The notes beneath the pieces are model-generated. The model was given only the letters and a program-made list of their open reading frames with translations, was not told where the DNA came from and ran no database searches. The position numbers and the translations under genes are program-made. From Carcharhinus amblyrhynchos (taxonomy: Eukaryota): 64,000 bases of DNA. The stretch lies in the NCBI GenBank assembly GCA_965287045.1, contig OZ336873.1:39494001-39558000 (forward strand), read 5' to 3'. Each line of letters opens with the position of its first letter. The first letter of the stretch is position 1. Below, one piece after another: positions 1 to 64,000 of the stretch.

Positions 1-99
1 GCCAATGATGGTCACTACTGGGGCAAGACCTCTACTTAGCAAATAAAACAACCATGATGACATGAAGCCAAAAGGAAAAGAGTACAATACCAAAAACAG

Positions 100-410
100 T
101 ACAGATTCTGGTGAATGGGACAGACAAAAAGTACAGTTCAAAGTGATGATAAAATTATTTCTGCTGGTTTGGGAATCTATAAGAGGACAGAGCTTAAAAA
201 TTAAAGCCTGGCCTATCAGTAATGAGGTTGGAAAACACTTCCACATTCTGAGGGTGGTGAAAATTTGTATCTTGTTTCTGCAAATGGAAGTTGACATTGA
301 AATTGATAAATTTTTGCATTAAGACATATATGGAGTTAGTTCAGGGATCACCTTATCTCACTGAATGGCAGAACAGACCCAATAGACTAAAAAATGTACT
401 CTCGTACATC
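100..410 (+). mobile_element. Old CR1 LINE 3' fragment
   Basis: Remnant ...SIRGQSLKIK...HFHILRVVKI (CR1 C-terminal TRGHSLKI/FFTQRVV) plus CR1-type 3' UTR. Confidence 0.6.
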
Positions 411-449
411 CTGCTTCCTCAGTCTCAGCCACGACTGTTGAAACACCAT

Positions 450-1503
450 GGGCAAAATTTTCTCAAAAAAATTCGAAGCGCAAAACAGGTAAGAAAGTGG
501 GAGGTTTTCTTGCCTGTTTTTTCAGTGAGGTAAGCCATGGTAATTTATGGGACTCTGTGTAATAGAGGCTGTAAAGTAATTCTTGCCAGCAGTGGAGGGG
601 GGTTGCTGGGGTGGAGGGGGGTTGCTGGGGTGGAGGGGGGTGGGGGGTGTGGAGACAGAGTCTCAGCATGCTAGTGTGGCCGGTTGCTTAGCAAATACCC
701 CTATCTCCCAGTATACTGTGTACAACGTATACATGCTGTACAGGGAAATCTGTCAGCATCCTCCACACTGCTCCCAATACATCACCCTTCTCCATCAATG
801 ATTGCCATCCCACCTGATTGCTCCTCCCCCTAAAGATTGTAGCTCTGACCCTTCCCCTCGAATACGGCCGTCCCCACTTTGATCATGGCTCTGGCCCCAA
901 CCCTGGCCGATTACCGCCTCTGCCCCATTCACTGCGCCCACTCCTCTCCCCCAGTTGCCGCCCTTCCCAACTCTGCTACTCCCCTTATGGCCTTGCCTCC
1001 TCAGGTCCTGCCCCATTATGCTCTTCCCTGGCTCCATTCCCTTGGCACTGCTCTGTGAGTACTGCCAGAGTGTCAGGGTGCCAAGCTGGCAGTGCCAGGG
1101 TACCAGGCTGGCTCTGTCCTAATGGGCGCTGCCAGCCCTGCCCCAGACTATCTGGGGAACTTCGAAGACCCAGGTCCCACTGGTGAGGCCATCATATCTG
1201 ATCCCCATTGGTGGGGTCCATCTGTGATCCTCGCTGGTGAGGGCCTTGACTGGTGAAGGGGCTAAGGTAAGTGAAGACTACTGCACACCGGGCTCGTTAA
1301 TGACGTGCTAAGCATACCATTAATATTTAAATCAGCTTTTCACCCTTCCTGGGTAAGCACCTTACAGCACTCCCTATGGGTCAGAACAGCATGAAAGCTC
1401 TGTACCCTCAGGGAAACCTTTGGCCTTCCCTCTGCCAGTTGTGACTCTTTATTCATTGACCAAATTCCTGCTGAACCTGGGCCGGACCTCGAATTGTTCC
1501 CCA
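450..1503. mobile_element. Degenerate non-autonomous TIR (Harbinger-like) element, related in opposite orientation to 45825-46823
   Basis: Begins GGGCAAAATTTTCTC; left end resembles reverse complement of 46740-46823; GC-skewed interior with shared ggcactgcc/ggcagtgcc motifs. Confidence 0.5.
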
Positions 1504-2691
1504 GACATTAGAGCCCTCCATGGTATCTTGCTTACTTCCACATAAATATTGGAGGTGCACTATGGCAAAACAGATATTTTTTGGAAACCTGGAAAAAAAG
1601 CTGAAAGGTGGATGACATATCACAGTGAATCAAGGAGAAGACGTAAAAGGAACAATCAAATCAGAAAATATCTGGGTAAGGTACTGAAAAGGCATGAGAA
1701 GTAATATGAGGAGAAAAATAATATAACTGCAAATAAAAGAAAAAAAATGGAAAATTCCATTTTCCAGGTCGCCAGCATCGTAAAAAGGGAAAGATATACC
1801 AGAATCTGGAATAAGAACTCCCTTCAGATTTGTATTCTGATGAAACAATCGCATCTGCAAATCAATAGACTCTGCCAGGTGCTGATGGACTCCGTACATA
1901 CCAACCATAAGTCTGACCAACACTGAGCACTAAACAAGGGCACCTAAATTTAATTAGCAAGTCTTAAATTAAACTAAAGATTAGAAATGTTTTCTCGGAC
2001 AGCATATGTGGAATATACTCTCAGGATAAGCAATTCATTAAATTCATCAAAACGAGCTGGATACTTATCTGGTTTGATGCAGGATTGGCAGCAAGAGACA
2101 GAGGTTAATATTATGATAAAATATTTAACGGAAAGGAAAACAAAGGTTTCTGTGTTTCTTGGATGCCAAACATTGTTTGGTGAGCAGAAGATTAAGACTG
2201 CATAGTGAAGATGTGACATTTACTTAATAACCCTGGAGGATTAAGGAGTATTTATGCACTGCTTTCTCTCAGGAAATTAAATCACTGTGACTAACTATAC
2301 ATGCTTTAAGGAAAGAGCTTGTTGGGCTGGAAGAACTTTTCTAATTCTATGTCCTCTCATGTTCTTATTTGTTATCGCTGCTTGGAGTTTCCATTTCTTA
2401 TGGCTTACAATTGGGGAAGAAATTAAGTTCTAATGGCCAATATTTTCTCTGCTATTAGCTTCGTGAAAAGGACCTTTCCTTATTGAAATGCACTGAATGG
2501 CATGATGTTGCTGTCGGTGCGATAGAAACTAAACTCACCACAGAACATTAAGGTGTCCTTTCCAGTTTATTTACCATTTTAACAATGCGCCAGCGTTAAT
2601 TATTGCCACTGAACATTTTTAGAACTGAAAATTACAAAAGGCATCATTTATTACCCCACTGTAGCAAAATTTAGCCAATAATATTACTTAC

Positions 2692-2772
2692 CGCACTGTC
2701 AAAAATGTCTGTATCTGCCCACGATACTTTTCTTCCTTCTCGAATATATAACTGCTTTCTAGGTTTCTGCGC
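2692..2772 (-). CDS. RPGRIP1L: RPGRIP1L coding exon, 81 bp (RVxF-like motif RKVSW)
   Basis: ttttag| ... |gtaagt; AQKPRKQLYIREGRKVSWADTDIFDSA, resembling human PKPRQRLTPVDKKVSF. Confidence 0.85.
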
Positions 2773-3420
2773 CTAAAATATCAAATTCCATGAAATCAGA
2801 TATCAGAAAGATTGCTGATGTTCATCCCTACTTTCCTTAGAAGTTAATCTTTATTTACCTGACTATTTTTCCCTTGCTAATATCCAAGACACCTATCCAC
2901 TGCATTCAGGAGTTGGGGTAAACAGCCTTTTTTTCTAACCTACTGACTGATTCCCAAAAAGGTAAAAGCTGTTCAATAGAGACTGTCCATCTGAATTTCC
3001 TTTCCTCCCAAGAAATGGTATCCAGGCTTCACATCTTGTAGCAGTGCAGCTAAAACAAAGTAGACTGAAAAAATTAATTCTATTTCATAACATGCATGGT
3101 CCTACTTGCTGTTCTAACGCTAAGCATCACTGCATTGCATCTACCCTTCGCTCTGCCCATTTTAAATGTGATTAAATGTGCTAAATTGTGTGCTTCTGTT
3201 GTGGATCCTTACGCATTGGAGGTGCATACTGAGAAACTGTCTAACCATTAATTTTAGTGGCTTTCTGAAACTAGTGAATTAAAAATCTTATTAACTTTTC
3301 TCTAAGTGAAACAATATCAAGGAAACCTAATTACACTGATCTTGGAAATATTTGCATATCTAATAAACACTTAAAATCAAGAAACATTTGGAGTCATTAA
3401 AATTGAATAAAATGAATCAC

Positions 3421-3626
3421 CAAAATTGATGCCTCAGATACAATAGGTGAAGTTTCTTTAACTTCCTCTTTTACTGGCAACTTTTCTGGTCCTTGATTTG
3501 GGACCACCTCATTTTGATCCACAGTCATTATGGATTCATTTGGTGGCAGGTATGAGGCCATCCACTTTAATTCAACATCTAGCGTGCCATTGGTTTGTCC
3601 TTCAGAGTTTGCAAGTTCAAATGTTC
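3421..3626 (-). CDS. RPGRIP1L: RPGRIP1L coding exon, about 206 bp (end of C2 plus linker)
   Basis: ttctag| acceptor; GTFELANSEGQTNGTLDVELKWMASYLPP...EASIL; donor |gtgatt at 3420 is weak but gives the phase needed for the next exon. Confidence 0.85.
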
Positions 3627-4219
3627 CTAGAAATAAATTAAGAAAGTGCATAATAAAGATACTGTCTGCAAAGGACAAGACATTTTAATTAACATAAACT
3701 TCAAGAATTACTGCATGTTTTGGAAGTTTTATGTGTTGATCTGAAGGGCTATCATTAGTATCAGCCGATATGAATTCAACAATAACAAACTATAGAGGCA
3801 AACTGTATTCTTAGGCATTTGTATTGGCGTCATGACATATATCAATTGTACCATCACAGGGAGGTACAAGATAAAGGACCAGATAACTCCCTTCAATTAA
3901 AGGAAAACAAGTGTATTCAGAGTCACACCAGGCCGTTGCTTATGTTCACCAGCCACTAGTTCAGGGCAGCATTTAAGAACAAAGAGAACAAAGAACAGTA
4001 TAGGACAGGAACATGCCCTTTGGCCCACCAAAGTCTGTGCTGACACATGATGCCTTTCTCAGCCAAAGACTAAAATTTACGGGGATCTTAGAATTGTACC
4101 CAAATGTCAATGTGGCTACAGATTGCTGCTGGTACAGCAAGAGTCAAAAATAGAAAATACATTAAGGATAGGAAATCTAATTTTCAAAAAGAAAGAATAT
4201 ATGTATTTTGTATTATTAC

Positions 4220-4568
4220 CTGTGATGTACTTGTTGTGAGCTAACGAAATAAGGGGAACTTTGGCCTTTCCAAGGTAAGAAATATCATTGGGCTCTGCAT
4301 CATCGAACACATAAATAATTAAAGATTCTGACTTTAAATATCGGTCAAGCTCTGCATTAATTGGTACAGGAAATTTCATGTGATCATCAAATTGTGGGCT
4401 ATTGCTGTTTGGAATGATGGCTGTATCATGGTCTGCAAAATCAAAGAACTTGTAGACAGCATAAGGACTTGGTTGGATGTTCTTTCCTTTGGCTTGTAGG
4501 TTGTCACAAGATTTTATCGTAATATGAAGTTCATTCAGATTACCGTCCGTCAGAGCTGCAGTAGGTGC
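4220..4568 (-). CDS. RPGRIP1L: RPGRIP1L coding exon, 349 bp (second C2 domain)
   Basis: ctcatag| ... |gtaat; [27 protein letters not shown]...[38 protein letters not shown]...[19 protein letters not shown]. Confidence 0.96.
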
Positions 4569-5595
4569 CTATGAGTTCAGAGAAAAAAAATGTTTTAATT
4601 CAAGACTATTACAATTTATGCAAGGATCTATGTGCTGACACTAAAGATGTAGGCAGCAATTTAAGCTTAACTAATCCACTAAGAAACTGAGAACATTGCC
4701 GGTTTATGATCCTGCCTGATTTTATTCTCCACTGACATTAATGAAAAGTCAGATTGAGTGGGGTGCAAAGTTGATGTTCCACCTAACCCCATGAGTTTCC
4801 CACTGGCAAGTTAAAATTGCCTCCATTATCTTTGATACTGTCATTTTAATATTCATCTACTACAACAAAAGTGGGCATGAGAGACAGAAATTGTAATGAT
4901 TAAACTACATTAACTTAATCCAACTCAGTTCTCTAGATGTTCATAAAAGCTTATTTTAAATTTGTTAAACCTTTTAATAACCAGTCAGTAACTGCACAGT
5001 AATTAACTGCTTGCTGTACACTAACTTTAAAATCAACAGATGGATGGTATCTTGATATACACCATAACATTTGATTGTACATAGTTCTGAATAGTTTTCT
5101 TGTCTCTCACCCAGGTCATTATTGTGAATATTGTGTGCATGAGGACAGAGGGAAAATGGAAGTAATTTGCCCCATGGCACTTCCATGCATCTTCAAAAGA
5201 TAGAAAGACAGATGTTTCTTTATGCAGCAGCTTTCAGGGTCTCTGACTGTAATCAGTGACTGAACATCTATGCATAATTACGTAAGTAAATTGGTCCCCT
5301 TGGCTCAAGAACATTGAATAGATGGAATGTCAACAGTAGTTACCCTGCTCATTGACAACTCAGCTAATCATTGGCCACAAAATTACATATAATTGACAGG
5401 ATTCTCTGGTCTTGTCTGTGGTAAGACCCATTGTGAGTAAGAACAGAAAATTTGGCATTGCAGCCAAAACTCCATTCATTTTCAGCAGAAAATCTTTGCA
5501 AATGAGGATGGAGATTGTGGCCAGTGATCGTATTTAACGCTAGCCTGCACCTCTTAAAGGCAGATGCATCTGAGTAACCACTTCCACCACACTAG

Positions 5596-5732
5596 GGGTG
5601 CAATCTTACCTGTTATCCATGCCCCGCTCCCGCTGCAGTGAGGATGGAGAATTTGGTGCCCAGCTAAATCTCTGTTCACTGCAGCGGGATGGGAAAACCC
5701 CATCGCCGTGAATGGCCGTAAGATACCGGCCC
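5596..5732. mobile_element. MITE of about 135 bp (GGG..ATCTTAC / GTAAGAT..CCC termini), same family as 62335-62442
   Basis: Imperfect TIRs; interior gaggatggagaatttggtgcccagctaaatc matches reverse complement of 62360-62400. Confidence 0.6.
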
Positions 5733-5779
5733 AGGTGATTCAAGTATGCTGGAAGTGTCCATGGCAAAATCCAATGTTC

Positions 5780-5905
5780 AGCAACCATGAGTGAAATGTT
5801 GGTTCTGCATGTCTCCGGAAAGGTGGCCAGGAAGCAGTGGCAAGAGGTAGCAGTGGAGATCAATGTTAGAAAGTTCAAGCAATGCGTAAAAAAGTTAATA
5901 AAATT
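5780..5905 (+). pseudogene. Remnant of a Harbinger Myb/SANT-like DNA-binding ORF
   Basis: VARKQWQEVAVEINVRKFKQCVKKL fits the W..VA..(I/V)N....QC.KK trihelix/Myb pattern. Confidence 0.5.
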
Positions 5906-6725
5906 AAGCAAAAGCAGAAGAGCCACTGTATCTCCAAACAGTAAATTAAAAATGTTTTCAAGCACTGCCATTGCGACTGAAAACAGCCCAAGTATTCTAC
6001 CAGCCTGAAATAATTAACTTAGCTTTAAATAGCAATTTTTCTGTCACACTGGCTTCCGAGGTGACAAATCACGTGCTGTCGCAATTTTCATGGAGGTTTT
6101 TATTCAAATTATTATATTTCAATAGGTTCAGCAATTAAGTTAGGCATGAGTATGGGATGACTGAGGGATGGAATATAGTAACCGCTGCACTTCTGGTGTG
6201 TTTCAGACGCGTGTGTTCTTTGCTAGGAATTGATTTGCTTTGAGCCAGTTTCACTCTTGAAGGATGGGTAAAGTGAGGTCCAATTTTGTCCCGTGCAGAG
6301 TTTAAAGATACAATACTGCATAACAAAAACTTAGCTTGCAGGATATCAAGCCTAGTATGTCACACAAGGGTACAGTGCTTTATCCACAGTAAGTTTCTTC
6401 CAGTTTTAGGCAAGGTAAATACTAAGAAAGCTGAGAAGTCAATTAGCTAACTGGTTTAAGGTGGTTTCTGTAGCTGCAGTTCCGTTTAGTATAAATTCAG
6501 AGGTTTTTAGTGCAGTTTTGCAATGCAGCTTGGGACTGAGTATATACCTCTGAGTTTGCCGAGTGGGGGAAGGAGGTATTCTTTTCCTTTGCAACTTTGA
6601 CAAAGAGGCATCTGGTTAAGCTTTTGCTGAGTGTCTGGTAAGTGGTTACAGTTTGCTCTATTCCTAAGCTTTAGAAATTAATAAACTATATATAAAAAAG
6701 AAAATAAATAATTTAATTAAAACAT

Positions 6726-7008
6726 GGCAGCAGCATGAGGGCACAGTGGTTTGCACTGCTGCCTCACAGCGCCAGGGACCTGGGTTTGATTCCTGACTTG
6801 GGTCATTATCTGTGTGGAGACTGCACGTTCTCCCCGTGTCCGCATGTGTTTCCTCTGGGAGCTCCAGTTTCCTCCCATAGTCTGAAAGACATGCTGATTA
6901 GGTGCACTGAACCGAACAGGTGCTGGAGTGTAGTGACTAGGGGAATTTTACAGTGACTTCATTGTAGTGTTAATGTAAGCTTTACTTGTGACTAATGAAT
7001 AAACTTTA
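6726..7008 (+). mobile_element. tRNA-derived V-SINE (HE1-like) with an alternative 3' tail
   Basis: A/B-box-like head gcacagtggtt...gggtttgattcc, V-domain core tgtgtggag..gcacgttctcccc; tail differs from the other copies. Confidence 0.8.
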
Positions 7009-9603
7009 CATTAAGGAAGGCAGGTGATGTGCCAAAACTGCAGCATTTGTGAGCTTCTGGATGCCAGTGTGATCCAGGGCAAACATGTCTGCAGTAAGTG
7101 TTTTTGGCTGAAGGAGCTTTGGCTGGAGGCAGAGCTGCAAGTACTACAACATCAGGGAGGTGGAAAGTTACTTGAATACTTTATACCAGGAGGCAGTCAC
7201 ACCCCTTAAGACAGGATCGGCTGATTTGGTTAGAGACAGAAGATTGTGACTGCAAGTGAGGCAAGTAAGTGGACCCAGAGAGCAGGAGTGCAGAATCTCA
7301 GACTTTGCCATTGCCCAATATGTTTGGGGTTCTTTCAGCTGGTTTGGATGAGACTGGGAACTGCAGGATGGATGAACTAACTGACCATAGTGCATGGCAC
7401 ATTCAAGTGGAGGGAGCAAAAAAGAATGTAGTGGTGGTCAGGACAGAATTACCAGGGGATTGACACTGTTTTCTGAAGCAAAGAGCAAGAGTTCAGAGGT
7501 GTGTGTGTTGTCTGCCCAGTGCCAGGGTTCTGAATATCTGCTCTGGGCTCGAAAGAAATTTGCAATGGGCAGGGAAGGATCCAGTCATCGTGGTCCATGA
7601 AGCTATCAACGAATTAGGTAAAACTAGGAAACAGGTTCTTCATAGGGAGTATGAGAAGCTAGGCACTAAATTAAAAAGCAGAACCTCGAAGGTAATACTC
7701 TCAATATTATTACCTGAGCTATGTGCAAATTGGCATAAGTTGCCTAAAATTGGAGAGCTGAATGCATGGCTTAAAGATTGATGTAGGAGAAGTGGGTTTC
7801 AACTTGTGTGGCACAGCACCAGTACAGATAAAGTGGGGGTTGCAACATTTGGATGGTTAACATCTGAACCACCCTAGGCTGCATAACTTGAAAAGACAGG
7901 CTTTCAAATTAAATAGGTAAATGGATTAATTTTGGGAAGATGTAGTAAATTCAAGGATAGAGACAGGACAAGAGAGAAACGTATTAATGTGGGAAATGAT
8001 TAAACAGACCATGACAGGAAGGGCCAGAGAGTACATATCTCAAAGTAAATCAGCAGATGAGGCTAGAAGTTATAAAAATAATGGACAAATTTGAGGCCAC
8101 GTAACTGAATGCATGCAGACTTCAAAACAAAACAGACGAACTGATAGCGGAATTAGAAATAAATAAGTACAATCTGATAGTCATTGAATAACATGGCTGC
8201 AGGATGACATAGATTGGAACCTAAATATTGAAACGTATGTGACATTTAGGAAGGATAGAAAGGTAGAGAGACAGCTTTGTTAATTAACAATTGTATTGGC
8301 ACAATGGAGAGTTATTCCCTAAGTTCAGGAAACCAGGTTGCAGAAGCAGTTTGGATGGAGATGAGAAATGATAAAGGCAAGAAGTCACTTGTGGGAGTGA
8401 TGTACAGGCCCCTTCACAGTAATGATATGGTAGGCCAGGGTATAAAGGAAGAATTAATGGGAGCTTGTCAAAAAGGTACAATGATAATAATGGGGATTTT
8501 AATCTACATATTGACTGGAAAAATCAGATAGGCAGATGAGGAATTCATAGGATATTTACCAGATGGTTACACAGAATAGCACATTCTGGAGTGAACCATA
8601 AAGCATGCTTTATTAGATTTGTTATTGTACAATGAGATAAGATTAATTAATGACCACATAGTGAAGGTGCCCCTGTGCACAATGATCATAATATTACTGA
8701 ATTTTACATGATTTAAGGGAGGGAACAGTGGGTTTAAGAACTAGTATTTTAAACTAAATAAGGGGACTATCAGGCCATGTAAGCAGAGCTATTTAAAGTG
8801 AACTGGCAAGTTAGGTTCAGAGATAACATGATAGAGATGCAGTGGCAGATATTTAAGGATATTTCAGCATACAAGAAATAGATACATTCCAATGAGAAAG
8901 AAAAATCCCAAGTGGAGGACCCACCATCCGTGGTTAACTAAAAAAAGTTAAAGATAGCATCAAACTTAAAGAAAAGGCATGTAATTGCACAAAGATTAGT
9001 GGTAGGTCAGGAGATTGGACAGAATATTAAAAACAGACAATGAATGACTAAAAGACTGATAAGGGGAAAAAAAATAGAGTACAGGAGAAAGCTAGCTGGA
9101 AATATAAAGAGTTTCTACAGGTATTTTAAAAGAAAAGAGTTAGCAAAGTGAGCTTAGGTCCTATAGAAAGTGAGTCTGGGGACTTAATGAAGGAAAATAA
9201 GGAGATGGCCGATGAATTGAACAGCTGAATTTCATCAGTTTCCACTATAAGGGATACAAATAATATCCCAGAAATAGCTGAAAGTCAGGAAACAACAGGG
9301 AGGGAGGAACTCAAGAAAATTATAATCACTAGGGATGAGGTAGAAGTAAATTGTTGGAGCTGTGGGTCAACAAGTCCACGGGTCCTGATGGACTTCATCC
9401 TGGGGATTTAAAAGTGGCTAATGATAAGTGATGTATTTATTTTAATTTTCAAAAATTCCCTAGATTTTGGATACGGTTCCATTGGATTGGAAAATAATTG
9501 GATTGGAAAATGTAGCTACTTTATTCAAAAAGAGAGGGAGACAAAAAGGAGGAAACTACTGGCCAGTAAACTTAACATCTGTCATAGAGAAAACAGAGTC
9601 ATG

Positions 9604-9729
9604 GGGCAGGATTTTCCAGCCATGCTGGCCCCAAAGCCAGAAAATCCCGCTTGAGGTCGACGGATCTTTGCATGGTCCGTGTCCCGCCCACTACGGTTCC
9701 CGTGGCGGTGGGATTGGAAAGTTCCGCTC
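9604..9729. mobile_element. MITE of about 125 bp (GGGCAGGATTTT...AAAGTTCCGCTC)
   Basis: Imperfect TIRs; same family as 20982-21108, 38742-38861, 46950-47075, 57798-57923; interrupts CR1 RT. Confidence 0.7.
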
Positions 9730-10543
9730 ATAGCGTCTCTGAATGTTAGAAACTATTATTAATGACAATACGGCAGTGCCCTTGGAAAAATTTAAGGTAG
9801 TCAGGTGGAGTCAAAATGTTTTTGTGAAAAGCAAAGGTGAGGGCCTTTGTGTTTTTATTTTAACTGGGATGAAGTCCCACTGCATCACGGCGAGCCTTTT
9901 AAACTGCCCACCTCTGCACTCAGCAGCCCCTGTGGCTGCTTTCAAATCTTTTCTTGGATTGGCCAACCTGGCTCCAGCCTACACCTGCACCTCGCTGGTA
10001 ATGAAATCCCACATTTGCTGACCTTTTTCTTCTGGTGTGGACAGGCTGAGTCAGGAATTTTCCCAACACCTGCTAGCCACCTTGAGGATGAAAATCCAGG
10101 CCAGCCAGTTTACATCTGAAACATGACAATGGTCAGAGGCTAGGAGAAAGAACAATTAGAATCTAACTCCTCAAGATATTCGCCAATCTTCAAATCTGAA
10201 ATTCACCAAAGACAGAACAGTTTTCATTTTAAATTTAGCTACAATAAATTTGTGGCTCCAACACACACGTTTTCAAACGGCCAACTATTTGATCAGGAGT
10301 AAACTGAAGTTCAGTTAAAATCTTGTGCATTATTTGCAGGTTTTGATAATCGACACATACACAGAACTTTATTTTCTACATTTATTTCATACCTTTATTT
10401 TCTACCATTATGATAGGATTAAAAATCTTTACATTCATTTATATCAAACCTTTTTTATTGTATTGAACATTTTTCAAAGCTTTTTGAATCAAAACCTATC
10501 AAACCTAAATTCAGTTAAAAATTTTTAATGACAAAATGTTCAC

Positions 10544-10695
10544 CTGTTGTGTTTGATCAAATGAATGATGACTGGAAGTTATGTATCCAAGAGCTTTTGT
10601 TCGTTCCTTATAAAGCCGGATAGCCTGAGCCATTGGCACACGCAGCCGGAACCAATATTCCACTGCTCCATAATTTTCAAAATCTCCTCTGATGC
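10544..10695 (-). CDS. RPGRIP1L: RPGRIP1L coding exon, 152 bp
   Basis: tgtag| ... |gtgaac; [51 protein letters not shown]. Confidence 0.96.
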
Positions 10696-11417
10696 CTACA
10701 TTCAAAATGGAGACTGTATTTAAGAGAGGTAGGGCAGCTGTGAAACAGTAATACATAATACTGCACAAAATTAAATTTAGGATAGTTCAAGAACAATAAT
10801 CTATTTACAGATAAATAGATTAGTTCTTTGAATAGCGTAAGTCCATGGCTTTTGATATCAGTGTTCGTATGCATTTCTAGTACATAGATAAAGTTCTTAT
10901 TGAACAATCAATGAAATGCTTAATTTCCTTTTAATTGTGTAGTCAATTTGTAGATAAAAAATAATGCTGATCAATATTTGGGATAAACACATTTCTTTTA
11001 ATTTAATGATTTGCTACAGTTTGAGGTAGAATTAAAAATATCAGAACAATTTTTCCACTTCTCAATCAAGATTTGCTCTGGTTATTATTCACAGGTAAAT
11101 CATATAAAGACATCCAAAGCAATCAGACAGTAGAAAAAGGAGAGGCGTTCCCTATTTGAAACCTTGGCTTATACCAGCAGATGCTGCTTGAGCTGTCAAG
11201 TGTCTCCAGTCCTTCCTATTTCTGTTAGGAAACAAAAATACTTTTCTCAAGCTAATAAGCTTGTTTTAGGTGAAAAGTCACCAGTTTTAGATACATGGTT
11301 CTGTTGATAAGTCAAAGTCCTGAAACTTTAGACTGGATTTTCATTCAGAGGCCATTATCTTGAGTTGGGAAATTTTCTGGCTCGACCCACTCACCTCAAT
11401 AAAAGATTACGGAGGAA

Positions 11418-11721
11418 AAGTGGTCAGCACTGCTGCCCCACAGCGCTAAGGGCCCAGGTTCAACTTTGGCCTCCAGTGACTGGCTGTATGGAGTTTGCAC
11501 AATTTCCCCGTGTCTCTGTGGGTTTCCCCCAGTGCTCCTATTTCCTCCCACGCTCCAAAGATGCGTGAGTTAGGTTGATAGGCCATGCTAAATTGCCCCT
11601 TAGTATCAGGAGGATTAGCAGGGTAAATATATGTGGTTATGGGATACAGGCTAGGTGTGATTGTTGTCGGTGCAGGCGCAATAGGCCGAATGGCCTCTTT
11701 CTGCACTGTAGGAATTCTATG
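11418..11721 (+). mobile_element. V-SINE (HE1-like)
   Basis: tRNA head, V core, CR1-like tail ggccgaatggcctc..ctgcactgtag.attctatg. Confidence 0.85.
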
Positions 11722-13321
11722 CCCTGAGAGCGTCAGTGTACAGGATGGAGTTGGGCCAGCCATTGTTGGACTCAAATTGGAGGTGGCCATTGGGGCTACT
11801 AAGTATTAACAGCTAATCCTTTAAAAACCCCTCTGAGCTATCAATCAGACTGTTGTGATAATTGTGGCCTGGAAAGAAGCCAATTGTTACCAATGATAAA
11901 ATGGTAGGATATTTTAACGATTAGACCTTTTTTTTGTCAACTTTCACTGACACTGATGCGCTTTCTAATTTTTTTTGAAAGAGCTGGAGATTTAACCAAC
12001 TTGATAGTTACACGTACCTTATCTGTGCTTTATGAGCATTTATGTATCCTTCACAAATTTGTGCATCTCACACTGTGGGATTAGGCCCTTGCTACAGTGA
12101 AAAATGAGTCTGTTTATACGCCTGGTGAGTTTGGGTTTTCCACATGTGAGACATGCCTCACTCCCTTTCCCTACTGGTAAAAATGGCATCTTTTGGAAAT
12201 GTGGGTGAGACTTTTGGATCCAGGTTCTGTCCATCACTTTTAAAGGTCTGCAGTGACTCCACGAGTTTGTGAAAATGCAGCGCTTTAACTCTGTTCCCCT
12301 CTCCACAGATCCTGCCAGATCTGCTGTGCATTTTCCCTTTTTAGTTCAAATTTTCAGCATTTGCAGTATGTTGTTTTCATATAAAAACATTCTTAAAATT
12401 TGCTTACAACATTGTGACCAATCAAGTTTCCCCTGATGCTTTCCTTATACCCAGTCCCGGGAATTGTGGGTTTTTTCCTGTTGTGTTGGTTTATTGGAGA
12501 TTAATATAAATTGTATTTAAATCGGATGCTCTGTGTAATAAGCAGCAGCAGTGTGGGACACACAATACTCTTTCATTTTTGAATCCTAGAAATCTCAATT
12601 AAGAGGTACATTAAAGATACCTTTCACATTTAACAGTAATGAATTTAAGACTCAACCACATTAGATGTAAAAATATGAGGTGACTTTGGACAGTCTTTTT
12701 TGCCAGTCTCTCTGGACATGAATCTATAGCATAAACTGGCAACTCTACTTAACAGCGATCACAAGACAACTGATGTAGGAAATGGAAAATAACACATTAT
12801 CTTAAATAGAGCTTGCTACTACACTAATCTGCTGAAACTGGTGGTCTGTTAAAAACCATGTGTCGAAGCTGACTTCTTACAAAAATAACTCATTAGCAAA
12901 TAAAATATATATTCTTGATTGGTATCAACTCTTCTACCTTTCTAATGAATGTGCCTTTGTCCTCCCATGTATTTGAAACTGCGTGTTTTTGAACTAAAAT
13001 AGGCTTATTACCTTTTTTTTGGTAACAGAAACAAGAAGCACTGAAGATACTAAACAGATCAGACATTATCTGTTGACACAAGTCAAGGGTTTGCATATGG
13101 AACTCATCTGTCCTGTGCCTGATTGCTCTGAATGACAAAATCTCAAACCCAAAGGTTTGCCAAGCAACTCTGGAATAGGAAATATAATTTTTAAGTCCTG
13201 GTTGTAAAAGCTAATTTTATTTAAAGAAAACATCTACTATCTCTTTACATGGCCTGGTATCAAATACTAACCAATTACATTCCTCACAAGTGCCCTGGGA
13301 TGTTTTGCTATTTTAGGTCAT

Positions 13322-13669
13322 AGATCATAAAATCTACAGTGCAGAAAGAGGCCCTTCGGCCCATCAAGTCTGCACCGACCACAATCCCATCCAGGCCCTA
13401 CCCCCAAATCCCTACATATTTTACCGCTAATCCCTCTAATCCACGCATCTCAGGACACTAAGGGGCAATTTTAGCATGGCCAATCAACCTAACCGCACAT
13501 CTTTGGACTGTGGGAGGAAACCGGAGCACCCGGAGGAAACTCACGCAGACATGAGGAGAATGTGCAAACTCCACACAGACAGTGGCCCGAGCCAGGAATC
13601 GAACCCAGGTCCCTGGAGCTGTGAAGCAGCAGTGCTAACCACTGTGTTAGTGTGCCGCCCATGGCACCA
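13322..13669 (-). mobile_element. V-SINE (HE1-like)
   Basis: Reverse-complement copy (ggactgtgggaggaaaccggagcacccggagg...). Confidence 0.88.
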
Positions 13670-13799
13670 TGCTCCATTTTAAGGGCACCATGTAAATGCA
13701 AGTTATTTTTCCTTGAATATTATACATTTTGAATCATGCCACCTACTCTGAAATTAAGATCTTGAAAAAAATAGTATTGAATAAAATGATGGCATGAAT

Positions 13800-14735
13800 T
13801 CTTTGTTTTATATATAAATGATATAGATGAAAATGTGCGAGGAATGTTAAGCAAATTTGCAGATGAAACCAAGATTGGCAGGTAGTTAAGAGTGAAGTGG
13901 ATGATTGTAGGTTACAGGGAGATGTAGATGGGTTGTCAGATGGGCAAAGCAGTGGCATATGGTATTTAATTCTGATAAATGTGAGGTAATGCACTTTGGA
14001 AGAAGAAACAAGTTGAGGGAGTATTTAATGAATGGCAGGACACTGGGTAGCTCAGAGAAACAGAGGGATCTTGGAATAATTATTTGCAGGTCCCTGAAGG
14101 CGGCAGAGCATGTGCATAGGATAGCTAAGAAGGCATATGGGACAGTGCTTTCATCAGTTGTGGTATAGAGTATAAAAGCAAGGAGGTAATGTTGGAGTTG
14201 CATAGAGTGTTGATTAGGTCACAGCTGGAGTACTGTGTACAGTACTCACTACAGGAAGGATGTGATAGGACTAAAGGGGATACAGAGGAGGTTCACCAGC
14301 ATGTTGCCTAGGATGAACATTTGAGCAATAAAGAGAGACTGGATAAGCTTGGATTGTTTTCTTTAGAGCAGAGAAGGCTAAAGGGCGACATGACTGAGGT
14401 ATATAAGATTATGAGGGGTATGGCCAGCGTGAGCAGGGAGCAGCTGTTCACCTTGGTTGAGAGTAAAGTATAAGAGGGTGTAGTTTTAGGGGATTTGAGA
14501 AGAATCTGTTTCACACAGAGGGTGGTGGGAATCTGGAATACACCGCCCAGGAAGGTAGTTGAGGCTGGAAACCTTACAATCTTATTAAAAAATATTTGGA
14601 TGAGCACTTGAAATATCATAACATTCAAGGATATAGGACAAGTGCAGGAAAATGGGATTAGCTCGCTTTTACTGGTAGTTATTGTCAGTGCAAACTCGAT
14701 GGACCGAAGGGCCTTTTCTGTATTGTATGACTCTA
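13800..14735 (+). mobile_element. Decayed CR1 LINE 3' part (RT C-terminus and 3' UTR)
   Basis: SKFAD(E)TK, FNSDKCEVMHFGR, QRDLG, LEYCVQ, QRRFT, FTQRVV; stops and frameshifts. Confidence 0.9.
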
Positions 14736-17700
14736 CGAGCAACACTACTGCAACAATTTGCATTTACGTGGTATCCTTCAGGTAGTAAAACATCTCCGGG
14801 TGCTCCACACGAATGTTATCAAACAGAATTTGAAATTGAGCCACGGAGGGAGGTATTAGGTCAGCTGACTTCATCAGCTGGCTTTGAAGGAGTGTCTTGG
14901 AAAGAAGAATGATATCATACCACTCTGTAAAGGAAAGGCTGATCGAGATCCAACTTACTTCTTCATATTGTTGAACTCCCTTGCAAAACAAAATCTTAAA
15001 ATAAATTTTGAAAGAGTAGCTGAGGAAAGTTCCAAAGACTATCCCATTTGTGATTGAACGATATGGAAACAAAATATTTCTTTATTAACAAACTATGTAA
15101 TAACTAAAATATTGGAAAAACTCAGATGATCTTTCCTATGACCACAACATTCACATGAAACAAAATTGAAAGTAAAATTGGGTATTCAAAAACAAACCCC
15201 TGATTTTGGCAACAGACATTTCCAATTTTTTTTTGAGAAGTTCAGGGCACGCTGGATGGTTAAAGAATGACTAATTTAATTCCCCAGAGCTAACAAACAT
15301 TAATGAAACTTAAAAACTAAGCTCACAAACAGCACAAAAAATTTTGTAAATGAAAATTCTTGCCAAGACTCTCTTCCCCAGTAGGACACTGAACTGCAAG
15401 TAACAATATATGTTGAAGCTGTGAAATTAGTTCAGAAACATTGGGTTGAATCTTCCCAGCCTTGTGGAGATGGGTACCAAGAAACTGGTAGTGAGCTACA
15501 TCTGTACAGCTAGCTCCTCAATGCATAACCGCCTTCAGAGGAACTTTCCACAGGCACCTGGGGAAGAAAATTGGAAGCCCACTCTGATGAGGTGGACAGT
15601 CAATTTCACCACTTAAGAACCCCATAGGCATAATTTTCTGACAGAACTGGGATCTTCCTCCTGTCAGAGCAGCCCTCCAAGTATAAGGTGCCACCAGCTC
15701 CCTAGCGGCAGCTGCTGATAGTAGGAGATTATCAACATCTATTTTAAATTCCCTCTCCAGGTGCCACAGGGACCACTGGTCATCCCAGCCATCCAGGGAG
15801 AAGCTATCTTATCCTAGTTATGGCCTGGCAGCTGTCACCACACATTTTTAACAATTTTAGAAATCATTATAGGATACCTCCAGCTGGAGGTGCCCTATCG
15901 ATTTACCACCTAGATCAGTTACATCCACCTTTGCTGTTGGGACTGCCAGCTGTCCTGCCGTGGGTGTTCCAATTGTCCCTTGTCCCTGCACAACACAGGC
16001 TATTCCTAATTGGACCAGGCTCCCGGGAACAACCGGTTAATGGCAGCCTCCAGGAGGATTGTGAGATGAATGGGCCTAGGGACACTTTTGGTATTGGGAG
16101 CCACATACGGTCCTGGTTGGGGCCTTGATGTTTTAGCAGTTCATTAATTTGGAATGAGCCACTTTGAGCTTTACTTGGGGACTGAAGAATTTTTTTTTAC
16201 ATTTTGCATAAACATGGCTGGGGTGAGACAATGAAGTTCAATTTTTCAAGGTTTAAAATTTTACTAGCAAGATATTTTGAAAAAAAGTGCTGCAAAGAGT
16301 TAATATTTGAGGTTTTTTTTTAAAGATATGGTTCCACTGTCGCAAAGATTGTTTCCATCTGCTGTGACAGAATACTAAACATGTTTTCTGTATACAATAC
16401 CAGTTATATTAAGTCCATAATGCTCATTAGGTTTATATAAAAACCTCCAAACATCTACTGATAAATAAGTTGTTTTATGCAACTTGGAACAATCATGCAG
16501 AAATTTTGATCTCTGAGTGCCAAAATTATAAAATGAAAAGACTTTCAACTGCTTGTTATTTCCCAGTGGTTTAAATCAGGGCCCAGAAACAGAATAAAAG
16601 AACAAAAACCACATGGTCCATCTCTCTTTCTCTTTGGCAGTGAATTAACTTTTCCCTTTACAATATGAGCTCTACTTTGTTGATTTAAAACATACTAATC
16701 TCCTCTTGTAATATATTTTGGCATTTCACACGAATGAAAAAGGTAATTTTACTCAGACTTACAATGCTCATGTTTTTTATTAAAGAGAATGACTCATTTT
16801 ATTGTAAATTAAACTAATGCTAACAAGCCTCTGCTAACACCATCTGTGCATTATTTGTCAAAAAAATTACATTTGACCAAAAATAAATATTCATATGCAG
16901 CTGTGTATTAAGCATTCCATTTCAGGGTTTGACATAGGGTTATGCATAGGATATAGCATTTGATAACGTATAAACAATGCAATTATAAAATTGTCATATA
17001 TCACAGTAGCTCAAAGAAGATATGCATTCCTTATAGTTCTCTGTCGTATAAGAAAAACATTTAATTCAAACTAGAAAATTCCCTGTTGTATAATATGAGT
17101 TAGATGAACTAGACACATGGATGATTCTGGACATGCATATTTTAAAAGAAGTCCATTGCTTGATTGAAGGATATATAAATTTCTTTCCATTCTGGTGAGG
17201 ATGTGTGATCAAGTTTAGTTATCTATTAGAATTGGAAATTAGTGTTTGCAGTTGGAAGAAAGTTTAGCATAACCTAAATTCTCATGACCACTTAGAGTAG
17301 AATAAGGGGAGGGACAGCACTGAACATCAACTTCCATCATGAAGTACTAAACAGGAAATTCTATTTTTCTTGGAATTTGACTCACAATTTCTATGTTCCA
17401 AAAATAGTTCAGATGTATTCAGCAGACTCTGCAAATTACTTTGTAAACATCTGAACCAAAAGTCACTGAATCATGCCCTTCTTAAAGGAGTACTCCATCC
17501 TGGAACTCTAAAATCTCCAATTCAATAGCGGTTTAACTGATTCATGCACCATTGATTTTGAAGGCCTCTAATAAGGGTAGTCATTTTTCAATTGTATTGA
17601 ACACGTAATGACATAACACCCTTAAATAATTGAAAGTCATATTTTTGATTGAATGTCCCAGTGCAAGTCAAGAATTTATTAGGTATGGCTTTGGAATGAA

Positions 17701-17993
17701 GTATTTTAAAATCTGCATGACCGATTTCATCATGTAAAATTGTGTCTCCGTATTTCCATTCGAAAACTTGATAGTGCTTCAATGATTTGTAATAACATCA
17801 GCAAGAAAGCTGAAAGTTGTAACAAGTGTGAAATAATTGAATTTAACATGTCACAATTTCACAGGCAATAATGTGAAATGCCTTAGCATAATGTAATTAG
17901 CAAGTCGTGTATGCAAGGAATGCTTATAGTACTTTACTAAAGTTTGAAGACTTATTACAAACATATAAGGTTGAAATGGTGTATTTTACTCAC

Positions 17994-18446
17994 CAATCAA
18001 AACTTCTCTGCCAAATATTCTGCCATTCTTTTCAAGGATTTCATACATTCTCAACTGGCATGCTGCAATAGTTTCAAAGTCTGTGCCATATGCGAGTTGT
18101 ACTTCTAGTTTTATTGTGTTTTTCTGTAAATACTGTAGGAAGAAGTCGTCCACTCGGACAACATACTGAGATGTGAAGTCAAATGCTGGCTGCAATCCAT
18201 GTATTACAGGGGTGGACTGGAGTTCATAGTCATAGAAAGCATAGGTACAGAAAGTAGCAGGTTCTTGCTCACCGAAAACCTTAATGGCTTCAGGAGAGAA
18301 GGTCACTTTGCTGATATGGATCTCAAATATGTTTTCTCCACGCTCTAAATGGACAGTTTCATCAAATTCATCAGCTTCATCATCGGTTGTTATTTCTGGT
18401 TTGAATTTGAATTGTTTGGTGCCATAGGCTATGTCTTTGAGTTGGG
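17994..18446 (-). CDS. RPGRIP1L: RPGRIP1L coding exon, 453 bp (first C2 domain)
   Basis: tttcag| ... |gtgagt; [18 protein letters not shown]...[13 protein letters not shown]...[16 protein letters not shown]...ILEKNGRIF (ORF 17986..18507). Confidence 0.97.
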
Positions 18447-20908
18447 CTGAAATAGATGAAAACAGATGCAATTTTTCTATATTTTTCATTAAAGCAACAG
18501 AACACAAGGTTTTCTCTATGCGGAAAACAGATGGTCTGGAATATAAACACCATTGTTATCATTTTTTTAACATGTTCTTCAGTATAGAAGGTTTGAAATA
18601 GCCCTGCAAATTCTTAGAATATGAGCTACTCAGTATGCAGGGATTACAACTTGACATTTATTCTGGGATAAATCAGATGAAACACTGCATAGCAAAGGCC
18701 TTTTTAACACACTGTAGGGACATCTTAATTAAAACTTTCAACAGGAAATTACTAAGATGCTGGTCTGCTAATGATATTGCTTTTAAAAAGGTGGTTAACC
18801 CATAGTAGACCCAAATGTTGTGGGTCTTAAAATGAAAAAGAAAGATGATTTCTTGAGCAAATATGCTGATAAAAAAGGCTCAAGAAACATTGTATAATAC
18901 ATATATGAATGAAAAGCATAAGTACGTAAATGCAACTTGATGTCACAGAGTTATCAGATTTTATTTTCCATTTTGGAGAAGGTAGTCTCTGTTATTTCTA
19001 GCAAAATTGTAAGCAGGTTCTTTATATGTGTAGTTTATAGTTTCATTACAAATATTGTGCAGAAACAATCTTTCCTCAGGGCAAGTTCCTGAACTTGGCT
19101 GCACTGACAGAGGCTGATGCTATGCAGAAACAAAGCATCTTCCTGTAGCAAAAAAAAAGTAATCAGACAACAGATGCTGAGAAACTGTGTGAATAATCTA
19201 CAGCAGGTGGAAGTCCAGGTTATTTATCTATCTCACAGTCAGAGAATAACTAAAAATTGCAAGTTAAAAATAAAATACAAGCGTAATAACATAATAAACC
19301 ACTGCAAAAGAAATAAACTTACTATACCCTCATACGTTATGTTGATTGACTTGTAAAATACCTTCTGAAATGGCCTAGCAAGCAGTTCAAGGGCAATTAG
19401 GAGTGGGCAATAAATGCTAGTGTAGCCAGTGATGCTCACATCCCATGAATGAATATAAAGAAGTTCTGTTTTTCAGTTATTTACATAATGCTCTCATGAA
19501 CATCACCGTGATTCTTTTTGCATCTGGTATTCATACTTTCTTTTAGTACTGGTTTTCATAAGCAGCAAACTTAAATTACAAAGCACTACCAGTTAATTAT
19601 TTTACTTCACAAACTACAAATTTGTACAAAAAATATAGAAATAAAGCTGACATATATGTACAAGATTTTAAAACCTAAGTAAATGGAAAATAAGATCGGA
19701 TATGGTGTAAAACAGGCTGCCCAACTGTATTGAGCCCATGTTGGGCTACCAACATAGATTAATTGTATCCCAATTCATTCTCTTCTTTTTGGCTTTGGAG
19801 CCATGCTGCGTTTCAGGCTCTGATAATTCACCTAGATTTTTCAAATGAAACAACAGGAAGTCCAACAGGGGGAGGCAGGCAGTAAATTAATCTTGAGAGT
19901 ACCGTAACTGTTAATAAACTGTTTATGTTGTGGCATGATGGTTTATATCATCTAAGTTTAAAGCTTTGTTGTTCCCTTGAGAGCATTCATTATATTCAAC
20001 AGGAGACACTCAGCAGTGAAAGTCATAAGGAACTGTAAAGTGTGGTATGATCTTCAACTTTGATATTTATGATACACAATATCTGATACTTAACTATTGT
20101 CTCAAGAGATTTTTTTTATATTTCTATGTGGAATCCCATTACTGCTGCAGAATGAAATTCTGACTATGCGACTGATTTATTCATATTTCGTTTATAAGCA
20201 TTATTTTTGCTTGTAAAAAGATCAGTTTATTTGGCCTGATATTTATAGATGGATGGAGATTTTGAGGCTTCATGTCTGTCAGAAATAGAGTGAAATTGCC
20301 CAGAAAATGGGCTTATTGTTTCACTCCTGCCAATTGCCCCGAGCCCACCTTTGTAAGGCCAGGTGTCTGTTAAAGTTATGCAATTAGCTGTGAATGGTAT
20401 GTTAATTAGATTGTCAAGATATACAGATGAAGGGCATTGTTTAATTAAACACCTAGAGCACTTATAAAGAAGGAAGGCTATGTTTGCATTGAGATGCCCC
20501 TAGAAGAGGATCACGCAGTATCCACTGGTACTCTTGAGACCTTCTGCAATCGTTGGGCACCATGGGGATGGAGTGCTTCATTGGGCACCTAAACATTTTC
20601 ATTTAATTAGTTAAGTTTGCTTTGGAGTTTATTTCTGTTCCAGGTCCCCTTTAAAGGGCTATTACTTTAGTTTGTCCATTTGTTTAACTGTTCAATCAGA
20701 AAAGTAGAAAGAAGGAAGGCCCCTTTGAAGGGCTGTCAACTAGTTAATCAGTTTTTTAAAGAACATATAAAGACGGACGGCTGGGGCACTTGGAATTAAG
20801 TAAAAGGCAGATATATGAAATGATGCAATTTGCAAATAAACTGATCAGCAAGACAAAAATTTGCCTCTAGTTTCACACTTCCCCACCTGGCTTGGGATTC
20901 AATTAAAA

Positions 20909-20926
20909 TTTTAGCAGAAGATGGTT
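20909..20926 (+). other. Primer-binding site complementary to the initiator tRNA-Met 3' end
   Basis: ttttagcagaagatggtt vs TGGTAGCAGAGGATGGTT, 15/18 identity, immediately upstream of the gag remnant. Confidence 0.75.
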
Positions 20927-20981
20927 ACTTAAAGGTGAAGAAAGCAAGTGTAAATTGTCAGGGTATGATTTCCCATTGATG

Positions 20982-21108
20982 GGGTGGGATTTTATGGCCT
21001 CTGTCATCCCGAAACCGCAAAATCTTGCCAAAGGACAATGGACATTTCCATGATCCACCGTTCACCTGCTCTGATTCCCATGGCAGGTGAGCCAGTAAAA
21101 TTCTGACC
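20982..21108. mobile_element. MITE with ATG 3-bp TSD inserted in Copia gag
   Basis: GGGTGGGATTTTA...TAAAATTCTGACC; ATG at 20979-20981 and 21109-21111; removing it restores GYDFPLMTSEAEPY. Confidence 0.8.
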
Positions 21109-21974
21109 ATGACCTCTGAAGCTGAACCTTATGACCAACGGATAAACAAAATGGATGTGTGAACATGGATTACATCCTTACCAAAGAGAAAGCAAGACAC
21201 GGCCTTGGCACTGGCCCTTCAAAATAAAAGTAAGTCAAATGCAAAGCATTTTGTAAGGTAGAGGCCAACCAGTTGGATACTGAGGAAAGTTTGGAGCTTC
21301 TATTAAGATCTATGAATAAAATTTACAAGAAAATTTGTCCATTAAAAGCCTAAGAGGTATGGTCAAACTTAGTAGATTTTGAAAGATGAATGGTTATTCC
21401 ATAGAGGAATGGACTATACAAAATATTGTAGAAACTCAGTTTAGAAATTCCTTACTCAGTGCACGCTTTCAAATTGTTGGATTGTGTTAAAAGTGTTACA
21501 AATAGACGGGCTCCTGGTCTTAATTGGAGTTAAATTCTCAGAAAAGAGTCACATTTTTGGATTAGATGTTAGATGCTTTTAAAAAAATCCTGGGAAAGCA
21601 GTCATTTCCATTAGCCTTCGTGGCACAAATGGGACATTCTACAGTGTTTCAGGAGATGGAGGACTCGATGATCTCAGTCTTTTGATTTTGTTCAGATATG
21701 GAGCATAAAGGTCAGGACTACAGAAGAATTACAGAAAAAATAAATGAAGATGAAGGCATTTTCAGCAGATGATAGGATTGACATACTAATAAACAAATGA
21801 ACCCCAGGAATGCCCAGGGAACTGCTAACAGATGTTTCAGATGTAACTCAAAATATCATTTTGCGGTAAATAACCCAAAGTGGAACTAGGTTTTCAAAGT
21901 GACGCACGTTCAGAAAGTTTTGAAGTTGAAGATGAGATTAATCAGTCTGAGCAAATTGTCTAGTCATCAGTTTA

Positions 21975-22265
21975 TTAACATACAAACATATGAATTAGGA
22001 GCAGAAGTAGGCCACTTGAGCGTGCTCCTCCATACAACAGAATCATGGACGATCTGATAACGATCTCAACCCCACATTCCTGCCTATCCCCGATAATATT
22101 TTATCCTCTTGTTAATCAAGAATCTGTCCAGTTCCACCTTAAAAATATTCAAAGATACTGCTTCCACTGCCTTTTGAGGAAGAGAGTTCCAGAGACTCTC
22201 AAGCCTCAGAGAAAAAATTCTCCTAATCTCCGTCTTAAATGAATGATGCCCCAGTTTTTAAACAT
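21975..22265 (-). mobile_element. CR1 LINE 3' fragment nested in the Copia element
   Basis: Reverse-complement CR1 3' UTR (ggagcagaagtaggcc) and C-terminal remnant. Confidence 0.75.
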
Positions 22266-24866
22266 TGACTGATTGCAAATTCATTTAAATGCACTGTGTT
22301 GGACAATAGTTGCAAATTGATGGTATGTTGAACAGATGGGTTAAACGTTTTTAAGATTCACGCAGTAGTAAGGATTGACATAAGGTTAGGGATTATGAAA
22401 GTTCTGCTTGTTTCTGGTTTGGGGATGACAACACATTGAGGTCATTGAAAAGAATGGTGATTCCATGCAGAGTAGCTGGAGTAAGCCACTTTATTTGTAG
22501 ATACCATTGCTGCTAGCTAGTCTTCCATGAAAAAGATCTAAATTAAACTGGACAATGATAAAACAATTGTCTTTGGGTGGATTGCAAATTTATTGACTTT
22601 CCAATCAGGATATTTTTGCATCCCTCTACCAAAACTCAACATCTCTAATCAGAGCATTGAGGAAGGGTGGTGGCATCAGATGATGGGAGAAAAAAAGCAA
22701 ACTGTCTCAAAGATACATCAACATTTTCACATCCCTCTTGTCGCAGATTAATACTCCTTTTGAAGGACTCAATCGTAATTAATGAATACACAAAGTTCTT
22801 TGAAGAGATGTGAAAACTGTGATATCAGCAAAAAGTATTGGAAAACACTATCAAGATCTCTTGTAATTCTCCCATTTGCAGAAGACTTTTATCAAGTAGG
22901 AGCAATGGATTTAAAAGTGTGGTTCAAGGACAGGAACAGTCTCACCTTGCATTATATATATGTACATGGCAATCAGATTCGGTCTTTTTATTGCAATACA
23001 TGGTAAAGACAAAAGAAGTGATTGTAGGTTAAATCATGGAAAAATGGATGGGGCTTTGACTGGAGGCACTAACTTAATTCTTGACTGACAATGGGGGAAA
23101 TGTGCCAATAATAAGTTTGAAGATATGCAAAAATATGAAAGCTGTTGAAAGGGCTTTCAACTGTAAACTTCATAACCACAATGGATTCTATGAAAGAAAT
23201 CACACAGTGATATTTGAAATGCTTCATAGCATCTTAGCCAACCAAGCAACCTGGTGGCTAACACCTGCCTTGGCATGGGCAGTCTATGCATAGAATTCAC
23301 TTCAAATGGCTGAGGTCTGCATCAATTGGTCTATGAGAGGAATTTTGAAATCACTTCTGTGTTGTGTGATAGCTCTCCAGCCCAAACAGAAACCACACTT
23401 AGCTCCAATTTTTCTGAGCACATGAAAGGCCAGATAGAAGGAGAAGGTCATTAATCAAGGCAGAAGTTTCAGAGAAAATTCAGCAAGCTTTACGGCTTTG
23501 CATAAGATTGTCCATGATAAATTTAATCATGGGATTTCATACAATATATTAGAAAGTCAGAAGGAGTTAAAAGGTTTGGATAAGATGATCGGACATTTGG
23601 GGAAGACATGGTTCAAGATTTGGTTCTTCGACATGGTAGTCAAACCATTAAAGTCCACTTATCTCATTTAATTATGATTGATTATATACTTTCAGAATCT
23701 GAGCAATCAGTAGAAGGCAACAAAGAACCCTGTACTAGACATACTCACATGCTTGACAGTTATGAGGTACAGAAAAAGTAGATAAGGGGCCAGGTGATGA
23801 CAAAGTGAAACTGACAAAAAGTAAAAGTTTATCTTACCCAAAGGACTGCTGCCTAACGTCAATGCTTACATTCAGAATGAATGGAGGGACATGCCATTTA
23901 CAGAGAAAGGAGGGAAAATAATGGGAACTTCAAGCATTTGGTAATCGTCCAAGTTGATGGACAGGAGGTAAGAATTATGAACTGGCAAAATGAGATGAAA
24001 CAGTGGAAAGCAAGAAAAAGCAATGTGAGTCTATATTATGTATTTGGGAGTGACTCTGGCACTAGGAAACAATCACATACTGGTGACAACTTGACAGATC
24101 TTGGGAGGGAGAGAACCAGTAGTTCAGAAAGACATAGGCAGGCAAATTAAAATCTTTGCTTAACTAGACCAAGAGATGGAACAATCTCGGGACACTATTA
24201 GAATGGAAGCCTTTCTGATCAGTAAGTTTTAATGGCTGCAAACAAGTTAGAATATCAGTTAATATGGAAGGCAACACCAAAAGAATTGGGATAGTTGGAA
24301 GGAATTTGGCATTTACTCTGAAATGCAAGATAGGGGACTGCCAGACTTATCACACAGATGGATATCTATTGAAAAATTACTCCCAGATTGTACATATAAG
24401 GCTGAAGCAAGACTAATGTGCCTGGGTTTTGAAGAGAGCCTTGAAGATCAAGATGTTACAGTAGACTCCCGCATGGCAGGAAAAGTAATCTGGAAAATTT
24501 CTTTGCTCTGTTTCATGGGAATTGAGTCAGTCGATATAAAAACCATAGTTTTTGCAGATTGAAACGTTTTGAAACCACCTAAACAAGCGAGTGTTTAGAA
24601 GGGAATCTGTGAAATTAAACAAATGCATTTATGGATTGAATGAGAGTATGGATTTCTTGAATAGGTCTGCTGTACTGGAAGTAAATGTACTCAGCTGAAA
24701 ACAGATCCAGCAATGTTCTACTGGTATCACAAAAAGAATCTCTCAATCATCTTTTAAGATGTATGTCGATAATTTTCTATGGGAGGTTCTGGGAAATTAA
24801 AATCATTTGTTATAAGAAGAGAATTTAAGATTGGAAGTCAGGCTTTTGAAGGCCTTTAAACAAATG

Positions 24867-26537
24867 GGCCTAGATTTTCACCGAGTTAGGGTGATTCAGG
24901 AGTCCTTTAAAAATTATTAGCAGATGATGTTTCTGGGATCCCTGACCCTATTCCTGGGCTGTCTAATTTTCAGGAGTGTCTTTAAAGGGTCTGGGCTCTT
25001 TCCTGTCAAAAGCACGTATTCAGCACTCATGGCAAGGTTGGTTTCTTTGGAGGATAGGCATGTCCTACTCGACCACAATAATCCTGAAATTAGGCCATGT
25101 TTTTAAAGAAGTGTGGTTCTCGTCTCCAAACGGGAGTCACAAGTCCAGTGTGCACACGGGGATCTTTTAAAAGGGAAATTCAAGAGGTCTCCCTCATGGA
25201 TCCTGTGCCAAGTTACAACTCTCACCCACCTCCTCAGATTCCTCAATGTCCCCTATGCCAAGCTCTGGGAATTCCATGCTCATTGACTTCTAGAATTAAT
25301 AAACATGATAAGAACATTAATGATGTGGTTGGTCCCTTTGAAGTTTCAAAAGACACAAATGTTTGAAACTTTTAAATTTACGTCAACAAATAGTGTGAAA
25401 TTGACAGCAGAGATCAGAAAGCCTGATCTGTCAATCAATGTTTCTTTTTGGGTAGGTATTCTCACATTATACTAGCGTCTGGGCTCTATGCAGGTCTCAT
25501 TATATATTCTTAGCTGACAGCCCAGGAACTATTAAAATACGAGAGCAAATATTGGGGTGACAAGATGGCACAGTGGTTAGTACTGCTACCTCACAGCACC
25601 AGGGACGCGGATTCAATTCCCACCTTGGGTCATTGTCTGTGTGGAGTTTGCACATTCTCCTTGTGTCTGTGTGGATTTCCTCTGGATGCTCCAGTTTCTT
25701 CCCATTGTCCAAAGATGTGCGAGTTAGGTGGATTGGCCATGCTAAGTTACCTTTTAGAGTCAGGGGGACTAGCTAGAGTAAATGAATGGGGTTATGGGGA
25801 TAAGGCCTGGGTGGGATTTCGGTCGATGCAGATTTGATGGGCTGAATGAGCTCCTTCAGTACTGTAGGGATTCAATGATTTTACCCAAAGGGAAGCATTA
25901 TTTGATTGACAGGTCATAGATTGTGATTTCTGCTGTCAATTTCACGATGTTTGCTGACATAAGTTAATTAGTTTCCAGGGTTTGTGATTTTTGAAACTTC
26001 AAAGGGCCTGGATAGTTGATACTTTCATTAATTTAGTTCAAACCTTTTTTCCCCCCAAATATATGAGAAATTTGTCAATGGATTACATTTTTCACAATTA
26101 TTTATTTATATATAGCACTATAGATTTTAGTGTTCATTAATTCTAAAGTGTACAGTGACTCAATGGGCATGAAAATGCCAGAGATTGGCACAGAAGGCAT
26201 GAGGGGCCTAAGATGTGGGTGACAGGGCACAGCATAACCTGGGGCCATGGTGGTAGAGAGGCTGGGTAGAGAGCATGAGGTGGCAGAGATGGGACATGGG
26301 GAGTGTTGGGGGGAGGGAAGGGCGAGAGCTGGAAAGCCCATATACTTCTACCTCTGCATACTGAGGAGGCCTTTTAAATCGTATACCTCAAACCCAGCAG
26401 CTGCCACAATTTCAGCCAGCACCCAGCCCTCAGCATTGAAGATTTTGCCTTTGTGGGCATTCATCCCTGCAGCTGGCAGACTGAATTAAGAATTTTTCCA
26501 ACTTCCCCTATCTGTCTCGACAATAAAAATCCAGGCC
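24867..26537. mobile_element. Foldback non-autonomous TIR element (Harbinger-like) inserted in Copia RT
   Basis: TIR GGCCTAGATTTT / AAAATCCAGGCC (11/12); TSD ATG/ATA; long internal inverted arms 25230-25455 vs 25880-26210. Confidence 0.8.
25555..25880 (+). mobile_element. V-SINE (HE1-like) in the loop of the foldback element
   Basis: Full head, V core and CR1-like tail. Confidence 0.88.
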
Positions 26538-27317
26538 ATAGGCTGAGACATTAATAACATTAAATCAGGAATCATCTTGAATAAACAATCAGATGTAGAA
26601 AGCAATATGTGTTTCCTGATAAATTAAGCCACAGGAATATGAAGTTGCACCCAAAGAAAAAAACTTGATTGGACAGGTAGATTGGCTATGTATTCAGACC
26701 AATACCTGATGCCAATTATGATGTGTTGGAACTTAGTACTATAGTGAAACTTATTACAATTGTGAGGGCAAATAACATGAGAAACAAGATCAATCTGGAG
26801 AATGCACACTCAAGTTTCCAGTCCTGGGTGAGCTGAGAGACAGGAAATTAGTCATTTTTAGTGATGCTTCCCATGGCAATCTTCCACATGGATACTGTTG
26901 GGTTTATAACACACTTGGTCTGTGAAAATGGAAAATGTTGTCCTTGGTCTGGGAAGCAATGAAATTAAAAGGGGTGGTTACAAGTGGCAGAAAAACTGGC
27001 TCTAGTAGATGCAATAATTATCAGATTTTACTTAGCAAACAATTTGAGGGAAATATGACACAAGCAGCATTCTGAAAAAATGTGGGCATTGAATGTATGG
27101 CAGATAATTGTTGTTCATAAGGTAGTGCATGTTTGGTAAAAAGTGTGACTGAGAAAAGATTGATTGTGCTAGTATAAAAATGTTAGAGAGAGAAACTAGA
27201 TCTGTCTGATAATATGGGTGCATGCAAGTCACCAATTATCAGACTGCTTAAAAAAAAACGAATGATTGATTGGGAAATTGTTGGAGGACCTGGAAGAGGG
27301 ATGTCTTGTTTACTTTC

Positions 27318-28765
27318 AATTATTTCATGTGTCGCTGGCTATGCCAGCACTTTTGTTGCCAATCCCTAATTGCCTTTGAGAAGGGGATCTTGAACAGCCG
27401 TAATCCACGTGGTGTAAATACATTGTTTAGGAGGGAATTCCAGGATTTTGACCCAGCAACAGTGAAGGGCCAACAATATAGTTCCAAGTCAGAATGATGT
27501 AGCTTGGCAGGGAACTTGCAGATGGTGGTTTTCCCTTGCCACTGCTGCCTTTGTCCTTCTAGATGATAGAGGACACTGGTTTACCATTTATATAGATGAT
27601 CTGGAGGAGGGAACCGAGTGTAGGGTGTCGAAATTTGCTGATGACACCAAGATTGGGGGAAAGGCAAATTGTGCGGAGGGTGTGGAGAGTCTGCAGAAGG
27701 ATCTAGATAGGCTGGGCGAATGGGCCAGGAAATGGCAAATGGAATTTAATGTTGGCAAGTGTGAGGTGGTCCACTTTGGTAGGAAGAATGGTAGGAAGGA
27801 CTATTACTTACGTGGCGAAAAACTGCAGCAGGCGACGGTGCAGAGGGACCTCGGGGTCCTTGTGCATGACTCGCAAAAACCCAGCGTGCAGGTGCAGCAG
27901 GTGGTCAGGAAGGCGAATGGGATGCTGGCCTTCATAGCGAGGGGGATTGAATATAAAAGTAGGGAGGTCTTGCTGCAGCTGTATAGGGCATTGGTGAGGC
28001 CGCAGCTGGAGTACTGTGTGCAGTTTTGGGCGCCGCACCTGCGCAAGGATATTTTGGCCTTGGAGGGAGTGCAGAGGAGGTTTACTAGGCTGATACCGGA
28101 GTTGAGGGGGTTGAGCTATGAGGAGAGGCTGAATAAACTAGGCTTGTACTCGTTAGAGTTTAGAAGAATGAGGGGAGATCTCATTGAGACGTATAAGATG
28201 ATGAATGGGATGGATAGGATAGAGGTGGAAAGACTCTTCCCGCTCAAAAAAGACAGTAGGACTAGGGGGCACAGCCTCAAGATAAAGGGGGGGCGGTTCA
28301 GAACGGAGTTGAGGAGGAACTTCTTCACTCAAAGGGTGGTGAATCTCTGGAATTCTCTGCCCGTTGAAGTGGTGGAGGCTGCCTCGCTAAATATTTTTAA
28401 GAAGCGGGTTGATGGGTTTTTGATAAGAGAAGGGATTAAGGGTTATGGGGAGAGGGCGGGAAAGTGGAACTGAGCCACGACAGATCAGCCATGATCTTAT
28501 TGAATGGCGGGGCAGGCTCGAAGGGCCAGATGGCCTACTTCTGCTCCTATTTCTTATGTTCTTATGTTCTTATGTTCTTATGGTTTGGAAGGTGCTATCG
28601 AAGGAGCATTGGTGAATTATTGTAGTTAGAACACGGGGATGCCACTGTGCATCGATGGTGGAGGGAGTAAATTTTAAAGGTGGTGGATGGGGTACCAATG
28701 AGGCAGGCCACATAGTTCTGAATGCTTGAGTGTTGGAGCTGCACTAATTCAGGCAAGTGGAGACT
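27318..28765 (-). mobile_element. Older CR1/L2-group LINE 3' fragment, split by the young CR1
   Basis: Collinear with 28836-29300; host reads ...ggacactggttt|ggaaggtgc... across the insertion. Confidence 0.75.
27583..28580 (+). mobile_element. Young 5'-truncated CR1 LINE: uninterrupted RT C-terminal ORF, 3' UTR and (TTCTTATG)n tail
   Basis: Open frame 27580-28473: FTIYIDDLEEG..SKFADDTK..FNVGKCEVVHFG..RPQLEYCVQFWAP..TRGHSLK..FFTQRVVNLWNSLP; 4x ttcttatg; TSD tggttt at 27577-27582 and 28581-28586. Confidence 0.96.
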
Positions 28766-28835
28766 AGAAATAGGTAATGCTGCATTTTATTTATAAACCG
28801 ATAATTGAGAAAAGCAATTATATCTTTTTGTAAAA

Positions 28836-29753
28836 TTCATTTATGGGATGTGGGGTCACTGGCTAGGCCAGCATTCATTGCCCATCCCTAGATTCTCTTT
28901 AGAAGATGGCGGTCAGCTGCCTTCTTGAACCGCTGCAGTCTCTGAGGTGTAGGTATACACATAGTGTGTTAGGGAGGGAATTCCAGGATTTTGCCTCAGG
29001 GCCAGTGAAGGAATGACAATATATTTGGTGAGTGACTTAGAGAGAAATCTGGTATTCCCAGGGTATCTATTGCTTTTGTCCTTTTAGATGAAAATGGTCC
29101 TGGGTTTGAAAGGTGCTGACTAAGGAACCTTGGTGAGTTTCTGCAGTGCATCATGTAAATGGTCCAAACGGCTGCTTTAGTTGGTGGTGGAGGGATTGAA
29201 TGTTTGTAGAAGGGGTAGCAATTAAGCTACCTGTTTTGTCCTTGTTGGTATTGAATTTCTTGAGTGTTGTTGGAGTTGCACTCATCTAGGCAAGTGGACA
29301 ATATTCCATTACACTCCTGACTTGTGCCTTGTAGATGGTGCATAAGCTTTGGGAGTCAGGAGGTGAATTACTCATCACAGGATTCCTAGCCTTTGGCCTG
29401 CTCTGGTAGCCATAGTATTTATATGGCTGGTATATTTCAGTTTCCGGTCAATGGTAACTTCCAGGATGTTGTTAGTGGGGTATTCAGCAATGGCAATGCC
29501 ATTGAATGTCAATGGGTGATGGTTAGATCCGCTCTTGTTAGAGATGATCATTGCTTGACACTTGTGCAGTGTGAATGTTACTTGCTATTTGTCAGCATTT
29601 GGATATGGACTGCTTCAGTATCTAAGAGATTACAAATGGTGTTGAACATTGTACAGTCAACAGCAAACATCCCCACTCCGACCTTATGGTGGAAGGGAGC
29701 TCATTGATGAAGCAACCTAACATTGTTGGATCTAGGACACTATCCTGAGGAAC
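28836..29753 (-). mobile_element. CR1/L2-group LINE 3' fragment (RT motifs to 3' tail)
   Basis: Minus strand VPQDSVL (PQGSVLG) ~29735 and VGMFAVD (FADD) ~29665; 3' tail ...gggatgggcaatgaatgctggcctagccag..cccacatcccataaatgaa. Confidence 0.8.
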
Positions 29754-30431
29754 CAAGTTCTTTACGTATAGAAATCAGGGACAATTTAAATTAGACCCCG
29801 ATACTCACTGCAGGACACTGTGGACAAAACATGTCCTGTGCAGTATCAACTTCTGATCTTGACACAGAGGACTCAAAAAGATTTTACTTATTTTTGTAGG
29901 GGATGAAGGAGTAGAAATGCTACTCCAGGCTGCAAGAAGCAAGCTTTGATGTTGCTGCATAGTGTCCCCATTTTCATGAAAGAGCACCTTGCCACCAGTT
30001 AAATTGCCTGATATTGCAAAAGCCTGGAATAAGTGGGAATGCTCCAGAAAGCTTGCTTTTAATCAGGGCAGTCATTTATTAATCAGTCTTGGTCCTCTGA
30101 AAATCACAGAGAGAATCTACTCCATATTGTCTTACATTTTTCTTTGGCAACATGCAAAACTCTTGTGAGGCATTCTATAAAAAGCTGTGACTACACTGAT
30201 TATTGACTGAAATGTGCAAAACACAAGGCGCATTTTTATGGACTGAAAAGCGATCCCATGCTAGCACAGGATCTGTACATATGGTTTAACAGTTCACCCA
30301 GTTGCTAACATAATGAGAATCCAGAAGCCAGGAACCGACATGGCTGTATATTACCAACACAAAATGTTTATATTGGGAATCAAATAGAATTTTATATTAG
30401 AAACTGCTTTTAAAAGGTTGTTTGCTCATAC

Positions 30432-30549
30432 CTTCAAGTTTTCTGATTCGATCAGCCCTAATGTCAAGCAGCTGTGTGTACTGCTCCAGCTTAATCTCAT
30501 ATTCTCGATTGTTATCTTCCATTTTCCGTGTCACAGTATCAACTTCATT
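30432..30549 (-). CDS. RPGRIP1L: RPGRIP1L coding exon, 118 bp
   Basis: ttttag| ... |gtatg; [39 protein letters not shown]. Confidence 0.95.
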
Positions 30550-33500
30550 CTAAAATTGGAATGATAGGTCAACAGGTAAAATAGATTACTAAGTCCCTGA
30601 TCATACTTGTGAAATGCACATGCCAAGATTTTACTCAGAAACAAAAATGCATCAGTATGTTATTTACAGTGGCCTCTGGCGCACATGCTTCCAAAAGTTC
30701 ACAAGTGACTTGTTGAACAGATATTTTGAATTCAGTTAACACAGTTATCTTTGTTTGTGATTATTCTCCTCCGCAATTTTTTGAGAACTTTTAAATCAAA
30801 ATCAGTATTAAAATGATCATGACTGCAGAGCTTGGATTCTGCTTCTAAGGCAGATAACGCAAGTCAGGAAATTTCCTGGTTTGCTGCATATGCTTCAGGA
30901 GGAACTCTCTCCCCAAATGGTGGGATCTTTGTTCAGGAGGATGGGAATGAATAGGTGATGGAGTCTGGCTTGCCACCCCTGCATGCAGATCGGAGGCAAC
31001 CACTGAGACTGCCAAGTGTTCAGCTGGGCCATTCAGAAGATCTGCCTTGGTTATCTGCAACTTCATCCCAGTTGTTTGCTCATATTTTAGGTCCTCTTGC
31101 CCTCACCTTCACATGCCCTGATTCCCCCAACCTATTTACAACATTCCATGCATGTAAACTCATGTCGCACCCATACCCAATGGCTCCTCGTTTTTTACAC
31201 TCCTACTCATGCAACTCACCCACTCTCCATGCAAACCAATGCTCACCATTCATCTTCATTAGCCCTCATATCCTCAATATAACTCAAGGAAAGCTCATGA
31301 CAACTAATGGCAAACATCCCACCACCTTTTGTTTGCTCTCACTCCCTCCATGCTTATGAATCCAATATTCATCCTGGGCAGACTGTAGCAGCCACATTGA
31401 GATGAAATAAAGTAAGTTATAAATAGCTATTGCAACCTTCACTATATTCAAAAGGAACTCATATATACAAAAATACAAAAATTAATATACAAAAATTTTA
31501 AATCCCCTCAAGTACAGAATGTGTTATCAAAGCAGACATGTATTCATAATGCCATATCAAAGATAGCTAATCCTTTAATAATCTCTTTTAGCTGTCAAAT
31601 CAAATTGTGAACAGCTTAAACAGCTATTGCAACTGAGAGACCAGATTTCTTTTGCCTCTCACAGATACATGCAACGTATTTTGTAATATAATTTTTAAAT
31701 GTCTGGGGATTTAAATAACTTCACAGCTCGTCAGTTCTACAGACCTTCTTTGAACAGCATTTATAACTACTCTTTAAAAAAATCACAACTCCCACTCTGT
31801 GGATTGAGACGCTTGCTACCGTGAAAATTGGGTCTGCTTAAACTCAGCACTGAAAAGTGGATCTGTTGGAAATGGAGGCAAGATTTCTGGATTTGGGTCC
31901 CATCTGTCATTTCAGAACGTTCATGAAGTCTTCATGACTCTGTGAAAGTCTGGGCATAGATCTTTACCTGATCTCAATTATTAGCTGCAAGCAAATTTGA
32001 CTTTTTTCCCTACAACAAAATTTATAAACTTTGGTATTAAGCCAGTGACAGCCAAGTAATTCAGCCTGTTTTACGTTGCCAGTCCTGTCAATGAGCTATT
32101 ACTGGTTGCTGTGACATAGGAAGGTTTTACAGAGCAAGTATAATTAATTAGCAGATACTGCCAACTGTTCCTAACTACATGTGTTGGTACTGGAAAAGGT
32201 TGGAAAATAATTTTGAAAGGAACAGAATTGAAAAGCAAGAATATTAAACATATATTGAACCTTGTTTAGACCATCCTTAGGGTACAATGCTCAGTTCTGG
32301 TTTCAGCATTCTAAAAAGCACAAAAGGACACTAGAAAGATGCATAATATTACAAATATTATACTAGAATTAAAAGGTTACAACAATCAAATAACTAACCA
32401 AGTTGAGACTTCTTATTTAGAAAATTGAAACCTGAAGCCAAACATAACAGGTGATGTTTTAAGTCAATTATCTTATTCAACAGAATGTATAAAATAAAAA
32501 TCACATTAATTTAAAATGTAGCCTAATGTTTTAAAATGATAAGTATATCTGCACTTACTTCATGGATCATTTGCTTCTTTCAAGAACAAATAAAAGGAAA
32601 CTCTAACCTTCAGTTTACATGTGGAGGACTTGCTGTTTTATCTGTATGGGTTCCCTTTTCAGTTATAAAATTACAATTCCATAGACTTAGAGATTCGAAA
32701 ATTATAATGTACGATCAATCTGGGCGCCAGTTAAATTGACTGCCCTTATTTAATTTGAAATATGTTTCTTGTTCCTTCAGAATGCACATTTTCCTATTCA
32801 TTAAAGTTGTTACAAAAAGTACTGGATTACTGAATTTCAGTACTCATAGAAACAAACATTATTCATATTCTGCAAGAGCCCCTTTAAATTATATATAATT
32901 AGCTGTTTTCACGATGATGCTAGACTTTGGTTATCGTACCTATTATATACATGATATTTAATATAGTGCATCACTGATGGGATTTTGTAAAGAGAAAATA
33001 GAATCCAAAAATAAATTACATTTTATCAAAAGAATAGTTATAAACTGAAAATGGTTTTCATTCCTTTCCACTAAGCTTAAAGATCAGCTTGACTGCAGAA
33101 GTCAAAAGATATTATTAATATGCCTAGTTTCTAATAACTATGTCTATATAATCTTTTCAAAAGCTCTGAAGGAAAAGAAATCCAAATAGTGTCCTTTTAT
33201 TACAAACTATTTTTGAATAATTAAATTATATTTTTCTACTACAGAGGAATTTTATATGGCATCCAGTCTAATGACAAAGAAGCAGGTATGTTATTATTAA
33301 TGCAACAGCTGCAACTTGTAATTTAATGTTGCATTGAATTTTCATCTCATTGGGAAAAATTACCATACTTTCTCTTAATTGCTTTCTAAAAATGTTCTGG
33401 TTCAGAATAGTAAGCCTGGGTTTACCTAAAGCAGACACAATTCTTGATGTTAAACAATTTAGCTACATTATAAATTACACAAAATCTCTGATGATGTTCA

Positions 33501-34739
33501 TTTTGGAGTTGTTAGCAGTAGTCAGATCTATTTTCCTTTCATCTGTGAGTGTATCAAATCAGCAGCATATTTAAGGCTTTTTAATATGTCCAAGTTGCCA
33601 CTTTTAGAGTGTAATTGCTTCCACATTCACCACAATACGTGGCAGTCACACTTCTCAAGGTCTTCTCCTACCCACAATTTATTGTATCAACCACTGAAAA
33701 AATATAGGCTGGCTTGATGGAAAATTCATTTGTCTAGTAACTTTGTCCAAGCATCTGCTTCTTCACAATTTTATAAAATTGGAGTTGAAAGGGCGTAAAA
33801 CAGAATTTTATTTACTCTTTGTCCAAACTCGTTATAATGTTTAAATTCACCTACGTAAGAAATATTTCATTTCTAACTAGGGATCAAGAATCAAAATCCA
33901 AAATGAAGCTCTGCAAATTATGCAATGTTTGCGTTCTGGAGGCAGGTACTTCAGCATTAATGAACTGCCCAATTCAAAGAAATCAGAAAACATGTTGCAC
34001 TTCATATGATTCCAGGCAGTGGGCCTGATTTTCAAATTAGCATCCAAATTGTCAATGTATAAGTATTTGCATTGTTTGGCAATTGTTAAGACAACAAGCA
34101 CTGGTTCACCTATAAATGGACACATTGTCCCTCGGTTTGTTTAATTTAGTTTAACTCAAAATCGTATGAATGGACACAGCTTGCTTCACCCCGATATAGT
34201 AGAAATGGACACAGAACAGCGGAGTGAGTGACAAACTGGAAGACGTCTGCTGAGTTATCTTAAGAGTAAACCTGCTCGAGGTTAAAGACTAGCTTTAGAT
34301 ATTTTTTCAATAATATGCAATTATTACAGTTATCCTGGTAGAAAATAGTTACTCCGAATTTCTGGCTGGTTCTGGGCTCATTCTGTGGCCAGGCCTGGGA
34401 TAGACATCTGAAATTCCTGACCCAATCAGACACATAAGGTTGGGAAAGGGCGATGTGCATCTTTCTAGTCCATGAGTGCACTGAATACCGAATCTCCAAT
34501 ATGTGCATGAAATCTGACAGGAAGGCCTGAGGTGAACTTGCCTGTGGGAGTGCTTTTAGGAGGTTCATTTGTTCTTAAAGGTAAGTGCATTAGGTCTTTC
34601 AAAGATCATTTCGGTGCTGCTTTCTGCTGATTTATGGCTTTCATGAAACTTTATGCCAATTCCTATGATTTGTGTTGTCTCAAGATCTTTTTAAGGAAAA
34701 TAGGATGAAAGGAAAGATATCTTGCTGATTAGGCTGTCT

Positions 34740-34903
34740 GGGGATGGCACGGTGACACAGTGGCTTGCACTGCTGCCTCACAGCATCAGTGACCCAGGTT
34801 TGAATTCGGCATTGAGTGACTATGTGGCGTTTGCATATTCTGACCATCTCCTTGGGAGTTTCATCCTGGTGCTCAGGTTTCCTCCCACAGTCCAAAGATG
34901 TGA
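34740..34903 (+). mobile_element. Partial V-SINE
   Basis: tRNA head and V core, truncated after ccaaagatgtg. Confidence 0.8.
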
Positions 34904-35049
34904 GGGAGAATACTCCCAAGAAGCGTGCTGATGTAGGAATTATGTGTGTTTCAAGTGCAGGAATTGCGTGTGTTTCAGGTGCAACAGAATGGGTTAATTA
35001 CAAGCACGGGTGCAGAGTGAAGCTAATAGGACAGAATGTGCCAAACAAA

Positions 35050-35430
35050 ACAACAATGGCAAGTTTAACTCCTTTGAAGAAACTAGATGTGGAGCCTGAC
35101 AAGGAACCCAAATTGTATCCCCTTAACCAGGGCCAACTGAATAAAGTGTCTCTATTGAGATAGTCTTGATGGTAAATGGCAGATCTCTTAAAATGGAAGT
35201 CGACATAAGGGCTGCGACTACAATCATTGTTGCAATGCACAGCTACAGAGGGAAAAAACTGGAGTGTCAAATTTTAAGATGTCTTTGATTGGGAAATTAG
35301 AACAATTTGACCCTGGAATAGAAAACTTCATTACCTCGGAACATTGAGATTGAATCAGTTGGAAGCTATGATGTTTATCTATACTGGAAAGACTGCAGAC
35401 TTTAGGGACAGCAATTGTCAGAAGTGTCCT
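35050..35430 (+). mobile_element. Ty3/Gypsy fragment (aspartic protease and gag N-terminal remnants)
   Basis: 35151: SIEIVLMVNGRSLKMEVDIRAATTII (VNG..L.MEVDTGAA); ~35278: MSLIGKLEQFDPG. Confidence 0.55.
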
Positions 35431-36924
35431 ACAAGAATCAGATGATGCAGTTACCTGTCTTGGTGTTTAAGGGACGTTCAGCTGCCTCCCATGTACTCCT
35501 CCTGACGCTGCTACTCCAAGCCGACAACACTAATCCTCTTGACTATCCTCTATCCCTCAACCTGGCCTGACTACCCATTTAGCAACTTGCTCAACTGCTA
35601 CAGCCCTTCCTATCCAACTATCATCCTGCCCACACGCAGAAATTTCCTCTAACAAAAGATTGATCAATGAAAACCATTGTCTTCAGACTCATCACAAACC
35701 CTGTTTCCTAGATACTGACCCCATTGTTCTGCCTGGCAAATATCTGAGAGTGAATCAGATTGTTCAGAATTCTGGTGTCATATTTGATCACAAGATGGGC
35801 TACTTCCTCTCTGTCATATTGGGTGACTTTGCCCTGGCCTCAGCTCATCTCCTGCTGAAACATTCATCTACACCTTTATCACCTCTAGGGTTGACTGTTC
35901 CAGTGCACTCCTGGCAGGCCGTCCACATGTTATGGTCTGTAAACATGAACTCATATAAAACTCTGCTGCCAAGATCCTGAATATTTTCAATGTAACCTAC
36001 ATTGGTTTCCAAGAAGCAAGGCCTCAGTTTCCTCATTTGTAAATCCCTTCAGCCTTCCAAGGTATCTTTTTTTCTCTAATTCTAGCCTTTTGAGTATCTC
36101 TGATCTTAATTCACTCCACCATTGGCTGCCATTCTTTCAGCTACCAAAGCTTTAAGAGTTAGAATTCCTTCCCTGGACCAATCCATTTTGTCCTCTCTTT
36201 CCTCCATTAAGACCCTCTTTAGAACCACCTTTTTAAATGAAGAATTTGGTCGTCTATGTTACTTGGCATCAAGTATTTTTTAGAATGCTTTGGTGAAGTA
36301 CATTGAAACATTTTACTGAATTAAAGCTTCTATATGAATATAAGTTGTTCTTTTCTGTTTTTGATAGGAAGCCAACAAACATTAGCGAGGACGGGACAGC
36401 AACTGACAAATGGGACTTGGTTTGGAACTGAAAAGCAGTGGAAATTAACCAAACTGGAGTTTATAAAGGAAGAGATTGGCAAGGGGGCGCGTTAAAGAAT
36501 TCAAATCCGGAGGTAAGAAAGTGTAGTGGGCTTAACTGGAATTAACAAAAAATCATGTATTTTTCAAAATATTTTACAAATTTGTTCTGACCCCCTTACC
36601 AGCCTTGGTCTTAAACATGCTAACTTTTTTTAAGGAGAATGGTTTGATCTGTGACATCACAAGAGACGCCACGGCAATACTTCATCTAGATCAATCCATC
36701 AGGAGTTTGAACAACGCTGCTTGGGTTGTTTTTTTCTCCTGTATTCTGTTGACAGTGAAGACTAGCAAGCTCACTATCAAGGCAAAGGTGAATGAAATAT
36801 CACTCAATAATGGTATTCAAACTCAGCTGTCTCATTTCAGAATTTAATGCATTATAGTTGCTGAAAAGCTTCCAAGACAGTCAGCAGAAATCAATCCTTG
36901 CCATCACTGAGTGCTAATATTGTT

Positions 36925-37305
36925 TTTTTATTATTCATGGGATATGGGGCATTGCTGGCTGGCCATTTATTGGGCAACAAATGGGCATTTATTGCCCATT
37001 CCTAGTTGCCCTTGTTCAGAGGGCAGTTGAGAGTCAACCACATTGCTGTGGCTCTGGAGGCACATGTAGGCCAGACCAGGTAAGGACGGTAGATTTCCTT
37101 CCCTAAAGGACATTAGTGAACCAAATGGGATTTTCTGACAATCGACCATGATCTTATGGTCGTCAGTAGATTCTTAATTCCAGATTTTTTAAATTAAATT
37201 CAAATTCTACCATCTGGCCTGGCAGGATTCAAACTCTGGTCCCCCGAACATTAGCTGAGCTTCTGGGTGAATAGTTTAGTGATAATACCACTAGGCCATT
37301 GCCTT
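36925..37305 (-). mobile_element. Second tRNA-SINE family (tail shared with the LINE at 28836)
   Basis: Reverse complement of 48786-49097 type; tail caagggcaactagg.atgggcaataaatg. Confidence 0.75.
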
Positions 37306-37766
37306 CACATGTTATTTATTCAAAATTGATTGCATAGAACAAACCCAGACAACAATAGGCCAAGAAAAGCACATCAAAGCATAAGCAAAGTTCCTTTTTC
37401 CAAAAGTAAAATTTCATTTATCTATGAACAAAGTAAATTGTAGCACTGAATCTTGGCATTAATTCAAAAAATAAAATTAGAAACCAATACTTAGCCCACT
37501 TTTTCCTTGGCTAATCATGCCAAATGTCCTGTAGAACCCTGTTCCTTGGTTCTTAATTCCTTCTTTCTCTCTAGTTTCTCAGTCAACTTCCCTTCTGACC
37601 TTGGTTATGAGAACATTTCCTGCTCCCTTGTCCCTAAACTGCTGATCATCCAAATTCCTCTCTCATTCCCATGGCGCGATTGTAACTAATTGTCTCTCAG
37701 GCACTTTTTGAAGCTGACATCATTATCTTTCCTTAAAAAGCCAATAGTCCTGTCCTTCTAAACTAC

Positions 37767-37956
37767 AGTAAGAAGTCTCACAGCACCAGTTTAAAGTCCA
37801 ACAGGTTTATTTGATAGCACAAGCTACTTGCTTTCGGAGGCAGCGCTCCGAAAACTAGTGGCTTGTGCTATCAAATAAACTTGTTGGACTTTAAACTGGT
37901 GTTGTGAGACTTCTTACTGTGTTTACCCCAGTTGAACGCTGGCATCTCCACATCAT
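37767..37956. mobile_element. Palindromic short retro-insertion (probably Penelope-like terminus) with 11-bp TSD
   Basis: Hairpin 37765-37920 with arms of about 70 bp; TSD ttctaaactac at 37756-37766 and 37957-37967. Confidence 0.8.
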
Positions 37957-38182
37957 TTCTAAACTACGACATCTCCATCCTCCTTTTGCTCTCCAAATTC
38001 ATTGAATGTGTTGTTTGTTCACAAAATCTATGCCCTTCTCACCAGCCACTCCCTATTTGAATATTTCTGACAAGTTTCTGACCATCTAGCTCATACTTCC
38101 ATAGCATTATTCCACATCATTCATCCTATTGAAATAGTAATATTTGAGATCCCTTTTGCATCTTTCAAATATAGACAATTAC

Positions 38183-38362
38183 CTGATAGTCTTTATTAAT
38201 CTTGTACTGCATAAGTAACATATTTCTTGTCTTTTCAAGCTCTTGAATGGTTTCTGCATGTGTTGCCTGAAGCTCTCTAATAGATTGCTCCAAATCTTTA
38301 TTAATGTCATCCTCCACTTTCTCTAGGAATTCAAGGTTTCCATTCTTCTGATGCTTGCGAAC
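38183..38362 (-). CDS. RPGRIP1L: RPGRIP1L coding exon, 180 bp
   Basis: ttatag| ... |gtaat; [60 protein letters not shown]. Confidence 0.96.
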
Positions 38363-38741
38363 CTATAATAAAGGGAAAAGCACATGGCTGATGTAAACAC
38401 ATTTTCTCTTCCAGCTTTCTCCACCACAAAACAATTAGAAATTCTACAGTATAACTGAAAAACTGCAAAATTATGTGCAGGAAATAGTACCAGTTGGGCT
38501 TATTGGCATATATTTTTGCTTTTCATGGCTGGACAACATTTATCATTTTCCTGATGTTTGTCTTAATATTTTTATATCACCACTAGGTTATAATTTTGAC
38601 CTGTCCGTCATACTCCAAAGCATCCTATTGTACTTTCTTCCTCAAAGTAGAAGAACTGAATTTTGAGTCTGAGGTGCCAGAAGCTGGGGGATAGATCCAG
38701 TAGTGCATGGAAAAGTCAGTGGTTTTTTAGTGCAGACATTG

Positions 38742-38861
38742 TGGGTGGAATTTTCCCGGCCCGAGATTTGTACAACTCCGCTCGAGGCCAACGGAGAATG
38801 CCGTTCTCTGAGCCTCGCCCACCGTTGGAATCGGGGTGGGCATGTTGGTAAAATTCCGGCC
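38742..38861. mobile_element. MITE (GGGTGGAATTTT...AAAATTCCGGCC)
   Basis: TIR-bounded about 120 bp; family shared with 9604, 20982 and 57798. Confidence 0.7.
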
Positions 38862-38869
38862 TACATTTT

Positions 38870-39060
38870 AATCTTGGATGTGGTGCTAGTAGCTGTATTG
38901 TGCCTACAGGGAGATACCCTTCCTAAATGTTGGGAGGAAGGAGCCTGTGAGCAAAACAAAGATAGAGTGGCTGGAGGTTACTATGAACTTAGCTTCAGGA
39001 AGGTAGTGACATGCTTATGAATTCAATGCTGATAGCAGTTCAATTGCCTTATCAGGGCAG
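38870..39060 (+). pseudogene. Harbinger Myb/SANT-like DNA-binding gene remnant
   Basis: LDVVLVAV / REIPFLNVGRKEPVSKTKIEWLEVT / *IQC**QFNCLIR across frameshifts (consensus-like REVLFP..GRK.P...W.EVA...WIQCRKRFNDL). Confidence 0.65.
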
Positions 39061-40139
39061 GAAATGGGAATAAAATGTCACAATTGACTTACATCCTGAT
39101 GCTTTTATCACTCCAAACTCCTCATCCTGCCAACTCAAATCTATGCCAGCATAACATTCCTCACACCAATTTACCCTGCAGGTGTATCCATCCCTCTCTG
39201 CACTTCCTCACATCCCCATTTGTCCATCCACCACTGACACTCACCCTCATTTTTACATGTCATGCCTCTTCCTCATAGTTGCCCTCAACAAATGTTCTCC
39301 ATTCATCCACGTAACATATACCATTACTACCCTTTAAGTCTCTTCTTTTCCTCCATGGCAAAAAAGAGAACACGAAAGACAAGAGAGCAGAGATTGTGTT
39401 GAGCCAAGATGCAACTGACAGCTGCAGAAGGGATGATGTTAGTCATCTGTGAAACAATTGTGTGCTTGGCCGTTGGAACTGGGGAGATGAGGGCTTCCCA
39501 GCTGGCTAATGCCAGAATTAAATACTACTCAGCCACATGGCATACACACTGACTTGATGCCAGTAGCGAGTGAAATATAATCATGTGTACAATGATTATT
39601 TAAGATATTCCTATCTGGATAGTTCTAATTCACAAATAAAGATAGCACAACTGAAGTTCAGACCTTTGTCCTTTCAACCCAACCCCTGAAATTTACTCAA
39701 CCCAAACAGTTGCAACATTCCAATTGTCCATCCAGCTCGGCATATCAGACTGAAATCAGGATCAATACCGGTGCTACTTGAGCTCATCATCAACTGGAGT
39801 GAGACTGTATTTAGGGCTGTATTTAATCTTCCAATAGACATGGTTCAGGAAGGCAATGACTCTTCAGGGGAAGTCATTCTTTCTTAGGGTGCAGCATCAC
39901 AACATTCATAAAACCAAAACACCAGATCAGATATTCAAAAAATAATGGGGCTTCTCAAAGGGATGCTTGATTGTTTGCAGAATTGCTTTGTGATGGGGAA
40001 ATGCAGAGACCTTTGTATGCGGTTGTCAGATGGGTAGACTGGTGGAATGGGGAAATCACGTGCAGCGTGGGCACTGACTGCATCACATTGTTCTCTCCAG
40101 AATCATTAAAGGCCCGCTGCTCTGTGCGTTGTTTCTCCT

Positions 40140-40980
40140 ACATGTTCAAACCTCTTTGCTTTGCACTGTTGAGTACAGCGCAGCACAACACAACCATTCT
40201 GGCAACTTGAACTGGTACATTATGAAAGGTGCCACCGGATGTGTGCAGGCCCCCAAAGCACATCTTTAATGATGGCTTGTTCAATCATAATAGTTGTTAC
40301 ATGGTTTTCATTATATTGCTCCTAGGTCTCATTGATGACATCTGTGAAGAACTCAACCAATCACATTTTAAGTGGGTATTTCCTCAGCAGTCAGCTAACC
40401 TGCTTTGACGTGCAAAGAGTTTTCAGGAAGGGTGGCCTGCTGCAAGATGAAAGCATCATGGCAACTATCTAAGAATCTTGCATTCACCTGTACAGACATC
40501 TTATTCACCTGAACAAACATTTTATTAACATCAGCTGCACACAAATAAAGTGGAAGCTTCAAATGAGGTTGAATTGTGGTTGAGTTATGGGTGCCTTTAT
40601 TATTACATGCACACAGTTGATGGTGCCCTGCTCCTGTGGGAAGCTAACCAAATCTGCACTACTGACTGAATCTACCAATGACAAAGATGTCATAATTACT
40701 TGCCTGAACAAACAAGCCATCAACTACCTTCTTATGGGCCGCTAATTGTGAAATCTCGCAAATGTCTCTGGCAGAGATCTGAAAGGCTCCAAAGGCAAAG
40801 AGGTTGAACTGACTTTGACAGTCACTGGTGAAGCATCCCCACGCCCCCCCAACCCACCCGTCCACTTGACAGCAGGTCTTGCTCCAGCAGGTTGCAAATA
40901 TCTGCCACGACCTGATGCATGACCTTGAGCCATTATCTCGACATGTTGAGGGAATTGATCCTTTGCCTGCAGATTCTATA
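40140..40980 (-). pseudogene. PIF/Harbinger DDE transposase (HARBI1-like) pseudogene
   Basis: YRICRQRINSLNMS..QVVADICNLLEQDL; NLFAFGAFQISARDICEISQLAAHK; FPQEQGTINCVHVIIKAP; ARFLDSCHDAFIL; IEQAI..LKMCFGGLHTSGG; VVLCCAVLN. Confidence 0.85.
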
Positions 40981-41229
40981 TAGCTTCCTTGCTGCTGATG
41001 CCCTTGCTGCTTTCTGTCTGCAGGTTTGTAAGCAGCAAGCTAATTGGCCATGAGTTGAGTGGCTTGCTAAAGGGCACAGAACACAGGGCTTCTTCAGACA
41101 ATTTCAAGGAGAAGAATGATGTCGTCGGCACACATGCTGCCTTGGATTCCCTCATTATTGCAAAGTTCTCTTAGTTTCTACCAGGGCACACATCTGACAA
41201 GCACATTCAAAAGTCAACCAATGTTCCTA

Positions 41230-41370
41230 TAGCTCTTGGCGCTAAAAAGGTCAAGGGATTTGGGGTGCAGGGGGGAGGTGGGATCAGTATATTGAAGCTG
41301 ATGATCAGCTATGATCAAAGTGAATGGCAGGGCAGGTTGGAACAGTTGAATAGTCTACTCCTACTTCTAT
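41230..41370 (+). mobile_element. CR1 3' UTR fragment
   Basis: gatgatcagctatgatc..gaatggcagggcagg..tctactcctacttctatttt. Confidence 0.7.
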
Positions 41371-41371
41371 T

Positions 41372-41743
41372 TTCTGTTTCTGTGGGTCTGGAGCCAAAAC
41401 GAGGCCAGATCAGGCAAGGTTTGCAGATCTCCTTCCCTAAAGGGCAATAGTGACGCCTCTTCCGAAATGCAGAATGTATCTGTTCTGCGTGTCCTCCTTT
41501 GTAGGACAGGATTGTCAGTAGAAGCCAAGCCATGCCCTCTTCTTACAGCACTGGCTACCATATTTTGCTAAACCTTCATTCACAGATACACTGAAAAGCT
41601 TTGGGACATATAAATTGTTTTACTGACTGAGTGATTGAGGTGAGTGGGTAGGGTGATGGGATAGTTAATGCTGTAGGTAGGCTGTGGTGGAATTTGAATC
41701 TGGTTTCCCAGGCCATTAGCCTGGACCTCTGGATCCTGGTCAA
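41372..41743 (-). mobile_element. Second tRNA-SINE family copy with its middle replaced by an inverted local duplication
   Basis: 41375-41452 and 41685-41743 align with 37040-37120 and 37215-37275. Confidence 0.65.
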
Positions 41744-41918
41744 GTTGAGGAGATGCTGGCTTTGGACTGGAGTAAACACAGTAAGAAGTCTCACAACACC
41801 AGGTTAAAGTCCAACAGGTTTATTTCATAGCAAAAGCCATTAGCGCTGCTCCAAAAGCTAGTGGCTTCTGCTACCAAATAAACCTGTTGGACTTTAACCT
41901 GGTATTGTGAGACTTCTT
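41744..41918. mobile_element. Second palindromic short retro-insertion (same family as 37767), TSD tggtcaa
   Basis: Hairpin aagaagtctcacaacaccaggttaaagtccaacagg...cctgttggactttaacctggtattgtgagacttctt; tggtcaa at 41737-41743 and 41921-41927. Confidence 0.8.
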
Positions 41919-41989
41919 CTTGGTCAACTGACAGTATCATTATGATACTGTATCCCCAAAGTTAACTCAGCACAATGGGTAACGGGTTG

Positions 41990-42105
41990 AAGGGTTATGG
42001 GGAGAAGGTGGGAGAATTGGGGATGAGGAGCATATCAGGCATGATTGAATGGCGGAGCAGACTCATTGGGCTGAACGGCCTAATTCTGCTCCTACATCTT
42101 ATGAA
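41990..42105 (+). mobile_element. CR1 3' end fragment
   Basis: aagggttatggggagaaggtggg...catgattgaatggcggagcagactc..ggcctaattctgctcct. Confidence 0.75.
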
Positions 42106-43369
42106 CTTATAAATACTGGTTGGGAGAGAGTCAGAATTGGAGGACTTTTTGGGGGGGGGGGGTGGTGGTGTGGGAGGTTGAGTCAAGGGAGGAAGAACTT
42201 TTTTTCCCGGCAGGACTGTACATAATCATGCACACTGCTGCCTTGCCTCAAATCCCAACCTTCCACTTACCCCTGATGTTTCAAGAACACTGACCCCCAA
42301 CACCTCACTGGCCCCAACCGGCTCTCTTCCCCCACCCCGACCCCAATTCCACCCGACCCTCCAACTCTTTCTTGGCCCTTGACTCTGCCCCAATCCTCCA
42401 ATGCCATCCAGCCCTCTGTCCCCACACATCACGCCAGCCAATCCTACCCTGACACAACCCCCACTCCAACCCTCCCACACTAACGAGCTGGTCATGCTAA
42501 CTAGCCTGGTAACTACCATTCTACCCATCTTGCCACCCTATCCAGCTAGCACATATCCACATTGCCACCTATTTATCACCCTGCCACTCTAACTACCTAC
42601 TTACTACCCTGACACACTACCCACTCTATTATCCCACCCAGCTGGAACTATACCCTACCACCCAGCCACTCTTCCAGCCTACCTAAAACATTAACTATCC
42701 CAGCAGCCTATCCACTCACCTCAATCACTCAGTCAGTAACACACTGAAAAACAATTGAGATATCCCAAAGCTTTTCAGTGTATTTGTGAATGAAGATGTG
42801 GCAAAATATGGTAGCCAATGCCGTAAGAAGAGGGCATGGCTTGGCTTCCACTGACAATCCTGTCCTACAAAGGAGGACACGCAGAACAGATACATTCTGC
42901 ATTTCGGAGGAGGCCTCATTGCTCAAACATAGTCTAACACACTGCAGTTAAGTGCAGATATGGGTGGGATGGAGCTTGCTTCCTGATGTGTTGACAATCT
43001 CCACTATAATAATCTCCCAGAGTCATGCCTGCTTGTTAAAATTCAACCCAAATGCTCAACAATATTAATAAATATACAAATACATATTTATGCAAATACT
43101 TCTGGGGGTAGACTAATTAAACTTTGTTGTAAAGATGAAATATTAACATGGTATAAATAAACTTCTTATTGCTCTTCTCTGACTTTACACTACTGGCTCT
43201 TTCTGACATTTTCATATGTTTGAATAAGCAACATTAGCCAATTGAAGGTTCACCAATGAATTTGCCTCTTAAAATGCTAGTCACTCCAATCAGGGCATAT
43301 AAGGGTCAGATTGTTATTAGACCATAGAGTAGGCACAAATTGGAAAACGGCTCAACTTCTTTGCATTAC

Positions 43370-43420
43370 CTTTATGAGCATTAGTGCTTCGCTGAGTTCA
43401 GTCACATCAATATCACTTTC
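43370..43420 (-). CDS. RPGRIP1L: RPGRIP1L coding exon, 51 bp
   Basis: tttcag| ... |gtaat; ESDIDVTELSEALMLIK. Confidence 0.95.
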
Positions 43421-43680
43421 CTGAAATTAAAACGGTCAATAAAGGGCATTATTAAATAGAAATGAATAATACAGGGATAGCTAAAAATGACATACTCGAT
43501 TCTCACCAAATATGACATTTGCTTGAATATCATGAATAAATAAACCATCACATTTTACATTCTTTTTTCCAAGGTTTGATGATGCAGAAAGCTGGTGGAC
43601 TTACACCATGCATAAAACATTTCAGGCATTCCATTGTCACATTCTGGTAGATATAAAGTCAGTGCAGGTAAGTATCTTAC

Positions 43681-43787
43681 TTTGGTGAAGAACTTCATGT
43701 GCTCTTTTAGTTCATCCAGCTGTTGCTTGTGTTCCAAATAGTGCAGCTGGAGCTCTTTGTTCTCCTCGGAGAGTCGCTCATTTTGTT
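43681..43787 (-). CDS. RPGRIP1L: RPGRIP1L coding exon, 107 bp
   Basis: gtcag| ... |gtaag; (E)QNERLSEENKELQLHYLEHKQQLDELKEHMKFFTK. Confidence 0.95.
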
Positions 43788-44233
43788 CTGACATCCATGG
43801 TACAGTAAGTGGAAACAATAGGAAAACAGGCAACAATGCATTAAAATTAAAATGTAACAATGACAGTATCTAATGACAGTGTGGCAAGTGAAATCAAGAA
43901 AGGCATGTATCCAGTTTTTGTCCTGAAGTGCTTAAGATTTAATGTTTATAAATTCCTTTGAAAATCCTGAGATAGAAGTTCCTGTGTGCCATATGTAACA
44001 GAACAATAAAAATGCTCTTCAGAAATGGATTTACAAATGTGTTACAGATAGAAAAAAAATCCTCCAATGATTTTGTAGCAATTTACCATTTGTTAAGATG
44101 AGCTGTTTCCTACAACAATGACTAGTCTTCAGAAATACCTTGTTGGCTGTAAAGTGCTTTGAGGTGTCCAATGGTCGTGAAAAGTGCTCAATAATTTTAA
44201 GTTTGGGCATGCGATTAGAAATTTCTTAGACAT

Positions 44234-45506
44234 TGTAAATGACAACTGGGATTTTAGGATCCTTAACATTTAAATCTAGCTCAGTGTTTGATCAAGAACA
44301 TTTTTTGAAAGACCATGAAATTACAATACAGTTGTCAAGATTTGCTGTCTGCCTAGAATGAGATTATAGTTATTAAACTATCATAATCATCTAGTTCATG
44401 GCTCATATTAATATTTGAGGTAATTTTTAGTTTGGAGAAGATTTAATTTATATGAGTAAAGTATTTAAATTGCTGGACTTTAGAAACTGCCAGAACACCT
44501 CAAATAATGGCAGTTCAAAGCGTTCCATGTGAACCTGTGGGGTCAAAGGTAAGAGGGTGAAAGCCATAAAACCAGCAAGTGGCCTTCACTTAGCTGGGGA
44601 ATTGTAGACAGCAAGTCTGAGGAGAACTGCCCTGACCCAATTAGAAATTTAAAATAGTTGTGTGGATCTCTGGGGCAAAAGATTTGATTTTGAAGTTGGA
44701 AGTTAATCACTCTAAAATTTATTGGATATCTCAATTAACCTCTGTTGTCATCAGGATGAGTAATTCAGGGTGGAGCTTTGATTGGAATTTTGGGAAACTG
44801 TGGGATTTTTCCAGAAGGTTTTTGAGTATGGAGTTAAAAGCACCCAAGCTGGTGGGTGTAAACCAGGAATTTAGCAGGCAGGGAAAGATTTTGCTTACAG
44901 AAAAACAGGTATAACCCAAAACAAACATGCTATCAGAAATGAAGGGTATTTCTGAAGGACACGCACGAAGCAGTTAGTTTGAAGAATGCAGAGATGCCAG
45001 AGTTTGAGCTGAGTAGTTCATATTCAGGAGGTTTGAAGATATGTTGGAAGATTGCTCAGCTGAAAGCTAATGGAAAGGTCCCCATGAAATTTCATACATC
45101 AGAGAATAGCTAGAAGACTGAGGAGTCAGTAAAGTGAATTCCTGAGAACAGTGGCACTCTGCTCCTAGGAAACATAGGAACCTTCAAGACACTGATAACT
45201 AATTGAAGATCTTCCGGTGGGAGTCATTGTAAGTAAAAAGGGAAGTTCAGCTGAGAAGTATATGTGACGTGCTTTATGTTTTTCCATAATAAATATTCAC
45301 CGAAGACAATATTTATTTAGTAGTGTTTGCTCGACTAGTTTCACCTTAGACAGTGTTTATTTAGGTGTGTTTGCTTGACTTGTTTCTTGTGCAGTAAAAT
45401 TAGTTTGTCTTAAACAGTGGAATCTTGTGGCATAATTCCCTTCATTCGATCGCTGCATGTTTAAATTTCTCTTTAAATGTTAACAGGGTCTACAGGGATT
45501 GTACCA
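44234..45506 (+). mobile_element. Possible solo LTR
   Basis: TG...CA-like ends, AATAAA near 45287 followed by a GT-rich stretch; no TSD confirmed. Confidence 0.3.
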
Positions 45507-45824
45507 AAACCTTCCTGTGTCATTGAAGAAGCAAATGAAAATATTACTTTTGCAAATAGCGGATGTTGATTTTAACAAAGAAAGAACAAAGTGTGGCATA
45601 TTTATCCCACAATGTATAAGTGATTGTGTCTTGAACATCATGCGTTCAATGGTATTATTTTGAACATATCCACTGGAACTTTCAACAGCAGAAGTATAAA
45701 AAAAATCACTGTGTTTCCTGCCAATGCAAAATGGTCATCTGTACATGCGCACTGGTCCATGCAGATGTCACTCTGCTCAGACAAAAAGTAGTTAACGTCT
45801 TGAAATCACACACAAGACATACTG

Positions 45825-46823
45825 AGGTCAATTCTCCCAGCCCGCTTTACTGCTCCAGCAGCGCGACAGGCTGGGAAACATCAGCGGAGGCCTTTTAGCG
45901 GGCTCCCCACTGGGTGCCACAGCCTTTGGAAGTCTTTGGCTCCAGAATTTTTGAGGTAATCAGCTCTGCTCTGGAAATTGGCGCAGAGCTATCTAAATCT
46001 AAATTTTAATGTCTTTCGCAGTCCCGGGATTGAAGTCTCCGGACTTGCTAGCATCTCCCCTCACTGGCCAGGAGTGGTTCCCTCCAGCAAGGTTTTCAAC
46101 TGCTGCCCACTAATGGGGAACAGTAGTATTTTCTCTACTTGTTTCACCTTAGAGAGTGTTTATTTAGGCTGACCTTGCAGGAGGGAACAGAAGCCATGGA
46201 GACCCCCCAAGGAGGTTGCAGGTAAGGGGGTGCACCCAGGGCATTGCCAACCTTGTAGTAGCAGCGTGGCCCTAACTCTGCCCAAGGGGCAAACTGGCAA
46301 TGTCCAAGGGGCACCTTGGCACTGCCAACCAGGCATCAGGCAGTACCAAGGGTTGAAGCCTGTTGGGGGCCAATGGGTGGGGGGACCTGCTGCCACTCTG
46401 CATTCGGGATCAGTGGCAGAGGGAGGGAAGAGGGTGATCAGGCGAGGTGGGGGGGAGGGGTGTGAGAACGAGACCGGGGAGGCTGGTGATCAGGGGTGGG
46501 GGTTCGGAGTGTCAGCGATGTGGGGTCGTGAAGCTGGCCAGCGATTGGGAGGCTGCCAGCGCAGGGCCACTGTACATGTGCCAATCTGAGTGCTGACAGA
46601 TTGACGTATGCACAGTAGCCAGCTTAGCGCTGTGCTGCCGGCCTTTGTAGTGGGAATAGGCCCTGCCCCCTGATTTTCAGAGTAAAAACGCTAGGGTGGG
46701 CAGTCTGCAGTGCTCAGAATGTGGGAGATTCATTCTGAAAATCATGCTAAAAGAAAAATAGGTGGGAATTACTCCAGTTTTCATGCAAATTCAGCATTTT
46801 AATTTTTTTGGAAGATTCACCCC
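45825..46823. mobile_element. Non-autonomous TIR (Harbinger-like) element of about 1 kb
   Basis: GGTCAATTCTCCC ... GGAAGATTCACCCC termini; GC-rich interior homologous to 450-1503. Confidence 0.6.
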
Positions 46824-46949
46824 CAATATGTTCCAGGCAAAGAGGATATTGGGTCATAATACATTTAGTATTGAGTAATTGGAACAGACTTGGTTCATGA
46901 TCTAACTGAAATTTGAAAAGAAGAAACATAACACAAATACTAATATCCT

Positions 46950-47075
46950 TTCGCTGGAATTCTACTGCCACGCTTGCCACAGAATCAGAATGGGCAAAGG
47001 GCAGACAGCAGAAATGTCCATTGAGCTCGGGTGAGAAATTCCAGTCTCACTCAAGCGAGGCCATAAAATCCCGCC
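46950..47075. mobile_element. MITE (reverse orientation of the 20982 family)
   Basis: gctggaattctac...ataaaatcccgcc. Confidence 0.6.
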
Positions 47076-47639
47076 AAAAAAGCGTATACTGTAACAGAAT
47101 AAGTTACAGTTTAATCACAAATAACCTGTAGGAATGACCATGAATTGAACATCTAATTGTATCAATGCCACTAGAAATTGTCCGAAATAATACTGGTTTG
47201 GCAGTTCATTTTATTTTCCTGTCCACTGAAATCAGTGGAAAGAAAAATCAGACTGTTACGTAATGAGTGGCCGATCTGCCACCATTTTTTATCCATGTTC
47301 AGACCTAAACGTTTCCCCCCCCCCAAGGCTCTCAATATTGCCAAAATTGAGCACTGTGGCCTGTGAAAACAGCAACATATAATCTAGGCACCAAAGTATT
47401 TATTTGGCATGAATTTACAACTAAAAATATTAATTGATTCCAAATGGATAGTGGCTTGGCTCCCTTGATTTTGGTTCACTAATCAGGCACACACTGATAT
47501 GGAATCTATGCAATCCTACCAGATGGGCAAATCAAAAAATGAGTTTTTCCATCATTATGACACCTTTCTTAAGCAAAAAAAACGTTTTATTTAAAACTAA
47601 AGCCATCATAATCCAAAGACCATTATTTGACACTTCGGC

Positions 47640-47826
47640 AAACATGTTGAATAGTTTGCATAAAACTTTGAACTCTGTCTCTAACAGCACTACGGGAGTA
47701 TCTTCACCACATAAACTGCAGCGGTTCAAGGCGGCAGCTCAAACCACTTCCTCAAGGGCAATTAAGGATGGGCAAGAAATGTTGGCTTTACCAGCCACAC
47801 CTGCCTTTAACGAATGAATAAAAAAA
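47640..47826 (+). mobile_element. LINE 3' fragment (28836 family)
   Basis: actgcagcggttcaaggcggcagctca...caagggcaattaaggatgggca...gaatgaataaaaa. Confidence 0.7.
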
Positions 47827-48785
47827 TGAACTACAAACTAATTCCAATCTTAATGCTTCATGCAACGTCAATAAAAGACATAATATGGCTTGGAATTTGA
47901 TTGTGTTACACTCATTTTACAGGCAGAAAATGGGCACGACGGGACGCAGCCAGGATTTTCTAGTCTTGCCAATGACGGGCACTGTTGCAGGTGGGATGGG
48001 AAAGTTTGGCCAATCTCCAGGTTTTCCAGTCCTGCTCACAATGCCTACCACTGCTGGGACCAGAGACATCTGCTACAATTTCAGTGACAAATATCCTGCA
48101 GGTTAAGGACAACAGAAAAATATGCAAACCAACAATGAGCTGTGCCATTTTTTATGCATCCTTAGCAACTGCCTAAATAAAATGATAAGCCCTTCCTATA
48201 TGCACATAGTGACAGGTTATACGAATTTCTGTCCCTACAAATAACTAACGGAAATAACAAGTGCTGCATTTGGGGAAATTGTATATAAATTTAGACTGGT
48301 GATTATACCCTTTAATATCTTTATACAGACTATTGAATATAGATTAAAAATAAAAATTAATGCTTTAGAATATGAACTAATAAATTTTATAGTAGTTAAT
48401 ATATTATATCTGCTGTTATTTAAAATATTCATCCAAACATTAAATCCCTGTAAGTATAAAAAATCTATGACAATTGCAGTTACTTTGCTCATACAAGTAT
48501 CATTCCTATGTTGTACAATTTCTGTGGAGTCTGCATTTTAGTTTTATACCCACTTCCTTCACAGACCTTTTTATTTAAAGAATAATATATCATAATTGTT
48601 CTGCAGAAACACTACAATTAAAAACATGATACAACTGCAGGGTATTATTTTGCTTACAGTGTAATTCTGGAAAGTTCTAACATCTTACAGATGCTCATTT
48701 CTTAACCCTTTATAATCCATACTATTAAAACTTAACATTCCAAAATTGCAGGCATTTTCCACTGCAATGAACATCATGAACACAG

Positions 48786-49097
48786 TGGGGAGATGGTGGT
48801 CTAGTAGTCTCACTGCTAGACTATTAATCCAGAAACTCAGTTAATGTCCTGGAGACCCGAGTTTGAATCCCACCATGGAAAATGGTAGAATTTAAATTCA
48901 AATTAAGAATCTACTGATATCATGAAACCATTGTTGATTGTTGGAAAAACCCATCTGGTTCACTAATGTTGTTTAGGGAAGGAAGTCTGCCATCTTTACC
49001 TGGCCTGGCCTACCTATGACTCCAGAGCCGTAACTGCCCTCGGAGATGGCTTAGCAAGCCACTCAATTCAAGGGCAACTAGGGATGGCCAGCCAGCG
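48786..49097 (+). mobile_element. Second tRNA-SINE family copy
   Basis: B-box-like gtttgaatccc; core ccatctggttcactaatg..tttagggaaggaa; tail caagggcaactagggatgg. Confidence 0.75.
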
Positions 49098-50869
49098 GTG
49101 CCCAGTTTTTCCTATGACGGAGAAGTGTTGCATGGCGGGAGGGGGTGGTGGGATTGTTTGAAACCCAAGTTGCAGGCAGGGGATTCAATCAGAGCCCACC
49201 CCACCAGCGTGGCATTGTGGGAACTACTCCTTGGATTTTTTTTCTATGTTGCTTGCAATACAGCAGAGGAAGCTGCCACTGGGGCCAATGGCTTCTGCAC
49301 TGCTTTTTCCGTCTGTTGCCACATTGTAAAGAAATGACAAAATCCACCCTTAATGTCTGTGAGAAAAAAACCATGGTTGATATTATTAATCTAATATGTG
49401 TCTGAATAGTATATTGTGTATTTCTTTTTGGGATGAAATTGTCATACTGTACCTGATGCCCATGCAATGTAGTTTCCTTTAGTGTTTTTACTTCTGTTGA
49501 GAAGGTGCGAAGGTTACTAGTATTACTAGATAGGTATTTGCAGTAGTATGCACAAGCAAAAGAAAAACACTCTCCAAACTGACCACTTTAAGAAGGGACA
49601 CATTGTAATATTTAAAATTTGTAGATGTTTCAATAAGTATGTCAGTTGAAACAACTATATTTACAACAATTAAACTCTGTTTGGGTGAGTTCTTTTTGCA
49701 GTAATTATTATAGATTTTTTTACGTTTCCTAGTCCTCTGAAATGCTAGATTTGCCCTAGGTCAGTTCTATTCTATTCTCATAAATGCAAGCCAATTGCAT
49801 TTTTTGAACCAATTTAGTCGCTATGAGTGATGTAATCTTTTTGAAAATGTAATAACTACAATTTTTACACACTGAGGTTGTGGATAGTTCATTTACATGA
49901 AGGCCTATAGAATGGTCAGAACTTTAGCCTCAATTATTTTGCATATCTTTAGGTTAAACTTGAACAAAAAATAAATTTAAGTAGTCACTCTTCTGTTACA
50001 TTTGCAACATCTGTGGATCAGTATAGAGGATTCATCATGATGGTAGTGCCACTTTATACAGGTTCCAAGTCAAAATACCAATGAGTATGCATGAAAATGA
50101 GACAGATAATATGGATGTCCTTCAAAAATTATTTAATGGCAGCTTTCCAAAATTGAAAAGTAGCATAATTTAATTCTGAACTGTATATTTTGGTATACAT
50201 TACCATCTGCACTAATTAAACTGCAATTTATGTGACAGCGTTAATTATTTTTGATGTCACAATCTAAATCCCAGTGATTAACCTAATTCTTTCCCAGAAC
50301 ATGTTTTATTTAAAAAAAGAACAGGAATTAGTGAACACAAAGAGATAAATGGCCCTGTTACAAAAAGAATCTATATTTAATTCCTGTTGTTAAACTTTGC
50401 AAGAACATAGGAACAAGTTACATGCAAAGTTTACACCAATATACTTAAAAATAAGGGCACATCTCATAAAAAAACACCAATGGTTGTGGATAATAAACAA
50501 GCGGTTTACTGTTTCTTTTTATTACAATTCTAATTGTATGCAATCCTATCAATAGAACCCATGTGAACCACTAGAAGTGGCATTTCTGCATCCAACTATA
50601 ATGGGTGAACAAGAAATGTAAAAGTAAATATGTAAATCGTTTAGTTTTTATTTATTTGCTTATCAATGTGTTAGATTTACTGTGCAAAGGCTGAAGATAA
50701 TTTCCCTTTCACAATGGATCATTAAAACGCATGAAAAAAAAACAAGACATTTAACGCAACAATTTGATGCAACCCTTTCTCCGAACAGAACTTCCGACCA
50801 AATTTGATACATTTTACATCAATCTGCTAGTGACTGAGGAGCAAGCAGCATGATAGACATCCTTAAATC

Positions 50870-51497
50870 TAATAGCTTTTTCAAGCAGTCTGGTAGATGC
50901 ACCATAGAAAACGTTCTTTCTGGTTGTACCACAGCTTAGTATGGCTCCTGCTCTACCCAAGACCGCAAGAAACTACAAAGGTTTGTGAATGTAGCCCAGG
51001 CCAATCATGCAAACTAGCCTCCCATCCAGTGATTCTGTCCACACGTCTCACTGCCTTGGAAAAGCAGCCAGCATAATTAAGGACCCCATGCACCTTAGAC
51101 ATAAACATATATTTTACAACCTCGCTTGGGCGAGGCTTGTAAGATCACGCCTGAGAATTCCATTCTGGAGGCTGCACCCGCCCCCAGGGCAAGCGTGGTG
51201 GTAAAATTTCGGCCATACTCTCTTCCACCTTCTTTTATCGGGAACAAAATACAAAAGTCTGAGATCATGTACCAACCAGCTCAAGAACAGCTTTTCCCCC
51301 ACTGCCATCAGAACTTGAAAGGACCTACTTGCACAAAGTTGATCTTTCTTTACACCCTAGCTATCACTGTAACACTATATTCTGCACTCTCTCTCCTTTC
51401 CTTCTCAATGAATGGTATAACTTATCCGTACGACGCGCAAGAAATTATACTTTTCACTGTATACTAATACATGTGACAAGAAAATATCAAATCAAAT
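50870..51497 (+). mobile_element. Rex1/Babar LINE 3' end, interrupted by a MITE (~51100-51214)
   Basis: RCTIENVLSGCTTA.YGSCSTQDRKKLQRFV..TSLPS..CLGKAASIIKDP..LKNSF; tail (aaatc)n. Confidence 0.85.
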
Positions 51498-52180
51498 CTC
51501 AAGCTTGTCTCAGTTGGTGTCAGTGTTTCCTAGCTAGAAGCCCACAATCTCTAATCATACCTCTACTCATTACTAAAACTTCACTAGACTTCGGGGAGCT
51601 CTGTCACCTCTTGGCCAGGCCACTGGGATGGAGCACTGCCCTCTTATAAGCCAACACTTAATCTTGTGCTTGAAACAGATGCCCATTTTGGAAACTGAAA
51701 GACCAACAAAGTTTCATTTCATGCAACTGGCTTTCAACTGTGTAAATGCTTTCAATTTAGGGAATGGAAATGAACAGTGACATTTTGAAAAACATAACTA
51801 TTAATAATTTGCCTACCATATTATTTTGAAAAATTACACGTGATACATTTTAAAAAAACAAGGCCGCTTTTCATAATTCAAAACATTTACCAATTTAGGG
51901 ACAGCAATTTTGCAAAATATTTTTAACAGGAGTATCTGGAGTTCCATAATTATCAACAAAGGGATGTTTCTACATAAGGATTGCGAAGTACTGACAACCA
52001 GAAGTAGTTTGGGATGAAAATGAAAATGGTTTGTAATTTCATCAAAACGAATGTGTAAATTACAAATTGACAGAAAATTGTCATGGAATCCCTGTTGTGA
52101 TTTGTCATTCTTGCTAAATGAGATTTGCACAGATATCGGGTTATTACAGCATTAGGCTGAGCTGTGAAGACCCACACCTT

Positions 52181-53631
52181 GGGCCCAATTTTACCATATT
52201 CATTCTAAGTGCCGATTCAGGGTGCAGTACAGATCCGACTTAGAAATCCACTTTCAGGCGCCCCCATACACTCTCAGCCATCTCCAGTCTGATTCGCGCT
52301 GTGGGCGGGATTTAGCGCTGTCGGAATGATCAGAGCTCTGAACTGCGCATGCCCAGTTAGAAAAAAATTGGAAAAAGCACGCCCGTGTCAGATCACTCCC
52401 AAGCCACAGGAAGCGGAGAAAGTGGCCTGGGAGCGAAAAGTGGGGCAGAAAGTGTATCTCGGGCAGATGGGGGGAGGGTGCAGATGGATCTCGGGTGGGG
52501 GGGGAGGGGGCGGGGGGACAGATCGATCTGTGATGGGGGACAGATGGATCTCTGGTGAGGGGGGCAGAGGAGTCTGCTGCCACTCTACAGGCGATCAGAC
52601 TGGGTAGTGGGAGGGTGGATAAGGCGGGCAGTGATGTGTGTGGGTAGTGGGGGGTGGATAAGGGACACACACACACACATCACTGTCCCCCTTACTCACC
52701 CCCCACTACTCAGACTGATCGCCACCCCTGCCTCCCCACCGATTGCCCGCAGAGTGACAGCGGACCTCCCTGCCCCCACACCAGAGACCCATCTGCACCC
52801 CCCCACCCACCCATCAGAGATCTATCTGACCCAACTCCCTCCTCCACCCCCCCCCCAAGACAATGATCTGGCCTCACCCACCCCCCCGACAACGAACTTG
52901 CCTCACTCCTCCACCCCACCAAAGAGTGGTCCGGCCTCACTCACCACCCCCCTCCAGAAGAACATCTTGAGCTGCCTCCTCCCCCCCCCACCACCAGACA
53001 ACGATCAGCCCTCCCCCCCCACCACCAGACAACGATCAGGCACACCCCCGCCCCCCCCCAAAACCAGACAATGGTCAGCCTTCCCCCCCCACCACCAGAC
53101 AACGATCAACCCTCCTCCCCACCACCAGACAAAGATCAGCCCTCCCTCCCTGCCAGAGATATATCTGACCTGTCTCCTCTTCCTCCCCCCACAACCAGAC
53201 AATGATCTGGCCTCACTCCCCTCCTCCCCCGCTCTAACCAGAGAACGATCTGACCCGCCTCCCCCCCACCACTGATCTGAGTCAGAGAGCCGTTGGAAAA
53301 CTGAATGTGCTCTTAAAAGGCTGGAGTACCCGACTCAGACTTTCATGCAGCAGGTCCCTAAAAGCGCGGTTCCGGATTGATAAACACAGTGGTAAATGGG
53401 GAAATGCTGATAGAGTTGGGTGGGCAGTTCATTAGTTCAATTTAAATGCAAATCCATTTAAATTGTCATTGTGCCCGATTTGGGCGCAGAATGGATCCTT
53501 GCCATTCGTGGGTCTCGGTAAAGTGGCAGTCTGCACAGATGCGGGTGCAGATCGCAATAAAGGCCTCACACCTGACTTTACCACGATTTTGCGCCCGAAA
53601 ATGGGCACAAATTGTTGGTAAAATTGGGCCC
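52181..53631. mobile_element. Non-autonomous PIF/Harbinger element, 1451 bp, perfect 16-bp TIRs and CTT TSD
   Basis: GGGCCCAATTTTACCA (52181-52196) / TGGTAAAATTGGGCCC (53616-53631); CTT at 52178-52180 and 53632-53634. Confidence 0.92.
52850..53280 (+). repeat. C-rich minisatellite, about 12 degenerate 30-40 bp units with core ccagacaacgatcagcc
   Basis: Core recurs at about 52855, 52886, 52994, 53025, 53064, 53095, 53125, 53153, 53195, 53238, separated by poly-C runs. Confidence 0.85.
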
Positions 53632-54322
53632 CTTATCATAATCTAGCAGCCTGCTGACACGCCCTGCCCATTCTCACATGTGAAGAATTGATTCTTAATT
53701 GAAATACCAAACCATAATTGAAATATGAAGGCAGCAATTGCTTTTTGAGGGCCCTATATCAAAATTTGGTGAGACGCCTCTATATTTTAATGGACAATGA
53801 TATTAAATACTTAATCTTCTGTCAAATCTACACAGGGCCAATTATGAAAAGGCATGCTTATAACAGGTCATACTTCATAAAATGATCTGCCATTTTGTAA
53901 ATGTCCTTTTGGTGGATCTGTTCAGGGCATGATTGGCTTAGGAACATCACGCAATTGCGCAGATTTCCAGATCATAATGTTGCCCCTTCACAGGGAGGCT
54001 TTGGGGCCATACTCTCCATCAATCACTGCCTTTAAAAATGGATGGCAGAACAATTAAAGGAAGGTTAAGCTACTCAGAAATTAGCTGTTGTAGAAATTTT
54101 GTGGAAATGTTTTTTTTTGAAAATTTCTTCTTATAATAGGTTACAGACTATAATCCCATAGTGTACTACCCGCTCACATATAGTTTGCATTACTGCTGCA
54201 ATTGAAGTTATTTACGATGCCAAGCAGATGTAAGCAAAAAATCCTGAAATTTAATCACCATTGTGGTATGTATTCATGAATGCAGATTTTGCAGGCTTCA
54301 TTTATTTTACAAGCTAAGATAC

Positions 54323-54462
54323 CTCTTTCCAGTTTTATTTTGTCCAAGATGTCATTTTTGTCAGCCAGGTCAGATTTTAGTGCGGTCTCGAGCTGTGCAA
54401 TCTGTAGTTTCAGCTGCTGTTCCTTCAACTTCCACTGTTGTTCGTGGGTCATGTCAAAAGCA
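54323..54462 (-). CDS. RPGRIP1L: RPGRIP1L coding exon, 140 bp
   Basis: ttacag| ... |gtatct; [46 protein letters not shown] (within ORF 54255..54476). Confidence 0.96.
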
Positions 54463-55424
54463 CTGTAACCAAACATGTGGCATGTGAAGAACTATTGGAA
54501 GTAATCCTCCACAGAGAATAATAATTAAAACAAAAAAGCCTTAGTGGCACAGAGACTGCTGTCATCATGTCTCAGGAATTAAGCAAACATATGCTGGTCT
54601 GCTGCTGTTGAAACCAAGGCGCCTTGCTCAGGCTGCGGTTAAATCACATGAAAGGATTTGTGGGATGAGCAAAGGCACTGGCCTTAATTTAGAGATCTAG
54701 GGCCAGAAAAAACCTGGCATCACTTGGATCTGCGGGACAAGGAAAGGAATTCAGCTACATACTCCAGAGGAATACATAAATCCAAATTATCCAGCAAAAG
54801 GGGAAGGACCAAACCAAACTTTCCAAATACAAACCTGAATATTCCCTCAATATAAACAACCCAACTACCCACCCGCCTGATCTCTTTTTAGGGGTGGTGG
54901 AGGATGCAGTATTGAAAGGAAATTAAACCACAAAGTACTAACGTTGGTTATGCCTGAAACATTGTGGCCCATAGAATGATTATTCTACATGTACAATGTG
55001 GCTATTTGTTTCATAAAAGAAGATAGCAAAAACCAAAAACTATTACTTAAAAGACACTATTTTATGTCAAGCATTTGGAAAACAAAATGTGCTTCCACAG
55101 ATGAGTAAAATAGGAAATGAGAAATGATCAAAAGGGAGCAAAAGTATAAAAGAATCGACATTTTTCAAAGGAGATACATTTAGCAGTAAGAATGATTAAT
55201 GAGACGCAGGATCTTTCAAAAATATCCCTTTCCTGCACAATGGGTAACTTGAATGAGAAAAACCAGTGTGATACTGTCTAACAAGAGATAAAGAAAGTTG
55301 AAAATTAACCAAGAGATAAACAAAGTTGAAAATTAAATTATCCTATTGTACATTGGATGCATCAATACAAAATCAGGAACAGGTTTAGAAGAGCACTCAG
55401 AAACAACAGTGAATATCATAGTAC

Positions 55425-55733
55425 CCTTTACAACGCAAAAAGAAGCCACTTGGCCCATCGAGCCTGTATCGACAACAATTCCCCGAGGTCTTATCTTCAT
55501 AACCCCACATATTTATCCTGCAACCCCCTGACACCAAGCAGCAATTCAGCATGGCCAATCCACTTAACTCACACATCCTTGCACTGTGGGAGGAAACTGG
55601 AGCACCCAGAGGAGCCCGTGCACAGAAGGGGATAATATTCAAACTCCACACAAACAGTGACCCAAGCTGGGAATTGAACCCGGGTCCATGGCACTGAGGC
55701 AGCAGTGCTAACCATTGTGCTACTGTGCCGCCC
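55425..55733 (-). mobile_element. V-SINE (HE1-like)
   Basis: Reverse-complement head, V core and tail. Confidence 0.85.
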
Positions 55734-56019
55734 ACACAAAAGTATTGTCTTGGAAAGTAACATTCCTTGGTTAAGATCCTACGTGAATTAAAATTTACTT
55801 GCAAACAACTTTTGAGCAAGGATTCTAATTATACGCTTGTTATGGTGAACTTCAGCCTGTACCTGTATTTTTGTCCACACATTATTATTGTTTTCTCTTC
55901 TACTATATTTTGGATAATTGTAGTTGCCTTATTCTTTATAGCAATAACTGCCATAAAATTCTGACCACAAATGCAATGCATTTGTTATTTCCTTCAAAGG
56001 CTAAAATTTTATTAAATAG

Positions 56020-56230
56020 TTGCCAGGATTATCTCGCCTCCCCATTTTCTTGACAGTGGGAGGCGGTGCACTATTTGCCGGCAGCAAGATCTCTTGCTGA
56101 CAGTCCCATCACTGTCAATGGTATTTCCCACTGACTCCACCCTACACTGTCGGGAAACACGTGCTGGGGGTGCGCCATCAGTGGGACCAGAGGATCCCAC
56201 CAATGTGAAGAGAAGAAAGATTGTGCCCAA
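56020..56230. mobile_element. MITE-like element of about 210 bp
   Basis: GC-rich island ending aagattgtgccc, same terminal style as the other TIR elements. Confidence 0.45.
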
Positions 56231-56741
56231 TATGCCGTGCAAGCTGTCTCCCTCATAATGTATTGTGGAAAGGAAGCACAATGTCATTCTCCTGATGGTG
56301 TATAAAATGCAATTGCAGAGAATATATTTCACAAACTGTAAGCAGTATGTAGTTCAGAACAAAGAAAGGAGTTTTGGCATGTGTAAAAGATTGAAATTAC
56401 CATTTTAAAGTATAGATAAATTGTCTTTTAACAAAAAGAACTTAATTTGCTTTGATATTTCTATCCAATGGACTTATATATTTTTTAAAAAGTATAAAGC
56501 TAATCTGTACTAAAATGTGTCGACATACAGTTCAACAGTAAAAATCTTTACATTTAGTGCTAAATGGATGCAATGTAAACAAGAATTTGCAACACTAGGG
56601 ACAAATGCCTGCCACGTGTGCGAATGGTGACACCGGCGCAAAATCTCATAAGAGTCAGGAAACAAGATTCTCGCTGGCGAGATCTATTTTCCTGATTTTC
56701 CCTGCACCTTGCTGGGGAAGTAATGAGGTTCTTGTCCACAA

Positions 56742-57090
56742 CAGGCAGTGATTAGCACTGTTGCCTCACAGTGCCTGACACCCAGATTTGATTCCAACCT
56801 TAGGTGACTGTCTGCGTGGAATTTGCACGTTCTCCACATGTTTGCATGGTTTTTTTCTGGGTGCTCCAATCTCTTTCCACAATCCAAAGATGTGCAGGTC
56901 AGGTGAATTGGCCATAGTAAGTTGCCCCTTCATGTCCAAAACTGTGCAGGTTAGGTGAATTATCCATGGTGAAGGTGTGGGATTACAGGAATGGTGGGTA
57001 GGTTGGGTAGGATGCCTTTTTGGAAAGTCGCTGCAGACTCAATGGGCTGAATGGCCTCCTTCTACTCTGTAGGGATTGTATAGTTCTATG
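56742..57090 (+). mobile_element. V-SINE (HE1-like)
   Basis: Head, V core and CR1-like tail gggctgaatggcctccttct. Confidence 0.82.
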
Positions 57091-57254
57091 GGTTTTATAC
57101 ATAGGCACTCAAGCCTCTTTTTCCTCCACTGTGCCTTGTTTTTCATTATTGAGAAAAGATTCCAATTTATCTTCTTTGGGTCAAAAGGGGATAATCTCAT
57201 GTTTTCCTACATTGGTCTCCATCAGCCTGTAGAAATGCCAAATTATGGCAAGAT

Positions 57255-57585
57255 TGTGAAGTGGTGATAATGTCACTGGACTAGTAATCCTGAGGCCCAG
57301 GTTAATGATCTAGTGACACAAGTTCAAATCCCAATATGGTAGCTGTTGGAATAGAAATTCAATTAGTTTTTAAAAATCTGGAATTGAAAACTAGTCTCAG
57401 TAATGGTGACAATGAAGTTGTCATTGATTGTCATAAAAATCCATCTGGCTTGTTAATTAATATCCTTTAGCGAAGGAAATTTGCCACCTTTAGCTGGATT
57501 GGCCTAGATGTGACTCCAGACCCAGGCAATGTGGTTGATTCTTAACTGATCACAAGTGATGGTCAGCGCTAGTGATGCCCATGTC
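57255..57585 (+). mobile_element. Second tRNA-SINE family copy
   Basis: gttcaaatccc B-box; core ccatctgg..ctttagcgaaggaaat..gtgactccagacc. Confidence 0.7.
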
Positions 57586-57729
57586 AAAAACAATAAAAAT
57601 ATATTGGCTGAATTTTCTTGAAAATAGGAGAATTTTTTTTATCATGTAGAGCATAATGATTAAACAAAGATGAACAGTAAATACATGAATCCTGAAACTG
57701 AGTGGAGGTCCATTGTATTAATTGTAAAT

Positions 57730-58070
57730 AAAAACAGAAAATATAGGAAATACTCAACTGTACTAACAGCATCTATGGAGAAAGAAACTGAGTTAAGGGG
57801 CAGGATATTACGGTCTTGCTTGTCCTGAAACCATAAAATCCCATCCGAGTTCAACAGACCTTTCCATGATCCATTCCTCGCCTTCTCCAATTCCTGTGGC
57901 GGGCCGGATGGTAAAATTCCACCATTATTTCACATCTGTGAACTTTCATCAGAACTATTCTATAAAGGTCACAGACCTGAAACATTAACTCTGCTTTTCT
58001 CTCAACAGATGCTACCAGACCTGCTGACTGTTCCCAGCATTTTCTATTTTTCAGATTTCTAGCATCTGCA
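57730..58070. mobile_element. Palindromic short repeat with hammerhead-like centre, interrupted by a MITE at 57798-57923
   Basis: Arms aaaacagaaaat..cagcatct.tggagaaagaaactgagttaa / ttaactctg..ttctctc.acagatgct..; CTGATGA on minus strand at 57946-57952; AGGTC-aca-GACCT-GAAA on plus strand at 57966-57982. Confidence 0.65.
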
Positions 58071-58206
58071 GCACTTTCTTTCTTTCGTAATTGAGCTGGG
58101 AAACCAATGCACCCCACCCCAAGAAATCTGTGTAAACAACCACATACATACATGAAAACAAGATAAATCGCACAAAACAAGGAACTAAAATTGTATATTG
58201 GAGTAC

Positions 58207-58280
58207 CTGTTGTATAATTTGTCATAGTTTTCCTTCAAAAGATCTCTTTCCTTCTGTAAGTCATTGACTCTCTCCTGCAG
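58207..58280 (-). CDS. RPGRIP1L: RPGRIP1L coding exon, 74 bp
   Basis: gatcag| ... |gtactc; [24 protein letters not shown](S). Confidence 0.95.
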
Positions 58281-58932
58281 CTGATCAAAAAAAGTGTTAC
58301 AAATTACAAAGTAACACTCCATTAAATAGACAGGAAACTCAATTCAATTCTGTACACTTAGTTACTATTGCTATATATTAGGTTTCCCTCACTTCAAATT
58401 TCTACACCACTGAGGCTCCATCTGTAGACCTCTCTTGTACAATTGCGGTTTTGTAGCATGATCTACTTTATTGAAATTAGTTGTGGTAGATCTGCCATGG
58501 AGTCAGTCTCGGTGATTTGAAAATATAATCGAAATTTGTGAGTTTTCAATGTGATGTTCATACTACTTCCAAAACAGCTGTATTAAAACTAAAAATGATA
58601 ATTCACAGATTCTGGATTTAAAAAAAAACTGATTAACTCAATGCCCCTTCAAGAAAGCATTTCAAAGTGACTGGCTCAACTGTGATGTACCAGCTTCCAA
58701 CTCCATAAAATATCAGATAATGAAAGGGGGAATTATAAGCTGTGCTCCATATCTATATTTGGATAATGGTTCTGCACCTCTCTACTTACATTCCTCTGGT
58801 TTAGTATGTTGCTTGAATATTTTGAGTGAATTAGATTCCAGTAATGTACTCTTCAATATCCATTATTTCACATAATGTTCACTTCTGCCCAATGCAGTAT
58901 TACTTTCAACGTAATATCAAAAACAAAACTAC

Positions 58933-59079
58933 CTCCACAGCTGTGTTTTGAGAAAGAGAGGTTGAGTGGAGCTGATTTTCAAGAAAAAGGCACTTAGAAC
59001 GTTCCTCTTTCAGTTGTGCATTCAGTTCATCAACTTTACTCATTAAAGCATCATGACTGGCTTTCATGGTTTTCTGGTT
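58933..59079 (-). CDS. RPGRIP1L: RPGRIP1L coding exon, 147 bp
   Basis: cttacag| ... |gtagtt; NQKTMKASHDALMSKVDELNAQLKEERSKCLFLENQLHSTSLSQNTAVE; phase 0/0. Confidence 0.93.
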
Positions 59080-59469
59080 CTGTAAGACAATACATCTTCA
59101 ATGTGGTACCATGATTGCACATTACAAACTTAGGCTGTAGACATGCACAGTTTACTTCACAATTAATGATGTCTGATAGTCTATATTATTAAATATTTAA
59201 TATTAATATAAATCTGTTATTTAACATTGTCCAACTCTGCCACAAAAAAACATTTTCCAAAATGTTGCATTTTATTTTGCACAGGCTTCTCAAATAAAAG
59301 ACAACGCATTCAATTCAAGCATAGGACTGATGCTATAAAAGTTTCAGCAGCTGAGGAAGAACTTGGACCCCAATTTTCCTTATACAAAATACAAAAACTA
59401 TCATGAAAAACTCAATAAATCAATTAAAAAATAGCTCTGAAAAGGTCATTTATGACCTAAGGAGAGTTA

Positions 59470-62282
59470 AGCCAGAGAGGTTGGTCAGACTTTGTGGAGG
59501 CTATAAGTTGCTGTCCATCAAGTTTCTAAGATTGACAGCTACACCATGCCGTGGGTTAAAGACCTGTACATCAGGTTAACTGGTGGCCAGGAATATTCTA
59601 AATTGGACATGAGTTATACACATCTCCAACTTGAATTAGGTGAGCCTCCCTGGATATGTGAGAGAATTAATAAACACAAAGGCCTATATGAGTACACTTG
59701 ACAGCCCTTCATGGTCTCGTCCACATATGTCATTTCAACAGGTTGTGGAGAACGTACTGTAGGGTTATCTCAGGTAGCTGTGTACCCGAATAATGTCTTT
59801 GTCACAAGAACTTTGGAATGTGAATACTTAGCAAACCTGCAAGAGGTCTTATGGTGATTTTCAGAGGTAGGGGTACACCTGGAAAGGGAAAAATGTGTCT
59901 TCCAAACAAGTGCCATAACCTATTTGGGCTATCAGGTGGATAGGAAGTGCCTCCATCCAGAGGAGGACAAGGTAGGGGCCATTAGGAAGGCGCCAACTCC
60001 AAGGAATCCCATGGGATTGAAATTCTTCCTGGGGTTAGTGAATTTTTATAGGAAATTTAATCTGAATTTGGCTTCTTTACTGGTCCTCTTGCAGACCCTG
60101 ATTGGAAATATCAAAGTTGGTTTTGGAGGGCACCGTAACTGAAACAGCAGCTTTTGGCTTCTGTTGGTCCGAAAACGACCTCACCCTGACAAGCAATGTC
60201 TCCCCTCACAGGGTTGGGGTGGTACTGGCACGTCGCTGGAAAGATGTCAATTGCATATGTATCAAGGACTCTCTCGGATGCTGATTGGAAGTATTCCCAA
60301 ATCGAGAAAGAGGGGTTGGCAGTTGTCTTTGACATTAAAAAATTCCATCAATATGTCTACTGTAGATGCCTCATCATAGTAAGAGATCATAACCATTGCT
60401 GGGACTTTTAAAGAAGACAAAGCAATGCCCCTCATTGCCTCCACCTGGATACAGCATTGGGCTGTATTACTGGCAGCTTATGAATACCTCCTAGAGAACT
60501 GCCTTGGGACTCAGATAGCTATGGTGATGCACTGAGTCGTCTCCCATTGCTCATCAGCCCGTTTTTGCTACCAGCTGTGAAAGAGATCGTGATGACCCTC
60601 AATTCTTTAGTGCACCCTGCCGGTGTGTGCAAGGCAGATCAAGGCCAGTTTGCATAAGGAGCCAGTACTATCTAAATTAAAATACATATTACGTGGAGGA
60701 TTCAGAGGACAGCTCTCAGATGAAATGAAAATCTGACAAAGAAAGATGAGGTCAGTGTTTAGAATAGTACCATCTTCTGGGGGTCCCCATATTTGTCCCT
60801 TGCTCAGGGCTATGTCCAATATTTATGGGATTACATCATGGCCACCCTGGGATTTCAAAAATGAAAATACTAGCCAAGAGCTCCACATGGTGGCTTGGCC
60901 TTAATGCAAACATTACCGATTAAGTCAGACGCAGCGAGTCATGCTAGGAGAACCAAAAATACCTGTTACCTTCCGTACATCTATAGGAGTGGCCTGTTAG
61001 CACTGGGTGCGAGTGCATGTGGACTTCGCTGGGCCTTTAATAGATTGCATATTCTTAATTATGGTTGATGCGCAATCCAAATGGTTGGAGATACATTGCA
61101 TGAGTTCCACCAATTCCCATGCTACCACTGAGAAACTACGACAAAGTTTTTGGACACATGGGGCACCTTTAAGTCTTGGTTTCTGACAATTGCATTGCCT
61201 TTACTAGCACTGACTTTCAGACCTTTAGCTTTTCAGTGGAATCAAACACATCTGATCACCCGTCACCTAATCAGTTGACTGAATGGGCAGCGCAGTCTAA
61301 GTTCGACATGAAGGAGCAACCTGCAGCATCCACAGTGAACAAACTTGCATGATTTTTACTTGACTCTAGTACTATCTCTCACATTAGGACAGGAATCGCT
61401 CCAGTGGATCTGTCAAAAGACAGAGGCTTTGGAAAAAAATAAGCCTACTGTTCCCAAAACTGGCTGGGAGGGTGGAGCCCCAACAAGAGGACGAAAAAAA
61501 CTATGATTCTGCAAGGACAGAAATAACATTCAAATCCAGCGACCCAGTCCAAGTGAGGAGCTTTAGGGATGGTCTCAGTTGGGCCCCTGGGATCATAACA
61601 GAAAAATCGGGGCCCATGCCTTATAAGGTCCAAGTGCAGGGCAAAATTGTTAGGAAGTATTTGGAACCATCTCAGGAGTAGGGAGCCCATGCCATTGCAG
61701 ATGTCACTACCAGCCAAGGGGACAATCACTATCAACATCAAGCCATGACTGGAAGCCAACCCTCCACCTGTCCTCCTGGTGATGAGGACACAGATTCCAA
61801 AATGGAAGCGGAAGAGACTGGCACCCCAATTGAAACAAGACCTCAGGAAGAACCAGCATTAGTGCCTTTATGGTGCTCCCTTTGGAAGTGAAGGTCTCCG
61901 AGCCACTTCAAATTCCCAGATTTGGTCCTGCCTCCAATTGACCCCAGGCCGATCGCCAAGTGGTGGAAAAGGCCCACCAGTGGCCAGGTGCTAGGGAAGA
62001 GATAGCCTTGAGGAGGAAGGGATGGTAAAATGGCCACAAAGGATTGTCAATTAATCTCTCTGTGGGACCCATAGAGCACGAGCTCCACTATTAAGCAAGG
62101 GGAGGCTTGCCCAATAGGGAAGGAGCAGCTGTGAGTTTAAAACCAGCTGGCTGTATTCAGGACAGCAGTCTAAGGACTCCAAGGCTTGATCTGTACACTG
62201 TAGCTACAGAAGTGGTACTTTATGCATTTTTTAAATACAGGGTGATGTTAATGAAAGACTGACCTCAACGAGATTATTACAA
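59470..62282 (+). mobile_element. Decayed Ty3/Gypsy LTR retrotransposon (RT-RNase H-integrase, PPT, probable 3' LTR); 5' part missing
   Basis: DSYTMPWVKDL..YSKLDMS; IRKAPTPRN..LKFFLGLVNFY; SRTLSDADWKYSQIEKEGLAVVF; LHHGHPGISKMK; RVHVDFAGP; VDAQSKWLE; purine tract gaggaggaaggga at 62010-62022. Confidence 0.88.
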
Positions 62283-62334
62283 TAACATTACAAAAGAAAC
62301 AGATTGGGCCTCATTCTTCAACCTCACCAACAGC

Positions 62335-62442
62335 TAGGATTTTCTAGTCCTGTTGCAGAGAATAGGGATTTGGCTAAGCGCCAAATTCTCCATACTCACT
62401 GGCAGTGGTAGTGGGGTGTGAATGGTCGGAGAATTCTGGCCA
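62335..62442. mobile_element. MITE (5596 family)
   Basis: ggattttctagtcc...ggagaattctggcc. Confidence 0.55.
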
Positions 62443-62489
62443 TTGTGTTTTGGATGCAGCCATGTTGCCTATGATGGTTTAACTCTTAC

Positions 62490-62595
62490 CTCTTGAATTT
62501 GCAAAAACTTTCCCTCCAAGACAGTAAGTGCAGCTCCTTTTTCCACAAGTTGTTTTTGTAGCTTTATCATCTCCACATTGTCTCTGATTGCTGTT
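62490..62595 (-). CDS. RPGRIP1L: RPGRIP1L coding exon, 106 bp (coiled-coil region; about human exon 7)
   Basis: cctacag| acceptor, |gtaag donor; translates (R)[35 protein letters not shown], matching the RPGRIP1L segment [17 protein letters not shown]. Confidence 0.95.
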
Positions 62596-62859
62596 CTGTA
62601 GGAGAAAAAAGTATTATGTATCATATCATGGACAATGCAGAATGGAGAAGATAGATTTTTCTTCTGGCATAATCCTTTTTAATCACACAATTTTTCCTTT
62701 AGTAGCTTCTAAGGAGCCAAACTTAACCTCTATTTATCTGTAGAAAATACAATTGCTAAATTTAAAAAATCTGATAAAGAGGGAAGATAATTGAACAGAA
62801 ATATACATTTTCTAAACCTCTGAAGATTGGCATGTCAGTCAGAGATTTGGTCATTTTTA

Positions 62860-63230
62860 ACTGCAGCCTTCCATCCATTGACACTCTATACTTCCCACTG
62901 CCTTGGAAAAGCAGCCAGCATAATTAAGGACCCCATGCACCTCGAACATACTCTCTTCTCCCTTCTTCCACCGGGAAAATGATATTAAGGTCTGTGGACA
63001 CATACCAACCAACTCAAAAACAGCTTCTTCCCTGTTGCCATCAGACTTTTGAATAGACCTACCTCGCATTAAGTTGATCTTTCTTTACACCCTAGCTATG
63101 TCTGTAACACTACATTCTGTACTCTCTCTTTCCTTCCCCATGCATGGAATGCTTTATCTGTATAGTGCAAAGGAAACAATGCTTTTCACTGTATACTAAT
63201 ACATGTGACAGTAATAAATCAAATCAAATC
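62860..63230 (+). mobile_element. Rex1/Babar LINE 3' end
   Basis: CLGKAASIIKDPMH..SLFSLLPPGK..LKNSFFPVAIRLLN; tail aataaatcaaatcaaatc; close match to 51020-51497. Confidence 0.85.
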
Positions 63231-64000
63231 ACTTAACTGAGGATAGAAGAGTGGATTTTCCTAATGTTCATACCATATTGGCTTGTCATGTAAAATGTTC
63301 ATGGTGCAAGGGATTTTTAAAATAAACACTTCTGCTGGTATGTACCACTTTAGCAAGCTCAGTTGTCTCATGAAATTGACCCTAATGGTTAATGGAAAAT
63401 GGAAGCATTTTGAGAGATTTACTGGAGTACTAGGTATTTCAGCAACTCTGAAAGATAACTGGAAATGTTACTGCCAGGACATCAACTGTCACTTTAAATT
63501 GCCATTTTAGGAGCAATGATTTGATTACTTTAAAAGTACTTAAAATGATAAAAAGCAGATGCAGGATGAATAAGGAAAGAGTAGAGTTCAGCAAATTATC
63601 ATTTCAACTCCAGGACTAGGCTTAAAAGTTAGTCCAGGCTGATAAGCCAGAAGTTTTCTTTTTTTCACAGCTGCGAAAGTCCTGGGTGAAACATATTTGT
63701 CCAGTTCCAAACCAGTCCTAGTTGTTGATTAGGCAAAGGATGAATTCTGATTGTAAATGGATACAAATTAGATGTCTCATTCTGAGACTCCATAATAATA
63801 ACTACTGGTCGCAATGGAAATGTCCTACTGATGTAGTGGGAAATGATATTCTATGATTGGAGTTGACTTCTGTTAGCAATGCCAAGAGGGAAAGGAAACC
63901 TTTGCTCGACAACTGGCTTATGATGTTCTTCTTCTGACAGTTTTTCACCTTGACACTAAATGACATAATCGCAAAAGGTGCAACATGTCCAAAGCTGATA

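Follow-up and report, generated by a model that had tools for sequence, protein, structure and literature searches.

Ty1/Copia retrotransposons have as their hallmark two long terminal repeats (LTRs) and a 5-base target duplication, and their cycle comprises transcription from the 5' LTR, a single gag-pol polyprotein, reverse transcription primed by initiator tRNA-Met in the Gag particle and integration by a DDE integrase. Within this superfamily, the GalEa clade was defined from galatheid squat lobsters. PMC3587641 records it from over 50 species that include 18 fishes, more than the "few teleosts" credited to it in an earlier sequence-only reading of the locus described here. The accessible parts of PMC5445492 and PMC3587641 give LTR borders TGT...CA at about 130-310 bases, with described LTR lengths of 138-311 (one outlier of 545) and 133-217, and a motif set composed of C2C4H4C, D[TS][GA]C, HHCC, D(35)E, KARLVA, D[IV]K.A[FY], [YH]VDD, TRPDI, SDAS and ADxxTK. 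The primer site of the clade, TGGTAGCAGAGC, follows the 5' LTR directly and has been described as "strictly conserved".

Among chondrichthyans, the accessible part of a survey of 263 animal genomes published in 2025 reports Copia in 5 genomes (PMC11889832). Scyliorhinus canicula has 719 Copia copies with 7 GalEa clusters and Carcharodon carcharias 210 copies with 3 GalEa clusters, three other species have 1-2 unplaced copies each, and sawfish and elephant shark have none. Marine horizontal transfer was already discussed in the same source as a cause of the GalEa range. The novelty claimed in the sequence-only reading is therefore lost, and its idea of a poorly described elasmobranch Copia family weakened, since these 7 + 3 shark clusters are already on record. 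In a mostly open-access literature, no paper was found on the locus described below or on an old GalEa family of sharks.

The window (the whole 64-kb stretch of DNA that was analysed) carries 13 exon matches to RPGRIP1L, the flanking host gene, which codes for the protein fantom on the minus strand and is a cilia gene. Named matches of its largest exon ranked Scyliorhinus torazame (95%), Carcharodon (93%), Cetorhinus (92%) and Heterodontus (91%). The exon on the upstream side of the intron (30421..30549, minus strand, with its splice ends) codes for residues 530-572 of P0283, and the one on the downstream side (17992..18453, minus strand) for residues 567-720, including the first C2 domain (Pfam C2-C2_1, E 2.9e-50). 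Because these exons code for consecutive residues and carry GT/AG ends, the Copia element found between them lies antisense in a 12-kb shark intron, so that the location proposed earlier is confirmed by RPGRIP1L exons on both sides with a catshark as the closest named match. We consider this element to be one dead copy of a Ty1/Copia LTR retrotransposon belonging to the GalEa clade, with a probability of roughly 0.88.

Intact Copia polyproteins aligned colinearly by tblastn on the plus strand of the window at 21097-27313. A profile made from 24 intact relatives and run over the whole window gave 11 domain matches, all on the plus strand at 21109-27307 and in profile order, with iE of 1e-8 for gag, 8e-22 and 9e-30 for protease-integrase, 2.5e-24 for the reverse transcriptase (RT) and 3e-16 for RNase H; the same profile had zero matches elsewhere in the window and zero on the reversed window. 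The gag remnant (20927..21974, plus strand) is interrupted by a small insert soon after it begins and was recognized by tblastn, in a raw frame and by profile columns 12-280 at 21109-21889, with a degenerate zinc knuckle near 21833-21874 that keeps 3 of its 4 ligands. It is followed on the same strand by an aspartic protease remnant at 22269..22660 (P0111 residues 327-455, 47% identity over 114 residues, VLDNSC in a raw frame) and by an integrase remnant with HHCC and D-D-E traces at 22676..23703 (P0111 residues 475-817, 46% over 314 residues, MDLK, TDNGG and ERNH in raw frames). The first part of the RT lies at 24269..24865 (plus strand, profile iE 2.5e-24) and its end, together with RNase H, at 26538..27313 (plus strand, profile iE 1.6e-15 and 3.2e-16, with SDASHGNL, KSVTEKRL and SDCLKK in raw frames). 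The domains thus run from gag through protease, integrase and RT to RNase H, as announced by the sequence-only reading, whose four named motifs are also all present in raw frames, and this is the Copia order according to the accessible part of PMC3587641. A Gypsy element had also been announced in the window, and the order RT, RNase H, integrase is indeed seen at 59.5-61.7 kb, with a weak RT match (E 0.085).

Every motif of the GalEa set leaves a trace at the expected place in the element; SDAS is the only exact one, and the D-to-E spacing is 34 in the raw frame. The raw 200-residue frame at 24263-24862 had 80 matches among 1.84 billion proteins (best E 4.8e-17), and Pfam found RVT_2 in all 10 of the matches scanned, with rve ahead of RVT_2 in 7. 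The assignment to an RVT_2-type RT is indirect, made through these matches, as Pfam recognized no retroelement domain in six whole frames and eight fragments of the element with stops read as X. No long open frame exists in 20368-27310, the decayed RT had no match when proteins were searched by word index, and Rfam gave no match over 18400-30500. A search of the ESM Atlas returned RVT_2 clusters with almost no taxa, and among solved structures the matches were mostly retroviral integrases.

A decayed primer-binding site for initiator tRNA-Met was found at 20909..20926 (plus strand), with 15 of 18 positions identical to the human tRNA-iMet site, as printed in the accessible part of PMC1797187. 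The plus strand of the window has no second match of this quality, and 3 of 2000 shuffles of 20368-20980 reached the same score, so that the 15/18 tRNA-iMet site of the earlier reading stands. Its agreement with the site of the relatives L002 and L007 is 13/18, and with the published GalEa 12-mer 8/12, a degenerate match. The primer site fixes the 3' end of a candidate 5' LTR (20368..20908, plus strand) that starts with TGTTAA and ends one base away from TTAACA, an end found also in L002 and L003; an AATAAA stands 74 bases before this end, and 73 before it in L007. The start at 20368 is a candidate edge that depends on one TGTTAA hexamer, which is also present at 19909 and 20400, and with further TGT starts at 20636-20734 the edge could lie as far in as ~20735. 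Starting at 20368 the LTR would measure 541 bases, and that of L002 is ~160.

At the other end, the pair of LTRs that marks Ty1/Copia is absent from this copy. The search for a 3' LTR downstream gave a best score of 261, inside the null range of 243-326, and a simulated half-length sister LTR scored at least 355, in a test that would miss a remnant of a quarter or less. The lack of a 3' LTR noted previously was therefore reproduced, and we read it as a loss in this copy. The sole purine run (27292-27301) sits within the end of pol, and other repeats begin at once after it, occupying the expected position of the polypurine tract and 3' LTR (27315..29750, no strand assigned) by repeat matches that have no LTR similarity; one of them is a younger LINE at ~27580-28568 (plus strand) with a 335-residue frame matched by RVT_1 (E 1.9e-5). 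Some similarity to the candidate LTR was seen in a stretch of 73 bases (28766-28838), which in one test scored above 60 of 60 shuffles. Restricted tests gave 8/200 and 109/200, and the window-wide score is inside the null; the stretch was rejected, its alignment being also gappy and running through an unrelated LINE.

Three nested insertions interrupt the element, all of them listed in the earlier reading, with two sets of edges now shifted by 1-3 bases. At 21975..22265 (minus strand) there is a fragment of a LINE 3' end, presumably of the CR1 family, which shares 69% identity across 270 bases with the corresponding end of another LINE in the window (28303-28568). The junctions of the largest insertion (24866..26537, no strand assigned) delimit a 1.67-kb non-coding element with terminal inverted repeats, internal inverted arms and an AT target duplication, which contains at about 25554-25880 a SINE-like repeat with 6 matches elsewhere in the window. 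The smallest (20981..21108, no strand assigned) is, by its junctions, a miniature DNA element whose terminal inverted repeats open with GG and which also has an AT target duplication; both features are described for ISL2EU (PMC4482050). Once the three are removed the element span measures 4852 bases, close to the 4875-4949 of GalEa elements in the accessible part of PMC3587641.

The affinity of the element was sought through its RT. Among the 80 unbiased matches of one raw frame, 71 had GalEa-type RT motifs and none the motif that we take to define other Copia; of the remaining nine, seven were partial or short fragments (76-163 residues) and the others escaped the pattern. The raw six frames at the RT scored 66.6 bits with a GalEa-type profile (60 RT/RNase H rows), which remained at 59.0 bits without its 21 closest rows, versus -2.3 with an other-Copia profile (27 rows). 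The other-Copia motif was then found in 27 loci pulled from genome contigs, which are probably eukaryotic contaminants of bacterial assemblies. In a maximum likelihood tree of 93 rows, made by a quick method with no bootstrap, the RT/RNase H of the window falls inside a set of 22 rows (SH-aLRT 99) with an element of Petrolisthes manimaculis, with the 27 other Copia on a side to themselves (96). Its row has an X at each break, was extracted with the GalEa-type profile, a source of bias, and ends in a long branch (1.1). Loci with no long open RT/RNase H frame were dropped from the tree (27 of the pattern loci were kept), as were L016, L019 and L020, which failed the extraction pattern. The Copia assignment and the GalEa-type affinity advanced by the sequence-only reading are thus sustained by the matches, the profiles and the tree, the clade name being the part that we infer.

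The nearest rows by tree path are P0111 (1472 residues, from Logan, in a cluster of 9), which also had the best summed tblastn score among 135 proteins, and P0102, the Petrolisthes manimaculis protein KAK4327467.1. Decayed as the window copy is, its protease, integrase, RT and RNase H still show 44-47% identity in this comparison; the two proteins are intact and have tree branches of 0.15-0.22, against a broken copy with its branch of 1.1. Before decay, identity to P0111 in RT/RNase H may have been ~65-70%. Metagenome contigs searched with P0111 by itself yielded no relative, and neither the alignment nor the other-Copia pattern found any in viral contigs.

All the tree references are nameless except one crab element; GalEa1, Zeco1, the shark clusters and CoRex are not among them, and diatom CoDi and other branch-1 clades are unsampled by name. 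Since the tree has no named GalEa reference, the clade name rests on the motifs, the primer site and one galatheoid crab neighbour. An origin outside GalEa proper, in a different branch-1 clade of Copia or in a nameless group sister to GalEa, would fit a tree in which most neighbours are unnamed environmental proteins, and KARLVA, TRPDI and YVDD of the published table do occur in other Copia too. However, the relatives agree with the GalEa table in primer site, SDAS, D[TS][AG]C protease and LTR ends, the 22 rows include a single named member, which comes from a porcelain crab, and all the shark clusters placed in PMC11889832 are GalEa, making such an origin improbable. The GalEa-type primer start TGGTAGCAG has 16 matches in 44 related loci (2 of them being a duplicate end or an internal site), and the motifs of the relatives agree with the published rows of Zeco1 (Danio rerio) and Olco1 (Oryzias latipes). 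These two fish elements, compared by description in the accessible parts of PMC5445492 and PMC3587641, are like the present one in tRNA-Met primer site, SDAS, ADCLTK and Copia order and, as far as its candidate LTR goes, in TGTtaa...ttaCA ends. The present element departs from them by a longer candidate LTR, by the degenerate state of all its motifs and by the lack of a 3' LTR. The clusters of Scyliorhinus canicula and Carcharodon carcharias, also compared by description only, share with the GalEa copy in RPGRIP1L superfamily, clade and shark host, but according to the accessible text they were found by LTR pairs and are "not excessively damaged", and the copy studied here has no LTR pair and ~0.2 substitutions per site.

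Decay affects the whole element. At least 25 stops and 30 frameshifts were counted across 1188 aligned columns, in numbers that vary with the alignment penalties, and the breaks are spread at an even rate over all the frames. The description of the element as near-complete is not confirmed: nearly all the coding span is present, but with these breaks, three insertions, no 3' LTR and a 5' edge that is only a candidate. Invariant residues are kept at 109 of the 172 covered, a retention matched by neutral simulation at ~0.2 substitutions per site, with which the stop rate agrees, and CpG observed/expected is 0.18 and 0.04 here versus 0.51-0.62 in intact relatives. Part of the decay could predate the insertion. 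Sampled 31-mers of 22270-24860 are shared at 0.20-0.61 in sequencing runs of six other organisms from 6 studies, a count that leaves out the four best rows (one study, possibly the same source) and nine runs under 0.2. The likeliest explanation for exact word sharing by a copy in this state is a single insertion that became fixed and was passed down to related sharks, and an orthologous copy common to these species is thus suggested by the shared words.

The same sharing could be taken as a sign of selection on the relic, which might for instance regulate RPGRIP1L from within its intron, as four of the other organisms share 0.43-0.61 of the 31-mers; with complete coverage this would correspond to a divergence no higher than 1.6-2.7%. 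This is very improbable, given that the frames are all broken and at an even rate and that Rfam has no match; furthermore, sharks evolve slowly, judging from the accessible part of PMC10587355, and high sharing of 31-mers is for this reason expected without selection. The epaulette shark rate of 7e-10 in the accessible part of that paper is per generation and would date the copy to ~3e8 generations, which is not credible; this dating was rejected and, being per generation the only rate and implausible the figure that it yields, no age in years is claimed. Finally, a Gypsy or BEL/Pao element or chance motif matches, which the lack of retroelement domains by Pfam in the window's own frames might recall and whose grouping with the RT had been named beforehand as the refuting outcome, are refuted by RVT_2 in 10/10 scanned matches and an integrase ahead of the RT, with reversed and shuffled controls empty or low, and retain practically no probability.

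The GalEa copy would then have the following history. In its active period the family would have followed the ordinary Copia cycle with initiator tRNA-Met priming; one copy would have landed antisense in the RPGRIP1L intron of a shark ancestor and gone to fixation, and would have decayed afterwards without selection through stops, frameshifts, CpG loss and nested insertions, losing its 3' LTR. With breaks in all its domains and no 3' LTR it cannot move now, and nothing points to a host function. It is rather unlikely, but conceivable from its position among unnamed and crustacean elements, that it represents an old extinct GalEa family of sharks, apart from the young clusters reported and acquired by horizontal transfer from a marine invertebrate. 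The primer site is slightly nearer to the vertebrate-type tRNA (15/18) than are the sites of the relatives (13/18), as would be expected after replication in a vertebrate.

This element is an ordinary genomic fossil, one more copy of a clade already reported from sharks, and has little importance alone; its use would be as a dated marker. Surveys based on LTR pairs miss copies like the one in the RPGRIP1L intron, which therefore points to GalEa activity in sharks that well predates the young copies so far counted. If an orthologous copy is truly fixed, it would set a lower limit on the age of GalEa in sharks, and its presence or absence across shark families could date GalEa activity and bear on inheritance versus exchange of marine Copia clades.

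Two of the three inserts nested within the decayed GalEa-type Copia copy, at 20981-21108 and 24866-26537, are non-coding elements with terminal inverted repeats that start with GG and are flanked on either side by an AT duplication. Both features are described for the ISL2EU transposons (PMC4482050). However, of the four bases immediately outside the AT duplications of the two inserts, just one agrees with the A-AT-T target of ISL2EU (PMC4482050). The two inserts are possibly shark non-autonomous ISL2EU derivatives.

Within the candidate LTR (20640-20745) a short internal duplication of ~25 bases, with the copies ~75 bases apart, was spotted by eye. Downstream of the GalEa-type copy lies the 3' part of a younger LINE (27466-28568, + strand), presumably of the CR1 family, that contains a 335-residue open frame with an RVT_1 match, ends in a short tandem tail and is itself nested in an older repeat. 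The RPGRIP1L intron tract at 52257-53272 is repetitive, GC-rich and proline-rich in appearance, probably a low-complexity repeat. A different RPGRIP1L intron from that of the GalEa-type copy harbors a decayed Gypsy-type element (59480-61700, + strand) with the domain order RVT_1 (weak), RT_RNaseH (E 6.7e-12) and Integrase_H2C2 (E 2.2e-6).

Among metagenome contigs, L034-L040 were distant LTR elements with 22-26% identity to P0111, an intact Copia polyprotein, and formed long branches in the RT/RNase H tree. No tRNA-Met primer match was found in them, and some carry a TRPEA motif resembling the CQPEA of fungal GalEa. A search of genome contigs detected 99 stretches matching the Copia RT pattern in bacterial and archaeal assemblies (L045-L128), 27 of them with long open RT/RNase H frames; these stretches probably represent eukaryotic contamination.
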